DNA of 64,000 bases from Candidatus Binatia bacterium (lineage in GTDB: Bacteria; Desulfobacterota; Binatia; Bin18), in assembly GCA_963666315.2 (NCBI GenBank), contig CAXXHG010000043.1, forward strand, positions 672,001-736,000, written 5' to 3'. The notes under the pieces were generated by a model. That model saw nothing but the letters and a program-made list of their open reading frames with translations, did no database searches and had not been told where the DNA came from. Position 1 is the stretch's first letter. Each line of letters opens with the position of its first letter. The position numbers and the translations under genes are program-made. Shown here piece by piece: positions 1-64,000 of this stretch.

Positions 1-2
1 AG

Positions 3-140
3 ACGTTCTTGGAGCGCATTCATAATGATGCTCGGAGTACAGCAGCGAGAGTTGATGCACTTAATGCATTCCGTCTTTCATCACAGGGGCTTGTCGTTTC
101 GGAGATCCTCAAAAGAAGAAGCGCTGCCTTGAGAGGCTAG
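3..140 (+). CDS. possible 3' end of a gene entering from the left edge
   Basis: Frame is open from the edge to TAG at 138-140, just before the hairpin at 152-178; no recognisable motif. Confidence 0.3.
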   Translation, partial: TFLERIHNDARSTAARVDALNAFRLSSQGLVVSEILKRRSAALRG

Positions 141-151
141 TATGTGTGAGA

Positions 152-178
152 GGGCAGGGTAGACAATCTACCCTGCCC
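152..178. terminator. perfect 12-bp hairpin, probable terminator of the porin-PII-amt operon
   Basis: GGGCAGGGTAGA-caa-TCTACCCTGCCC. Confidence 0.6.
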
Positions 179-183
179 GCGTA

Positions 184-650
184 TTACGTCTCTTCCGTGC
201 GGAGACGCGGGGCTGATTCCGCCTGTATTGCCCGTCTTGATTGATCGCGGGTCAGCCCGATAGCAGAACTCCTTGGAGAGGACATCTAGGAAGTACCGTA
301 GGCCACGTTCCGAGGTTAAATCCGCACAGCGCGTAGGTCAGGATGCCGATGCAGATAATAAAAGTGTTTTTGAATAAGATATTGACCGTGTTCTTGGATT
401 GGGCCAAATCCGACTCAAGTGAGGCAAAGCCCAGGTGCATAATGAACACGAGCGCCGCCGCGATCATCATCCACAAAGTATGCGCGGTAAACAGGGCGAA
501 GCCCGGTGAAGCAGCAAATTCCGCATAATCTTTGTATTGTGGAGCGTCTTCGGCAAAAGCGAGAGACGCAAGCACACCTGTGCTTAGAGCAGCGCCTGTG
601 GTTAAAACAGCGAATGATCCAATAGAAAATGGAGAAAATAGACGTTTCAT
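184..650 (-). pseudogene. amt: ammonium transporter Amt, truncated or internally deleted
   Basis: Signal peptide then WMMIAAALVFIMHLGFASLE..KNTVNILFKN..GFNL (Amt TM1-2). Similarity stops at about 312; another frame then reads NVAY, like the Amt C-terminal EHGxxAY. Confidence 0.8.
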
Positions 651-793
651 CTCAACCTCCTTGTGCGGTGCACGACCTTCCTGTGCCTGCTGTTGAGATG
701 CCCCTGATATACCCGGTGTTTGGTGCTGCTGCCGAGGCTCTTCCTCTCGTTGCCCTCACAACCTCGGAGCCCCGGCAGGGATCGTACAGTCGG

Positions 794-2424
<1,631 letters not shown>

Positions 2425-2483
2425 GCACTACCGCCTTGATACGAGATATGCCTTGTATTCTGTATAGGGCATCCCTGGTTAAA

Positions 2484-2500
2484 AGCAAAGCTGATGCCAG
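2484..2500 (-). promoter_or_regulatory. sigma54 -24/-12 promoter of porin-PII-amt
   Basis: Minus strand CTGGCATCAGCTTTGCT (GG-N10-GC), 60 bp upstream of the porin start. Confidence 0.85.
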
Positions 2501-2526
2501 ACCTGGAGCGATAAAAACTGTAGAAA

Positions 2527-2607
2527 AATCAAAGATTTTCTGCTTTTGTCAGAAAAAATTGCACAGAAGAGCGGCAATTTGGCAGGCGTCTGCTTAAACT
2601 CTGGACA
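2527..2607. promoter_or_regulatory. IHF-like site plus two NtrC-like enhancer sites
   Basis: AATCAAAGATTTT (2527-2539); TGCAC-N7-CGGCA (2560-2576) and TGCTT-N7-GGACA (2591-2607), 31 bp apart. Confidence 0.5.
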
Positions 2608-2685
2608 GACTAAGTTGACACAACCCCTATGATTTCTGCTATGTGTCCTGTAAGTGCCTAAAAAAGTCTGAAAGGAGAAACGACT

Positions 2686-3300
2686 ATGTCAAATGCCGAT
2701 TTTGAGGTACGTCAATTGCTCAAGGCGTATCGGAAGGGTGTCATCTCGGATGCGCTGTTCGAGGAGCAGATGAATGAACTTTCCAACGACCACACGAATG
2801 GGGCTGGTGCGTACACGTATAATGAGACGAGCCATGCCTCTGAGAAGGATATGATTCTCGCACTCTTAGACGAGTTCCGATGTGGGGAGAATTTTGCGGC
2901 CGAATATCTCAACAGTTGGATTGAGGCCAGTGATCAAGAGTGCGTCAAAGGCGGGTTGCGTACGGTACAGCAGCGTGAGGCCTTTCACGCCCAACTCTTA
3001 GAAGCCCGGCTGCGTGAACTTGGTGGGAGTCCGCAGTGCACGGTCCCGGGTGAGCGTCGGGATAAAGAGCTGCCTTTCTATTCGTCAAAGAAAAAGACCG
3101 ACGTGGAAAAACTCCAATCCATTGCGGAGCTGCTCAAAGATCCCCAAGCCGCGCTTAAGCCGTTAACCGATTCGATAGCTCAGATTCAGGACGATCAGCA
3201 GACCAAAGAACTGTTGCGGACAATTCTTGATGACGAGATGTCGAGCATTAAATGGCTATTAGCGTCGTGTGAGGCGCTGAGCGCGCCACAAGCGGCATAA
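2686..3300 (+). CDS. ferritin-like domain protein with short SHOCT-like N-terminal module
   Basis: AAGGAG RBS; LLKAYRKGVISDALFEEQ; EFRCGE..REAFH..DDEMSS four-helix pattern. Confidence 0.65.
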   Translation: MSNADFEVRQLLKAYRKGVISDALFEEQMNELSNDHTNGAGAYTYNETSHASEKDMILALLDEFRCGENFAAEYLNSWIEASDQECVKGGLRTVQQREAFHAQLLEARLRELGGSPQCTVPGERRDKELPFYSSKKKTDVEKLQSIAELLKDPQAALKPLTDSIAQIQDDQQTKELLRTILDDEMSSIKWLLASCEALSAPQAA

Positions 3301-3333
3301 TGCACTAGGCATTAGCCTAGATAATCACGCTTT

Positions 3334-3365
3334 GCGGAGGGGCACGGTATGCCATGCCCCTCCGT
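3334..3365. repeat. REP-like palindrome / hairpin
   Basis: GCGGAGGGGCACGG-tatg-CCATGCCCCTCCGT. Confidence 0.55.
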
Positions 3366-3393
3366 GTTTAGAGCCCTTTGCTCAGAATGCCTC

Positions 3394-6300
3394 ATGCCCA
3401 GTGTTGACGACGTCTCGCCCAACATTCTCCAGCCGCTCTTTCCCCTCCGTAAAAACCTGACTCCCGCCTGGAATCATATTGTGATCGGTGTTGCCCGCGC
3501 TCCGGACCCCGCGCTGGCTGCGGTCAATTTGAGCCGTTTGGTCGAATACGAGATCGGTACGGGAGAGGTGCTGGGCTCATTTGATCTCTGCTGTGATCTC
3601 TTATTTATCTTAGGCGCAAGCCGGCATCTCACACACGTATTGCTTGGTCAGGGGCGGGACTGGGAGGCGGCCTTTCTGGCGGACTGTGACGCAGCAGAAA
3701 AGACGGCGTCCATCCATCTGTCATCTTTACGAACCAGGCTGACTTTGGATCTGTCTGAAGACGATTTTCGGGCTGGTTTACGGGCGTACCGAAATCGAGA
3801 ATATCTTCGTATCGGGACGCGTGATTTGCTCGCGCGTGCCTCGTTAGAAGAGACGACGCGGGACCTGAGCGCGTTGGCTGAGGCCGCAGTCCAGATTGCG
3901 TATGAATACAGCCGAGCACAGCTCACAGTTGACTGTGGAGAGGCGGTAGTAGGAGAAAAGCCTGGGCGACGCCCGATTGAATTTGTCGTCTTGGGCATGG
4001 GCAAGCTCGGAGGAGAAGAGCTCAATTTTAGCTCGGATATCGACCTTATCTATATGTATGAATGTGACGCGGGGATGACTACAGGCGGGAGAAAAGGACA
4101 GGTGAATGCGCGCACCTTTTTTACCACGCTAGCCCAAAACCTCACCCAAACCCTGAGTATGCCGGTTGCGGGCGGTATTGTCTTTCGGGTTGACCTCGGC
4201 CTGCGACCGGACGGGACAAACGGACACATTGTCAATTCCTTATCCAACACATTGCTCTACTACGAGTCCTGGGGTCAAACCTGGGAGCGAGCTGCACTGC
4301 TCAAAGCGCGGCCGATTGCCGGAGAGAAAACCCTTGGGGAACGATTTTTACACGAGGTTGCACCGTTTATCCTGCGGCGTTATCTCGACTTCACAACGGT
4401 CGAGGACCTGAAAGACATGAAAGCGCGGGTGGAGCGCTCACTACGATGGGCTGACCGAGAACGGATGAACGTCAAGCTCAGCCGTGGCGGTATACGCGAG
4501 GTCGAGTTTATTGCCCAAGTCCTGCAGCTCATCCATGCTGGAAAAGATCCGCGTGTCTTAGAGCGCAATACGCTCCGGGCCCTGGATCGACTCTGTGAAG
4601 GGGCCTATTTGACAGCGGCTGATCGCGATGTCTTGGCCCACGCATACCAATTCCTGCGCCAGGTTGAGCACAAGATTCAAGTCGTGCAGGATCGCCAGAC
4701 GCATACCTTACCGGGCACAGAAGCGGAAATGCGGGCTTTGGCCCGCCGCCTTCGCCTAAATGGCATAAAGGAACAGACTGGAACGGATATCCTAGACCCG
4801 CGGGCCGTCTTTGTGACCACACTCCAGATGCACGCGAGCGCAGTACATCAGATTTTCCGTTCGCTGTTTCAGGTGCCTGACGAAAACCCTGAGGCGCAAG
4901 TCGCTGAAGAGAACGCCAAGATTGAGGCCTTACTCCAAGAGTTGCGGAATGCACAGCGGACGAAACAGCGCCTCGAACGGCTCGGATTTCGAGAACTGGC
5001 GCAGAGCTATGAATGCCTGCGTTTATTGCATGACGGCCCACCGTATGCCCCTGCCTCGCCGAAACGGCGTAAGATCTTCTACGCTCTGGCGCCCATGCTT
5101 TTCCGCGAAGTCTGTCAAGCGCCAGACCCGGATCGGGCCTTGGCCTATATCGCGGAGCTCATTGCCTCCATTGGTGCCCGGTCTAGTTTTTTGGCCTTGC
5201 TGCGCGAAAATCCCCACACGCTGCGTACGTTGATCGGTCTGTTTGGAACCAGTTCGTATTTGTCCCAAATTTTTTTACGCCGACCAGAGCTCCTCGACAG
5301 CTTGGTCCGGGCGGACTTGGTGCATGTCCATAAATCTCGGGCCATGATGTGTGACGAACTCATGGCCCGGATTGATGGGGCTCCTGATTTAGAGGACCGA
5401 CTCGACATCTTACGCCAATATCGGAGTGAAGAATTTCTGCGAATCGGCATTAATGACACGAATGGTTTGCTGGACTTCCCTGCGGTGAGTATGCAGTTGT
5501 CTGACTTAGCCGAGAGCTGTCTGCACGGCGCGTACGAAACGGCGCGGGCGGCACTCCTTGCCCAGTTGGGTCTTACCGCCTTACCCGGACGGATGACTAT
5601 TGTGGCTATGGGGAAATTGGGTGCGGGTGAACTGAATTATAACTCTGATTTAGATCTTATTTTTTTATATGAGCCCGAGGAAAAAAAGGGGAGCCGAGCG
5701 GAGCTGAGTGCGCAAGAGATCTTTACGAAACTTGTCCAGCGGCTTATCTCTGCGCTGCAGGTCCAGACACGGGAAGGCATGGTCTATCAGATCGACACGC
5801 GTCTGCGACCCTCTGGTCGAGCGGGTTCGCTTGTGTCCTCTGTAGTAGCCTTTAAACGCTACCACCAAACGCAGACGCAGCTATGGGAACGCCAGGCGTT
5901 GATCAAGGCCCGCGCCGCTGTTGGAGACCGCCAGCTGATAGACCAAGTCAACGGTCTATTTGAACATTTTGTCTATGCTGAGGTGATTGATGCTGCCGGC
6001 GTTGCCGAGATCCAACGTCTGCGCGGCCGTATGGAACACGAGTTAGCACACGAGACAGCTGAGCGGTTTAATATCAAGACTGGACGGGGAGGTATTGTTG
6101 ATGTCGAGTTCCTTGTCCAGATGCTGCAGTTGCGGTATGGTCAGCGCTTCGACGCACTGAGACAGCGGAATACATTGGCTGCTCTGGATGCCTTGACTGT
6201 ATGTGGCATTGTCTCTGCCGAGGAGAGCCAGGTGCTGACGCAGGGCTATCAGTTCTTACGCAGACTGGAAAACCGACTGCGTATCGAACGAGACCAACCC

Positions 6301-6465
6301 GTCGAAGTATTAGAGAGCGACGCAGAGCAGCTCACGGCACTTGCCCGCCGGATGGGCTATGAAGAGGCGGCACCAGGCCGTCTCTTGCTGGCCGAATATC
6401 AGCGCCAGCGCGAAGCGATTCGAGCGTGCTACAGCCGCTTGTTTGTCCGAGAACAAGGAGACTGA
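3394..6465 (+). CDS. glnE: bifunctional glutamine synthetase adenylyltransferase/deadenylylase
   Basis: Two nucleotidyltransferase domains (MGKLGGEELNFSSDIDLIY; MGKLGAGELNYNSDLDLIF), WERAALLKAR / WERQALIKAR. Start uncertain (3349 or 3394). Confidence 0.95.
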   Translation: MPSVDDVSPNILQPLFPLRKNLTPAWNHIVIGVARAPDPALAAVNLSRLVEYEIGTGEVLGSFDLCCDLLFILGASRHLTHVLLGQGRDWEAAFLADCDAAEKTASIHLSSLRTRLTLDLSEDDFRAGLRAYRNREYLRIGTRDLLARASLEETTRDLSALAEAAVQIAYEYSRAQLTVDCGEAVVGEKPGRRPIEFVVLGMGKLGGEELNFSSDIDLIYMYECDAGMTTGGRKGQVNARTFFTTLAQNLTQTLSMPVAGGIVFRVDLGLRPDGTNGHIVNSLSNTLLYYESWGQTWERAALLKARPIAGEKTLGERFLHEVAPFILRRYLDFTTVEDLKDMKARVERSLRWADRERMNVKLSRGGIREVEFIAQVLQLIHAGKDPRVLERNTLRALDRLCEGAYLTAADRDVLAHAYQFLRQVEHKIQVVQDRQTHTLPGTEAEMRALARRLRLNGIKEQTGTDILDPRAVFVTTLQMHASAVHQIFRSLFQVPDENPEAQVAEENAKIEALLQELRNAQRTKQRLERLGFRELAQSYECLRLLHDGPPYAPASPKRRKIFYALAPMLFREVCQAPDPDRALAYIAELIASIGARSSFLALLRENPHTLRTLIGLFGTSSYLSQIFLRRPELLDSLVRADLVHVHKSRAMMCDELMARIDGAPDLEDRLDILRQYRSEEFLRIGINDTNGLLDFPAVSMQLSDLAESCLHGAYETARAALLAQLGLTALPGRMTIVAMGKLGAGELNYNSDLDLIFLYEPEEKKGSRAELSAQEIFTKLVQRLISALQVQTREGMVYQIDTRLRPSGRAGSLVSSVVAFKRYHQTQTQLWERQALIKARAAVGDRQLIDQVNGLFEHFVYAEVIDAAGVAEIQRLRGRMEHELAHETAERFNIKTGRGGIVDVEFLVQMLQLRYGQRFDALRQRNTLAALDALTVCGIVSAEESQVLTQGYQFLRRLENRLRIERDQPVEVLESDAEQLTALARRMGYEEAAPGRLLLAEYQRQREAIRACYSRLFVREQGD

Positions 6466-6466
6466 C

Positions 6467-7933
6467 ATGAGTGAGGAACAGAAGCCCTCGATCCGGAAAG
6501 AAGATGTCACCGAAGACGGTGGCGCCGAAGAGAACTTTGCTACACTCTTAGGACGCGAACAGACCGGGCCTGCACTGCACACTGGGCAGGTGGTCAAGGG
6601 ACGGGTCATTTTGATTAGTGTGGACAGCGTCTTTGTTGATGTTCGAAATAAAGGTGAGGGCATCATTGACCGCGCAGAACTGGAAAGTACGCAGGGAGAA
6701 CTCGAAGTCTCGGTGGGGGACGAAATCGAAGCGACCATAGTATCAACAGAAGGGGAACTTCGCCTGTCGCGGAAATTACTCAGCGGCGCTCGGGCGCAAG
6801 AGCGGTTGGAGCTGGCCGTAGACAATCAATTACCTGTTGAAGGCAAAGTGACAAATATTATCAAAGGGGGGTATGAAGTCACCGTTGCCGGATTTCGTGC
6901 CTTCTGTCCATTCTCACAGATGGATATGCGCCGACCCGAGTCGTCGGAGGCGTTTCTCGAACAGACGCTAGAGTTCTATGTAACCCGATACAGTGAGAAC
7001 GGACGCAATATCGTTTTGTCACGACGGCAACTGCTCGAAGAGCAGGCGGCCCAAGCGGCGAAAGAAACGCTGCGTACAATCGTACCCGACGCTGTCTTGC
7101 CTGGCACCGTAGCCTCGCTGACGAATTTCGGGGCGTTTATTGACCTGGGCGGGGTCCAGGGGCTGGTGCATGTTTCTGAAATATCTCACTCCCGGTTAGG
7201 AACGCCGGCTGACCGACTCAGTGTTGACGAGGCGGTAACGGTGAAGGTGCTCAAGATTGATGCGCAGACCGGCAAAATTGCGCTCAGTATGAAAGCCCTC
7301 GAAGGAGACCCGTGGGCAGCCGTTGCCGAGCAACTCCGTGAACGACAAGTCGTGAGTGGACGACTCGTCCGGATGGCAGACTTTGGCGCGTTCGTCGAAT
7401 TGCTCTCGGGTGTGGATGGCCTGCTGCATATCAGTGAGATTCCACGTAATCAGCATGGGCAGTTAAAGGAAGCGGTGACGACGCACGGGGAAGTAGCGGT
7501 CTTGATTCTGAGCATTGATCCCGACAAGCGACGCATCGCTCTGGCCCTGGCACCGGAAGGGTTGGTCCCCGGCGATCAAGCTGAGGCCCTGACTCTCACC
7601 CCAGGGGCGGTTGTGACCGGGACAGTCGAACGTATCGAATCGTTTGGCGTGTTTCTGCGTCTTGGCCCTGGGCAGACGGGCTTGATTCCCAATGCTGAGA
7701 TGGGCACCCCGCGCGGGACGGACCACCGTAAAGAATTTCCGCCTGAAACCGAAGTCAAAGTTACCGTGCTGGCAATTGAGGAGGGAGGAAAACGCATTCG
7801 GCTGTCCAGGACTAAGGCACATGCCCACGAAGAGCGGGCCGAAACACAAGCCTATTTGTCATCCACACAAAAACAACAAGGATTTGGACTGAATCTGGGA
7901 GAGTTACTCCAGCAGAGCAAGAAGAAGAAATGA
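6467..7933 (+). CDS. multi-S1-domain RNA-binding protein (ribosomal S1 paralog)
   Basis: About five S1 repeats (FGAFIDLGGVQGLVHVSEIS; FGAFVELLSGVDGLLHISEI); AAGGAG RBS before ATG 6467. Confidence 0.85.
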   Translation: MSEEQKPSIRKEDVTEDGGAEENFATLLGREQTGPALHTGQVVKGRVILISVDSVFVDVRNKGEGIIDRAELESTQGELEVSVGDEIEATIVSTEGELRLSRKLLSGARAQERLELAVDNQLPVEGKVTNIIKGGYEVTVAGFRAFCPFSQMDMRRPESSEAFLEQTLEFYVTRYSENGRNIVLSRRQLLEEQAAQAAKETLRTIVPDAVLPGTVASLTNFGAFIDLGGVQGLVHVSEISHSRLGTPADRLSVDEAVTVKVLKIDAQTGKIALSMKALEGDPWAAVAEQLRERQVVSGRLVRMADFGAFVELLSGVDGLLHISEIPRNQHGQLKEAVTTHGEVAVLILSIDPDKRRIALALAPEGLVPGDQAEALTLTPGAVVTGTVERIESFGVFLRLGPGQTGLIPNAEMGTPRGTDHRKEFPPETEVKVTVLAIEEGGKRIRLSRTKAHAHEERAETQAYLSSTQKQQGFGLNLGELLQQSKKKK

Positions 7934-7977
7934 TGAAGGATCGAAAGAAAGTCAGATGACCAGGAGCGGGAGAACAA

Positions 7978-8649
7978 TTACCCGCTCGCTGAGAGACTGG
8001 CCCGAAGCTGCCGTACGCCTGCACCTGGACCTCCTGGCGCACCGAATATAGCTGAGCCGGCCACAAGGAGTGAGGCCCCTGCGGCAACAACGTGTGGGGC
8101 GGTGGTAGAATCAATACCTCCGTCGACTTCAATTGCGGCATGCGCACCACGTTCATCAAGAAGATGGCGCAGACGACGCACCTTCTCTGTGCTGGAGGCA
8201 ATAAAGCGCTGCCCACCAAACCCAGGATTGACGCTCATGAGGAGGATCTGGTCAACCTCGTCGAGACTCTCTTCCAGCGTCGTCAGGGGAGTGCTGGGAT
8301 TGAGGACCACACCAGCCAGCTTGTCAAGCTGCTTGATTTGCTGAATAGTCCGGTGCAGATGGGGGCAGGTTTCTTGGTGCACGAGGATAATATCGGCTCC
8401 CGCATTAGCAAAATCGACTACATAGCGTTCGGGCTCGACAATCATCAGGTGGACGTCGAGAGGCAAGGTCGTGCTTTTGCGTGCGGCCTCGACGATAAGT
8501 GGGCCTATGCTGATGTTGGGGACAAAACGGCCGTCCATAACGTCTATATGGATACGATCCGCCCCAGCCTGTTCGACTTCGGCAATCTGTTGTCCGAGAC
8601 AGCGAAAGTCAGCAGACAGAATTGAGGGGAGAATTTGGGCTGTAGCCAT
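7978..8649 (-). CDS. rpe: ribulose-phosphate 3-epimerase
   Basis: [40 protein letters not shown]; likely start ATG 8649. Confidence 0.96.
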
Positions 8650-8680
8650 GATTTTCCTCAGCGCCTGCGCTCTTTTCTGC

Positions 8681-9919
8681 CTATCTCCTCCGATGGGGGT
8701 GGAATTCCACATCCCAGCACGCGAGGGTACCCGGCGCAATGGCCTGTGGCGTGCTGGGCGGTGTGAGTGGCAGGGCATAGATGTGAGGTGGTGCGCTTGG
8801 ATCTGATGCTGCTGTCTCAAGGAGATGGCCGGCGACGGCCAACGTGTTTCCATCAGGAGCCAGTAGTGGATGAGAGCAGGCATACTGATCAAAGAATGAA
8901 AACAGCAGGGCCTGCTCTCGGCTGGGAAGGAAACGGACGAGTTCTGTCGTTTCGCCAGTCGTCCGATCAAGTCTATGCCATCTGAGCTGGTTCTGCTGCA
9001 TGTCGACGCTCAGGTAAAACAGGTCGGCTCCGTGCGGAGACCAAAAGAACCCGGCTAGCGGGGTTTCGAGTAACGGGGTGATCTGTCCGGTTGAAAGATC
9101 AAGGAGGCGCAGGCTGGGGAACAGCAGAGAGCCCTGGTGGGCAGTACTGCCAAAGGCGAGCGTTTGCCCATCTGGTGACCACAGGGCTACCGTCATGCCG
9201 GCGGCGACACTTATCGGGGCACTCTCTCCGCTCCGGACGTCGAAGAGCCGCAGGGTCTCGGTTCCGTGTGCATCTCTTTCCACAAACGTGAGCAAATCGC
9301 CGCGTGGCGACCAGGCAGGAACGCGAAACGTTCCTGGCCGAGTAGAGAGCTCTCGCACGATCTGTCCAGTTGAGGCCTCAAGCAGGACAATGCGCGCTGG
9401 CACCGAGTTCTTCCGATCTTCTCCAACGTGGGCGGCCAAAAGCCCGCCCTGCGGAGACCAAGACCAAAACAGTGGCGCTCCACTGAGCAGTGGGGTGGTA
9501 TGGCCAGGTTGGGCTAGGATTATGGTTTCTAACGAGAGCTGCTTTTCTCCGCGTTGAACTAAGACGGTAAACACATCAGCCTGTGGAGACCAGTTGCCGT
9601 AGATGGGCATGCCATCCCCTAATCCTGCCCGCTCCCACGATTCTACCCCGTCTGCGGAAACCGTATACACACCAGCCTGGCCAGTCTCGCCGCGTACAGC
9701 AAAGCAGGCCAGCTGCCTCCCGTCCGGGGACCAGGTCGGCCAGGCATAGGTCAATTGCTGCGAGTCTGCGTTCGCGGGAACGTGGTCATTCCAACTCCAG
9801 GTGAGTTGACGACTCTGACCTGATGGGAAATGGCGGACAAAGATCTGACCGTCTAATCCGATATAAGCAAGTTGAGAAGAGGGAGAAGCGCTGGACTCCG
9901 ACCGGCTTTTCTCACTCAC
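8681..9919 (-). CDS. TolB-like PD40 beta-propeller protein
   Basis: Repeated WSPDG/WSPQG/WSPRG motifs; no obvious signal peptide. Confidence 0.75.
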
Positions 9920-10619
9920 GTTTAGCCCCCTCCAGAATCAGAACGGGTTTCTTCCGGCCCCGTTTACGTCGGAGGAGGATATACATCGAACCCAGCCCTC
10001 CATCATGGGGGCGCGCGGATGAGAATGCGCGCACCATTTTAGCCAACCTTCCGCGTGTGAGCCATTGCTTGAGTCTATCTTTAAGAATGGGGAAGTGGCC
10101 GGGAGAGTTTTTGCCGCGGCCGTGCACAACGAGTACGCAGCGTATACTGGCACGAGCAGCGTGGGCCAGGAACTGCTCAATTTCAGAGTAAGCCTCGTCT
10201 GTTTTCATGCCGTGCAAGTCCAATGCCGCCTGACGTGAAAACTCTCCCTGTCTCAATTTGCGGACCAGGCGGGTATCGGTGCCTGCTATACAGCCTTCAA
10301 CATATTCATCTGTGTCGGTGATGTCGAAGTCGCTCCGCCCGGCGACGAGATCGTACAGCTCAGCAACGGCCTCGCTCTCACTTTCTCCGGGAGCGCGGCG
10401 TACCACGCCAGGCGGGGGATTACTCACACGAGGGTCGTGCTTGAGAGGGGTGACATCTCGCATCTCGCGTTGAAAGAGATCCTCATCGTTCTCACTCCTC
10501 TCCTTCTGGATAGGCGCAATTTTCGACACAGCCGGTTTGGCGGGAGGGAGTCCCTCCTTATACGGCTTGAGGGTCTTTTTGAGTTGGCGAAAAGGCGTGT
10601 TGAAGCCCGCCATGGCCAT
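9912..10619 (-). CDS. Smr domain protein
   Basis: LDLHGM..VLVVHGRGKNS..LK..WL..DGGLGSMYILL. Confidence 0.9.
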   Translation of the reverse strand: MAMAGFNTPFRQLKKTLKPYKEGLPPAKPAVSKIAPIQKERSENDEDLFQREMRDVTPLKHDPRVSNPPPGVVRRAPGESESEAVAELYDLVAGRSDFDITDTDEYVEGCIAGTDTRLVRKLRQGEFSRQAALDLHGMKTDEAYSEIEQFLAHAARASIRCVLVVHGRGKNSPGHFPILKDRLKQWLTRGRLAKMVRAFSSARPHDGGLGSMYILLRRKRGRKKPVLILEGAKRE

Positions 10620-10746
10620 GTCATGTTATACGGGAAGAGAGGGGAGGACAAGCAAGGCCGAATACGTCGAGGCAGGCGGCAGAAGGCACAGGACAGACGA
10701 GTAGACTGAGAAGAAAAAGGCGTAGGCGCCGACAGCGGAGAAGAGA

Positions 10747-11553
10747 TTGCTACGAGTAGCACCTTTCTTTATACTCTTCGCCTATGCAGGCAGGAGCGTG
10801 GGGGGGCTGTGCAGCCTGATTTTTATTCTAGCGGGATGTGGTCATACTACACGGTCAGCGACCGCTACTCGGACGATGCTTGCTCCGCCTGGCCACCCCC
10901 CTGGGGTGCATCCGTTGCAGTCCGAAAGTGAGCTCACGAATTTCAATAATCTCAATCCGCAGCCTGGCAGAACTCCGGTTATACACGCTTCACTCTTCGT
11001 CCAAACTGGAATGGCTTCCTGGTACGGGCCGGGGTTTCATGGCAAGCTGACGGCCAATGGGGAAATCTATAACCAATACGACATGACGGCCGCCCATCGG
11101 AGCTTGCCCCTCGGCACTCGTGTCATGGTAACGAATCTCCGAACAGGACAAGCCGTTGAGGTGCGCATTAATGACCGCGGTCCATTTGTCGAAGGGCGTA
11201 TTATTGACTTGTCCTTTGTTGCGGCAAAAAGTATTGGCGTCTACGGGCCAGGGGTCGTAACCGTACGGCTGGAGGTCATTTCCGCCCCGACACGAGTGCT
11301 CTCGGTGTTGTACGCAGTCCAAGTCGGCTCGTATACCGACGCGGCCAAAGCGGCAACGTTCAAATAATATCTCACCAGGCGCTTCACGCCGGTTTATATC
11401 AGTCCGTTTTCAACAAGTCGTTTTCGTTACTACCAAGTGCGCTTAGGTCCGTTTGTAGAACGGCGGCAAGCGGAGCAGCAGGCCCGGGCTCTTGCTCAGA
11501 CTGGAATGTACGCGGTTATAGTTGAAGAAGACGATCGGTGGGCTGAATGGTAA
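10747..11553 (+). pseudogene. rlpA: RlpA septal lytic transglycosylase lipoprotein with in-frame TAA inside the SPOR domain
   Basis: Lipobox LAGC; ASWYGPGFHGKLTANGE..RINDRGPF..RIIDLS. SPOR starts YAVQVGSY, TAA at 11365-11367, same frame continues YQVRLGPF to TAA 11551-11553. Confidence 0.85.
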
Positions 11554-11569
11554 AGCAACGGAAAATCGG

Positions 11570-11896
11570 TCAGTCTTCTCTCCGCGTCTCTCGCTGAATC
11601 CAGTCTAGATAATTCTGTGCCCCGGCCAGAATGGGTAGGGCGATAACCTCCGGCACCTCGTAGGAATGCAGCGTACGGACGCGTGTGGCTAACGCATCGA
11701 ATACATCCGCTTGTGTCTTGATCATCAGCAGCCATTCCCGATCATCGGCAATGCCGCCTTGCCAGCGGTAGAACGAACGGACCGGACTGATGATATTTAC
11801 GCATGCCGCTAGGCGCTCTTCGACGAGAGTTTTGGCAATGCTTTCGGCTTCGGCCTCGGAGCCGGCGGTAACGAAGACGACAATATGCTGTGTCAT
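11570..11896 (-). CDS. cutA: divalent-cation tolerance protein CutA
   Basis: LVEERLAACVN, SFYRWQG, LHSYEVPEVIALP. Confidence 0.93.
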   Translation of the reverse strand: MTQHIVVFVTAGSEAEAESIAKTLVEERLAACVNIISPVRSFYRWQGGIADDREWLLMIKTQADVFDALATRVRTLHSYEVPEVIALPILAGAQNYLDWIQRETRRED

Positions 11897-11931
11897 GCAA
11901 TATGCTGCGTTATGCAATATGCTGCGTCATG
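11881..11931. repeat. 3 x 17-bp tandem repeat across the glutaredoxin stop / cutA start
   Basis: CAATATGCTGTGTCATG-CAATATGCTGCGTTATG-CAATATGCTGCGTCATG. Confidence 0.9.
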
Positions 11932-12208
11932 AATGAGTCTCGCGCTCTGTTCCAGCGCGATTCAGACGCTCGCGGCTCAGACGCCGGCGCAGTTCACCGG
12001 ATGTCACCCGATATTTAAACGCTTTACGGCCATTGACAAAAAGCACCGGGATTTCCTGGCCAAAGCGGGCTTCTAGTTCTGCCTGTGCTGAGATGTCGAT
12101 TTCTTCAAGGTCAAAAGGCAAGTCGGACTCGACTTCAGCCAGAACGGCTTTCATGTCTTCACACAGGCAGCAGCCCGACCGAGAATATAACGTCAGCGGG
12201 ACGGCCAT
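11927..12208 (-). CDS. glutaredoxin-like protein (DUF836 type)
   Basis: LYSRSGCCLCEDM, EIPVLFVNG. Confidence 0.85.
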   Translation of the reverse strand: MAVPLTLYSRSGCCLCEDMKAVLAEVESDLPFDLEEIDISAQAELEARFGQEIPVLFVNGRKAFKYRVTSGELRRRLSRERLNRAGTERETHS

Positions 12209-13554
12209 GACGGCTCTTCGGGAGTGACTGAGGTTGGCGAAGGTTGCACCTCAGCAAGTTTTTCTATTTTCACTTGGGCAACATGATGGTTGTCGGTTTT
12301 AAGGATCGTCATGCGAACAGTATCGTATTCAAATGTCTCGTCAACTTCCGGAATGTGGCCGAGCCACTTATTAATGAGTCCGCTGACGCTGGTGTAATCA
12401 CTGCCCTCGGGAAGCTCGAATGCAGCAATACGATCATTGACATCTGCAACTGACAGTGAAGCATTCACAACATACGTATGCTCGTCCACCTGATGAATAT
12501 CGTCCGGCTCGATGTCGTATTCATCCTGGATTTCGCCGACCAGCTCCTCCAAGATGTCTTCCATCGTAACCAGGCCGGCTGTACTGCCAAATTCATCAAC
12601 AACAATCGCAATATGGACCTTGCGGTGCTGGAACTCACGCAGCAAGTCATCGATAGGTTTCGTTTCGGGCACATAATACACAGATCGTAGCAGGTCGCGC
12701 AGGATAATCAGGTCACGATGTTCCATCAGGGTAAGCAGATCCTTGGCATGTACGATGCCGAGGATGGTGTCGAGTGAGCCCTCATACACCGGCACGCGGC
12801 TATACCCGCCTTCGACCAAGAGCTTCACCAAGTCATTCGACGGTGCGGTCACGTCCATGGCTGCGATATGTGTTCGTGGAACCATGATTTCCCGAACCAC
12901 CGTCTCACCAAACTCAAAGACATTCTCGATGAGTTCGTGCTCCTCCTCTTCTATGGTGCCGCCTGCACGGCCCTGCTCAAGAAGAAATCGGAGTTCTTCT
13001 CCAGAGTGGTAGTGAGCAGACTCGCCTGCAGGCTCAACGCCAAAGAGACGCAGCACCTGGTTAGCGGCCCAGTTCAGGACACTAATGACTGGGGAAAAAA
13101 TGAGAGCAAAAAACCAGAGCGGATAGGCAATGGCCAGCGTTGTGGACTGGGGATGTTGAATCGCCAGCGATTTTGGTGCGAGTTCGCCAAAGACAATATG
13201 CAGAAATATGATAAAGAGAAAGGCAATAGGCAGTGCGATCTGGTGTGCCAGCTCGGGGTCAACTGCAAACCCAGCCAAGTGCATTGCCTCGATGATAAGT
13301 TTGGCCACAACCGGCTCCCCAATCCATCCCAACCCAAGCGAGGCCAGCGTAATCCCGAGCTGGGTCGCGGACAGGTAGGCATCCAGGTGGGAAATGAGAT
13401 GCTGGCCCAGCTTGGCCGTTCGGCTGCCAGTTTGAACGAGCAGTTCGATTTGAGAGGCGCGGACTTTCACGATCGCGAACTCTGCCGCGACAAAAAATGC
13501 GTTGGCTAGGACTAACAAGAGTGCGATCAATAGGCCGAGGGTCGGACTCTCCAT
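12193..13554 (-). CDS. HlyC/CorC (CNNM-CBS-CorC) hemolysin-family transporter
   Basis: FFVAAEFAIV, QLGITLASLGLGWIGEP, GELAPKS, CBS pair (YSRVPVY, VVDEFG..EDILEELVGEIQDEYD). Confidence 0.93.
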   Translation of the reverse strand: MESPTLGLLIALLLVLANAFFVAAEFAIVKVRASQIELLVQTGSRTAKLGQHLISHLDAYLSATQLGITLASLGLGWIGEPVVAKLIIEAMHLAGFAVDPELAHQIALPIAFLFIIFLHIVFGELAPKSLAIQHPQSTTLAIAYPLWFFALIFSPVISVLNWAANQVLRLFGVEPAGESAHYHSGEELRFLLEQGRAGGTIEEEEHELIENVFEFGETVVREIMVPRTHIAAMDVTAPSNDLVKLLVEGGYSRVPVYEGSLDTILGIVHAKDLLTLMEHRDLIILRDLLRSVYYVPETKPIDDLLREFQHRKVHIAIVVDEFGSTAGLVTMEDILEELVGEIQDEYDIEPDDIHQVDEHTYVVNASLSVADVNDRIAAFELPEGSDYTSVSGLINKWLGHIPEVDETFEYDTVRMTILKTDNHHVAQVKIEKLAEVQPSPTSVTPEEPSWPSR

Positions 13555-13563
13555 GCGTGCGCT

Positions 13564-13638
13564 TCACACCTCCTGATTGGTCAGGGTGCACCACGACGGA
13601 GACTGAGGCCATCGGTCACCAGATGGGGGGTCATCCAT
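13564..13638 (-). CDS. putative 24-aa Pro-rich leader peptide (uORF)
   Basis: MDDPPSGDRWPQSPSWCTLTNQEV*; the stop abuts the AGGAGG RBS of the CorC gene. Confidence 0.3.
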   Translation of the reverse strand: MDDPPSGDRWPQSPSWCTLTNQEV

Positions 13639-13647
13639 ATCTTGGAA

Positions 13648-13677
13648 AGCATAATACGAGTTGGCTCTGTATTGCAA
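13648..13677 (-). promoter_or_regulatory. sigma70-like promoter upstream of the CorC operon
   Basis: Minus strand TTGCAA-N18-TATGCT. Confidence 0.4.
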
Positions 13678-13695
13678 GTGGGAAAATCTGTCGCA

Positions 13696-15753
13696 TCACC
13701 CTGCGCCCTCGTTTTCCGTGAGAAATAGATGGATAGCCTCGACTGAGAGGGGCGTCCAATGCTCGGCCAGCGCAACAGCCGCTTGAACGGCTGTCCGTTC
13801 ACTCGCACCAATCACCTCACGGGTGACGGCATACTGCCGGGTGTGGACCTGGAGCCGAATACTGTTGCCGTTTTCCGTCCAAGCTGATTGTTGGAGAAGA
13901 ATGGGAGCCATGGGTAAAGAGACAATGACGTCATGTAGGAGCGGATCATCGCCATCAACGAGAAAATGGCACCGAGAGCCCACAGTCTGACACAGGACCT
14001 GCATTTCGTCCTGGAGTGTCCGCAGCAGGTCAACGTCGGTACTATAGCTGGGGGTCAGAGTGGTCAGAATAGCAATATCCGGCACAACGGTCCGCAAGAG
14101 CTGGCGCATATCTCCCTGACTCCGCGTACCAAATTCGAGCACGAGTACCTCGACCGCATCTTGACTCAAGAATGCAGTCCACACGGCCTGGCAAAAGGCC
14201 CGGATCAGGCTCCCCCAGCGCAATGATCCTAATTCGATGTTCAGCACGGCGAGGGGCAAGCCTATCTCGGTATTATAGGAGCGTGGGTTGGTTTGGACGT
14301 GGTAACGCATGGCCAGCAACTCGGCCACTATGCGTTTCACCACAGTCTTGCCGTGACTGCCGGCAATTGCGATGACACGCGGCTTTTTACGCCACACAAA
14401 GACGCGCGCTAGCGCTTGGAGAGCAAGGATAGCGCATCGTCGCAACCGGTGCCGCGCAAAGGGATGAGAGGCGATAAGAGGAGCTGGAGACTGACGGTCG
14501 GGCGCTGAACCGTGGACAGCGGTGTGAGCTGTGTGGACGCGATCCGAGTGAGGCTGCGTGGTGGCTGGGGAACAAAAATAGTCTTCCAGACGTGCAAAGG
14601 CGGTTTCAATATCATTCGCTTCGCGGCCAAAGTTGAAGCGCAGATGGGCCTCTCCGCTTGGACCAAACGCAATACCCGGAACAAGGGCAACTTTTGCTTT
14701 CTCGAGAATATCGCGCGCGAGCGTGTGTGAATTCCGTGCGCCGGCCACAGTGTCTTTGACACGTGGAAAAACAAAATACGCGCCTTCCGGTTTCTGGTAG
14801 TCAAACACGTGGGACAGCCGGTCGAGATGGGTCAGAGTCAGATCTCGGCGGGCCTTAAATGCCTGTCGAAATGCCATGAGGTGCTCGTGACCGTCTTCCA
14901 GCGCCGCCAGCGCGGCGTACTGCGAGACAACGGGCGCACACGTCACCAATGCGTCATGCACTTTAAGGATTTCTTGGACATTGCGTACCGCGGAATGCAG
15001 ATAGCCCACGCGCCAGCCGGTCATGGCGTACGCTTTTGAGAAGGTGAAGATGCGGACAACGCGGTTCCGTACGTCTGCGATCTGGGCCGGACTAAAATAT
15101 GCCTCTTTGGTGAAAACAAAATCTTTGTACGCCTCATCACTAATGAGGAGGAGGTCGTGCCGTTCGGCTAAGGCAACAAGTGCGCGGGTTTCCGCCTGCG
15201 AGAACACGGTGCCGGTGGGATTGTTCGGATTACAGTACAGGATGGCTCGGGTGCGCGTGGACAGACACCGTTCGAACGCCTCTTCGTCAAACGCAAAATT
15301 GTGTTCTTCCAGCAAAGGGGCGAACCGCGGGGTACAGCCTGCCATGCGGACGACCTCTTGATAGGAGGCATAACTCGGAGACGGAAGAATCACCTCATCC
15401 CCCGGTTGTGTCAGAGTGAGCAGCGTTGCAGCGATGGCCTGGATAGACCCGCAGGAGATAATGATTTCCTGGTCCGGGTCGTAGTGCATGCCTTCGCGTA
15501 GGAGAGACTCTGCAACGCATTCACGCAGTTGCGGCAGGCCCGGAGTGAGCGAATATGTGGCGCACGCGCCTTCTGCAATTTTTTGTTGCACAAAAGCCTT
15601 AATCGGCTCAGGTGTGTCAAAGCTCGGGATGCCTTGGGCTAGAGAAACTACGCCGGGAATCCGACTGGCTGCCAGCTCGATCTCTTTAATCGGGGAAAGT
15701 TTGACCTCGGCAGTCCGAACAAAGTGTCGATTTTCTCCCTTTCTGCGGTCCAC
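13696..15753 (-). CDS. class I/II PLP aminotransferase fused to a MurF-like ATP-binding (Mur ligase middle) domain
   Basis: N-terminal ~390 aa: CNPNNPTG, SDEAY, TFSKAYAMTGWRVG. C-terminal: VIAIAGSHGKT, YNTEIGLPLAVL, VLVLEFG, PDIAILT. Confidence 0.85.
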   Translation of the reverse strand: MDRRKGENRHFVRTAEVKLSPIKEIELAASRIPGVVSLAQGIPSFDTPEPIKAFVQQKIAEGACATYSLTPGLPQLRECVAESLLREGMHYDPDQEIIISCGSIQAIAATLLTLTQPGDEVILPSPSYASYQEVVRMAGCTPRFAPLLEEHNFAFDEEAFERCLSTRTRAILYCNPNNPTGTVFSQAETRALVALAERHDLLLISDEAYKDFVFTKEAYFSPAQIADVRNRVVRIFTFSKAYAMTGWRVGYLHSAVRNVQEILKVHDALVTCAPVVSQYAALAALEDGHEHLMAFRQAFKARRDLTLTHLDRLSHVFDYQKPEGAYFVFPRVKDTVAGARNSHTLARDILEKAKVALVPGIAFGPSGEAHLRFNFGREANDIETAFARLEDYFCSPATTQPHSDRVHTAHTAVHGSAPDRQSPAPLIASHPFARHRLRRCAILALQALARVFVWRKKPRVIAIAGSHGKTVVKRIVAELLAMRYHVQTNPRSYNTEIGLPLAVLNIELGSLRWGSLIRAFCQAVWTAFLSQDAVEVLVLEFGTRSQGDMRQLLRTVVPDIAILTTLTPSYSTDVDLLRTLQDEMQVLCQTVGSRCHFLVDGDDPLLHDVIVSLPMAPILLQQSAWTENGNSIRLQVHTRQYAVTREVIGASERTAVQAAVALAEHWTPLSVEAIHLFLTENEGAG

Positions 15754-15896
15754 AGTGCGTCAATCTCCTTTTGTCATTGGTGGGATGGGTGGGACGTACG
15801 GGTGAGATGTACGGTACCCAGGACCCTATGGCTTTGCAATGTGGTAGGCAGTTGGGATATATCCCGGACAAGAACTACAAGCATAAGGAGGGCCGC

Positions 15897-16580
15897 ATGA
15901 GCGAACGTTTTTTTTCTGAAGAGGAAATTCGCCAAATGGAAAAACGCACGGTTGATCGATTGACCGAAGCCATAGAAGCCGGTGACACAGAAAAGGCGAA
16001 AAAGATTGCCCAACGTATGTATAACGAATTTCTCAGCATGCACGACCTGTACCGCAACTGGACCACTGCCACTTTGAGCGAGGTTGGGCGTCGTTTTGGT
16101 GATGAGGTACTTGAAGAGATCATGGCCGAAGGAGTCAAAGCCTGGTGGCTGCCTAGTCTGGAGAAGATGCCCTCAGAGCCTGAAGCCTTGCCAAAGAAGA
16201 TCAAAATGTTCATTGCCGGGTTGCACGGCCATCTACAACCCATGAATATTGAAGAAGATGATGAAAAGGTCGTTATTCAGATGCGTCCGTGTGGGAGTGG
16301 CGGACGGCTTGTCCTGGAAGGAAAGTACGAAGGTCCGAATGCGTTTCATACTGTGGAGAAACCGCAGCGTATGACCTATGGCCGGGAAAATTTCCCAGTT
16401 TATTGTGCGCATGAACCATCCATGGAGCTGGTGGATATTGAAAAGAACGGCAAGCCGTTTGTGGTGGTTGAACCGGCCGCCGTGCTTGGAAAAGAACACT
16501 GCTCATTTATTATTTATAAAGACCCGGACAAAGTCCCGAAAAAATATTACGAACGCCTGGGCCTCAAGAAGCCGGAATAG
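15897..16580 (+). CDS. conserved hypothetical protein, possibly V4R-like metal-binding
   Basis: AAGGAGG RBS; PCGSGG, YCAH, HCSF. Confidence 0.65.
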   Translation: MSERFFSEEEIRQMEKRTVDRLTEAIEAGDTEKAKKIAQRMYNEFLSMHDLYRNWTTATLSEVGRRFGDEVLEEIMAEGVKAWWLPSLEKMPSEPEALPKKIKMFIAGLHGHLQPMNIEEDDEKVVIQMRPCGSGGRLVLEGKYEGPNAFHTVEKPQRMTYGRENFPVYCAHEPSMELVDIEKNGKPFVVVEPAAVLGKEHCSFIIYKDPDKVPKKYYERLGLKKPE

Positions 16581-16609
16581 ATCTGATTCACCGGCTGTAA
16601 GGAGCACGT

Positions 16610-17815
16610 ATGCTAGCGGCTGGAGTCGGCTTATCGAAACAGCAGGACACGGAACTGGCCACGCGCGAAGCCGTACACACTGCCCTCAGCCGAGCGGGGA
16701 GTGATACGGCCGATTTTGTCGTAGTCTTTGCGACTGCGCATCATGGCGCAGCCTACGGTCGTCTGCTGCGAACCGTGCGAGAGATGACGCAAGCAGATCA
16801 CGTTGTTGGCTGTAGTGCCGGCGGGGTGCTCACGTCAGACGGCGAAGTCGAGCGCTCTCCAGGTGTGGCTGTTTTGACCGTGCGCTCGGATACGCTGTCG
16901 GCTCAACGTTTCTTCGTGCCCCGGCTTCGCGGCCGTGCGGATGCACTCGGCCAAGAGATCGTCTCCAGCATGAAGCCGCACCTGGGCCAGGAGAATCTGA
17001 CCGTAGTCTTTCCAGATACCTATAATTTTGACTCTCGTGCCTTCTTCCAAGGCATAGCGCAAGGAATAGCAGAGGCCGGCTTGCCGGATGTTCCCTTTGT
17101 GGGTGGCGGAGCGTCAGAAGACGGCAGCCTGGGCGAGACCTTCCAGTTGTGTGGGGAGACGGTCGGCAATGACGCGGTGAGCGGCGTTCTGCTCACCGGC
17201 CATTTTATCCATACGATTAGTGTCACCCAGGCATGCCAGCCCATTAGCCCCATCTATACCGTTACCAAAGCGCATGGAAATCTTCTTTTGGAGCTGGACG
17301 GAAAGCCGGCTTTTGAAGTCTTCTCTAATGCGGTCAGCGCGCCGTTGCGGGAAGATTTGCAGCGTGCCGCCGCGTTTATCTTTGTCGGCTTGCCCGTTGA
17401 TGCTGAACGCCAGCATATTGCGCCGGGCGAATATATCGTTCGCAATATTACGGGTTTTGATCCGGAACGCGGCATTGTTGCGGTGGGTGACGAGATTGTC
17501 GAGGGTCAGAAATTGATCTTCACCCTCCGTGACGGTAATGGCGCACGGACAGATCTCAAACGCACCCTGGAAGAACAGGCTCAAAACTGGCAGGCCGGCA
17601 GGCCGGCATTCGGCCTGTATTTCAATTGCGTGGGCCGGGGGAGTGGTCTGTACGGCATTCCCGATATCGACACCTCATATCTGAGCCAATATCTGGAATC
17701 TGTGCCGATTGTCGGGTTTTTTACCGGTTGTGAGATCGCTCCCATTCAGCACCAGGCATGGGTGCACCAGTATTCCGGGGTACTGGTCCTGGTTGGGGAA
17801 AAGAATCTACACTGA
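16610..17815 (+). CDS. FIST N/C domain sensory protein
   Basis: VVGCSAGGVL, VGGGAS, TQACQPI, LELDGKPA, YFNCVGRG, GFFTGCEIAP. Confidence 0.9.
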   Translation: MLAAGVGLSKQQDTELATREAVHTALSRAGSDTADFVVVFATAHHGAAYGRLLRTVREMTQADHVVGCSAGGVLTSDGEVERSPGVAVLTVRSDTLSAQRFFVPRLRGRADALGQEIVSSMKPHLGQENLTVVFPDTYNFDSRAFFQGIAQGIAEAGLPDVPFVGGGASEDGSLGETFQLCGETVGNDAVSGVLLTGHFIHTISVTQACQPISPIYTVTKAHGNLLLELDGKPAFEVFSNAVSAPLREDLQRAAAFIFVGLPVDAERQHIAPGEYIVRNITGFDPERGIVAVGDEIVEGQKLIFTLRDGNGARTDLKRTLEEQAQNWQAGRPAFGLYFNCVGRGSGLYGIPDIDTSYLSQYLESVPIVGFFTGCEIAPIQHQAWVHQYSGVLVLVGEKNLH

Positions 17816-17843
17816 GCTCCACTGATTTTGTCCGAGCCCACGA

Positions 17844-18221
17844 CTAAAACGGCCACAGACTGCTGAGAAAGCTCGGATCTTCTTCGCTCCGGGCAGGCTG
17901 GGCCTCTTCTTCGTCTCCGCCAAAGCCCTTGAACGGGTTATACTTGGAGAGCAGACCCGGCTTAGTGATCGTCTCACCTGGTGCGGGTTCAAAGTCACGC
18001 GCACTGCCATAGACGGGCACTGACGGTGTGAAAGACATGGGCTCCTGCCCCGCCGTTCTGGCATAGCGTGGCAGGCAGCAGATGTCTCCGTAGCAACACG
18101 CGGCCTCTTTTTCGCAACATTCGATTTTTTTCCTCGCGAACGGACCCCACGAACAGGCGTAGGCAAGAAAAAGAAAGCCCAGCAAAAAATAATAGGTTTT
18201 GAAACTGCTAGTTTTGTTCAT
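17844..18221 (-). CDS. Cys-rich putative lipoprotein
   Basis: Start ATG 18221; hydrophobic segment with lipobox LAYA-C; ECCEKEAACCYGDICC. Confidence 0.6.
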   Translation of the reverse strand: MNKTSSFKTYYFLLGFLFLAYACSWGPFARKKIECCEKEAACCYGDICCLPRYARTAGQEPMSFTPSVPVYGSARDFEPAPGETITKPGLLSKYNPFKGFGGDEEEAQPARSEEDPSFLSSLWPF

Positions 18222-18348
18222 AAATAGCTTGGACCTACGGTCACAGATGGTCAGAAAATACCCTGACAACCACCACGCCCATGCGCGTGACCCGCAGTGG
18301 GCGTTACCATAGCACGAGGGGAAAGAAGAAACAGGATACCTGACACTA

Positions 18349-18522
18349 CCTCTTGGCGAACGTCTGCCCAAACTTGAGACACTACTGGCGCACGGCTTCG
18401 TAGCTGACGATCACTCCACGCTCGGCTAGTATCTCCTCGACATCGCGGAAGCTGAGGCTAAATCGATGGTAGAGCCAGACGGAGTGAGTAATGATTTTAG
18501 GCGGAAACCGATGATTTCTATA
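18349..18522 (-). mobile_element. IS6-family transposase N-terminal remnant
   Basis: YRNHRFPPKIITHSVWLYHRFSLSFRDVEEILAERGVIVSYEAVRQ*CLKFG; conserved Trp became TAG at 18382-18384. Confidence 0.85.
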
Positions 18523-18640
18523 GAGACTTATGGTACGGGGGGGCATATCTCAATTACGGCATGCAGAGTCACTGCTGTACAAGGGCCTCGATAACTCGAC
18601 AGTACCCTTTTAGATTCGAAACGAAGGACAAATTATCGGC

Positions 18641-19240
18641 ATGCCAAACAAGATCATAGACTTGTACTGGGACCTGGGGAGTACCAACACCTATTTCGCC
18701 ATCAAGTTGATCCAGCCCATTACTGCCCGCTACGGCGCTGAGATTCGATGGCATCCATTCAACCTGGGGTACGTGTTCAAATCGAACCACTATGTCTTGA
18801 TGGAGGAGCCGCGAGACAAGCTCAAGAATCGGTTTGATGATCTGATGCGCTGGGCAAAGAAGTACGATCTGCCCTTTCATATACCAACCAATTTCCCAAT
18901 CAAAACAGCCCGCGCCCTCAGAGGCGCGCTGGCCATGAGAAAGTGAGACCTCGAGCTGAAGTACATCGAGGCGATCTTCTCGGCGTATTGGGAGCAGGAC
19001 GTCGGCACTATTGGCGAATATGAGGAGTTGAGCCGAATCGCGGAAGCCCTGGGCGTTGACCCAAGCGCATTCATAGCCGTGAGCGACAGCGAGAAAATCC
19101 GTCAGGGGCTTATCGATTCAACAAATCTCGCTCGCGAACGGGGCGTGTTTGGCGCCCCATCGATCATAATCGAAGACGAGCTGTATTGGGGCAAAGACCG
19201 GATGGACTTCGTTGAGGACCATCTCGCGAGGCTGGACTAG
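18641..19240 (+). pseudogene. DsbA/HCCA-isomerase (kappa GST) family gene split by in-frame TGA
   Basis: YWDLGSTNTYF..FPIKT..AMRK*DLE..GVFGAPSIII..YWGKDRM; both halves in one frame, TGA at 18944-18946. Confidence 0.85.
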
Positions 19241-19354
19241 CACCGCGAACGCAGAGCAGTCTTGGTGTCTATCTACTCTAGGGTCAAAAGGAAGTTTCGC
19301 ACTGTACCCTCTCATGTTCCCATATTGCTTAAGTCGGGTCAGACTGGTCAGACT

Positions 19355-20781
19355 CTGAGGGATCCCCACGAATCACACCAAAAAAGCGTCTAAAAACAAG
19401 AGGATAAAAAAATCGATCCCTCCAGGGGACCGGTCCGGTGCGTCTCGATCTGCTCTAATGCGGAGCAAAATCAGGATCAGAGGAGACCGCACCGTGCCAG
19501 CTTAACACGTCTTACGCACATTGCTCAACGACACCTGTTCCACCATGCATCAAGCCCGGCGGCGGGCCCTTGAGGTGACTGTGCTGGCCGCCTTGTCCGG
19601 GGCACGCTTGACGGTGACGGCTTTAGGCCGCTCCATCGCGAGCCGGGCGAAACAGAAGCATTGCATTAAACGAGCGGACCGCTTGTTATCGAACACGCAC
19701 CTCCACCGGGAACGTGGCGCCATTTATGCGGAGCTGGTTCGCCGGCTTATCGGCAGGTGCCACCGCCCCATCATCCTGGTGGATTGGTCGGACCTGGGTA
19801 ACTGCAAGCGCCATTTTTTACTGCGCGCTGCCGTAGCGGTGAAAGGGCGGTCGGTCACCTTGTATGAGAAAGTGCATACGATCCAGACCAAAGAAAAACC
19901 CAAGAGCCATCGCCATTTTCTGCAGACACTGAAGGGGATGTTAGCGGCGGATTGCTCCCCCCTCATCGTTTCCGACGCCGGCTTTCGCGTCCCCTGGTTT
20001 AAGTTAGTCGAGTCGTTGGGCTGGGATTGGCTCGGGCGCGTCAGGAACCGGACGTTTGTACAATTAGCGGAGGAGGAGCCCTGGTTTCCCTGTAAAGCCC
20101 TGTACCTCCTGGCCACCAAAACACCCCAAGCCCTGGGGCAAGCTTGCATGGCCCAGAGCAACCCCCTGGCCTGCCACCTCGTGCTGTACAACGCCCCGTC
20201 CCAAGGACGCGTGCATAAGAATCGCCTCGGGCACAAAGCGCGGAATGCCCGCAGTCGACGATACGCCGTCTCAACCACAGAACCGTGGCTCTTAGCCACC
20301 TCGCTCCCGCCATGTTCTCACTTCGCCAAGCAGGTTGTTGCGTGGTATGCCTTGCGCATGCAAATCGAAGAAGCTTTCCGCGATCTCAAGAGCACGCGCT
20401 TTGGGTTGTCATTGGAACACCATCTGACCCAGCACGTCGAACGTTTACAAGTCCTGTTGTTGATTGCGCTGTTGGCCTTGATGGTGGCTTGGCTGATGGG
20501 GAAAGCGACGGAATTAACAGGCCAACAGTGGCAATATCAAGCCAACACCGTGAGGCGGCGGACAGTCCTCTCGACGATTTTTATTGGCTTCATCGTGAGT
20601 GCCGATAGACGGACCACACTCACTGCACAGGACCTCACCGGCGCGTGGGAATCGTTGCTGGAGAGTAGTCAGTCCCATTGTCTGTGCCCGCTGATCGAGG
20701 CGGCGGCGACCACTCGCAACAGGGCCGCGTGAACCCCCATGAACTTCCTCGAAATTACTCCTATTCGTGGGGATCCCTCAG
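19355..20781 (+). mobile_element. IS4-family (IS10-like) insertion sequence, 1427 bp
   Basis: Perfect 19-bp IRs CTGAGGGATCCCCACGAAT; 9-bp flanks GGTCAGACT / GGTCAGACC. Confidence 0.95.
19494..20732 (+). pseudogene. IS4 transposase, probably with TAA at codon 4
   Basis: DDE motifs VDWSD, SDAGF, YALRMQIEEAFRDLK. AGGAG RBS + GTG 19494, then TAA 19503-19505 in frame with the long ORF. Confidence 0.75.
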
Positions 20782-20829
20782 GGTCAGACCCGATTTATTA
20801 GCAACGTAAAACTTACAGGCAATGCTCAG

Positions 20830-20976
20830 GATATCGTTGTTGTTGGCCGTGTTGCCGGTGAACGTGTTGAAATCCCCTTTTATGTTAAAGCCTTCGTCAT
20901 CGTTCCCATTTGCTGTGTTGTTAGTGAACTCGTTGTTATCTCCATTAACCGCGAAGCCTTCATCGTCGTTGCCGGC
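20830..20976 (-). pseudogene. fragment of a right-handed parallel beta-helix repeat protein
   Basis: GNDDEGFAVNGDNNEFTNNTAN-GNDDEGFNIKGDFNTFTGNTANNN; 66-nt period. Confidence 0.7.
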
Positions 20977-20990
20977 TCACAGCTCATCGC

Positions 20991-21784
20991 TCATGGGCAC
21001 AGAAATAAGTTCGTTTCGTACTTCGTTTTTGCGGTTTTGCCAGTTAAGAGATGCAGACCTAACGACGTAGGTCCCGGGTGCATCTTTGCAAGCGTGTCTT
21101 GAAACCATTCGACTGAATGCACACTCTTATCGAGCCAGTCGACTACACGTAAGCCCGCACCTTCAATGATGTCTCGCAGATGTGTCACTGGAACGAGAGC
21201 ACTGATTGAGCGTTCTTCGGCCCACGGTACGGGATAGTGTAGCTCGCCGCCTGACCGCTGGAAAATATCGTGAAAGACCAGCCGTCCCCCGGGCTTGAGT
21301 ACACGTGCGATCTCGGCATAAAAGGCGTGCTTGTCAGCAATATTTATCTGCACATGTTCAGTCCAGACAAGGTCAAATGTTCGATCGTCAAACGGCAGTT
21401 CCAGCGCGTTGGCTTGACGGAATTCTACGGCCGACTGCAAGTCAACCAGCTTTCCGAGGGCATTCGCCGCATCAACATATTCCTGGGTGAGATCAACGCC
21501 AGTCACATGACACTGGTACTCCGTTGCCAGATATCTCGCTGAACCACCCAGCCCGCAGCCGACATCAAGCACACGCATCCCGGCCGTTAAGCTGGCGCGA
21601 CTCGCCAACTCTACCGTGGCTGCGCGACCTCGAATATGGAACTCATCCACAGGTGCGAGATCGATAGGCGTTAGTTGGCTTACATCTTTTCCCATGTCAG
21701 CCAGTGCCTTGAGGATGGAGTCCAATATCCCGCCAAGGCCATAGTGATTTTCAACAGGGTTTTTGTCTCGGCCGCACGGTCCAT
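20991..21784 (-). pseudogene. SAM-dependent methyltransferase (sarcosine/dimethylglycine N-MT-like), 5' frameshift and aberrant 3' end
   Basis: DEFHIRGR, VLDVGCGLGGSAR, RVLKPGG, YPVPWA. The RBS-linked ATG 21784 is out of frame with VENHYG; the C-terminus departs after KTKYE. Confidence 0.75.
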
Positions 21785-21960
21785 ATTTTCCTTCCTTGGC
21801 TGCCCATGAACAATGAACATTGAGCGGTTTGTTGTCTTATTTCTGTTGCTGCATCTTATTGAAAAAGCATGGCTCTAACTCAAATTGTAGTCATTTCTGA
21901 CCTCCCTGGTTCGCGTGAGCGCTTACCCTTCTCAGACCGGTCGACGCCCGGCAGTATTGG

Positions 21961-22173
21961 CTAGTGGTCAACTGCCACCCCTGATGACCCGGGCGATGTC
22001 GATATCTCGTTCCACTGCGCACTAGAGGACGGCTCTCTCATCTCCAAGATGTTACCGACGAAGGCCGACTGACAATAGCCGTGGGTGCCCGGCAAGTTGA
22101 ACTGGCAGCCTCAATTCACAGCGCAATTGCAATTATCGTAGGTATGGCTCTTGAATTCCCATTGATCGGTCAT
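21961..22173 (-). pseudogene. DUF1326-like N-terminal remnant with TGA at a Cys position
   Basis: AGGGGAG RBS; MTDQWEFKSHTYDNCNCAVN*GCQFNLPGTHGYCQSAFVGNILE; TGA at 22111-22113. Confidence 0.65.
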
Positions 22174-22431
22174 CAGTCTCCCCTTTCTGGCAGGGCAACC
22201 CGGCCACTAGAGATGTTGCACGCTCACCGCGGCGCCATGGGCTCTAGCCTGTGCTGAACCATCTCGGCCGTCAAGTGCAAAAAGTGCACTAGATTCTTCT
22301 TTGACTCTTCAGGTAGCCTGCTGGCCGCTCAGCGCTTCTTCTTTCTTGGACTCCATGAACACATCCCTCCCAGTTTAAGTTCGTTGCTTTTGATGCGTTT
22401 ACTATTGGAACCCCAAGACGAATTCGGCTTA

Positions 22432-22604
22432 GAGCCTATCAGGACAACCCCGTACGGGTTTTTCCGAAGGCAAAAATCCCCCGCCAACCCCGCGATGCGT
22501 GTCTGTCGGCTCCCTTTGACAAAGGGGGCGGCGAAGGCGTAGCCGAGCGGGGGATTTGTCCAGCCTAGCGGCGTAGCGTGCTTGAGAGTTATTCGGATAG
22601 GCTT
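22432..22604. mobile_element. MITE-like element A (TIRs, TTA flanks, REP cargo)
   Basis: TTA|GAGCCTATCAGGACAAC...GTTATTCGGATAGGCTT|TTA; internal CCCTTTGACAAAGGG palindrome. Confidence 0.7.
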
Positions 22605-22698
22605 TTAGCATGCTACGACAGAGGAGAAAGTATCGGACCAAGATAGGCTGTTGACTCCCCTGCGAACCCGTGTGAACTTCAGAAAACGCCATTCCCTT

Positions 22699-24309
22699 AT
22701 GAAGAACAACGCTGATACGTCTGTGCAGTGGACGCTTGACGACATCGCTGACTACGAATACCTGACTTTCTGTGACCAGGAGAAAGACGAAGATGTTCTG
22801 CATGAAAGAGACCGGAATATTTATCTGCGCTGGCCGCGAAAGGCGAAAGACCTAAGACTCGAAGGTTCTGGAAAACCCTCGCTTTTACATTTCTGGCTGG
22901 ACCAGCGCCGTCATGAACTGGCGAATGCGGAAAAAATTCTGCTGCCGGGTGCTTCTGTTGCAAGCGGTCTCACCTTCCTGAAAACACTCCTTATTCTCTT
23001 TGGGCTTCTTTCCGGATTTGGCCTTGTAAAAAACTTGCTCCAGTATGAAGGCAATAATCCGACGAATGTGAGCTATTACTTTCTCTTTGTCATTCTTATT
23101 CAGATTGTCTTAATTCTGCTCGCTGTCTTAGTCTCAGTGTTGAGGAAACTGGGGTCGGCTGATCATATGCGTCAGCAATTGAGTCTGGCCACCGAACTGC
23201 TCAGACCTGTTTTTACTTGGTTCGCTGAGAAAGCGTATGCGTCTCGGCTGCGACTGATTCCAGCGGACACGCGCCTGCAGATGCTGGCGTGGAGAGATAC
23301 GCTGACCGCTCGCTCCGGTCTGTATACCCAAGCCATACGCTGGCATCTGGTTGCAATTGTCCAGTGGTTCGGCATTGCCTTTAATGCGGCTGCTATTCTG
23401 ACTTTCTTTGTGATGATTGTCTTTAGTGATCGTGCCTTTGGTTGGCAGACGACTATTGAATTTGCGAGTGATACGCGTGTGTATCAGCTGTGTCGAACAT
23501 TAGCCTTGCCTTGGAGCGGGTTTCTCGGCGAAGGCCTAGGCTTCCCCGATCCGCAGCAGATCGCGGTTAGCCGTATCATCTTGCATCAACCTATTACAGA
23601 CCTGTCTGCCGGAGCGCTGCATGCCTGGTGGCCGTTTCTTATGATGGCCACAGTCGTATATGGATTGCTCCCCAGAGTGCTGCTCGCCGTGTGGATACAC
23701 ACAAAAGTGAGAACTGTCTCCCGTACACTTATTTTCAATGAGTATGAAAGTGATAAGCTCTGCCGTCGGCTTATTACGCCGGTATTTATGGAGACTCCTC
23801 AGGAGCAAAACGAGCAACAAGAAGAAGTCGTGCCAACTCCGGTCCAATACCAAGACGTACAAGCGGTGATCCAAAAACCGTCCAATCAGGGCCAGGGAGA
23901 AAGTCTTATTCTCCTTTCCGTTGATCTTGAGGATGAGTTGAATACCCAATCACTGAGCGAAGCATTGACGCAGCGTTTCGGCAGCGTGGTGCAGGAATGC
24001 CTCATATTTGGTCGCAGTGGCGCGGACGATCTACTGACGGAAGAGGTCATTCGCAGCAAAAAAATCGCTTACCTCTTCTTGATTGATCAGGACTGGAATA
24101 GCCCCATCCCTGAGGATCTGGACAGAATGCAAAAATTTATCTCTGCCGCTGGGGATCAATCCTTACTCGCCGTTCTTCTGACCGGTACCCCGACGGACGG
24201 TTCTCCGACTGCCGTTGACCCGGAGAATATGCAGATTTGGAAACAGCAAATTGCCACACTTCGCCAGCCTCGGATTGGGGTCCAAGCGGTCCCAGCCCTG
24301 GTTGAGTAA
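22699..24309 (+). CDS. DUF2868-family membrane protein
   Basis: Several TM segments, DRAFGWQTT, LALPWS, WWPFLMMATVVYGLLPRVLL; directly precedes the GTPase. Confidence 0.75.
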   Translation: MKNNADTSVQWTLDDIADYEYLTFCDQEKDEDVLHERDRNIYLRWPRKAKDLRLEGSGKPSLLHFWLDQRRHELANAEKILLPGASVASGLTFLKTLLILFGLLSGFGLVKNLLQYEGNNPTNVSYYFLFVILIQIVLILLAVLVSVLRKLGSADHMRQQLSLATELLRPVFTWFAEKAYASRLRLIPADTRLQMLAWRDTLTARSGLYTQAIRWHLVAIVQWFGIAFNAAAILTFFVMIVFSDRAFGWQTTIEFASDTRVYQLCRTLALPWSGFLGEGLGFPDPQQIAVSRIILHQPITDLSAGALHAWWPFLMMATVVYGLLPRVLLAVWIHTKVRTVSRTLIFNEYESDKLCRRLITPVFMETPQEQNEQQEEVVPTPVQYQDVQAVIQKPSNQGQGESLILLSVDLEDELNTQSLSEALTQRFGSVVQECLIFGRSGADDLLTEEVIRSKKIAYLFLIDQDWNSPIPEDLDRMQKFISAAGDQSLLAVLLTGTPTDGSPTAVDPENMQIWKQQIATLRQPRIGVQAVPALVE

Positions 24310-24324
24310 ACCACGTGGAAAGAC

Positions 24325-25776
24325 GTGAGTATGTCGGATCTCCCGGTTTTCGCCTTTATCGGTCATCCCAATGTTGGGAAAACGTCTGTCCTTGCAACCC
24401 TTGCCGAATGCGATAGCGCGGAAATCGATCGAACCCCAGGGACCACAAAGATCACCATTCCGTATCCGCTCAAATTTGACGAGGAAAGATATATCCAACT
24501 GGTTGATACCCCTGGATTCGAACACCATCAGTATATGCTGGAGTGGTTTGAGCAGCACTATAATCAACACGACAATCCGGCTCAGGCTTTTATTAATGAA
24601 CACCGGGAGAAGCGAAAATATCGCCAGGACTGCAAGATCATACACGTCATCGCTGAGGGCGCTATTGTTCTGTATGTGGTTGATGATTCCAACCCTGTCC
24701 GTCAGGCGGATAAAAATGAAATGCGTATTATCGGTCTGACCGGCTCTTCACGCATGGCCGTGGTCAATGCCCATAAGGAAAACAGCCTTACACGAGAGAA
24801 ATGGCGCCGAGAACTGAAGCCCAATTTCTCGATTGTCCGGGAATTTAATGCGTATAATGCCTGGCATCCTGAGCGGCAGGCTCTGCTCAGAGCCCTGCGT
24901 GAGGTTGACGACCGTTTCAGGGAGCGCATTGACTACTGCCTGACTGCACTTCAGGCTGACTGGCATAATCGGCTTACCGCTTCTGCCGAGACGATGACCG
25001 AGCTGTTGAGAGATATCCTGCAGTATCAGCTATCTGAGAGTATCTCAGGACTCTCAGCTGAGGAGATTGAGAAAAAAAGGCATCAACTCGAAGAGCAATA
25101 CAAAAAGACGGTTCGCCACCGACTCTCCGTGGCAGAGGAGAAAATCCGTAAGCTCTATAAACACACCAAGTGGCAGAAAAAGCTCGCGGAGCACCCCGTC
25201 CGCTCGACAGACCTTTTCGCCGACGAAACAGTTCGCGCACTGGGTATGACTCCTCGGCAACTGGCTGTCGCAACGGCTCTGGTCGGCGCTAGTCTCGGAG
25301 GCTCCATTGATGCTGCTGTTGGTGGTACCTCTTTTCTGATCGGCACTCTAATGGGAGGCACTGCCGGTGCCCTTGTCGGCTATTTCTCGACACCGACCCT
25401 CATGGAAGTACAGGTCCCCGGCCTTCTGTCCTGGGCGCTGCCGTCCTCAGACAAAAGAATTCAGGTTCAGGCGATTGATAACCCGAATTTCATTGCCGTC
25501 ATCCTTGACTGGATGCTCCTATACTGTCACGAAGCCATGCGCTGGTCACATGCCCGAGAACAGACTGCTGACACTGACGGCGGTGCGGCGGGTTTTATCC
25601 ATCAACTGAGCAAACACGACCTCGCCGTTTCAGCAGCGTTCATCGCGTGGGTGAAAAAGGGCAAGACGAGTAGATCCTTCCCAAACCCGATGAAGAATAT
25701 GAAAGACCTGATCGGCGATCTGCTTGAAAGGATCGCCGACGGTAAACTGCTGCCCAAAGCCAAGGCGGCGCGGTAG
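24325..25776 (+). CDS. GTPase with DUF3482-like C-terminal domain
   Basis: G1 GHPNVGKTS, G2 PGTT, G3 DTPG; Gly-rich hydrophobic GASLGGSIDAAVGGTSFLIGTLMGG; WSHA. Confidence 0.8.
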   Translation: MSMSDLPVFAFIGHPNVGKTSVLATLAECDSAEIDRTPGTTKITIPYPLKFDEERYIQLVDTPGFEHHQYMLEWFEQHYNQHDNPAQAFINEHREKRKYRQDCKIIHVIAEGAIVLYVVDDSNPVRQADKNEMRIIGLTGSSRMAVVNAHKENSLTREKWRRELKPNFSIVREFNAYNAWHPERQALLRALREVDDRFRERIDYCLTALQADWHNRLTASAETMTELLRDILQYQLSESISGLSAEEIEKKRHQLEEQYKKTVRHRLSVAEEKIRKLYKHTKWQKKLAEHPVRSTDLFADETVRALGMTPRQLAVATALVGASLGGSIDAAVGGTSFLIGTLMGGTAGALVGYFSTPTLMEVQVPGLLSWALPSSDKRIQVQAIDNPNFIAVILDWMLLYCHEAMRWSHAREQTADTDGGAAGFIHQLSKHDLAVSAAFIAWVKKGKTSRSFPNPMKNMKDLIGDLLERIADGKLLPKAKAAR

Positions 25777-25816
25777 CCGGTCAGGTGTAGGATGTTTCTG
25801 CGTATGAATCTGTACA

Positions 25817-26149
25817 ATGGAGGCGTTGTGCGTCTTTCACCTGTCTAGTCAGTCACCGAGACCAGCCGGCTCCGTTACACCTTTTGTCGAAGGTTTCGCT
25901 CAACCCAAGGGCCTTGTGTTACAGGACAAAGGCCTGCTCGTGCTCGATCACGGTACTAAAGAGCTGCATGCTGTAACGCTGGCGACGAATAAACAGCAGA
26001 TTTTGGCGAGCCAGCTTCCTGTAGGAGAACCAGATGGGTTGAGCCGCTGTCCAATGGATTTTCTAGGCGGTATTGCCACAAGTATAGACGGCACGATTTA
26101 TATTGCCGCAGACGCAGAAGGTAGTGTTCTCACGTTGCACCAGGTCTAG
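25817..26149 (+). pseudogene. C-terminal fragment of a beta-propeller (NHL/SMP-30-like) protein
   Basis: GFAQPKGLVL..GGIATSIDGTIYIAADAEGSVL; no credible 5' part. Confidence 0.45.
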
Positions 26150-26296
26150 CCGCAGAACTCAAAAGAAAACGGTTCGAGAAGGGGCCTCCGGTCCTGAGGA
26201 CGTGACGGGCTGGGTCCTTTTTCTCCGTTCTCTATCCGCTTAAGTCCGATATTTCTTGACTGGCCTGATATTGTTGCATTATTTATCTCTCTCTAT

Positions 26297-26335
26297 TTTT
26301 ACAGAAATCTTATAAAAATCTTATATTTTTCTTAT
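26297..26335. promoter_or_regulatory. 11-bp-phased TCTTAT direct-repeat array (OmpR/PhoB-family-like box)
   Basis: TTTTAC at 26297 and TCTTAT at 26308, 26319, 26330. Confidence 0.45.
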
Positions 26336-26613
26336 GATTTTAGAGCCATCCCCAGCTTATAGTTATGGCCTCTGAGAGGACAGTCCGACATCACAGTTGA
26401 AGCGGAAACTCTCTCAAGCAAGCGTTATGTGTTTCAGCATGGAAAAGGAGAGAGGGCAGGCAAAAATGGCATGCCCTTTGCTCTCCAATGTCCAACAAGT
26501 AACGGCAGACCTGCGCTGCTGGGCCAAGGTGACCTGTCGAGAGGCGGTCACTACCGTGGGGAACGCATCATATCTCGTCATTGATGCGCTCCCGATGGAA
26601 AGGGAAAGACTAC

Positions 26614-26952
26614 ATGAGAGGGCGACAAGCGAAATGGCTTAACCTGTCAAATGATGACCAGGAAGTATTGCAGCGCTTAGCATGGGACAAGAACAGTGTC
26701 CCACGCACGGCCCGTCGTGCATATGTATTGTTAGCAATGAGTGATCGGACGACGTGTGTTAAGAAGTTGGCGAAACGTGTTGAGCTGACACGAAGCGCAG
26801 TATGGCGTCTATGCCGCGGCTTTAATGACCGCGGGCTCAATGCTCTCTTTGATGCGCCACGTCCCGGCCGTCCGAAATGTGCCCCAGCCATTCTTGTCGA
26901 TGTAGAAGTTCCGGCAAGTAGCGAACAGCACGAGATGCGCAATATTTCATAA
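26614..26952 (+). mobile_element. IS630-type helix-turn-helix (transposase N-terminal part only)
   Basis: LSNDDQEVLQRL..ARRAYVLL..VWRLCRGF..GLNALFDAPRPGRP; no DDE domain follows. Confidence 0.7.
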
Positions 26953-27006
26953 TCTGGGAGGAGAATGCGGATAAACCGTTCCCGGGTGTTTGTGACAGAC
27001 TTCTTA

Positions 27007-27139
27007 GAATCACTAACAAAACTGCCCCAGCCCCGCCCCTGGATTCCCGTTTCCACGGGAATGACAGTCCTTTTTGCGTCATACCTGCGAAAGCAGGAAT
27101 CCAGGCCTACGGGACAAGGGTGAGTTTCGTTAGGTACTC
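27007..27139. mobile_element. MITE-like element B
   Basis: TTA|GAATCACTAACAAAACT...AGTTTCGTTAGGTACTC|TTA; cargo GGATTCCCGTTTCCACGGGAATGAC..GTCATACCTGCGAAAGCAGGAATCC. Confidence 0.75.
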
Positions 27140-27202
27140 TTAGCCAGATACATCTGTCAAGAGAAATTCATATTGGACCGGCGTGGGCCGCCCAATTTAA
27201 GG

Positions 27203-28570
27203 TCAGGGCGAAGCAAGTGGTCGTTGGTAGACTACCTGTCCATTCAAAATAACTGTTTGAATATGAGATGTATATTCAAACGGGTCCCCATCGAATAGCA
27301 CGAGATCTGCATCCTTTCCAGCCTCCAGTGAGCCTACGCGCGCGTCAATGCCGAGGATTTGAGCGGCATCGAGTGTAATCGCACGCAGGGCACGCTCAAA
27401 ACCCAACCCGTTGACCATGGCAATCGCGGCCTCAAAAAGAACAATGCGGGTTTTCGGTACATAACTCTCGAAACCCGACTGCAGGGCAATACGAATGCCT
27501 GCATCAGCTAAAATTGCGGCATTCTCCAAGGACGTATTCGACGTTTCCAGACTGCTGATACGCTGCATGCTGGGATGGACAATTACCGGAACACCGGCCT
27601 GCTGGATTTCCGGCACGACCAGATAACCCTCAGTCGTCGCATCAAGGAGAAGGGTGAGGTTGAACTCTTTGGCAATACGCAGTGCGGTGAGGATATCGTC
27701 CTCACGATGCACGGTAAATAATGCCGGAAGTTCGCCCCGGACGACTGCGGCTAAGGCTTCTTTTTTTAGGTCTCTGTCAGGCGCTTTATGGTCTTTATCT
27801 TCCGACGTATCATTGGCAGACGCTTCTTGCGCAGACGCTTCGTCGGCCGACGAAACATAATCTTGCCACTGCTTGGCATAGCTCTGCGCACCAAGCAGCG
27901 CTTGCCGAATCAGAGCAGCAGTACCCATGCGAGTCATAGGCGTTTGTTTACGTTCCCCATACGTTCTCTTTGGAACTTCTCCGAGGGTAAAGATCATGGC
28001 CGAGGGAAAGCGAATCGTCATCGCTTCCACGGTCGATCCATGCGTTTTGAAGATTCCGGCCTGGCCGCCTATCGGATTGCTGCGGCCCGGTCCGGCTTGG
28101 ATGACCGTGACCCCGTGCTGCAGGAGATAGGCAAGAAGAGGCTCTGAGGGATTGAAACCGTCAATTGCTCTGAGCTCGGCGTGGTTCGGCGCTGTGGTTT
28201 CGTCCTGGTCTTGATCTGCGAGTACGTTATACCATCCGGCGAGGCCAACCACAGAATGGGCATCAATAAAACCGGGTGTGATGGTGTCACTCGTCAACCG
28301 TTCATAGCCGTCTGGCACGGTAATATCAGCAGCCGACCCGATCTGCGTAATCTTGCCGTTCTCTATCAGAACCACGCCGTCCTGAATCCTTCCTGAGGAC
28401 GAGACCGTATGAAGCGTGGTCGCGGATATTGCAAGCTGCTGTGCCCAAGCGAGCGGACAGGAGAAACCGAGCAGGAAGAGGCTAACGACCGAGAAAGAGT
28501 GGATGCGCAGCGCTCCAATGCGCCCCCAGTGATGCACAGCGGACTGTTGCTTTCGTACGATTTTCTTCAT
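27203..28570 (-). CDS. exported amidohydrolase-family protein, degenerate metal ligands
   Basis: Signal peptide AWA-Q; PGFIDAHS, HREDDI, GSLEAGKDADLV. Confidence 0.85.
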   Translation of the reverse strand: MKKIVRKQQSAVHHWGRIGALRIHSFSVVSLFLLGFSCPLAWAQQLAISATTLHTVSSSGRIQDGVVLIENGKITQIGSAADITVPDGYERLTSDTITPGFIDAHSVVGLAGWYNVLADQDQDETTAPNHAELRAIDGFNPSEPLLAYLLQHGVTVIQAGPGRSNPIGGQAGIFKTHGSTVEAMTIRFPSAMIFTLGEVPKRTYGERKQTPMTRMGTAALIRQALLGAQSYAKQWQDYVSSADEASAQEASANDTSEDKDHKAPDRDLKKEALAAVVRGELPALFTVHREDDILTALRIAKEFNLTLLLDATTEGYLVVPEIQQAGVPVIVHPSMQRISSLETSNTSLENAAILADAGIRIALQSGFESYVPKTRIVLFEAAIAMVNGLGFERALRAITLDAAQILGIDARVGSLEAGKDADLVLFDGDPFEYTSHIQTVILNGQVVYQRPLASP

Positions 28571-29952
28571 TGCGTTTTCTGCCGAGCCGGATACCGATCG
28601 GCTACAGCAAAACCTCCAGTTGCATAGCGGATGTCTGATGGCCGGCTTCTATCAAAAACCTTTTCGCCTTCGATATAGGTTTCAAGGACATGGCTGTATA
28701 CGCTGAACGGCGGGCCGGACAGGACAACCAGGTCAGCATCCTTTCCGACTTCGAGAGAACCAATGCGATCTTGGAGGTCGAGCATTTCTGCCGCGTGGAT
28801 GGTTAACGCGCGCAGGGCCGCCGCCTCGCTCATGCCGGCCCTAATAGCCAGGGCGGCCATACGCAGGAAAAATCGCGAGTCAGTGATTGGGTCATCGGTG
28901 TGAAAGGCGACTTTCACCCCGGCTTTTTCAAGTACGGCTGCATTACGTAGCGTCATCTCGATGGCTTCGGGCTTGCCGCCCGGCGCGTCCAGAACAATGA
29001 CCGAGCAGGGGATATTCCGGCGGGCAATCTCATCTGCCACTTTGTAGCCTTCACTCACATGCTGCAGAACCAGTGGAAATTGGAACTCCTCAGCCAACCG
29101 AATGGCGGTCATGATGTCGTCTGCCCGGTGGGTGTGGAAATGGACTGTACGTTTGCCTTGCAGAATCTCGATAACCGGATCGAGGGCAATGTCGGGGTCA
29201 GGTGGTTTGGCCTTCTCGCCCTCTTCTTTTTTCTCTGCGTAAGCGTCCCATTTTTTCTGATGATTCTGCGCACGAATAAAGAGCTGGCGTTGCAGAGCTG
29301 CCACGGCCATACGGGTTGCAGGCGTTTGCTTACGTGAGGCATAGGCTCGTTTGGGATTCTCGCCATTGGCCATTTTCATCCCACCCTGAATCCCGTCCTT
29401 ATGGATGAGCATGTCTTCAATCGTGCGGCCACGCAGCTTCACATAGGCGGTTTGACCTCCAACCGCATTGCCACTGCCGGGCATGATATTCGCCGTAGTA
29501 ATGCCGCCCGCCTGCGCCATGCGAATGCCGGGGTCAGACGGATAAATCGCATCCAACGCCCGCACAACGCTTTGGACCGGCCCGGTTGTCTCATTTCCAT
29601 CTGCGTTAGCCGGAACGCGGGGATGCGGGTATACGCCCAGGTGGGAGTGGGTATCGACCAGACCCGGCAGGATGACTTTTCCACTGACATCACGGACAAC
29701 GGCGTCGTCGGGAACCGTTACCTCAGAAGATGGACCAACTGTAACGATCTTTCCGTCTTGAACGACGAGAATACCGTTTGGCACAATGCCGTCTGTGACG
29801 GTGTAGAGGGTTGCGCCTTTGAGAACGAGTGCGGCCACCTGCTTCTCTTCGAGCACAGGCATTTGCGGCTCTTCGGATGCAGCGATCTCAGTAACGCCCC
29901 AAGGTATGAAGAGTATGGCGAAGATAAGACAACGGGCGAGAAAGTCTTTCAC
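28567..29952 (-). CDS. exported amidohydrolase-family protein
   Basis: Signal peptide; PGLVDTHSH, KMANGENPK, HTHRADD, HTDD, GSLEVGKDAD. Confidence 0.88.
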   Translation of the reverse strand: MKDFLARCLIFAILFIPWGVTEIAASEEPQMPVLEEKQVAALVLKGATLYTVTDGIVPNGILVVQDGKIVTVGPSSEVTVPDDAVVRDVSGKVILPGLVDTHSHLGVYPHPRVPANADGNETTGPVQSVVRALDAIYPSDPGIRMAQAGGITTANIMPGSGNAVGGQTAYVKLRGRTIEDMLIHKDGIQGGMKMANGENPKRAYASRKQTPATRMAVAALQRQLFIRAQNHQKKWDAYAEKKEEGEKAKPPDPDIALDPVIEILQGKRTVHFHTHRADDIMTAIRLAEEFQFPLVLQHVSEGYKVADEIARRNIPCSVIVLDAPGGKPEAIEMTLRNAAVLEKAGVKVAFHTDDPITDSRFFLRMAALAIRAGMSEAAALRALTIHAAEMLDLQDRIGSLEVGKDADLVVLSGPPFSVYSHVLETYIEGEKVFDRSRPSDIRYATGGFAVADRYPARQKTQ

Positions 29953-30086
29953 AGTTCACTCCAGACCGTTTTCGATGTTGATGAAGTTCACCTGTTTGAC
30001 ACAGCCGAGCGCGAAGCACTATACACTGGGAGCCAGGAGGGGAGAAAGGGCGGTTCCTATTTGGACTACTGAAAAGGAGGATAATA

Positions 30087-30941
30087 ATGTCAAGTTTAGA
30101 TCATACGCATCACACGACTTTTGTGAATGACGTGCGTCTCCATTACGTCACCGCAGGACAAGGCGATCCGGTTGTTCTGCTCCACGGCTGGCCGGAGACG
30201 TGGTACCAGTGGCGCAAGATCATTCCTGCCTTAGCCGAGCGTTACACGGTCATTGCGCCCGACCTGCGCGGCTTGGGCGACTCGTCCAAGCCCAAGACCG
30301 GCTATGACAAGCGCACGCTGGCAGATGATGTGTATAAACTGGTCAGCAAGCTTGGCCATGAACGCATTTTCCTAGTCGGGCATGACTGGGGTGGGCCGAC
30401 TGCCTATGCGTATGCCTGTGCGCATCCAGACGATGTCCGGCGGCTGGTCATTCTGGATGTTCCGATTCCAGGTGCCGGTTTGGAAAAAATTCCTCAGATG
30501 TCACCCAAAGGTGGTTTGTGGCATATCTCGTTTCACAGCGTACCCGATCTACCCGAAGTCCTCGTCGCTGGACGCGAGCGTGAATATTTGTCGTGGTTCT
30601 ACCGGACGGCCTATAATCCCACGGCGATCACGGAAGAAGATATTGATGAATACGTGCGCTGCTATGCAGCTCCGGGCGGTATGCGCGCCGGGTTTGAGTA
30701 CTACCGCGCCTTCTGGGATGATGTTGCTCACAACACCGAAAACGCCAAGACCAAGCTGACCATGCCCGTCCTTGCTTTAGGCGGAAAGTACAGCTTCGGC
30801 AAACAGACCCTGCGCTCTTTGCAAACGCTGGCTGAGAATGTACGTGGCGGAGAAATTGACCAGTGCGGGCATTGGGTGGCTGAGGAGCAGCCCGAATATC
30901 TAACTAAGCAGTTGCTCACGTTCTTTGGGGAAGAGGGATAA
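30087..30941 (+). CDS. alpha/beta hydrolase (epoxide hydrolase-like)
   Basis: HGWP, GHDWGG, CGHWVAEEQP. Confidence 0.92.
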   Translation: MSSLDHTHHTTFVNDVRLHYVTAGQGDPVVLLHGWPETWYQWRKIIPALAERYTVIAPDLRGLGDSSKPKTGYDKRTLADDVYKLVSKLGHERIFLVGHDWGGPTAYAYACAHPDDVRRLVILDVPIPGAGLEKIPQMSPKGGLWHISFHSVPDLPEVLVAGREREYLSWFYRTAYNPTAITEEDIDEYVRCYAAPGGMRAGFEYYRAFWDDVAHNTENAKTKLTMPVLALGGKYSFGKQTLRSLQTLAENVRGGEIDQCGHWVAEEQPEYLTKQLLTFFGEEG

Positions 30942-31044
30942 ATAAAACAATGCCTAAAATCGAATGACTCTTCTCTTGTCAGTTGTATGCTCGTGACGTT
31001 TTCGATCATTGCTTACTATGCCGACGGGGTCGAAAGAAGCACTT

Positions 31045-31428
31045 TTAAGAGTTCGTCGGGAGTGTACTTCGGGAGAAATCACTGACGTTACGAGTAACGA
31101 TTCCCCCTGCACCGGCATGGTGAGCTGCCTCGTAGAGAACCGCATCTTCGTAGTCAGTGAAATTGAGTGAAAGCGCATCTAATATGACGACGCCATTGAC
31201 TGGCGCGACCTCAAATAATGCGAGGAGTGTTCGGAGATGCTTCCTCGCTTGTGTCTTACCAACAGCTTTTGTTGCCAGATAGTGGATAGTGGTAACTGTA
31301 GTCGCCCCTAAGAGTCCTTCGATAGCGTTCCGCTCAACATATACAAAGAGGCGAGAAGCCGTAGCGGCATGCGGCTTCCGATTCAGTAAGACATCGAGGA
31401 CCACATTTGTATCAAAGAGAATTCTCAC
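31045..31428 (-). CDS. PIN-domain toxin; the last residues appear frameshifted
   Basis: LFDTNVVLDVLL..DYEDAV..IVTRN..DF; the expected tail PDELLKVL lies in another frame. Confidence 0.85.
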   Translation of the reverse strand: MRILFDTNVVLDVLLNRKPHAATASRLFVYVERNAIEGLLGATTVTTIHYLATKAVGKTQARKHLRTLLALFEVAPVNGVVILDALSLNFTDYEDAVLYEAAHHAGAGGIVTRNVSDFSRSTLPTNS

Positions 31429-31667
31429 TAATACTTCTCTTCAATATGTCGATAGTAATCTTGTTTTGTGAGTGATGTATCCTCCAGTGCCCCTAAGAGA
31501 GAACGAACTGCCGACGTGAGCTCTTCTTCCGCTCCCCCTGAAGGTGAGTCAAGAAGAGTGAAGAAGTCGGCCACAAGACTGGAGACCGACTTTCCGGACC
31601 GATGGGCATACGCCTTCGCTTTTTGGATAAGCGCCTCGTCGAGCCGTAAAGTGAGCTTTGTTTGCAT
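31428..31667 (-). CDS. antitoxin (DUF6364-like RHH)
   Basis: MQTKLTLRLDEALIQKAKAYA..GKSVSSLV; overlaps the PIN start. Confidence 0.85.
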   Translation of the reverse strand: MQTKLTLRLDEALIQKAKAYAHRSGKSVSSLVADFFTLLDSPSGGAEEELTSAVRSLLGALEDTSLTKQDYYRHIEEKY

Positions 31668-31775
31668 GGTATGCCTCTTCTATGCCGTATCATTTTACTC
31701 TTATCGTACGTCTCGAAAGCAATAAGAACAAGATTATTTTACTATCCAAGCTAAGCAAAAGAGCCTTTCGTGAAT

Positions 31776-32630
31776 CTACTTCCCCTCCAACCATTGATTA
31801 AACTTCGCTGGCCGGTTTTCCTGAAACGCTTGCATGCCTTCCATGGCATCCGGGTGATGGTCGGAGACCGCAGTCTTGGACGCGATTTCGTCCAGCGACT
31901 GGGCAAACGTCATTTCAGCCGCGTTGTAGATTGAGCGTTTGAGCATACGCATAGAAACCTGCGGGCCGTTAGCCAGCTCGCGCGCAAGGTCCAGCGTCCG
32001 GTCCATGAGTTCGCTGGCTGGCACGACTTCGTGCACCAAACCCAGCGCAAGGGCTTCCTGGGCGGTGACAATACGTTTGCGCATAAGGAAGTCCATGGTT
32101 TTGCCAACGCCCATCAGCTGCGTCAAAAGAAACTGACCACCTTCGTCGGGCAGCAAGCCGAAACGCAGAGTCGCGCTGCCCATCCGGGCGTCTGCTGAGG
32201 CAATGCGAAAGTCGCAGGCAAGGGCAAGCGAGAAACCGGTTTGAATAGCAACACCGTTAATGGCCGCAATGGCAATCTTGTCCAGATTGCGTACGGCTTG
32301 ATTCAGGGGCTGCGAGAGATGCCGCAGGCCGTTGTAAGTCCCGGTCGGGTTGTGATGTCCGGCAGGGATATGCGGCACAAGTGCCTGCTCGGCATTCTTG
32401 CCTACTGGCCGGCCCGTAATATCGTCGCCCGCAGAGAAAGCCCGGCCTGAGCCGGTGAAAATGACAACGCGCACAGTGTCATCCATCTGCACCTGAATCA
32501 GCGTCTCCACCAGGTCTCGTTTGAGATGATGCGTCATGCCGTTGAGACGTTCGGGTTGGTTAAAGGTGATGATGACGATGCCGGGATCTTGGACGGTGAC
32601 CTCAAAGCCCCGAAAGTTGCCTGTTTGCAT
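31776..32630 (-). CDS. enoyl-CoA hydratase/isomerase family
   Basis: FTGSGRAFSAGDD, AAINGVA, LACDFRIAS. Confidence 0.9.
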   Translation of the reverse strand: MQTGNFRGFEVTVQDPGIVIITFNQPERLNGMTHHLKRDLVETLIQVQMDDTVRVVIFTGSGRAFSAGDDITGRPVGKNAEQALVPHIPAGHHNPTGTYNGLRHLSQPLNQAVRNLDKIAIAAINGVAIQTGFSLALACDFRIASADARMGSATLRFGLLPDEGGQFLLTQLMGVGKTMDFLMRKRIVTAQEALALGLVHEVVPASELMDRTLDLARELANGPQVSMRMLKRSIYNAAEMTFAQSLDEIASKTAVSDHHPDAMEGMQAFQENRPAKFNQWLEGK

Positions 32631-32642
32631 ATCGCGTCCTCC

Positions 32643-34151
32643 TTATGACGTATCCTTTGTTGCCCAGGCTTTGGCCCGCTGCAACGCCTTTGCCCAGCCT
32701 GCCTTTAACTCCTCTTTATGCTCTAATGACATATGCGGCTCGAAAATACGCTCCACCTGCCACTGGCTTGCCAGCTCATTTTGATCCTTCCAATAGCCGA
32801 TAGCTAATCCGGCTAAGTAGGCTGCGCCGAGTGCGGTCGTTTCGGAAATCTGCGGACGAACAACAGGAACCCCAAGGACGTCTGCCTGAAACTGCATGAG
32901 GAGATTGTTCACTGTAGCTCCTCCATCCACGCGCAGTTGTGTGAGATGTAAACCAGCGTCTGATTCCATCGCCGTCAAGACATCCATGGATTGATAGGCG
33001 ATACTCTCTAAGGCCGCCCGCGCAATATGAGCGGCAGTCGTACCTCGGGTCAGGCCGAGCAGAGAGCCACGCGCATATGGGTCCCAATGCGGTGCGCCAA
33101 GACCGGTAAAGGCCGGGACGAGGTATACACCGTCTGTGTCTGAAACGCTCGCCGCCAGCGCCTCGACCTCGGAAGACGATTTGATGATACCCAGCCCGTC
33201 ACGCAGCCACTGCACGACTGCACCAGCGATAAACACGCTGCCTTCCAGAGCATAGTTTGTCTGTTGGCCTAATCGCCAAGCGGCCGTTGTCAGGAGGTTG
33301 TTTTGAGAAGCGACGGGCTTAAGCCCCGTCTGCATGAGCATAAAGCAGCCCGTACCATACGTGTTTTTAACCATACCCGGTGTCGTACACATCTGGCCGA
33401 ACAGCGCGGCGTTTTGATCTCCGGCAATGCCGCTGATGGGCAGCGACGCGGTCAAGAGGTCGGTTGTTGTTTCGGCATAGACCTCACTGGAAGTACAGAC
33501 TGTGGGCAGCATGGGTCGAGGAATCGTCAGGATGTCGAGTAACTCCTCATCCCACTCACCGGTCTGCAGATTGAACAACAGCGTCCGCGACGCGTTTGTG
33601 ACGTCGGTGATATGTTTTGCCCCGTGGGTCAGCTTCCAGATCAACCAGGAGTCAACCGTCCCAAAGGCAAGCCGTCCGGCTTCCGCCTTGCGACGTGCGT
33701 CTGGAATAGTGTCCAAAATCCAGCGGATCTTGGTGCCCGAGAAATACGGGTCGATTACCAGGCCGGTTTTGTCCCGAAACACGGCTTCCAGGCCGTCCTG
33801 CTTCAGTGTATCGCACACGTCTGCGGTACGTCTGTCTTGCCAGGCTATGGCGTTACAGACTGGCTGACCAGTTTCTCGATCCCACACTATGGTTGTTTCG
33901 CGTTGGTTGGTAATACCGATAGCGGCGATATCTTTTGCGGACATGCCAGCCCGGGCGAGCGCTTCGGTTATCACCGAAGCCTGTGACGACCAGATCTCAT
34001 TCGCGTCCTGCTCAACCCAACCGGAGTGTGGGAAAATCTGAGTCAACTCTTTCTGCGCAATTGCACGGATGGTTCCAGAGTGGTCAAAGATAATGGCGCG
34101 TGAGCTTGTCGTGCCTTGATCCAGGGCCAATATGTATTGGGCGCGCTGCAC
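32643..34151 (-). CDS. glpK: glycerol kinase
   Basis: [45 protein letters not shown]. Confidence 0.97.
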
Positions 34152-34358
34152 GCGTCTTTACTACCATATCGTCGAGACTGACAGCAACGCTGGGCTGGCT
34201 CTGCCTGTCTGCCCGATCGGTCATGTCCGTCCGAGACTTGGACTCTTCTCTGTGTATGTAGCAAGTCTAAGGAAGAGAAAAAGCCGTGTGTTTCTCACCG
34301 TCTAGATGTCTCGAAAGCTGATTTCTGCCCTTGGCATTCATTTTGTTCTATCCCCAGC

Positions 34359-34538
34359 ATGGCAACAATCCGAAAATGGGCCAAAATGATTCTCTTTGTC
34401 TGTTTGACTATTCTGTTATGCCTCTTGGTCCCTCCTCTCTATGCCGCAGAGTCCGGCTCGTCAGACCGGACAGCAGAACGGCCGTTGGCAGCCCCTTTCT
34501 TTTTCCCTTCCCTATGCACGTCCCAGCTTTTCCGATAA
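34359..34538 (+). pseudogene. orphan signal peptide / N-terminus of an exported protein (59 aa)
   Basis: MATIRKWAKMILFVCLTILLCLLVPPLYA-AESG..ERPLAAPFFFPSL. Confidence 0.4.
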
Positions 34539-34623
34539 TCGCCCCATCCTTTTCCGCCTGTGTATAGTTGAGCCGTCCGCTCTATTCCCGCATGTAGGGA
34601 GCTGTGATACAGCGGGTAGCCTT

Positions 34624-34851
34624 ATGCCGTCTGACTTTTTTCGAGGGGTGAAAATAGGCGTCGGGTTTGCCGTTGGGGCTAGCTCTCTATTCCTGTTGAT
34701 GATCTTTGGTATTGCGATGTGTGCCGGACATTTCCAGCAGCAGATGATCCAGGAGTTGAAGCAGCAGCTTGAAGAAATCAGGCCCCAGGATGCGCCGGAC
34801 ACGGACTCGGTGCGCTATTCGGAATTTTTGTCGGAATTTTCGTCTTCTTGA
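34624..34851 (+). CDS. small membrane protein
   Basis: One TM segment followed by an amphipathic helix (QQQMIQELKQQLEE). Confidence 0.5.
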   Translation: MPSDFFRGVKIGVGFAVGASSLFLLMIFGIAMCAGHFQQQMIQELKQQLEEIRPQDAPDTDSVRYSEFLSEFSSS

Positions 34852-34905
34852 AAAATGGCAGGATAGCGGCGACCGGGAGAGGACTGCGGCGGCCGGGAGA
34901 AAACT

Positions 34906-36993
34906 ATGGAATACTTTTGCGGGCTGGATACCGGCGGAACATTCACTGACTGCGTGGTGATGGATGCCGATGGGCGGATTACGATTGCCAAGAGCCCGTC
35001 TACCCCAAACGATTTTGCAGTTGGATTTTTTAACGCACTGGAAGTGGCTGCCGACAAATTGGAGTTGAGCCTGGCCCAGCTCATGTCGCGGACCAAAATG
35101 CTGCTGCATGGCACAACGGTCGGCACGAATGCCATCGTGCAAATGCAGGGCGCGAAAACCGGCCTGATTACCACCCGCGGCCATCGAGATGTCTTGATTA
35201 TGATGCGTTCTGTGGGACGCTCGGCCGGGCTGCCGATTGAAAAGCTGCTGCACGTGTCTCGACATCAAAAGCCTGAGCCCATCATTCCTCGGACGTTGAT
35301 CCAAGAGGTCAGTGAACGCATAGACTGGAAAGGGGCGGTGTATCTCTCGCTCAACGAAGACGAAGCGCGCCAGGCTATCACCTCTCTGCTCGCCCAAGAT
35401 GTTGAGTCTATCGCCATTTCTTTTCTGTGGGGATTCCTAAACCCAGCCCATGAGTTAGCGGTCAAGAAGATGGTCCAGGAGGCTGCTCCTGGCGTGTTTG
35501 TGACGTGTGCCCACGAACTGATTGCGAAACCTGGAGAATATGAGCGGACTGCCGCAACCGCTATTAATTGTTTTATCGGCCCGTCTTCTTCCGGATACAT
35601 CCAGCGCGTGCAAGAGCGAGCCAAGAGTTTGGGTTATGCGCAGCCGCTCCTCATCATGCAGGCGTCGGGTGGCGTGGCGACCGTTACCGAGGCTGCGCAA
35701 AAGCCGCTGTTTACCATTGGGTCCGGGCCGGTGGGTGGCATTATTGGGGCGCAGTTTCTTGCTGGGACGCTGGGTCACAAAAACGTCATTGCCTCTGATG
35801 TGGGTGGCACCAGCTTTGATGTCGGTATTATTAACGAAGGCCGTGCACTGACCTCATCAGAAACCATTCTCAATCAGTACACCTTTTTCATGCCCCAGCT
35901 CGACATTGTATCTATAGGCAGTGGCGGTGGTAGCGTGATCTGGATCGACGAGCTGAGCAACACGATGCGAGTCGGACCACAGTCGGCGGGCGCTGATCCC
36001 GGTCCGGCTTGTTACAACCGGGGCGGGAAAGAGCCGACTATTACCGATGCCAACCTCATTCTGGGCTATCTGAATCCGAAGAACTTCCTAGGCGGTAAGT
36101 TTGCTCTTGATGCACAGATCTCGCTGCAGACAATGCAGCCGGTCGCAGACCGGCTGGGTATGGACGTGGTTGAAGCGGCCAGTGGTGCGGGCCAGATAGT
36201 CGAATTTCACATGGCTGACCTGATGCGCCAAATGACAGTCCAGCGCGGACTCGACCCGCGAGATTTTGTGGTCTACGCCTATGGCGGTGGTGGCCCCGCC
36301 CATGCCGTTGCCTATTCCCGCGAGCTAGGCTGCAAGACTGTAGTCGTGCCGTTAGGCTCGGTGGCGTCGACCTGGTCGGCGCTGGGCATTCAGTCCGCCG
36401 ATATCCTGCATGTATACGAGAAAGCAGAACTCCTCATTGCGCCGTTCGATCATGCCCGGCTCAATGAAATTTTTGCCGTGCTTGAAAAACAAGGTCGGAG
36501 TCAACTCGCTGAAGATGGTGTTGGGCCGGAACATATGCGTTTCTTGCGCTATGCGGATATGAAGTTTCGTTTGCAGATCCATCGTGTCGAAGTTCCTGTG
36601 CCCGGCGGGCTGCTCACGGCACAAGATGCCGAAATCTTAATGCAGACGTTTAGCGACCAATACGAGACGCTGTACGGCAAAGGTTCCGCGTTTAAGGATG
36701 CGGGTATGGAAATCGGCGTACTGCGCCTCGCTGCCGCCGGTGGCATACCTCGGCCACGCTTGCAGAATCAGGCCCAGAAAGCGGATGCGGCTGTCGTGGG
36801 AGAACGCGACGTCTACTGGCGAGAGCTGCAACGTTTTACGCCGACACACGTCTACACCGGCATGTCGCTGGCTGCGGGGAGTCGGATTGACGGCCCGGCC
36901 ATCATTGAGATGCCGGAAACGACCATCGTCCTACGACCTGATAGCATCGGACAGTTGGACGCGTACGGGAATTTTGTGATTGAGCTGCAGTAG
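34906..36993 (+). CDS. hydantoinase/oxoprolinase A (ATP-binding) subunit
   Basis: DTGGTFTD, HGTTVGTN, SGPVGG, DVGGTSFD, SAGADPGPACY. Confidence 0.93.
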   Translation: MEYFCGLDTGGTFTDCVVMDADGRITIAKSPSTPNDFAVGFFNALEVAADKLELSLAQLMSRTKMLLHGTTVGTNAIVQMQGAKTGLITTRGHRDVLIMMRSVGRSAGLPIEKLLHVSRHQKPEPIIPRTLIQEVSERIDWKGAVYLSLNEDEARQAITSLLAQDVESIAISFLWGFLNPAHELAVKKMVQEAAPGVFVTCAHELIAKPGEYERTAATAINCFIGPSSSGYIQRVQERAKSLGYAQPLLIMQASGGVATVTEAAQKPLFTIGSGPVGGIIGAQFLAGTLGHKNVIASDVGGTSFDVGIINEGRALTSSETILNQYTFFMPQLDIVSIGSGGGSVIWIDELSNTMRVGPQSAGADPGPACYNRGGKEPTITDANLILGYLNPKNFLGGKFALDAQISLQTMQPVADRLGMDVVEAASGAGQIVEFHMADLMRQMTVQRGLDPRDFVVYAYGGGGPAHAVAYSRELGCKTVVVPLGSVASTWSALGIQSADILHVYEKAELLIAPFDHARLNEIFAVLEKQGRSQLAEDGVGPEHMRFLRYADMKFRLQIHRVEVPVPGGLLTAQDAEILMQTFSDQYETLYGKGSAFKDAGMEIGVLRLAAAGGIPRPRLQNQAQKADAAVVGERDVYWRELQRFTPTHVYTGMSLAAGSRIDGPAIIEMPETTIVLRPDSIGQLDAYGNFVIELQ

Positions 36994-37011
36994 CCTTGAA
37001 AGAACGTCATT

Positions 37012-37065
37012 GGAAGACTGCGAAGATTTGGAAGATTGAGGGAATTTCGAAGATAAGGAAAGAGC
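37012..37065. repeat. degenerate 9-bp tandem repeat (about 6 units, GAAGAT core)
   Basis: ggaagactg cgaagattt ggaagattg agggaattt cgaagataa ggaaagagc. Confidence 0.6.
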
Positions 37066-39333
37066 ATGTCTCAACAAGAGATCAAATGGGATGGACGAAC
37101 CTATCCCTATATCCCGAGCAAAGAGCTGAATATTGATCCGAGTCTCAAGCTCCACTCTCGAGCCGCCGATACAGTCGATCCTGTGACGTATGAAGTGCTC
37201 CGGCATGCCATGTGGAATATCAATGTTGAGCACGGCAACACCATCATGCGTATTTCCGGATCCCCCAGCTGCGCGTATGGGCATGATTTCAATCCCAGCC
37301 TGCTTGATGAAAAGGGCGACTTTGTGTTCTTTGGCCCGTTTCTCCAATATCTCTCGTCTGCAACCGGATCAGCCGTCAAGTGGACACTGGAGAACCGCTC
37401 GGACAATCCGGGCATTCAGGACGGCGATATTTTCCTGACCAATGACCCCTGGGTGGGGGCAACACATCAGTCTGATGTGGCACTCATCGCCCCGATATTT
37501 TGGGAAGAGGAACTGTTTTGCTGGGTGGGGAATACCCTGCATCAATGGGATTTGGGCGGCACTGCGCCGGGTGGATTTAATCCCATGGCAGAGGATATTT
37601 TCTGGGAGTCGGGTTGCATCCCGCCGATTAAGATTGTCGAGCAGGGCAGGCTGCGTAAAGACCTGGAAGAAGAATATATACGCCGCTCGCGTATGCCTCA
37701 GCTGGTTGCGCTCGATCTGCGCGCTGAGATTGCGGGCTGTCATGTGGCCCGAGAACGTTTGCTCACCTTAGTGACTCGTTATGGCGCACCGACGGTCAAA
37801 GCCGTGATGCATAAGCTTCAGGACGACTCGGAAACCGCATTCTTGCGGCGGCTGAGAACAATTCCTGATGGGACCTGGCGCGAGTCAAGCTGGATTGAAC
37901 TTAAAAATCCCAGCGATCGTGGGCTGTATCGTAACGCGTTAACGCTCACGAAAAAGGGCGATACGCTGACCTTTTCCAATGCGGGCAGCGATCCCCAAGC
38001 GGGGACGCTCAACTGCACCATGGTGGCTTGGAAAGGTGCTATCGCGGCGATGATCTGCTCCCAGATGCTGTTTGACCAAATGTTTGTGGTGGAAGGCGCC
38101 TATCGGCATATGGAGTTTGATGTCACGCCGGGCACAATTACCTGTGCCACGTTTCCCGCTGCGGTGTCTGCCGGCCCTGCCTTGAGCTTACTCCAAACCA
38201 TTGCCCTGTCTGGGTTAGTGATTTCGAAAATGCTGGCCTGTTCCTCAGATGAACAGCTGCGCAGTGAAGTCCAGAGCTGCATGGGGACCGCCATGTATCC
38301 AGTATCGGCGTTCAGCGGAACGGATCAGCGCGGTGCACCGTACGCATCCTTTTTGCTCGACCCGGCAGGCGCGGCTCTGGCTGGATTATCGTGGAAAGAC
38401 GGGGTGGATACGGGCGGCTGGCCATGGGATCTGCAAAGCACCATGCCCAATGTCGAAGATAACGAATGGTTTTATCCCATCCTGTATTTGTGGCGGAAAG
38501 AATTGGTTGACTCCGGCGGAGCTGGCAAGTTTCGCGGCGGCAATTCTGGCGAGCTTGCCTTTGTGCCGCACGACACGGATCGGATTACCTTGTTTACGGC
38601 GGCCGGACACTGCGCCGTTCCAGGGCCAGGACTGCACGGCGGCTCCTCGCCGGCAACAACCCGCTTTACCATGCGGCGCGGAACACAGATCGACGAGCAA
38701 ATCGCACAGACCGGGCATATGCCGTCGAGCATGAATGAGCTCCAAGGCCGCAGTGAAGCTATTGCCCCCAAAGCATTCAATGTTCCACAAGAACCTGGTG
38801 ATGCGTTTATCCTGTCCTGGGCCGCAGCCGGTGGATATGGTGATCCGCTAGAGCGTGACCCCGAGCGTATTATGCAGGATATTGAACGAGGAAACGTCAC
38901 GCGGGAATGGGCACAGACAGCCTATGGCGTCGTCTTTGATGACCACGGGGCTATTGATACCCAAGCGACGCTGGAGCAACGGATGTCACTGCGCAAAGCG
39001 CGGCTCAATGCTGCGTCCCCGCAGGAACATCAGCACGTGGATCTCGATACCGCAAGACAGATCGCAGAGGGTTTGGTGCTGGCTGATGACAGTATCGGCT
39101 GTCGGAAGTGCGGCGTACGCATTGCCAAGACAACGGAGAATTACAAGCTCTCGTGCGCAGTGATCGAGCAACCTATCACTGCGGCCAATCCCTATATCCT
39201 CGATCCGAAAACGTATGTGGACGATGATATGGTCTTGCGCAGTTACGCCTGTCCGAGCTGCGGGCTACTGCTGACGACTGAAATGGTGCGGCCGACCGAT
39301 CCGCCGTTGTGGGATATTCAATTAAATGGCTAA
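37066..39333 (+). CDS. hydantoinase B/oxoprolinase subunit fused to an acetone-carboxylase-gamma-like Zn domain
   Basis: NDPWVGATHQSD, HQWDLGG, DSGGAGKFRGG, GGYGDPLERDP; C-terminal CRKCG..NYK..CPSCG. Confidence 0.9.
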   Translation: MSQQEIKWDGRTYPYIPSKELNIDPSLKLHSRAADTVDPVTYEVLRHAMWNINVEHGNTIMRISGSPSCAYGHDFNPSLLDEKGDFVFFGPFLQYLSSATGSAVKWTLENRSDNPGIQDGDIFLTNDPWVGATHQSDVALIAPIFWEEELFCWVGNTLHQWDLGGTAPGGFNPMAEDIFWESGCIPPIKIVEQGRLRKDLEEEYIRRSRMPQLVALDLRAEIAGCHVARERLLTLVTRYGAPTVKAVMHKLQDDSETAFLRRLRTIPDGTWRESSWIELKNPSDRGLYRNALTLTKKGDTLTFSNAGSDPQAGTLNCTMVAWKGAIAAMICSQMLFDQMFVVEGAYRHMEFDVTPGTITCATFPAAVSAGPALSLLQTIALSGLVISKMLACSSDEQLRSEVQSCMGTAMYPVSAFSGTDQRGAPYASFLLDPAGAALAGLSWKDGVDTGGWPWDLQSTMPNVEDNEWFYPILYLWRKELVDSGGAGKFRGGNSGELAFVPHDTDRITLFTAAGHCAVPGPGLHGGSSPATTRFTMRRGTQIDEQIAQTGHMPSSMNELQGRSEAIAPKAFNVPQEPGDAFILSWAAAGGYGDPLERDPERIMQDIERGNVTREWAQTAYGVVFDDHGAIDTQATLEQRMSLRKARLNAASPQEHQHVDLDTARQIAEGLVLADDSIGCRKCGVRIAKTTENYKLSCAVIEQPITAANPYILDPKTYVDDDMVLRSYACPSCGLLLTTEMVRPTDPPLWDIQLNG

Positions 39334-39343
39334 GGAGGCAACA

Positions 39344-39781
39344 ATGCCCCAAGAACAGACTTATGTTGCGACGATAAAAAAATATTACCACGGCTGCAGC
39401 ACGGCTGACGTAGAGCTGATGAAATCCACGTTTACGGATGACGTGGTGCACTATTTTACCCACCACGCTCCCATTCGAGGAGCAGAGTCTTTGGCGACCT
39501 TTTGGGCCGAGATGCAGCCGCGCATCAAGGCGACGTGGACGTGTGACCATGCCATTGTCCAAGCAGATGAGTGCGTTATCGAATGGACGATGCAGTGGAC
39601 ACCGCCGTCGGGACAGGCCGAACTCATGCGCGGTGCGGAGTGGTTCATTTTTCGCGAAGATAAAATTGCAGAGATTCGTGCTTACTATATCAACCGTCAT
39701 CTACCCTACGAGCAGCCCAATTTTGAACTAGAAGAGTTCCCGTATGCGGAGCGTGATTATTCGGTATTACCAAGCTCGTAA
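39344..39781 (+). CDS. SnoaL/NTF2-like protein
   Basis: AAGGAGG RBS; FTDDVVHYF, ECVIEW, RGAEWF, KIAEIRAY. Confidence 0.85.
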   Translation: MPQEQTYVATIKKYYHGCSTADVELMKSTFTDDVVHYFTHHAPIRGAESLATFWAEMQPRIKATWTCDHAIVQADECVIEWTMQWTPPSGQAELMRGAEWFIFREDKIAEIRAYYINRHLPYEQPNFELEEFPYAERDYSVLPSS

Positions 39782-39818
39782 GAAGAGATTTCCCTCTTTA
39801 TCTTTTCGTCCTCAAGAA

Positions 39819-39860
39819 TCCCCTCGCCCCTTTTGGGGGAGAGGGGTAGGGTGAGGGGAA
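39819..39860. repeat. CCCTCxCCC..GGGAGAGGG-type REP
   Basis: TCCCCTCGCCCCTTTTGGGGGAGAGGGGTAGGGTGAGGGGA; same family lies inside 56466-56651. Confidence 0.65.
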
Positions 39861-39884
39861 TCTGAACAATTTGTTCCCAAAGTC

Positions 39885-40028
39885 GACCGTGCCTGAATAC
39901 ACCAGCACCGAGCCGCGCGGCATTTCGGCATAGGTGGTTTCTTCTTCCTTTGCTTCTCGGTCCTTAGGCCAAGCAGGACTGCCTGGCACAACTTGGGTCG
40001 CGCCGTTTTCCTGCGTAAAATCTATCAG
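39885..40028 (-). pseudogene. phytanoyl-CoA dioxygenase (PhyH) internal fragment
   Basis: LIDFTQENGATQVVPGS..AEMPRGSVLVYSGTV. Confidence 0.75.
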
Positions 40029-40032
40029 CCTT

Positions 40033-40064
40033 GTAGCCTGGATAGAACGGAGTGGAATCCGGGG
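40033..40064. repeat. GTAG-type REP
   Basis: GTAGCCTGGATAGAACGGAGTGGAATCCGGGG. Confidence 0.5.
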
Positions 40065-40079
40065 AATGCGGGCTGCAGT

Positions 40080-40388
40080 TTATTCGCTACAGGTGTAATA
40101 CCTCGATGCTTGCTTCGTTTCCTCTCGCTCCCCACGTCGCGAGCGAACTTCCTGCGTAAACTCTTCCCAGTCCAGCAAAGATTCACCACGAGCAACGATT
40201 TTCTGCCGGATTTTCCAGAGCCGTTTTGCTAATGGGGTACGTGGTATGGAAGCTGGGTGCCCCGGAGGAAGAAAACTTCCCTTCTTCAACAGAGGCGGGC
40301 GCAGGCGAAATATCTTCATCCATTTCTCTATTGTACGGAGACAAAAGAGAATGAAAACACTACGGTTGACCACTGTTTCTGATAACAT
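40080..40388 (-). CDS. small hypothetical protein, antitoxin-like; start uncertain
   Basis: PRTPLAKRLWKIRQKIVARGESLLDWEEFTQEVRSRRG. Confidence 0.4.
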   Translation of the reverse strand: MLSETVVNRSVFILFCLRTIEKWMKIFRLRPPLLKKGSFLPPGHPASIPRTPLAKRLWKIRQKIVARGESLLDWEEFTQEVRSRRGEREETKQASRYYTCSE

Positions 40389-40437
40389 TGGTGGCTTGTC
40401 GCCTTCATCGCATATACGCTATATTCCAAGTAGCCAA

Positions 40438-41100
40438 TGAGCCGCCTTGCTGGGCGGTCGGGCCGCGAGGAGGACCGGGGAGTGGCGTTCATGCATGGTC
40501 AGGATGGCCGGTCCGTAGTGGGCGAATACCATCAGAGCGGCTTCCCAGTGGCCGGGGACCTGGCGGTCGGTGGCGCAGGCCGGGCGGTCCGAGAGGGGCC
40601 GGCGGGCTTTCGAAGAAGCGGACCGGAGAGCCGCGCTTCTTGCCGCGCCCGCCGCGTTTGGATTTGGCGCGGGGCAGATAGAGCCGCCAGCGGTCATCCT
40701 TGGTGCGCGCCAGTTGTGCATAGAGAAACCGGTAGATGCTCTCGTGGCTGATCACCTGGCTGCCGGGCTCAACCGCCAGCCGGCCGGCCACCTGCTCCGG
40801 CGCCCAGGGCCTTGACGCGCAGCTCCTTCTTGCGTTCCAGCTTCGAGCCGTTCCACCTCCGGGCGCAAGCCTGCTGATCGGCATAGGCCGGGGTGTAGGC
40901 CCCCTGGGTGCCCTGGTTCCGCTTTATCTCGCGAGCAATGGTCGATGGCGCGCGATCCACAACTGCTGCAACTTGCCGGAGCGAGCTCCCCGCGCCTTGA
41001 AGACCGGCAATCTTCCACCGCTCCTCAACTGAAAGTTGTCTGTATCTCTTGTCCATGACAACACCTTATCCAGCTCGTGTTGCACTTGGTTTGTGAATCT
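40438..41100 (-). mobile_element. IS30-family remnant, frameshifted and 3'-truncated
   Basis: YRQLSVEER..STIAREIKRN; WAPEQVAGRL..ISHESIYRFLY; PGHWEA spread over three frames; end-like GATTCACAAACCAAGTGCAACAC; high GC. Confidence 0.9.
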
Positions 41101-41339
41101 AGAGAATCCAGGGGAGAGGGGCTGGGGCGCTGAACGTACTCCAGGCAGTCTCATTATACATTTTAGGGTATATAGTAAAGTTTGAACATGGCTACTATGA
41201 AGCCAATAGTGACTAGGATTGTTCGTGCATAGGCGAGCAAGTTATTAATCTTAGCCATTCTATTATTCTCGCGAGCGAGTTCTGTCCGTTCTTTAGAAAG
41301 ATCGGTAAGCAGCACTGCCATTTCAGATTGATTCATCGG

Positions 41340-41699
41340 TTAACCACCTACTTCGGCGTCTTTGTCTTGGATACGTCCGATTCTATAAAAGTCCACAATA
41401 CTAATCAGGCAAGAAATGATTAATACTGCAGTAGCTGTGTTTAGTAGCTGAGCTTCAGTGCCCGTCGGTTGTTTTGATAATAATTCTGAAATTGCTGCAA
41501 TATCTGGTTGGACTTCACCGCCTTGGATTTTGTCGACTATGTGTAGAGTCCGCTCTAGCGTCTTTGTTATCAAATAATAAAGCCCGGCACCTGCACTGCC
41601 GGCTAAAACGACACCGGGAATATATTTCTTCAAATGAAAATGCCCAATGCCGAGAAATACAAGAGCCGATAAGAGGGCTGCTTTCGTTGACTTCTTCAT
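41340..41699 (-). CDS. hypothetical membrane protein
   Basis: KAALLSALVFLGIGHF, three hydrophobic segments; locally AT-rich DNA. Confidence 0.7.
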   Translation of the reverse strand: MKKSTKAALLSALVFLGIGHFHLKKYIPGVVLAGSAGAGLYYLITKTLERTLHIVDKIQGGEVQPDIAAISELLSKQPTGTEAQLLNTATAVLIISCLISIVDFYRIGRIQDKDAEVGG

Positions 41700-42110
41700 T
41701 TATCTCACACGGTTTCCGACAATTTTTTCGCCAAGTCTGGCCCCTACTAAGGCGAGGGAAAAGGCAATCACTCCGCCCACTAACATTTTGGTAAGACTGA
41801 AATGAATGAAACTGTAGGGTGTAAAAATGGATAAGCACAACATAATGGATACAGACAAAAATGCGCCGGCTGCTGGTTCACGAATTCGAATCCCTGGAGA
41901 AATCAATCCGATGATGAAACCGCCGATAAAAAAGCTGACAAGGTTGAGTAAGCCTTGCAGAATGAAATACAGGCTACGTGATAAGAACCTGCCTACAACC
42001 ATGTTGCCTATGAGTCCTCCCAAAATCAGTTCTACACCAATGAAAATGGCTACGCTCGCAAACATCCATTTTTTTGAAAAAGACTGCTCAATTGGCTCAT
42101 TCATTTGCAT
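41700..42110 (-). CDS. hypothetical four-TM membrane protein
   Basis: SPGIRIREPA, GARLGEK; abuts the next gene. Confidence 0.7.
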   Translation of the reverse strand: MQMNEPIEQSFSKKWMFASVAIFIGVELILGGLIGNMVVGRFLSRSLYFILQGLLNLVSFFIGGFIIGLISPGIRIREPAAGAFLSVSIMLCLSIFTPYSFIHFSLTKMLVGGVIAFSLALVGARLGEKIVGNRVR

Positions 42111-42144
42111 CTGCTTATTTCTTAGAAATATTGTTGGCTCAATC

Positions 42145-43365
42145 TCAAACCGGACCGCTGCGCAGAATCTCCTTACGCTCTAACTCCTGCACCTCGTCTG
42201 TCGTATAACCGAGCCACTGTGTCAGGATCTCGGCGTTATGCTCGCCCAGCGTCGGGGCCTGCAGATCCAGGGTATCCGGAAATTCCGAAAACCGCAGCGC
42301 GAAGCCCGGTACGTCGAGATCTCCGAGTATGCGATCATGCACAGTCCGGACCGTTCCGCGTTGGCGCAAGTGCAGATGCTGCAGCGCCTCGGACACTGAC
42401 AGAATCGGCGCGACCGGCACGTGATGCGCCTTGAGCGTCTCCATCGCCGCATCATCACTCAGCTGGGAGCGGATCCAGCCCTCGATAATCGCCACCAGCT
42501 CATCCAGGTTGTTCATCCGCGCTTCATTGTCGGTAAATCGTGGGTCTCGCGCCATTTCCGGCTGCCCCATCGCCTGACACAGCTTCGTCCAATGCTGCTC
42601 TAAGGGCGCGATGAGGATGATATAGCGCTCGCGCCCCTTGAACACTCCGGCTGGAGACGCGTACCACGAATGCGCCCCGGAGCGTGTCGGATTTATCTTT
42701 CCTTTGCTCAGACTGTACATCTGGAAGCTGGCTTCATGGTAATGCGCGTAGGTGTCGAGCAGTGAGAGGTCTAAGCGCTGCCCGCGCCCGGTGCGCTCGC
42801 GGTATAACAGCGCGGCGCAGATCGCACCCATCGCATGCGCTCCGGTTGAGACGTCGCCCATCGCCACCATCGGAAACATGGGTGGTCCGTCCCTCTCGCC
42901 GCCCATCGACGTAATCCCCGAGTAGGCCGCTCCCACCCAGTCGAAGCCGGGCTCATGCGCCAGCGGTCCTGTCTGCCCAAAGGCGGAAATCGAGCACATG
43001 ACCAGCCGCGGATTGATCTTGCGCACCACGTCGTAGCCGAGTCCCAGCCGCCCGATCACTCCCGGGGCGTAGTTCTCCACCAGCACATCGACTTTCTCGA
43101 CGAGTCCTTTGAGGATGCTGAGCCCCTCGGGTGTCTTGGCATCAAGGCACAAGTCCTTCTTGCCGCGATTGTGTTGGACAAAATAGCCGCTGCGTCCGTC
43201 GATCACGACTGGGCCGACACGCGCGCCATCGCCCGCCGGAGCCAGTTCGACCTTGATTACCGCGGCCCCCATTTCGGCCAGCATCAACGTGCACGTCGGG
43301 CCTGCCACAATCTGTGAGAAGTCCAGCACTTTGTAGCCATCGAGTACATGTTTCGGCTGACTCAT
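42145..43365 (-). CDS. family III CoA transferase (CaiB/BaiF)
   Basis: VLDFSQIVAGP, NRGKK, DVLVENYAPG, ISAFGQTGP, PGFD, APTLGEHN. Confidence 0.95.
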   Translation of the reverse strand: MSQPKHVLDGYKVLDFSQIVAGPTCTLMLAEMGAAVIKVELAPAGDGARVGPVVIDGRSGYFVQHNRGKKDLCLDAKTPEGLSILKGLVEKVDVLVENYAPGVIGRLGLGYDVVRKINPRLVMCSISAFGQTGPLAHEPGFDWVGAAYSGITSMGGERDGPPMFPMVAMGDVSTGAHAMGAICAALLYRERTGRGQRLDLSLLDTYAHYHEASFQMYSLSKGKINPTRSGAHSWYASPAGVFKGRERYIILIAPLEQHWTKLCQAMGQPEMARDPRFTDNEARMNNLDELVAIIEGWIRSQLSDDAAMETLKAHHVPVAPILSVSEALQHLHLRQRGTVRTVHDRILGDLDVPGFALRFSEFPDTLDLQAPTLGEHNAEILTQWLGYTTDEVQELERKEILRSGPV

Positions 43366-43427
43366 TACGACCCCCCAACTTCTACACCGCTATTAAGTGC
43401 TACTTCGGTCCAGGTCTTTTGGGCCAT
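43365..43427 (-). pseudogene. 20-aa deletion scar resembling a BKACE (DUF849) N-terminus
   Basis: AAGGAGG RBS + MAQKTWTEVALN-SGVEVGGS*; TAATG-coupled to the CoA transferase. Confidence 0.5.
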
Positions 43428-43579
43428 AGCTCCCTCCTTGTTGTACTCGAGGCTCACTGGTACCACATCGACCCGCAGGCCTCCAAGCGTCTAACCAAAC
43501 GTCTAGCCCAGCATTTAGCATGGACACTGCGCCGCTTCCAACAGAGATTGGGTGGCCCGAATGGGCGGGGAGGAAGGTC

Positions 43580-44185
43580 CTACTTCGGATGTGACGTTGC
43601 GCAATCGAACACACGTATTAACCGGGCCAGCCGTTTTCGGTACAGCGCGGGGGCTTTCCCATCCTCTTTTGCTCCTCTCGAGGCAGCGACTAGGAGATCT
43701 GCCGCTGAGGAAGCAGTCAAGCCAGCTTTCTTGAGGTTGAGCTCCCCCTGGCGCGCTGCCTCCTGTAAGACCCGAGCGAGGGTCCGTGCAAAACGTTCGG
43801 TTTCTTCACGATAGACGTCCGCGGCCAGTCCCGACCCCGCCTGGATTATCTCATCTGCGTGAGGAGCGGCTACAATCATCTCGAGCGGCTTCACCGACCA
43901 GGCCTCAAAAGCCGCAGTGATACGCTTCCAGACCGGACGGGCGCGTTGCAGCTCCACTTCTGCCGCCTGCAGACAGGAAACGAGGAGAAAGCGCGCAAGA
44001 GCCAGAAAGATCGCCGACTTGTTCTCAAAATGCTCATACAAGGCGGGTCTCGAAATCTGGGCCAAGCGCGCAATGTCCTCCATCCGCGTCCGGTCCAACC
44101 CGTACTGAAAGAAGCAGGTCTGGGCAGCCTCCAAAATCGCGGTGCATCGGCTTTCTATGCGTGTTTGTTCTCCAGTCTTGCTCAT
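43580..44185 (-). CDS. TetR/AcrR family regulator
   Basis: ILEAAQTCF..TRMEDIARLAQISRPALYEHFENK. Confidence 0.93.
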   Translation of the reverse strand: MSKTGEQTRIESRCTAILEAAQTCFFQYGLDRTRMEDIARLAQISRPALYEHFENKSAIFLALARFLLVSCLQAAEVELQRARPVWKRITAAFEAWSVKPLEMIVAAPHADEIIQAGSGLAADVYREETERFARTLARVLQEAARQGELNLKKAGLTASSAADLLVAASRGAKEDGKAPALYRKRLARLIRVFDCATSHPK

Positions 44186-44198
44186 GATCGAGACATCA

Positions 44199-44315
44199 TG
44201 ACAGACCCTTCCAGTCTGTCAATTTCCTCATCTCCTCGGCATCTCTGTAGGAGTATGGGACAAATTTTATTTCGTATGTAATAATAACTTGTTGACAAAC
44301 TAAGTCAATTTGTCA
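44199..44315. promoter_or_regulatory. two TGACA-N13-TGTCA operators between tetR and the SDR-P450 genes
   Basis: TGACAGAC-N7-GTCTGTCA (44199-44221); TGACAAAC-N7-ATTTGTCA (44293-44315). Confidence 0.75.
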
Positions 44316-44367
44316 AAATGTAACCCCAAGAGCTTAAGGAGATTCCAAAGCTGAAGGAGGAGTAATC

Positions 44368-45266
44368 ATGTCGTGGAGCGAAAAAGATGCTCCAGATCAA
44401 AGCGGACGCATTGCGATTGTTACTGGAGCGAATAGTGGAATCGGACTGGAAACTGTCCGTGTTCTCGCGCAGAACGGCGCGCACGTTATCCTCGCTTGCC
44501 GCAATCAAGAAAAAGGCGAGGCTGCGTGTGCGGATATTATGACGTGCGCGCTACAGGGAAAGGTCGAATTTCAACCTCTCGACCTGGCCAGCTTGGAGTC
44601 GGTTAAAACTTTCGCTGAGGACTTTAGCGCTGCCCATCAACGCCTTGATCTCCTGATCAACAACGCCGGTCTCATGATGCCGCCCTTCAGTAGAACTGTA
44701 GATGGTTTCGAAACCCAATTTGGCACGAATCATCTCGGCCACTTGGCGTTGACCGGTCGCCTGCTGCAAACAGTGCTTCAGACTGCGGGTTCACGAGTCG
44801 TGACAGTGAGCAGCCTCGCACACCGCTACGGACCGATCAATTTTCGGAAGCCGAACACAGAGAAGGGCTACTCGCCAATCAAAGCCTACGGGTATAGTAA
44901 GCTCACGAATTTGCTGTTCATGCGAGAGCTGCAGCGGCGTTGTACCCAAGAGTCAAACTCCACGCTCTCCGTAGCAGCCCATCCTGGGTCGAGGAGAACC
45001 AATCTCCAGCAGTACTCAGCTCTGTTTCGGTGGAGTATGAAACTCCCATTCTTAGCGTAAGAGTCTGCCGCATGTGCGCTGCCTACCCTGTATGCGGCGA
45101 CGGCTTAGGATGTCTCTGGTGGCGACTATTATGGTCCTCACGGTTGGTTTGAGTTAACTGGCCCTCCCGGCAAAGCGTATATGAGAAACATGCTCGTAAC
45201 GACGAAAACGCCCAGAAAATCTGGGAACTGTCGGAGTAGCTCACCGGTGTGACGTATGCGCTCTAG
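44368..45266 (+). pseudogene. short-chain dehydrogenase (retinol-DH/WWOX-like) with 3 stops and a frameshift
   Basis: TGANSGIG, NNAG, YGYSK. Continues ALPTLYAATA*..GDYYGP..IWELSE*LTGV past TAA 45058, TAG 45106, TAG 45237. Confidence 0.9.
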
Positions 45267-45282
45267 CTGCTAAGGAGAACCT

Positions 45283-46461
45283 ATGCAGTACCATCCGGCG
45301 GCGCCTGAGGTGAAAGCGAATCCGTATCCGTATTACGCCTATCTGCGGGCGCATGCGCCGGTGTACCACCTCAAGGACCTGGGCTGGTGGGCCATTAGTC
45401 GCTATGCCGATGTGGACTTTATCCTCAAGAACCCCAAGCTCTTTTCGTCGGCCACCATGTTCGCGTCGTTCTTCGGTGATATGGACCCAGTGCCGGACGC
45501 CCCCTCGTTGATCGCCTCGGACCCACCCGTGCACACCCGCCTGCGCAAGCTGGTGAACAAAGGGTTTACCCCCAAGCTCATTCGCGCCATGGAACTCCAC
45601 ATACGGACCATCACCCAGGATCTCTTCGCCCTGGTGGCCGGACAGACCGACATCGATTTCGTGCGCGATCTCGCTCTGCCCCTACCGGTGATTGTGATCG
45701 CCGAGATGCTGGGCGTCCCGCCCCAGGAACGCGCGGACTTTAGACGCTGGTCCGACGACCTCATTGCCGCGGCCAACCCGCCCCATTCGCCCGAAGAAAA
45801 GCAGCGCATTCAAGCTAGCATGGCCGAGTTCCGGGCCTATTTCGAGGCCGCGATTGCGGCCCGTCGTACCGCCCCGAGCGACGACGTGATTAGCACCCTG
45901 ATCAAAGCCGAGGAAGAGAACCAGATACTGACCGCTGGCGAGATCTTGAGTTTGGCCGTACTGCTGCTGTTTGCCGGCAATGAAACCACGACCAACCTGC
46001 TGGGGAATACGATGTTGGCCTTACTCAGCCACCCCGATCAATTGGCGGCAGTTCAGGCCGACCACAGCTTAATTCCAAATGTGGTCGAGGAAACGCTGCG
46101 CTATGATGCGCCCGTAGTGGGTCTCCTCCGCCAGGCCACGGAAGACGTGGAACTGTCGGGCACGACGATTTCGGCTGGGGCGATGGTCCTGCCGTTATTT
46201 GCCTCGGCGAATCATGATGAAACCCGATTCCCCGACCCCGAGCGGTTTGATATTACGCGCAACGCCGGGGGGCATCTGGCCTTTGGCTATGGCATTCATT
46301 TCTGTTTGGGGGCGCCGCTGGCGCGGCTCGAGTCTATTGTGGCGCTCCAAGAATTGTTTACCCGGTATGCCTCGATCCAGCGCGCGGACGACAGACTCGA
46401 TCGGGTGAATGCGATGCTCCTGCGCGGGCTGAAAAGCCTACCGTTGGTGGTCGGTTCATGA
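45283..46461 (+). CDS. cytochrome P450
   Basis: AGNETT, EETLR, FGYGIHFCLG. Confidence 0.97.
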   Translation: MQYHPAAPEVKANPYPYYAYLRAHAPVYHLKDLGWWAISRYADVDFILKNPKLFSSATMFASFFGDMDPVPDAPSLIASDPPVHTRLRKLVNKGFTPKLIRAMELHIRTITQDLFALVAGQTDIDFVRDLALPLPVIVIAEMLGVPPQERADFRRWSDDLIAAANPPHSPEEKQRIQASMAEFRAYFEAAIAARRTAPSDDVISTLIKAEEENQILTAGEILSLAVLLLFAGNETTTNLLGNTMLALLSHPDQLAAVQADHSLIPNVVEETLRYDAPVVGLLRQATEDVELSGTTISAGAMVLPLFASANHDETRFPDPERFDITRNAGGHLAFGYGIHFCLGAPLARLESIVALQELFTRYASIQRADDRLDRVNAMLLRGLKSLPLVVGS

Positions 46462-46509
46462 GGGTGCGTACGGAACCTCTATAAAGAAATAAAACAGAAG
46501 GAGGAAGAT

Positions 46510-47637
46510 ATGACCGGAGAATCGTATGCCCAACGCCTGCTATCGGCGGACTCCCATATCGTGGAGCCAGCAGATCTGTGGCTGACTCGTATGGATAAAA
46601 AGTGGCGCGATATAGCGCCACGCATTGAGGCGCTGGACGAAAGCGGCGATTATATTATCATCGACGGCCTGCGTCCACGTCCTTTGGCATTTGAAGGCCC
46701 CATGGCGGATCTCAAAGCCCAAGGCATGGATATTCCCGCCCCTAAGGGCTTTAAGTATTCGGATAATCGCCCGGGGAGCTGGGACCCTCACGAACGACTA
46801 AAAGATCAGGATCTGGATGGGGTGTCCGGAGAAGTTATCTACCCTGGGGTGGGTCTGACCCTGGTGGGAGCGCCTGACGCCGAATACCTGTACGCCTGTT
46901 GCCGGGCGTATAACGATTGGCTGGTAGAATATTGCTCAGCCTATCCGGATCGACTCAAAGGTGTTGGCATGATTCCGTGTCGAGGCCCTATTGAGTGGGC
47001 CATTGAGGAAACTGAACGCTGCGCGAAGCTGGGCCTAGTCAGCGTTATGCTGCCAGCCTGGGTGGATGATCGTCCGTATAACCAACCGGACTGGGATCCC
47101 CTGTGGGCGGCCATGCAAGATATGAATCTTGTGGTCAGCATCCATATCGGAGGCCGCAATCCGTTTGGCCGCGCGCATGGTCCGGGTGCGGGCGGGATCA
47201 TCGTCGGCATTGGCAAGTTGGAGATGAACGAGACCCTGCAACAGATTATCTGGGGCGGCGCGCCAGTCCGTTTTCCCAAGCTCAAATGGGCCTTGGTCGA
47301 AAGTGGTATTGGCTGGATTGGTGCATCCCTGGGTTTTATGGACCACTGGTGGAATGACCATAAGGGCTGGATGGAGCCGCGTCTGCCTGAGCCGCCCAGC
47401 ACATATTTTCACCACCAGTTTTACGCCACCTTTGAAGACGACCGAGCCGGGGTACTGACCCGCGAACTCACAGGCGTGGAAAACTTGATGTGGGGTTCGG
47501 ATTATCCGCACACCGAAGGGGTGTGGCCTTTCTCGCGCAAGAAGGTGGCGGATAATTTTGCCTCTATTCCAGAAGAAGACACACGTAAGATCGTTCACGA
47601 TAACTGCGTCAAGCTATACGGCTTTCCAGCGCAGTAG
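46510..47637 (+). CDS. amidohydrolase_2 family protein
   Basis: SADSHIVEP, ESGIGW, WGSDYPHTEG. Confidence 0.92.
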   Translation: MTGESYAQRLLSADSHIVEPADLWLTRMDKKWRDIAPRIEALDESGDYIIIDGLRPRPLAFEGPMADLKAQGMDIPAPKGFKYSDNRPGSWDPHERLKDQDLDGVSGEVIYPGVGLTLVGAPDAEYLYACCRAYNDWLVEYCSAYPDRLKGVGMIPCRGPIEWAIEETERCAKLGLVSVMLPAWVDDRPYNQPDWDPLWAAMQDMNLVVSIHIGGRNPFGRAHGPGAGGIIVGIGKLEMNETLQQIIWGGAPVRFPKLKWALVESGIGWIGASLGFMDHWWNDHKGWMEPRLPEPPSTYFHHQFYATFEDDRAGVLTRELTGVENLMWGSDYPHTEGVWPFSRKKVADNFASIPEEDTRKIVHDNCVKLYGFPAQ

Positions 47638-47914
47638 CGTTTGGGGGATAGGCGTTGGCCATTAGTCGCTATGGGGGAGTCTTGCTTGACTTTTCGCGCC
47701 AACTGACCCACTGCCTGATAATAGTTGTCGATGACCAGATTGATCCGCTGCCCAGGTCCAGCTGTGGCAATCGGTATATTCCACTCCGTGGCGATGTCAC
47801 TCCGTGGCGATGCGTTCATCAATTTGTTACGGTTGTGAAAATTCAGCTCCAGTACAGTAAGATCCAAGTGATTTGCAAGTCATTGGAAGGACTACATACA
47901 CGGAGGATTGCAAC

Positions 47915-49678
47915 ATGAGTGAAGCGCGGGAGAAGCCCCTGATCAACACCATGGACGGGCTCTCGAAGTCCAGGAAGCCGCAAGAGTATTACGACGGCAT
48001 CAAACAGAAGTTCGCTGAGGAGCGCGACCTCAGGCTGAACTACCGACCGGAAGGCACGGCACAGTACACGTCCGACCTCACCGGTTCGATGGCAACATAC
48101 GAAATCGACACCTACGGCGGCGAGATCACCCCCCGCGATCCCATCAACGATACCGTCGAATGCCTGTTCATCGGAGGCGGGTTTTCTGCACTGCTCACCT
48201 CCGCCCGGCTGCGGAAGTATGGCGTCGAGAGCATCCGCATCGTGGAGCGAGGAGCAGACGTGGGCGGCACGTGGTACTGGAACCGCTACCCTGGTGTGGC
48301 CTGCGACGTGATAGCGTATGACTACTTGCCTCTGCTCGACGAGATGGACTACGTGCCTAAGGACCATTACGCCAAGGGCCCAGAGATCTTCGCCCACTGC
48401 CAGGCTATCGCCAAAAAGTACAACCTGTATGAATTAGCCGTCTTCCAAACAACGGTGACTTCCACTATATGGGACGAAGAGGAAGAGATGTGGCACCTCA
48501 CCACAGACCGAGGCGACCATATGAAGGCACGCTTCGTGATCTGCGCCAACGGCACCCTGTCCAAGCCTAAGCTGGCCAAGATTAGCGGCATGGAGTCCTT
48601 TCAAGGCCACTGGTTTCACACTTCACACTGGGACTATGATTACACAAAGGAAGATTTATCGGGCCTAGAAGACAAAGTCGTGGGCATCATCGGCACTGGG
48701 GCGACGGCAGTCCAGGCCGTGCCCGGCCTCGGCGCAGCGTCCAAGGAGTTATACGTATTCCAACGCACGCCGTCCTCGATTGACATCCGAGACGACTGGC
48801 CGACCGATCCCAACTGGGCGCGCAGGCTCAAGACCGGCTGGCAGGCCAAGCGGCGCGCGCGGGCGATGATGGGACCGCAGTTGACCGAGGAACAAAAGGC
48901 GGCGCGGGCGAGCATGCCTCGTGAGGAGAAGATCAGGAGACAGGAGAATGCCAACATCGACTATATGATGCGGATCCACAAACGCATCCATGAGGTCGTA
49001 AAGGACAAGGCCACGGCTGAGTCACTCAAGCCATGGTATATGTTCATGTGCAAACGCCCGTGTTTCCACAACGACTACCTGCCGACGTTCAATCGGCCCA
49101 GCGTCCACCTGGTCGACACCAAAGGCAAAGGCATCACCCAGATCACCGAGCAGGGGCCGGTGTTCGACGGCAAACAGTATGCACTCGACCTGCTCATCTA
49201 TGCCACAGGTTTCGAGGTGCAGAAGACGGGCATTTACAACCAGATCAAAGGTGAGAGCGACCTCGACCTAAATGATAAATACAGCGACGGCATCCGCACC
49301 CTGCTCGGCATCCACTCCCAGAGCTATCCCAATCTGTTCATCATGGGCGGCTACCAGGCGTCGTTTCAGTTTAACCTGACCGACATGCTGCAATCACAAG
49401 GCGATCACATCTCGGCGTGCATCAACTACGTGCGCAGCCATGGCTATCATTCTATCGATGTCACGCCGGAGGCCGAGGAGTGGTGGGTGCAAGAAGTTAT
49501 CCATCATCGCGGTAAGACCAGCCGTAACGAGGACTGCACCCCGGGCTATTACAATTTCGAGGGCGAGTTCCAGCGGCGCCAGGACGGCAACTACAACGGT
49601 GGCTTCCCCCAGTATGTCAGCCATATGAAAGACATCAAGACGGAAATGGAAAAGCACTTCGTCTTTACCACAAAGTAA
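47915..49678 (+). CDS. Baeyer-Villiger monooxygenase
   Basis: GGTWYWNRYPG, fingerprint FQGHWFHTSHW, GTGAT, ATGF, CTPGYYN; GGAGG RBS before ATG 47915. Confidence 0.95.
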   Translation: MSEAREKPLINTMDGLSKSRKPQEYYDGIKQKFAEERDLRLNYRPEGTAQYTSDLTGSMATYEIDTYGGEITPRDPINDTVECLFIGGGFSALLTSARLRKYGVESIRIVERGADVGGTWYWNRYPGVACDVIAYDYLPLLDEMDYVPKDHYAKGPEIFAHCQAIAKKYNLYELAVFQTTVTSTIWDEEEEMWHLTTDRGDHMKARFVICANGTLSKPKLAKISGMESFQGHWFHTSHWDYDYTKEDLSGLEDKVVGIIGTGATAVQAVPGLGAASKELYVFQRTPSSIDIRDDWPTDPNWARRLKTGWQAKRRARAMMGPQLTEEQKAARASMPREEKIRRQENANIDYMMRIHKRIHEVVKDKATAESLKPWYMFMCKRPCFHNDYLPTFNRPSVHLVDTKGKGITQITEQGPVFDGKQYALDLLIYATGFEVQKTGIYNQIKGESDLDLNDKYSDGIRTLLGIHSQSYPNLFIMGGYQASFQFNLTDMLQSQGDHISACINYVRSHGYHSIDVTPEAEEWWVQEVIHHRGKTSRNEDCTPGYYNFEGEFQRRQDGNYNGGFPQYVSHMKDIKTEMEKHFVFTTK

Positions 49679-49756
49679 GCGGGAAGTGCGGGAGGGCAGT
49701 TCGATAGCATCTCCTCACTGTAGCGGCCCACCATACGATACATTAAGGAGGAACCT

Positions 49757-50083
49757 ATGGCTACATCATCGTCAACATCAGCTCGGGAAAGGCTTCGTCC
49801 GGTTGTACCGAAGCTGATAGATCTCACGGAAAACGTTCTCTTTGGTGACGTATGGGAGCGTCCCGGACTCTCCAAGCGCGACCGCAGCCTGATCACTGTG
49901 GCAACCTTGGTGGCCCTCTACCGCCCCGAGCAGCTTCGCGTTCATCTCGCTCGCGCCCTCGACAATGGCGTGACTAAAGACGAGATCAGCGAACTGATCA
50001 CGCACTTGGCTTTTTACTCGGGCTGGCCGACCGCCATGTCGGCGGCAGGCTTGGCAAAAACCGTCTTCGAAGAGCAGGAGTAG
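49757..50083 (+). CDS. carboxymuconolactone decarboxylase family
   Basis: LFGDVWERPGLSKRDRSLIT, HLAFYSGWP. Confidence 0.92.
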   Translation: MATSSSTSARERLRPVVPKLIDLTENVLFGDVWERPGLSKRDRSLITVATLVALYRPEQLRVHLARALDNGVTKDEISELITHLAFYSGWPTAMSAAGLAKTVFEEQE

Positions 50084-50128
50084 TACCACTAGCAAAGACC
50101 CGGTTTGGACCACACTATGGAGGCGAAC

Positions 50129-51073
50129 ATGCAGGTGGGCTTTGTTGGTCTTGGGACCATGGGCGCCAAGATGGCCTCGAATCTGCAGAAGGCCGGGTAT
50201 CGCCTGGTCGTTCACGATTCGCGGCGTGACGCAGCGACACCTCATCTTACCGCAGGTGCGCTCTGGGCTGACACACCTGGGCAGGTCGCCGAGGCGACCG
50301 AGGTCGTGTTTACCTCCCTCCCTGGTCCGGCCGAAGTGGAGGCAGTTGCCTTAGGCGAGGATGGTCTCCTTGCCAACATACGTCCCGGCGGGGCATATTT
50401 CGATTTATCGACCAACTCACCGGCGGTTGTGCGCCGTATTCATGCCGCGTTCACCGAGCACCAGGCCCACATGCTGGATGCGCCGGTCAGTGGTGGCCCA
50501 CGCGGTGCGGCTACGGGCAAGCTGGCAATCTGGGTGGGGGGCGAAGAGAGCATCTTTGACCGCTGCAAGCCGTTGCTCGACGCCATTGGTGACCAAGCCC
50601 GGTATGTGGGTCCGATAGGCGCGGCATGCGTGGCCAAGCTCGTTCATAACTGTGTAGGCTATATGCTGAATCGCGCAATGTCGGAAGCGTTCACCATGGG
50701 CGTCAAAGCCGGGGTAGAGCCGTTAGCCCTCTGGGAGGCCGTGCGTCAAGGCGCACTCGGACGTTCACGAACCTTTGATACGTTGATCAACCATTTCCTG
50801 CCCGGGACATACGACCCACCCGACTTTGCCCTGCGCCTTGCGCACAAGGACGTATCGCTTGCGACTGCCGTTGGCCGCGAGCTAAAGGTGCCCATGCCCA
50901 TGGCGAACCTTGCCTTGGATGAGCTGACCGCGGCACTTAACCGCGGCTGGGGCGAGCGCGATTCTCGCGTGGCGATGCTCCTGCAAGAAGAGCGTGCTGA
51001 TGTGCAGATTGCAGTCGATCAGGATCGCATACACGAGGCATTGCAGCGTGATGCCAAGAAGCGCGACCTCTAG
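50129..51073 (+). CDS. NAD(P)-dependent beta-hydroxyacid dehydrogenase family
   Basis: GFVGLGTMG, LDAPVSGG, KLVHN, KDVSLA. Confidence 0.92.
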   Translation: MQVGFVGLGTMGAKMASNLQKAGYRLVVHDSRRDAATPHLTAGALWADTPGQVAEATEVVFTSLPGPAEVEAVALGEDGLLANIRPGGAYFDLSTNSPAVVRRIHAAFTEHQAHMLDAPVSGGPRGAATGKLAIWVGGEESIFDRCKPLLDAIGDQARYVGPIGAACVAKLVHNCVGYMLNRAMSEAFTMGVKAGVEPLALWEAVRQGALGRSRTFDTLINHFLPGTYDPPDFALRLAHKDVSLATAVGRELKVPMPMANLALDELTAALNRGWGERDSRVAMLLQEERADVQIAVDQDRIHEALQRDAKKRDL

Positions 51074-51248
51074 AGTCCGGGAGTCCGAGAGTCTTATGAT
51101 GGCCCACGTTACAAAAGGTCACGACAGGTTTCGAGACGTGAGACGTTTTTACAGGGCAGACTGTGGTTGAAGCAAGAAGTAATCTTCATTAATTCGTAGC
51201 ATGCCGTAACATGCGTATATCGGGGCTACGTCGATCAGGAGCAGGCTC

Positions 51249-52052
51249 ATGACTGAGAATCTGCCTGAATACAAGATTTTCGCAATCAGGTATGCCACCC
51301 GCGACGCGCGGCGAGCGGACCATTTTATCGGCGGCGACCCGCATGACGGACCCATGCCCATGGATTATTTTACCTGGGTCATTGTCGGGCCGGACCGTGT
51401 CTTTCTGGTTGACACCGGCTTCACTGCGGAAACGGCTGCCCGCCGGAAACGTACGTTCCTGCGCTGTCCGATCGAAAGCTTGCGGCATCTCGATATTGAT
51501 CCGGATGCAGTCACCGATGTTATTCTGACGCATCTGCACTACGATCACGTTGGCAACTTCCATAAACTGCCACACGCGCATTTCCATCTCCAGGAACGTG
51601 AACTCGCCTTTGCCACTGGACGCTATATACACTACCCCTACTTTGGCCACGCCTTCGAAGAGGAAGATATTGTCGGCGTGGTGCGGCTCAACTTCACGCG
51701 TCGGCTCGAATTGTACGAGGGTGACATCGACCTCGCCCCGGGGCTTACGCTGCATCTTGCTTCCGGCCATACGGCCGGGATGCAGATCGTGCGAGTTCAT
51801 ACGCAGCGGGGCTACGTTGTACTGGCCTCCGATGCGAGCCACTTTTACGAAAATCTGCAGAGGAACCGTCCCTTCATTTCCGCTGTGGACGTTGGGGCCA
51901 TGCTGGATACCTTTCGCAAGGTCGAACGCCTTGCCGACTCACCCCGTCATATTGTCCCCGGTCATGATCCGCTTGTTATGCAACACTATCCGGCATTCTC
52001 TCCATCATTACAGGACATTGTGGTGCGTCTCGATGTCGATCCTGTGCAGTGA
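51249..52052 (+). CDS. metallo-beta-lactamase fold, N-acyl-homoserine-lactonase family
   Basis: VDTG, THLHYDHVG, GHTAG, ASDASH, PGHD. Confidence 0.9.
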   Translation: MTENLPEYKIFAIRYATRDARRADHFIGGDPHDGPMPMDYFTWVIVGPDRVFLVDTGFTAETAARRKRTFLRCPIESLRHLDIDPDAVTDVILTHLHYDHVGNFHKLPHAHFHLQERELAFATGRYIHYPYFGHAFEEEDIVGVVRLNFTRRLELYEGDIDLAPGLTLHLASGHTAGMQIVRVHTQRGYVVLASDASHFYENLQRNRPFISAVDVGAMLDTFRKVERLADSPRHIVPGHDPLVMQHYPAFSPSLQDIVVRLDVDPVQ

Positions 52053-52103
52053 CCCTCGCGGGCCATCACCCCACAAGCGTTCACTTAATGTAAAGGAGGC
52101 TAC

Positions 52104-53336
52104 ATGAAATTCATGTATTTCTTTCTGCCCACGCTGCCTGCAACCATGGAAGAGCGCCGCAGATTACGTCCGATCGCTAACGATCCGGATCGCTGGCAGC
52201 GCATGATCGAGGAGGTGGTCGAGGTCAGCCAACTCGCGGAAGAGGTCGGCTTCGATGCGGTCTGTTTCCCGGAACATCACCTGCATAGTGAAGGCATTGA
52301 GATGGGCAGCCTGCCGGTACTCACTCAGCATGTCATCCACAACACCAAACGGATCAAGGTTGGCCCAGTCGGCTATGTGCTGCCAGGTTGGAACCCGCTG
52401 CGCCTTGCGCTCGAAATTGCCTGGCTGGATCAACTGACCAAGGGCCGGACTTTTGTTGGCTTTGCGCGGGGTTATCAGTCGCGCTGGCTCAACCAAATGG
52501 CCCAGAAGATCCACGTCGGCGCTACGTTGAGTGACCAGAGCGAGGCGGACCGTATCAACCGCGAAGCATTTGAAGAAGTATTCCAGATTCTCAAACTGGC
52601 TTGGGGCGATGAGCCGTTTCGCTTCAAGGGCAAGTATTATGAATACCCCTCGCCCCAGGAAGGTACCCCGTGGCAGGCCCACGAGTGGACGCGCGAATGC
52701 GGCTTTCCGGGTGAGGTCGATGAACAGGGCCGTATCCAGAAGATCAATGTCGTGCCCAAGCCGTTCCAGCGACCGCATCCGCCGTTGTTCCAGGCCTTCT
52801 CAGCCAGTGAGGAGACCGTGCGCTGGTGCGCGCGTGAGGGAATCACGCCAACGATTTTGACCTCGCAACCACCACAAGTGCGTAAGCTGGTCGAAGCGTA
52901 CCATGCGGAAGCCCTGCAGGCCGGACGTGATGTGAAGTTTGGTGAGAACGTCGGCGTCGTACACGCCATGTATTTGGCTGAAAATAAGGAGCAGGCGCGC
53001 AAGCTTGCCGAGGACGGCATCTGCGGAGCGGCATTCCGAAACTTCTTCTATCATTTTGGCTTTTTTGAAGGCTGGCGCGAGCCAGAAGACGAAGCCAAAT
53101 ACCCCAGCGGTAAAGTCAAACTGCCAGTTGAAGAATGTACGATTTCCCGTATGGAACGCGCAGACTTTGCCTACCTCGGTAGCGTCGAAGACGTGCAGCG
53201 CAGCCTGGATGCCATGGTCGAAAACGTCAACCCCGAATGGTTTATCTGGCAGGGCGACCAAGGCTTTCTACCGGTTGACGAAGTCAAGCGCCAGGTCGAA
53301 ACCTTCGGCAAGAAATTGTTACCACGCTATAAATAA
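52104..53336 (+). CDS. luciferase-like (LLM) flavin-dependent oxidoreductase
   Basis: FPEHHLH, LDQLTKGR..GFARGYQ, VVPKPFQRPHPP. Confidence 0.9.
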   Translation: MKFMYFFLPTLPATMEERRRLRPIANDPDRWQRMIEEVVEVSQLAEEVGFDAVCFPEHHLHSEGIEMGSLPVLTQHVIHNTKRIKVGPVGYVLPGWNPLRLALEIAWLDQLTKGRTFVGFARGYQSRWLNQMAQKIHVGATLSDQSEADRINREAFEEVFQILKLAWGDEPFRFKGKYYEYPSPQEGTPWQAHEWTRECGFPGEVDEQGRIQKINVVPKPFQRPHPPLFQAFSASEETVRWCAREGITPTILTSQPPQVRKLVEAYHAEALQAGRDVKFGENVGVVHAMYLAENKEQARKLAEDGICGAAFRNFFYHFGFFEGWREPEDEAKYPSGKVKLPVEECTISRMERADFAYLGSVEDVQRSLDAMVENVNPEWFIWQGDQGFLPVDEVKRQVETFGKKLLPRYK

Positions 53337-53359
53337 CGTTCGTTGGGGATCACGGCACA

Positions 53360-54034
53360 TTGCAACTCCTGACAAAGAGCATCTTTAGAATCTTGGGAAT
53401 TTTTGGAATCTTCGGAATCTTGCTGCTGGGACTAGGAGCGAGAGTTGAGCTCGTCCTGGCCTTAGGACCAATCGATGGCCACGAGCTCCCAGCCACTGCG
53501 TTGGACCGGGTACAGGTCAGCATGCTCGCTCCTGATTTCACGCTCGAAGAAGAACACGGGACGCCGATTACGCTGTCAGCGTTCCGTGGCAAGCAAGCCG
53601 TCGTCCTCGTCTTCTATCGAGGCCACTGGTGACCCTACTGCATCAAGCAGCTCGTCGAGCTGCGAGCTTTGTTGCCCGATGGCGCAGCCCGGGAGGCCGT
53701 CCAAATCTTGGCGGTTAGTATCGACACCCATGCAGAGTCCCAAACGCTCAAAAGACGCTGGAGCGTCTTGGTCTCGACGGGCTCAGAGGAGGACAATGTA
53801 AGGGAAATCGGATTCCCGCTGCTGGAAGACCAAGAACATAAGGTGATCGACCGCTACGGACTACTCAACCCCAACAGCGCGGGCTTGCCGCATCCGGCTA
53901 CCTATGTGATTGATAAGGCAGGGATGGTGCGTTGGAAATTTATCGAAACCGATTATAAAGTCCGGCCTACAAATGCTGCCATCCTCGATGCGCTGGCGGC
54001 CGCGCACGAAGCGACTGTGCACGAAGCCCAGTAA
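53360..54034 (+). CDS. selenocysteine-containing exported peroxiredoxin-like (AhpC/TSA) protein, UxxC
   Basis: APDFTL..VVLVFYRGHW-TGA-PYC..ILAVSID..PATYVID; both track ORFs are in one frame; TGA at 53630-53632. Confidence 0.88.
53381..53425. repeat. degenerate 9-bp tandem repeat inside the signal peptide
   Basis: atctttaga atcttggga atttttgga atcttcgga atcttgctg. Confidence 0.6.
53647..53663 (+). promoter_or_regulatory. bacterial SECIS-like hairpin
   Basis: GCAGCTC-GTC-GAGCTGC; the G-initiated loop starts 21 nt after the UGA. Confidence 0.75.
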
Positions 54035-54133
54035 AAGGAATGGCATAAGTTCGGAAAGGCTGTTAGCATTTCAGGTCATTCATTATCATTCACTATCATG
54101 CACTGTCTGCAAAACACCTGAAGGAGGGATCTG

Positions 54134-55330
54134 ATGAGCGGATACTCAATTATTGACGTCGATACCCATGTCACCGAAAGTCCGGATCTGTGGACCAGTC
54201 GGGCGCCGGTCTCGATGCGCGACCAAGTGCCGCGTATCGAGACCGATAAAGATGGCAGCCTGTCCTGGGTCGTGGGTGGAAGCCCGATGTTGGCGAACCC
54301 AGGTATGACGGCGACCGCCGGGGTGGGGAATTTCAAGAACCCGCCCAAGAATTACGACGAGATGCACCCGGGCGCGTACGATGCCAAGGAACGACTGAAG
54401 TATATGGATACAATAGGCATCTGGGCCATGGTCATGTACCCGAACGTCGGCGGGTTCGGCGCCCAGGAGTTCTTAAAGTTGGGTGACCGCGAACTGATGC
54501 TCACCTGTGTGCAGATCTACAACGATTGGCAAACCGAGTGGGCGTCGGCCGACTCCCGCCGCTTGCTGCCGATCACATCGCTGCCGTTCTGGGATGTCGA
54601 CGCCGCAGTCAAAGAAGTCCGTCGCTGCGCCGCCATGGGGCATAAGGGCATTCTGTTCACTGGGGAGCCGCAATCCTTGGGCCAGCCGTTTTTGGGCGAC
54701 CCGCAGTGGAATCCGTTGTGGGAGGTCGCGGTCGAGCTGGATCTGCCGCTCAGCTTCCACATTGGGTCGGGGAATATGGAGCTGGGCCTGCTGAAAGACA
54801 AGATCTCAGCCTACGGCCGCATGGCCGCCTTTACGGAACTGTCGGTCGATATCTTCCTGCGCAACGGCATGCAGCTAAACGACTTGATCATGTCCGGCGT
54901 GCTGGCCCGCTATCCTGAGATTAAGTTCATATCGGTTGAGAGTGGCATCGGCTGGATTCCGTTTGTGCTCGAAGCGCTCGATTACCAGTTCCACGGCAAT
55001 GATGTGGCAGAGGAGCGCCCGGAATTCGATATGCTGCCGTCGGAGTATTTCGCCCGTAATATCTACGCCTGCTACTGGTTCGAGCAGATCGCACCACGGC
55101 GTCTGATCGACAAAGTCGGTGTCGATAATATTCTGTTTGAGACCGATTTTCCGCATCCCACGTCGCTATATGGTGACGAAGTCCACGCACGGATCAAAGG
55201 CGGCCTATCGGACTGTGAAGAGTCGGTACGGCGCAAGATCCTGTGGGAAAACGGCCAGAAGTTATACAAAGTCGAGCAGCCGACGGCCGACGACGAGGTG
55301 AAGCGCGAAACGGTCGCCGCCGCCGCGTAA
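54134..55330 (+). CDS. amidohydrolase_2 family protein
   Basis: IDVDTHVTE, ESGIGWIP, FETDFPHPTS. Confidence 0.92.
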   Translation: MSGYSIIDVDTHVTESPDLWTSRAPVSMRDQVPRIETDKDGSLSWVVGGSPMLANPGMTATAGVGNFKNPPKNYDEMHPGAYDAKERLKYMDTIGIWAMVMYPNVGGFGAQEFLKLGDRELMLTCVQIYNDWQTEWASADSRRLLPITSLPFWDVDAAVKEVRRCAAMGHKGILFTGEPQSLGQPFLGDPQWNPLWEVAVELDLPLSFHIGSGNMELGLLKDKISAYGRMAAFTELSVDIFLRNGMQLNDLIMSGVLARYPEIKFISVESGIGWIPFVLEALDYQFHGNDVAEERPEFDMLPSEYFARNIYACYWFEQIAPRRLIDKVGVDNILFETDFPHPTSLYGDEVHARIKGGLSDCEESVRRKILWENGQKLYKVEQPTADDEVKRETVAAAA

Positions 55331-55371
55331 AGCGCACGGGTTACGTTCACGGACATTGACCAAACATTCAG

Positions 55372-55403
55372 GGCTGAGGAGGGAAATCCTTCTCAGCCTT
55401 TCT
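55372..55403 (+). terminator. hairpin with T-rich tail
   Basis: GGCTGAGGAGG-GAAAT-CCTTCTCAGCC-TTTCT. Confidence 0.55.
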
Positions 55404-55429
55404 TGTCCTGCCTGTGGCAGGAGGTACAC

Positions 55430-55499
55430 GTCATTGCGAGCGAAGCAATCTGTGGCGGGAAAAGAGATTGCTTCGTCGCCTACGACTCCTAGCAATGAC
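55430..55499. repeat. GTCATTGCGAG-type REP pair
   Basis: GTCATTGCGAGCGAAGCAATCT...AGATTGCTTCG...TAGCAATGAC. Confidence 0.7.
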
Positions 55500-55542
55500 A
55501 CATCCTCTCCACTTTCCAAACACGCTCTAGAAGCGCGTCGCC

Positions 55543-56418
55543 CTACACCCTGCGTGCGGCTTCCACGACCGGCGCAACTTTGTCTATGCACTCCATGACC
55601 TGGCCAGTCGCAATGGCTTGGGCAAACGGTTGCGAGAACAGGACGAGGCGGTTTGCGCCCGCATCTCGAAAGGCTTTCATGTCATCGGCTGACAGCGCGC
55701 CGTCTTTGGGATCGACAAAGGCCGACATCTGCAGCGAGTCCGGATCCCGTCCGAACTCCTTGGCCATCTTACGGATGGACTCGACCTTGGTTTTATAGTC
55801 TGCCGGATCAAACGCCAGCGGACACCAGCCATCATAGGTCCGCGCCACGCGTTCCAAAGCCTTGGGCACATGACCGCCTAGATAGATCGGCGGACCGGAT
55901 TTTTGGACCGGCTTGGGATCGCAGAATACGGGCGGGAACTGGACCATTTCGCCTTGGTAACTGGGCTCTTTCTCCGTCCAACACACACGTAGAGCTTCTG
56001 TTGTCTCGCGCAAGCGCCGCCAGCGCAAACGGAAGTTCATACCCATGACTTCGGTCTCTTCGCGCAACCAGCCTGCGCCCACACCCAAAATAGTTCGGCC
56101 ACCGGAATACAGGTCGAGCGTAGCAATCATTTTTGCCGTGACGAGCGGCTCGCGCTCAGGAAACAGGCAAATACCGGTTGCGAGTTTGAGGCTGGTGGTT
56201 GCAGCTGCGGCCATGGTCAGGGCTATAAACGGATCTCCCCAGCGGTTGTAGTGCTCCGGCAACGTACCCCCACCGGGCACCTCGGTCTTGTATCCGACTG
56301 GGATCACGGGATGTTCCGGTATCCATAACGATTCGAAACCGAGACCTTCCAGCCGCTGCGCAATTTCGGTGATGTTCTTCGTTTCTACCGTCGCCGGCAC
56401 AAGTATGCCAATGTCCAT
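55543..56418 (-). CDS. LLM-class, probably F420-dependent oxidoreductase
   Basis: GFESLWIPEHPVIP, DPFIAL, LDLYSGGR..GVGAGWLREE, PKPVQ..PPIYLGG. Confidence 0.9.
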   Translation of the reverse strand: MDIGILVPATVETKNITEIAQRLEGLGFESLWIPEHPVIPVGYKTEVPGGGTLPEHYNRWGDPFIALTMAAAATTSLKLATGICLFPEREPLVTAKMIATLDLYSGGRTILGVGAGWLREETEVMGMNFRLRWRRLRETTEALRVCWTEKEPSYQGEMVQFPPVFCDPKPVQKSGPPIYLGGHVPKALERVARTYDGWCPLAFDPADYKTKVESIRKMAKEFGRDPDSLQMSAFVDPKDGALSADDMKAFRDAGANRLVLFSQPFAQAIATGQVMECIDKVAPVVEAARRV

Positions 56419-56465
56419 AGGTTTCCCTCCTTTGCACGAAAAGACCCAGCCAATAGAGATTCACC

Positions 56466-56651
56466 CTAGTGCAAAGACAGTCAACCTCTTTGGGAATCCG
56501 CTTTGCCTCCTCGCCCGCTGGCGGGAGAGGAGGCAGGTGAGGGTGGTTGAAATCTCCTTCCATTCCCCTCGCCCTCGCCCTCGCCCTCGCCCTCTCCTCA
56601 ACGGGGCGAGGGAATTGCTATTCCCAAGGAGGTGTCTTGAAGTTGCACTAG
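56466..56651. mobile_element. MITE-like element E with CTAGTGCAA...TTGCACTAG ends and REP cargo
   Basis: Imperfect ~32-bp IRs; internal GGGAGAGG REP pair and (CCCTCG)4 at 56566-56589. Confidence 0.7.
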
Positions 56652-56669
56652 GCTACGAGCACTGAGCGC

Positions 56670-56697
56670 TCAGGGGCATCGCACTCGATACCCCTGA
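56670..56697. terminator. hairpin downstream of the D-aminoacylase gene
   Basis: TCAGGGGCATCG-CACT-CGATACCCCTGA. Confidence 0.5.
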
Positions 56698-56711
56698 AAC
56701 GCGGATGAGGT

Positions 56712-58436
56712 CTACGCACTCCGAACGATACGACCCGGACGCGCGCCCGTGTCTGTGCCGTTCTCTTGCACGACTTCGCCACTCACAAAGGTCTTCTCAT
56801 ACCCCGTGGCGGTTTGCATCAGACGCGGCATGCCAGCCGGCAGATCGTACACCATCTCAGGATGACTCACGCTCAGATTGTCATAATCGATCAGGTTCAC
56901 ATCTGCCTTGGCACCCGGCTCCAGCGTGCCCCGGTCTGTCATCCCAAACAGACGCGCCCCATCATGGGTCAGTTTCTTGACCACAAATTCAAGTGGCAAA
57001 TACTGTGGATCGTCAGCAGCCTTATCGCGCGACCAGTGGGTCATCGAATACGTCGCCATGCCGGCATCAGTAATCTGACGCACGTGGGCGCCGGCGTCAC
57101 TGCCTCCCAAGACCGTAATGGGATCACAAATCAGCTCGTGCAGCGGCTTCGCGTTGCCGTCCGCATAACCAACAGCCGCATACATCAGAAAAGCGCGACC
57201 GTTTTGTTCGAGCATCAGATCATAGACCACCTCACGTGGATTGCGGTCTTGGCGCTTGGCAATCTCGGAAATGCTTTTGTCACTGGTCGGCTCGTAGTTG
57301 AGATCCTCTCCCATCGGATAGGTCCGATCCCAGACCTTCTCGTTTTGGTACAGCAGCGACATACCAGTCGTGTTGGGGTCCTTTTCCGTCAGCAGCTTGC
57401 GACGCAGCTCAGGATATCGCAGCGCGGCGATCTTCTCGTCATGAGAAAGTTTCTTCAGCGGTTGAAAGCTGGCCAGATACTCAAACGGATTGTCACCCTG
57501 GAAGCTGAACAGAACGCAGACCGGGCGTGTGAATACCATCGGAGTGATAGCGACACCGTCTTGCACTGCTGCGGTGCATTTCGCCATGACCTCGCGCCAT
57601 TGGTCGGGGTAGGTATTATTCTGAGCTAAGAGGAAGGTCAGCGGACATCCCGTAGCGCGTGAAATCCGGATCATCATATCGATCTCTTGCAATAGACCTG
57701 GATCTTCACCGGCAACGCCGCGTGGCACCATTTCCAGAATGCCGCGTCCGGTCGAGCGAACAGCCTGGGCAATACCAATCAGCTCTTCTTCCGTGGCAAA
57801 GGTGCCGGGCACAGGTTCACCGTCATTGGCAGTGTGCACCAGGGTGCGCGAAGTCGAGAAGCCCAACGCACCGGCCAGAACAGCCTCTTTCACGATGGCG
57901 GCCATCTTGGCGATATCGTCCTGCGTTGCGGGTTCGTTCTTGGCGCCGCGTTCGCCCATGACAAAGGCACGCAAGGCCCCGTGCGTAATCATGCCGCCAA
58001 TGTCCAAAGTGCGCGGCATCTTCTCCAGCACGTCTAGATATTCCGAAAAGGTCTGCCAACCCCACGGCAGCCCAGCCGCCAGCGACGGACCTGGAATATC
58101 CTCAACGCCTTCCATCAAACCGATCAACCAGTCGTGGCGGTCCGGCGTTGCAGGAGCGAAACCAACACCACAATTGCCCATGACCACGGTCGAAACGCCG
58201 TGCCACAGCGACGGGGTCATTTGTTCGTCCCAGGCAGCTTGGCCGTCATAGTGCGTATGTACGTCTACCCAGGCCGGGGTCACTAATAGGCCATCTGCGT
58301 CGACCGTTTTCTTGGCGCTCCCCAGGTCCTTGCCGACTGCGGCAATACGTCCATTCGCAATCGCCACGTCGCCGCTGAATGCAGATTTCCCTGTCCCGTC
58401 AACAATCCTTCCCCCCCGAATTAATACATCGTGCAC
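56712..58436 (-). CDS. N-acyl-D-amino-acid deacylase family amidohydrolase
   Basis: VDVHTHYDGQ, GNCGVGFAP, GFSTSRT, SDAGAH, TGARPG. Confidence 0.92.
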   Translation of the reverse strand: MHDVLIRGGRIVDGTGKSAFSGDVAIANGRIAAVGKDLGSAKKTVDADGLLVTPAWVDVHTHYDGQAAWDEQMTPSLWHGVSTVVMGNCGVGFAPATPDRHDWLIGLMEGVEDIPGPSLAAGLPWGWQTFSEYLDVLEKMPRTLDIGGMITHGALRAFVMGERGAKNEPATQDDIAKMAAIVKEAVLAGALGFSTSRTLVHTANDGEPVPGTFATEEELIGIAQAVRSTGRGILEMVPRGVAGEDPGLLQEIDMMIRISRATGCPLTFLLAQNNTYPDQWREVMAKCTAAVQDGVAITPMVFTRPVCVLFSFQGDNPFEYLASFQPLKKLSHDEKIAALRYPELRRKLLTEKDPNTTGMSLLYQNEKVWDRTYPMGEDLNYEPTSDKSISEIAKRQDRNPREVVYDLMLEQNGRAFLMYAAVGYADGNAKPLHELICDPITVLGGSDAGAHVRQITDAGMATYSMTHWSRDKAADDPQYLPLEFVVKKLTHDGARLFGMTDRGTLEPGAKADVNLIDYDNLSVSHPEMVYDLPAGMPRLMQTATGYEKTFVSGEVVQENGTDTGARPGRIVRSA

Positions 58437-58673
58437 GACATTCCTCCTTTTTCCTTCTCTACATGTGAATCGAATAATGATCCTGAATCATACTAACTGA
58501 CCATAAGATAATCTTGAGCAACATATAGGTTAGGCCCCCTATATGGCAACAGGTTTCTGATCGATACAGATCTAAAGGGTGCACGGTGCGACGCTCACTG
58601 CCAGAGCGCGGGGTTGCGAGGGGAACCGCACGAGGTTAGGAATAAAAAGGTGATTATGTAGAGGAGGGAAATT

Positions 58674-59105
58674 ATGAGTGAAAATACCTACAACGGGAGT
58701 TGTTTCTGTGGCGCGGTCCAATTGACAGTAACGGGCGCGCCTGCGGCTATGGGTTACTGCCACTGTGAGTCGTGCCGCCACTGGTCGGCAGGGCCGGTCA
58801 ACGCATTCACCCTGTGGCAACCCAACGCGGTTGTGGTCACCCAAGGCGCTGACAATTTGGCCAGCTATGCCAAGACCGACAACAGTCACCGCAAGTGGTG
58901 CAAAACCTGCGGCGGGCACGTGTTTACCGAGCACCCAGGGATGGGCCTCACGGATGTGTACGCCGCAGTGATACCCGACCTGCCCTTCCAGCCTGGGGTC
59001 CACGTCTTCTATGAAGAAACCGTACTGCGCATCCACGACGGCATTACAAAACAGAAGGATGTACCCACTGAAATGGGTGGCTCCGGCGTAGAACTGCCCG
59101 AATAG
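58674..59105 (+). CDS. GFA / CENP-V family Zn protein
   Basis: GSCFCGAV, CHCESCR, CKTCG. Confidence 0.92.
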   Translation: MSENTYNGSCFCGAVQLTVTGAPAAMGYCHCESCRHWSAGPVNAFTLWQPNAVVVTQGADNLASYAKTDNSHRKWCKTCGGHVFTEHPGMGLTDVYAAVIPDLPFQPGVHVFYEETVLRIHDGITKQKDVPTEMGGSGVELPE

Positions 59106-59115
59106 TCAGCTCTTA

Positions 59116-59273
59116 GTGCCTATCCGAACACCCATAGGCTCCCGGTTCTGTCATTCTGAGCAAAGCGAAGTATCTCTCCCCTAGGCGTGGAGGTGAGATG
59201 TTTCGCGGAGTTTATCCTGAGCGCAGTCGAAGGACTCAACATGACACCGTGAAACCCTTATTTGGATAGCCTC
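59116..59273. mobile_element. MITE-like element C with nested REPs
   Basis: TTA|GTGCCTATCCGAACA...TATTTGGATAGCCTC|TTA; GTCATTCTGAGC..ATGAC pair with CCTGAGCGCAGTCGAAGG inserted. Confidence 0.7.
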
Positions 59274-59346
59274 TTAGCGGCCTCGCCGTCTATGACAAGG
59301 GCATCCCAAACACTTTCTCAGATAATTTCTTGATATGGGGTGCAGT

Positions 59347-59871
59347 TCAAAACACGCCAGACCGAACAGGATCTTTGCCATCCCAATCCTTTGCCGCGTT
59401 TTCAACCATCAAGAACATCTCGTTCAATGAGGCCGTATTTTCCCACAGTTCGGTGAAGTGACCAATCGCCTGGACCGTATCGAAATAGACCACGTGGGTG
59501 TCCCCCACCATTAACTCAAAGGCCGCTTCATGACCCAACTCTTTATACTGGGTACAGGCGGCTTGGTAATCTGGCGGCACGAGACCGAAATGATGGATAC
59601 CAACACGACCCGCCTCCAGAAATTCTTTGTACACAGACGGCTCACTATTATGTTGAAACATAAGTTCGATTTGCACCGCGCCGGTGTTCCGCAGCGTTAT
59701 GGTCAGATCCACATTTGAGGGCTGGCCACGATAGCGCTGATTTTCGAGCGGGACATGTTCGAACACATAAAACGGTCCGACGTGCAGCACATCGGTCCAG
59801 TATTTGAGAGCGGCATCAAGATCTTGGGTCACGTAGGCGAGTTGTCGGACAGTCTGCAGCGGCTGGGTCAT
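59347..59871 (-). CDS. VOC/glyoxalase family protein
   Basis: RQLAYV..VGPF..QIELM..GIHHFG..YFDT..FTEL. Confidence 0.88.
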   Translation of the reverse strand: MTQPLQTVRQLAYVTQDLDAALKYWTDVLHVGPFYVFEHVPLENQRYRGQPSNVDLTITLRNTGAVQIELMFQHNSEPSVYKEFLEAGRVGIHHFGLVPPDYQAACTQYKELGHEAAFELMVGDTHVVYFDTVQAIGHFTELWENTASLNEMFLMVENAAKDWDGKDPVRSGVF

Positions 59872-59919
59872 GTCTGAGATCCTCCTTCATCTAAAACCTA
59901 AACCAAATCACGATACTAA

Positions 59920-60073
59920 GAACGCCTAACAAAACTGGTTGGAGTACGTTGTCAGCGCGCCAGCCCGGCCCCCTGGATTCCCGTTTCCACGGGAATAACA
60001 GTCCGTATTGTGTCATACCTGCGAAGGCAGGTATCCAGGCTTACGGGACTAGGCGGAGTTTTGTTAGTGGCTC
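59920..60073. mobile_element. MITE-like element D (sister of B)
   Basis: TAA|GAACGCCTAACAAAACT...AGTTTTGTTAGTGGCTC|TTA; cargo nearly identical to B. Confidence 0.75.
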
Positions 60074-60240
60074 TTAGAGCCATCTTCAGCATAATGCTAT
60101 TCTCTGACAGAGAGTCAGACACTAGCCGACACGTGTACAAACGCCAATCATGCCGACAAGAATCCCTCAACTGCTAGTAGAAGAAGATCAGCTTCGCGTT
60201 CCATTTGCGAAAACTTCCGGCTTCGCATAAAGAGAGAGGC

Positions 60241-61200
60241 ATGGCTGAGCAACGGATATTCACTGAACGTGACGATCGCTTTCACTTCGAGGAGATGAGT
60301 GGCGACTGGTGGGCGACCGAGACCGCCTGGTTCTCATTTTCTCACCCAGAGCGTCGTTTGGGCGGTTGGTTCTACACCATGGCGCGGCCCAATATTGGTA
60401 CAGTAGCGGGAGGGGCTTGGATCTGGGATGACTCGGCCCATCTGCCGTGGGAGGCCCTCTATTCGGCAAACTATACCGCCCTTGAGCTGCCGTGCGATCA
60501 AGACTTGAATGACATTACTCTGCCGACCGGTGTTTCAATCCGCGTGATCGAACCGTGTATGTCCTACGCCCTGGGTTATAACGATGACTCGCGTTTGCAG
60601 GCGTCGCTCCGTTTTGATGGCGTGATGCCACCCGAGCCCCTGACCAGTACCGGCTCGACTTTTGGACGTTCGCACCATTTTGATCAGATCGGGCGCGTGA
60701 GTGGAGAGATCATCTTACATGGAGAGACTATCCCCATCGACTGCCTGGCAGTACGCGACCGCACCTGGGGACGACGGCGTGAGGACCGCCCACGCCAAGC
60801 CGCTTATGTCACAGGCGTGGCCAGTCCTGGGCACGGATTTCTCGCCGTCAGCAACGTCGAGGAAGAGCGTAATCCAGTCGCCTATGGTTTTCTCCATCGC
60901 GATGGACGGACACTGCCGCTGACCCAAGGCGAGCGCCGTCTTGAGAGAGACAACGAAAACGGTTGGATCACTCGCGTCGAGATCCACGCAAATGATGCAG
61001 AGGGGCGCGAACTCCATGCTATTGGTACACCGCTGAGTCGGCTCGTGATTAATCGCCACACGTTCATCGATATCAACAGCCTGATTGAGTGGGACATCAA
61101 CGGCGAGAGCGGTCATGGCGAGGACCAAGACATGTGGCCCGTCCATCGCTGGTCCCGTATGCGCCGGAATGCCCGAGCTGAGAACGGAAGCGGAGCCTGA
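60241..61200 (+). CDS. conserved hypothetical beta-rich protein (tocopherol cyclase/AttH-like fold suspected)
   Basis: WWATETAWFSF, HFDQIGRVSG, RDRTWG, GHGEDQD. Confidence 0.7.
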   Translation: MAEQRIFTERDDRFHFEEMSGDWWATETAWFSFSHPERRLGGWFYTMARPNIGTVAGGAWIWDDSAHLPWEALYSANYTALELPCDQDLNDITLPTGVSIRVIEPCMSYALGYNDDSRLQASLRFDGVMPPEPLTSTGSTFGRSHHFDQIGRVSGEIILHGETIPIDCLAVRDRTWGRRREDRPRQAAYVTGVASPGHGFLAVSNVEEERNPVAYGFLHRDGRTLPLTQGERRLERDNENGWITRVEIHANDAEGRELHAIGTPLSRLVINRHTFIDINSLIEWDINGESGHGEDQDMWPVHRWSRMRRNARAENGSGA

Positions 61201-61631
61201 TGTCCCACTACACACATCTGGCTCCAGACGAACTCTTAGAGCGGATCGCTCGTACCCTCAAAAAAGACATTGGACCGGCAGTTGAGGCAGCCTACCCCAA
61301 GACACAAGCGTTCATGGCGTCGGTCGTATTACAAAAACTCGCTGGTCAGTTACGACTGGCAGACGAACACGCCGCCACCAGTCAACGCGATTTAAAAGAA
61401 TTGGCTGAGGAACTCAGCCAACTGACCTCGTCTGACAGCATTCCATCGTCCCTTTCTGATGCGATTCACACGCTACGCCAAGCCCTCGACACAACGAGTG
61501 TGTCCCATCTGATTGAAACATTATATGCAACCCGATCCGAGCTGGGTGAGGAGCGCTTTGAGCGCATCATCGGTCAGGTCCGCGTGCGACTTCGCGCGCG
61601 CGTCGACCGCGAGATGGTGTATGCAGCATGA
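61200..61631 (+). CDS. small helical protein, LvaB/DUF6285-like
   Basis: PDELLERIARTLKKDIGPAV..QAFMASVVL; coupled to both neighbours. Confidence 0.6.
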   Translation: MSHYTHLAPDELLERIARTLKKDIGPAVEAAYPKTQAFMASVVLQKLAGQLRLADEHAATSQRDLKELAEELSQLTSSDSIPSSLSDAIHTLRQALDTTSVSHLIETLYATRSELGEERFERIIGQVRVRLRARVDREMVYAA

Positions 61632-62680
61632 GCACGATGCAACAGGCTGCTGACGATCAAGACATGGCGGAACGCATCCGCCAGTATATTGGGACACAGT
61701 TACCAAATGCGCCGGACATTCGTCTCGAAGCGATGGAGCGGATTGCTGTAGGCTGGTCGCATGAAACCTGGCTCTTTGACGCGCACTGGACCGAGAACGG
61801 CATACCGAAAACTCGCGGGCTGTGCCTGCGGCGTGATCCAGGCAACGCCTTGTTGCGGCACTTCTCGAATCTTGGCGAGCAGTTCCGTGTTCTCCAATGT
61901 TTAGAGTCCATGCCACTCCCCACACCCAAGCCGTATTGGTACGAGACCGACCCGAGCATTCTGAGCGCGCCATTCCTTGTCATGGAGAAAGTCGCCGGAA
62001 CGTGTCCAAGTCCCTGGGGTTCGGCTGGCAGACGTTTCTATGCTGAGGCTGCAGAACGAGGCACACTCCCCGAGAGCTTTACCTCTGCTTTGGCCACGTT
62101 GCACACCATCGATTGGCAGGCGGCCGGTCTGTCGTTTTTGGGTGTGCCTGAGCCCGGAAAAGACTTCGCGCGGCGCGAAGTACAAAAATGGTGCGATCTA
62201 GTAGAAATCTCTCAGCAGGAGCCCCATCCGATCCTCGTAGACCTCATCGGCTGGCTGAAGGCCAACGCCCCTGCAACCGAGCGTCTGACGCTGGTCCACG
62301 GAGCCTATCGCACGGGGAATCTGTTGATCGACAATGACCAAATCTCTGCGGTTCTCGACTGGGAGCTACAAGTCATTGGCGACCCGATGTACGACATTGC
62401 CTATGTGCTGACGGATCTTAACCGTGAGGGAAGTGAGTTACTGTCTCACCTTGTTGAGCGGGATACTTTTTTCCGGGACTATGAGAAAGCCACTGGGATC
62501 GAAATCGACGAGGAGGCCTGCCGGTATTACGGCATGCTGTACCAACTACGCTCAGCAGCCTTTTGGATGAGCGCGGCTGGTTTATATGCCTCAGGCCAGA
62601 GCGAGGACATTCGACTCGCCCGTACAGCCTGGTCCGTGCCCGTTGTCTTGGAAGGCGCAGCGCGCGCGCTCGGCTATTAA
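61628..62680 (+). CDS. APH/ACAD10-type phosphotransferase family protein
   Basis: GWSHETW, PFLVMEKVAG, LHTIDW, HGAYRTGN, VLDWE, GDPMYD. Confidence 0.9.
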   Translation: MSTMQQAADDQDMAERIRQYIGTQLPNAPDIRLEAMERIAVGWSHETWLFDAHWTENGIPKTRGLCLRRDPGNALLRHFSNLGEQFRVLQCLESMPLPTPKPYWYETDPSILSAPFLVMEKVAGTCPSPWGSAGRRFYAEAAERGTLPESFTSALATLHTIDWQAAGLSFLGVPEPGKDFARREVQKWCDLVEISQQEPHPILVDLIGWLKANAPATERLTLVHGAYRTGNLLIDNDQISAVLDWELQVIGDPMYDIAYVLTDLNREGSELLSHLVERDTFFRDYEKATGIEIDEEACRYYGMLYQLRSAAFWMSAAGLYASGQSEDIRLARTAWSVPVVLEGAARALGY

Positions 62681-62739
62681 ACCTCCATAGGCCCTCGGCG
62701 CTTACGGGCAAGGCGCAGGGCGGAGTGCCTCAGCTCAAA

Positions 62740-62898
62740 GGCTGGGGAGCAAAAATTATTGATCGTTTGGCAACAGACTTACGCGCTGCATTTCCAAAAA
62801 TGACGGGATTCTCACCTCGAAACCTCAAGTACATGAGAGCATTCGCTCAGGCATGGCCAGACGAGCAGTTTGTGCAACAGGCTGTTGCGCTGTTTTGA
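62740..62898 (+). pseudogene. DUF1016 (YhcG) N-terminal fragment
   Basis: GWGAKIIDRLATDLRAAFPKMTGFSPRNLKYMRAFAQAWPD..FVQQAVA. Confidence 0.85.
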
Positions 62899-62953
62899 GT
62901 CGTTGGCACCGAATCCCTGACTTTTCTGAAATTGGAGAATCGGCAAAGCTGTT

Positions 62954-63166
62954 TTATAGATCGTCGGGAGTGAGCCCGGTATAACGTGCGATACGCGCTA
63001 GCATTTTGGGGCCAATTTCTTGACGATCATGGAACGCAAACACAAAGTTAGGCCAGCCCTCCCGCTCGAGTACGCGGTGAGAACCGGACTGGCGTTTGAT
63101 TGTCCAGCCGATACGGTTGAGAGCGGCAAGAACACGGCGAGCCCGTGACGATCGCCACGGGCTCAT
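62954..63166 (-). CDS. hicA: HicA-family toxin
   Basis: GWTIKRQSGSHRVL..FHD..IGPKMLARI..TGL. Confidence 0.88.
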   Translation of the reverse strand: MSPWRSSRARRVLAALNRIGWTIKRQSGSHRVLEREGWPNFVFAFHDRQEIGPKMLARIARYTGLTPDDL

Positions 63167-63363
63167 GCGGTAACAAAAAGTTCTCCAAGCTCGGGCACGG
63201 TTTCGCCATGTTCAAGCCTGTCTGCAAGGGTGCGGAGCGCAAGCGCCTCAACCTTGGCCCGGACTTCCTCCGGTGTGGCCCCGTAGGCCATGACCCCTGC
63301 TAAGTCGGGGATTTCGGCAATCCAACGGCCATCTTCCTCTTGCTCAAGCTCAATACGTAGCAT
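63163..63363 (-). CDS. hicB: HicB-family antitoxin (short)
   Basis: EQEEDGRWIAEIPDLAGVMAYGATPEE. Confidence 0.88.
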   Translation of the reverse strand: MLRIELEQEEDGRWIAEIPDLAGVMAYGATPEEVRAKVEALALRTLADRLEHGETVPELGELFVTA

Positions 63364-63511
63364 GTCGCGACCTCCGTGTTGTATGCCTTTTTCTCTACTC
63401 CTATCCTCACCTTAACTATCTGAAACTATAGGCAATTTTTACCTCTCGCCTCCAAGGCAATTCAGAAGAAAGCGAAAAACGGGTTAAAAAGACAACTCGC
63501 CAATGGCATCC

Positions 63512-64000
63512 TCACCCCTTCGGCAATCCCAATACCCGCTCGCCCATGATGTTGCGCTGAATCTCACTCGTGCCCCCAGAAATCGTATACTGCCGCGCGC
63601 TCAACACGCGATTGACCCAGCGCGGCGCGTCGGGCACAGCCTCTGACGGAAGGTCTACCACGGCATTATGGCCGAGCAACTCGCTGGCAAACGCAGCAAT
63701 CCGTACGCCCAGCTCAGAGCTACACAGTTTGAGCATTGATCCTTCGGGACCCGGAGGTTGTCCTTTTAGCTGTTTGGTCAGCCCCCGCAAACGAGTGTAT
63801 TTGAGACTTTCATTTTCAATCGCCAGTTGGGCGATGCGTTGACGCACCCAGGACTGTCTCCAGGCCGGCTCACCATTGACCTCGACCTGACGTGCGAGCT
63901 GTGCCAAGCGCTTGATTTGATCACCCTGGCTGCCGCCGCCGGCGATCCCACGCTCAAACATGAGCGTGGTGATGGTCACCTTCCAGCCTTCATTCAACGG
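63512..64000 (-). CDS. acyl-CoA dehydrogenase, C-terminal part (runs off the right edge)
   Basis: GWKVTITTLMFER, EGSMLKL, TISGGTSEIQRNIMGERVLGLP. Confidence 0.93.
   Translation of the reverse strand, partial: PLNEGWKVTITTLMFERGIAGGGSQGDQIKRLAQLARQVEVNGEPAWRQSWVRQRIAQLAIENESLKYTRLRGLTKQLKGQPPGPEGSMLKLCSSELGVRIAAFASELLGHNAVVDLPSEAVPDAPRWVNRVLSARQYTISGGTSEIQRNIMGERVLGLPKG

Follow-up and report, generated by a model that had tools for sequence, protein, structure and literature searches.

A conserved pair of an aminotransferase and a diverged MurF core in Binatia and Patescibacteria as a candidate module of D-alanine supply

In a genome of Candidatus Binatia bacterium a class I/II aminotransferase is fused within one polypeptide to a domain derived from the Mur ligase MurF (MurF'). 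The aminotransferase and the MurF' core constitute an obligate two-part module, which spans more than 1500 database clusters and, as the new observation reported here, tracks the absence of alanine racemase (Alr). Peptidoglycan cannot be made without D-alanine, and alanine racemase is a drug target regarded as the near-universal source of D-alanine. The fusion is mostly found in genomes without this usual D-alanine enzyme and may therefore belong to an unrecognised route feeding cell-wall synthesis. Our preferred reading, which we hold tentatively and at slightly less than even confidence, is that of a PLP enzyme that belongs to a supply line for D-alanine and is tuned by a MurF core that has lost its ligase function.

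The window, i.e., the whole stretch of DNA analysed here, comprises 64,000 nucleotides (contig CAXXHG010000043.1, positions 672,001 to 736,000), and all features given below are encoded on its minus strand. The open reading frame at 13696..15753 was confirmed. It starts with a GTG at 15753, ends with a TGA stop at 13696-13698 and encodes 685 aa, its length and architecture being the same in the relatives. A Shine-Dalgarno-like AAGGAG hexamer can be read off the sequence 11 nt upstream of the GTG (15765..15770), and a scan for promoters and terminators resulted in nothing exceeding the shuffled expectation. All motifs quoted in a first-pass annotation of this DNA were recovered, i.e., SKAYAMTGWR with K240, GSHGKT (residues 465-470), YNTEIGLP (residues 493-500) and LVLEFG (residues 537-542).

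Conservation of the reading frame clearly exceeds chance and extends to hundreds of relatives. Among the best 120 database matches to residues 430-685, 115 have a length of 655-740 aa and 119 contain PF00155, and a frame of at least 600 aa holds the match in 46 of 54 genome loci. Within the window's class the fusion is present in 94 of 301 genomes, 86 of them with frames of at least 600 codons and many of these 86 being single-contig assemblies; within the window's own family it is present in 44 of 48 genomes. These data show that the fusion of an aminotransferase to a Mur P-loop domain, as proposed from the sequence, is true and conserved. It might still be asked whether two genes were merged in the window's genome by a lost stop codon or a misassembly. 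One relative is broken or chimeric and frameshifted copies occur in a few genomes, but the uninterrupted frame in 86 of the 94 class carriers and in 115 of the best 120 database matches already refutes such an artefact, the probability of which is negligible. The statement that no characterised example of this architecture exists agrees with the literature searched, in which no description was found; the phosphonate paper PMC8942020, considered as an account of it, is unrelated as far as its accessible text goes. At present, the module is annotated only as 'aminotransferase' or as 'Mur ligase middle domain-containing protein', the latter name, for clusters of 245-279 aa, also being the only one in the ESM Atlas.

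The N-terminal half had been described as an intact class I PLP enzyme, which is borne out by a whole-domain profile match and by its conserved site residues. Residues 35-389 (14587..15651) represent a class I/II aminotransferase fold matching Aminotran_1_2 (PF00155) over profile positions 3-361 of 361 with 216.9 bits against a cut-off of 19.7 (E 6e-64), and the structures 1dju and 1gd9 in the PDB at E 1e-63. The PLP-binding lysine K240 (codon at 15034..15036), which aligns with the lysine motif of 1dju, is invariant together with S239 in 44 full-length relatives. The same holds for N177/N178, D206, Y209, R248 and R372, which we take, after the literature on aspartate aminotransferase (AspAT), to serve in the cofactor site and in carboxylate binding. 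Judged by these residues, the PLP domain appears to be catalytically intact. By its sequence it looks like an ordinary transaminase, the closest sequence and structure matches being aromatic and aspartate aminotransferases. None of the best 25 NCBIfam equivalog matches (AspAT, DapL, AlaAT, PatA, GntC and others) reaches its own cut-off, the scores being 307 of the 415 needed for GntC as the best one, 284 of 575 for aminotransferase A and 193 of 593 for DapL. We know of no dedicated alanine racemase of the class I aminotransferase fold.

The linker that follows (residues ~395-430; 14464..14571) is poorly conserved, varies in length as seen from alignment gaps, and is predicted to be disordered with pLDDT values below 50 at residues 400-430. 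An AlphaFold2 (AF2) model of the full-length two-domain chain has a pTM of 0.84, which hints at a fixed domain arrangement. Prediction of a complex of aminotransferase residues 9-400 with MurF' residues 431-685 resulted in 0.40, 0.20 and 0.01 in the individual runs (median 0.20; mark 0.32), which speaks neither for nor against an interaction.

Residues 431-681 (13711..14463) correspond to the MurF-derived central domain only, as indicated by the sequence, by an AF2 model with a pLDDT of 91.6 and by Foldseek, for which the top 11 matches of this model are all MurF (E 4e-10 to 6e-8; query TM ~0.70). The sequence of MurF' matches residues 84-226 of the MurF structure 2am1, and Mur_ligase_M (PF08245) is found from residue 463 with 31.4 bits at a Pfam cut-off of 24. 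Mur_ligase_C (PF02875) has no Pfam match in the protein, confirming the first impression of a Mur P-loop domain that lacks the C-terminal domain. The C-terminus of the protein coincides exactly with the boundary between the central and the C-terminal domain of E. coli MurF and the aminotransferase stands where the MurF N-terminal domain would be, i.e., the protein does not have the three-domain Mur architecture. Longer forms of the MurF' region with at least 1200 aa were not found at E ≤ 0.001, which is weak evidence.

Within MurF', the lysine and the threonine of the P-loop G465-S-H-G-K-T470 (14344..14361) are invariant in all 64 rows of an alignment of 63 shorter fused forms and the window's domain, and the lysine is present in 39 of the 40 sequences of set A2. 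Moreover, E540 (14134..14136), equivalent to the Mg-binding E158 of E. coli MurF, is invariant, so that the counterparts of E. coli MurF K111, T112 and E158 (P-loop GxxGK(T/S) and Mg-binding glutamate) are all kept. The loop N489-PRSYNTEIGLP-L501 (14251..14289) is the most conserved motif across fused and split forms and is the same loop as that of the MurE NTT158 residues, listed as UDP-MurNAc-binding. The position of E. coli MurF H188 is occupied by Y570 (14044..14046) and that of K202 by M584 (14002..14004), histidine and lysine, respectively, occurring in none of the 64 rows, and the position of H281 is a serine. H188 and the carbamylated K202 (E. coli MurF numbering) are reportedly, from work of Dementin et al. 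in 2001 (cited in PMC9434261), the second-metal ligands of Mur ligases. E583 was considered as a glutamate substitute for the carbamylated lysine and rejected, as K202 aligns with M584 and E583 is also glutamate in the Patescibacteria-type MurF. Since the histidine and the lysine required by Mur ligases are lost, peptide ligation by MurF' is unlikely on sequence grounds, and there is little support for the earlier proposal that the product of the PLP enzyme is channelled into the ligation of a peptide, the amino-acid-binding domain also being absent. The invariance of the P-loop lysine and threonine and of E540 in the fused forms, together with the loss of H188 and K202, argues that selection maintains MurF' for binding rather than for ligation.

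In Patescibacteria the aminotransferase and the MurF core are encoded by separate genes that are adjacent or overlap by a few bases. In the sample of this phylum, aminotransferase orthologues (at least 53% identity) occur only in the five genomes with a stand-alone MurF core, and the aminotransferase immediately precedes the core in all five short-form loci, compared to 0 of 25 full-length MurF loci. In a class sample, the core lies directly downstream of the aminotransferase orthologue in 17 of 18 loci. The gene directly after the core in 18 Patescibacteria loci encodes FtsQ/POTRA in nine cases and Ddl in two. The first-pass annotation had named the occurrence of two separate, unlinked genes in relatives as evidence against a functional fusion. 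Two-gene relatives do exist, but their genes strictly co-occur, side by side or with an overlap, and therefore support a functional unit. The P-loop is degenerate in some of these split forms with its lysine replaced, showing that nucleotide binding cannot be an essential feature of the whole family, and in several of them the surface loop NPRSYNTEIGLPL is invariant although the P-loop is degenerate.

The link to D-alanine derives from the distribution of Alr. In a sample of 151 genomes of the window's class, of which 46 carry the fusion and 105 do not, Alr is lacking in 32 of the 46 fusion-bearing but in only 3 of the 105 fusion-free genomes, i.e., the fusion is present in 32 of the 35 Alr-less genomes. 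As an example, family f104 contains four fusion-bearing genomes without Alr, three fusion-free genomes with Alr and one with both. In Patescibacteria, Alr was found in 1 of 20 module-bearers compared to 108 of 296 others, the completeness of these genomes not being given. Four of five module-bearers tested also have no class IV aminotransferase at all. The anticorrelation with Alr may rest on few evolutionary events, since related genomes are not independent. Furthermore, the fusion and Alr occur together in 14 of the 46 fusion-bearing class genomes (families f106 and f111 and genus g216), and in two of five fused-form genomes from other labelled lineages Alr is present alongside; the module is therefore not simply an Alr replacement.

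For the window's genome, which is 92% complete, PF00842 gave no match. The two PF01168 matches in this genome were identified as YggS and a BhcC-like fragment, and a class IV aminotransferase near murF, considered as a D-amino-acid transaminase, is IlvE. The four remaining class IV genes of this genome comprise two for branched-chain aminotransferases and two that stay below all cut-offs; the latter two could be D-amino-acid transaminases supplying D-alanine instead. Ddl and MurF are encoded in the genome, and among the genomes sampled, entire families of Binatia and most of the module-bearing Patescibacteria have Ddl and/or MurF and no recognisable Alr.

According to our preferred reading, the module would provide alanine or D-alanine to the D-Ala-D-Ala branch of peptidoglycan synthesis where a lineage has no canonical alanine racemase. 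The PLP domain may act on alanine/pyruvate by racemisation, by stereo-inverting transamination or as the L-specific transaminase arm. MurF' would ligate nothing and instead act as a bound modulator or sensor tuning the PLP domain, with a P-loop that may still hold a nucleotide and a conserved NTEIG loop that probably holds a UDP-MurNAc-peptide-like ligand. Substrate, type of chemistry, MurF' ligand and modulatory effect are what we infer here. The earlier idea of a regulation through ATP or UDP-MurNAc-peptide remains plausible and gains from a chimera of MurF' and Alr discussed below as well as from the D-alanine connection described above. In a narrower version, which we consider rather unlikely, the aminotransferase-fold domain itself would be the missing D-Ala-forming enzyme of Alr-less bacteria (several Binatia families and some Patescibacteria), either a fold-type-I alanine racemase or a stereo-inverting transaminase forming D-alanine from pyruvate, and MurF' would sense ATP and UDP-MurNAc-tripeptide to match the D-alanine output to the demand of the D-Ala-D-Ala branch.

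Alternatively, the protein might be an ordinary transaminase (aromatic, aspartate or other) equipped with a nucleotide-sensing domain recycled from MurF and acting in general amino-acid metabolism, with no relation to the cell wall or to D-alanine, a possibility of limited but real weight. This would fit the nearest relatives of the PLP domain, the missing equivalog assignment and the conserved P-loop and E540 of the fused forms, and with 18 PF00155 matches in the window's genome the enzyme could be one more paralogue. The gene neighbourhood in Binatia is also metabolic and transport-related. None of the 100 neighbours at 25 loci in Binatia and allies is a peptidoglycan gene; a CNNM transporter or a threonine dehydratase flanks the fusion on one side and a FIST protein on the other, the synteny being limited to clades (upstream a 230-aa unknown protein and FIST; downstream CNNM-Grx-CutA-Smr or threonine dehydratase), and threonine dehydratase is the next gene in six loci, overlapping the fusion in three. 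However, an ordinary transaminase leaves unexplained why its partner is a MurF core in particular, with the NTEIG loop of the MurF type retained, why ddl and ftsQ follow in Patescibacteria, and why the fusion marks nearly all Alr-less genomes of the class.

Two further explanations, both improbable in our view, concern the role of MurF'. In a bifunctional enzyme, MurF' would spend ATP on the activation of a carboxylate as acyl-phosphate or on the ligation of the product of the PLP domain. The conserved P-loop GxxGKT, Mg-binding glutamate and substrate loop are compatible with this, and Mur-like proteins with nitrogen-donor partners exist, with MurT/GatD among the fold matches. Such an activity is opposed by the positions of H188 and K202, which are never His or Lys, by the serine at H281, by the lack of a C-terminal domain, to which the incoming amino acid would bind, and by the replacement of the P-loop lysine in some split forms. 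MurF' might also be a docking piece devoid of ligand sensing that keeps the PLP enzyme attached to Mur ligases or to proteins of the divisome, or that stabilises its oligomer, in line with the split forms in which NPRSYNTEIGLPL outlasts the P-loop, with the fixed arrangement hinted at by the full-length model and with purely structural Mur-ligase relics such as a plastid RNA polymerase subunit, which is among the Foldseek matches. For a pure scaffold, however, a P-loop lysine and threonine kept in every aligned fused form would be needless.

The module is a concrete, testable candidate for D-alanine supply in the Alr-less Binatia families and the module-bearing Patescibacteria. Even if the link to D-alanine fails, a widespread obligate pair of an enzyme and a pseudo-enzyme is left. 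Compared to the class Ib aminotransferases (P. horikoshii aromatic aminotransferase 1dju and AspAT 1gd9, Thermus AspAT 1bjw), the PLP domain aligns over the full length at E 1e-54 to 1e-63 and shares the PLP lysine, the Asn, Asp and Tyr of the cofactor site and the carboxylate-binding arginine. Unlike these, it belongs to a tight orthologous group of its own (44 relatives, 44-93% identical) that is always paired with MurF' and stays below every NCBIfam equivalog cut-off. The orthologous Patescibacteria aminotransferase has ~50% identity to that of the window, and the homologous stand-alone core has likewise lost the His and the Lys and shares the insert; there, the module is two genes, often with a degenerate P-loop and with GxHN kept, whereas the window encodes a single polypeptide in which the P-loop is intact and the motif reads GxS.

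With MurF, of which the window's genome encodes a canonical separate copy (TIGR01143 above cut-off), MurF' has the fold, the P-loop, the Mg-binding glutamate and the N-x-x-I-G-x-P loop in common. In contrast to MurF, it has neither an N-terminal nor a C-terminal domain, the equivalents of H188, K202 and H281 are replaced and the KE behind the P-loop is KR. The N-x-x-I-G-x-P loop is followed by a helix of ~20 residues in MurF' and in the two-domain Patescibacteria-type MurF (~420-440 aa), which is absent from E. coli MurF and from the MurF of the window's genome. The lipid II amidotransferase MurT/GatD (6gs2) similarly combines a Mur-like protein with a nitrogen-handling partner enzyme; however, MurT retains ligase chemistry and the C-terminal domain and works with a glutaminase instead of a PLP enzyme.

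The closest precedent is the MurF'-Alr chimera of Phocaeicola dorei. This chimera is the sole alr of the genome, and its MurF' modulates the PLP domain, removal of MurF' increasing Km and decreasing kcat/Km (PMC13726279, BMC Microbiol 2026). NCBIfam also includes a model of a bifunctional MurF/alanine racemase (NF008897). In both systems, a PLP enzyme is fused to a MurF-like region that is diverged and incomplete, and the genome has a separate normal MurF and no other alr (for the chimera, PMC13726279). The P. dorei protein is a fold-type-III alanine racemase with an N-terminal MurF' of ~457 residues, whereas the window protein, known from its sequence, is a fold-type-I class I aminotransferase with a C-terminal MurF' consisting of the central domain only. 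The latter is therefore an analogue and not a member of the MurF'-Alr type, because its PLP domain is PF00155 and not PF01168 with PF00842. If our preferred reading is true, both systems together would show that diverged MurF cores were repeatedly recruited to tune PLP enzymes acting in the D-Ala branch.

The fusion is encoded on the minus strand (13696-15753) by a single open frame of 685 codons with a GTG start, and AAGGAG, read from the sequence, sits 11 nt 5' of this start. The first-pass annotation had claimed one ORF with both domains, and it is present with all the motifs quoted: Pfam finds Aminotran_1_2 at residues 35-389 (216.9 bits) and Mur_ligase_M beginning at residue 463 (31.4 bits against a cut-off of 24). 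Moreover, the Pfam scan of the 685 aa found no Mur_ligase_C, which bears out the claimed lack of a C-terminal Mur domain.

The module of aminotransferase (AT) and MurF core is real and widespread. Residues 430-685 matched 1562 clusters in a collection of 5.8 billion proteins (E ≤ 0.001), and among the best 120 of these 1562 matches 115 are 655-740 aa long, 119 contain PF00155 and the source names read 'aminotransferase' only. A one-genome-per-species scan yielded 54 loci with a fusion match, labelled mostly Candidatus Binatia and in a few cases SAR324, Lambdaproteobacteria, Methylomirabilota or Thermodesulfobacteriota. A frame of at least 600 aa encloses the match in 46 of the 54; the eight shorter frames comprise five at contig ends, two cases of the Patescibacteria split form and one further locus, L037. 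Within the window's class the fusion occurs in 94 of 301 genomes (a tally taking in one unpublished genome, G474), with a stop-free frame of at least 600 codons in 86 of the 94, and its distribution goes by family: 44/48 genomes in f1, the window's family, 8/8 in f100, 3/3 in f3, 5/5 in f111, 16/24 in f106, 10/17 in f104 and 5/25 in f4, compared to 0/49 in f5, 0/25 in f6, 0/21 in f107, 0/19 in f103 and 0/13 in f2. The best aminotransferases of five fusion-free class members are only 30-33% identical, so these genomes have no stand-alone AT orthologue. Furthermore, a second set comprises 63 shorter fused forms of 590-648 aa, labelled, e.g., Oligoflexia, Bdellovibrionota or Dadabacteria. That an artefact rather than a true fusion underlies these data is considered extremely improbable. 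A damaged copy at G385:C1:826056-826783 has its MurF' part spread over two frames. The locus L032:2-2677, labelled Bacillota, is 65% identical to the fusion up to residue ~560, beyond which the same frame encodes an unrelated FAD-dependent oxidoreductase (DAO), suggesting a rearrangement or a chimeric assembly.

The AT half aligns end to end with the Pyrococcus horikoshii aromatic/aspartate aminotransferases 1dju and 1gd9 (E about 1e-63), with Thermus AspAT and with plant prephenate aminotransferase, and it reaches no NCBIfam equivalog cut-off (best GntC, 307 bits against 415). Among 44 full-length relatives, conservation is much stronger in this half than in the C-terminal one, and all of them retain the PLP lysine K240 along with the cofactor and carboxylate residues. 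Judged from these residues and the equivalog scores, the AT half is an intact class-I PLP enzyme, as had been claimed, with a specificity not assignable to a named equivalog. The window's genome holds 17 further PF00155 matches.

Residues 440-685 match MurF alone by sequence, e.g., S. pneumoniae MurF residues 84-226. An AlphaFold model of MurF' from 40 relatives (pLDDT 91.6) has MurF as all of its 11 best PDB matches, with a query TM of about 0.70, and in the alignment with E. coli MurF the domain begins at the helix into the P-loop and ends where the C-terminal domain would start. The Patescibacteria-type MurF has two domains, Mur_ligase_M and Mur_ligase_C, in about 420-440 aa; it lacks an N-terminal domain, and an additional helix follows its N-x-x-I-G-x-P loop (P0151, P0158, P0165, P0166; G592:C7, G593:C8). 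MurF' descends from this N-domain-less type, since both share the helix of ~20 residues, which E. coli MurF and the MurF of the window's genome lack. Canonical MurF, MurE, MurD and MurC are all encoded in the window's genome as well; its MurF (G000:C7, L117:5554-6972, minus strand) carries Glu at the E. coli MurF K202 position.

Conserved sites were tallied over 64 rows, i.e., the 63 shorter fused forms and the window's domain. The P-loop Lys and Thr, the equivalent of E. coli MurF E158 and the loop Gly are kept in all 64 and the loop Asn in 63, while the H281 position is mostly Ser in fused forms and no row has His at the H188 or Lys at the K202 position, the latter being the carbamylated lysine of Mur ligases. 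According to PMC9434261, which cites Dementin 2001, a Mur ligase lysine is carbamylated and required for catalysis, and the MurE residues NTT158 are listed as binding UDP-MurNAc. The conserved MurF' loop falls in the same loop as NTT158. MurF' is thus concluded to be a ligase-dead core that still resembles a nucleotide- and ligand-binding domain. The full-length AlphaFold model (pLDDT 83.6, pTM 0.84; linker disordered) hints at a fixed arrangement of the two domains.

In two Patescibacteria-labelled loci the halves occur as two genes with an overlap of a few bases, one for an AT of 402-404 aa and one for a stand-alone protein of 202-259 aa that contains Mur_ligase_M only; a MurF of 424 aa is encoded elsewhere in both genomes. 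In a phylum sample of 301 Patescibacteria genomes (one unpublished, G746, on which no result rests), the core mostly matches ordinary MurF of 400-470 aa; AT lies directly upstream of the core in 5/5 short-form loci versus 0/25 full-length MurF loci, and AT orthologues of at least 53% identity are confined to the five short-form genomes. A sample of 301 genomes from one Patescibacteria class contains AT orthologues in 18, with the MurF core directly downstream in 17, seryl-tRNA synthetase upstream in 14 among 17 of the 18 loci, FtsQ/POTRA immediately after the core in 9/18 (a tenth by weak tblastn only) and Ddl after it in 2/18. At the sole locus without core, L108 (G1116:C1), the gene immediately upstream belongs to the FemAB family (peptidoglycan bridge). 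Split and fused forms agree in the NPRSYNTEIGLPL loop, in the L-E-x-G strand and in having lost the His and the Lys, whereas the split-form P-loop is often degenerate, e.g., G-T-N-S-R-Y or G-x-x-N-K-T. A damaged Patescibacteria AT with stops or a frameshift within the match was seen at G605:C62 (L064/L094).

Because of the ddl/ftsQ context of the split form, alanine racemase (Alr) was tested. At 92% completeness, the window's genome encodes Ddl and MurF but gave no Ala_racemase_C match, and Ala_racemase_N matches it twice, once in a YggS protein and once in a BhcC-like fragment. Ala_racemase_C is likewise absent from all 18 sampled f1 relatives, several of them single-contig assemblies. A class sample of 151 genomes, including the unpublished G378 (Alr present, fusion absent), has Alr in 116 and was crossed by genome handle with the 301-genome fusion tally, the weak fusion match of G342 being scored fusion-free and the partial Alr match of G304 present. 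Alr is lacking in 32 and present in 14 of 46 fusion-bearing genomes, and lacking in 3 and present in 102 of 105 fusion-free ones. The 32 Alr-less carriers are 18/18 of f1, 6/8 of f100, 3/3 of f3, 4/5 of f104 and one f4 genome; the 14 with both belong to f106, f111 and genus g216, plus G304, G337 and G415. Within f104, Alr is present in the three fusion-free genomes, and of the five fusion-bearing ones four lack it and one has it. Module-bearing Patescibacteria have Alr in 0/5 genomes of the phylum sample and 1/15 further carriers, compared to 108 of the 296 other genomes of that sample, and PF01168 is absent in 5/5 carriers checked. Fused-form genomes of other labelled lineages (n=5) comprise three without and two with Alr. 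The module goes with Alr absence, which is a strong lead and not proof, because relatives are not independent and completeness is not given for the small genomes.

Around the fusion gene, a divergent 269-aa protein (15771-16577, plus strand) without Pfam or NCBIfam match is followed by a FIST_N+FIST_C protein (16610-17812, plus strand), and most of the close Binatia loci have this same pair, a ~230-aa protein of unknown family plus FIST, on the upstream side of the fusion. Downstream on the fusion's strand (11573-13554, minus) are a CNNM/CBS/CorC_HlyC transporter, a glutaredoxin-like DUF836 protein and CutA1, after which a Smr-domain gene comes in relatives. One Binatia subclade (L004, L007, L010, L015, L016, L018; about 7713-8730) has, immediately after the fusion, a short PALP-fold gene (about 320-330 aa) that overlaps the end of the fusion gene in 4/6 loci and exceeds the threonine dehydratase PRK06110 cut-off in 3/3 copies scanned (L007, L010, L018). 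A 403-aa ORF at 19521-20732 (plus strand) has a translation that is transposase-like by eye only.

Regarding function, our favored though tentative reading is that the PLP domain acts on alanine/pyruvate, feeding the D-Ala-D-Ala branch, and that the MurF core, incapable of ligation, would bind nucleotide, probably along with the MurF substrate, and tune the PLP domain. The chemistry might be racemization, stereo-inverting transamination or the L-specific arm only; fold-type-I enzymes with racemase side activities exist and D-phenylglycine aminotransferase is stereo-inverting. Class IV aminotransferases are missing in 4/5 small Patescibacteria carriers checked, which makes a two-transaminase cycle less likely there. 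A regulated but otherwise ordinary transaminase is an unlikely alternative. With the carbamylated Lys lost, residual ATP-dependent activation by MurF' is rated as quite improbable, and there is similarly little probability that MurF' serves as a pure docking piece.

The proposed tuning of the PLP domain can be compared with a known chimera. As described in PMC13726279 (2026), the Phocaeicola dorei MurF'-Alr chimera fuses a diverged, incomplete MurF-like region to the genome's only alanine racemase, and deletion of this region raised Km and lowered kcat/Km. NCBIfam also holds a model for bifunctional MurF/alanine racemase. The window's fusion is not a member of the MurF'-Alr family, because its PLP domain has a different fold. 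The module can be tied, in a specific and testable way, to the D-alanine supply of Alr-less bacteria and, showing the same kind of pairing as the P. dorei chimera, it is a further case of the recently described kind in which a MurF-like region is combined with a PLP enzyme.
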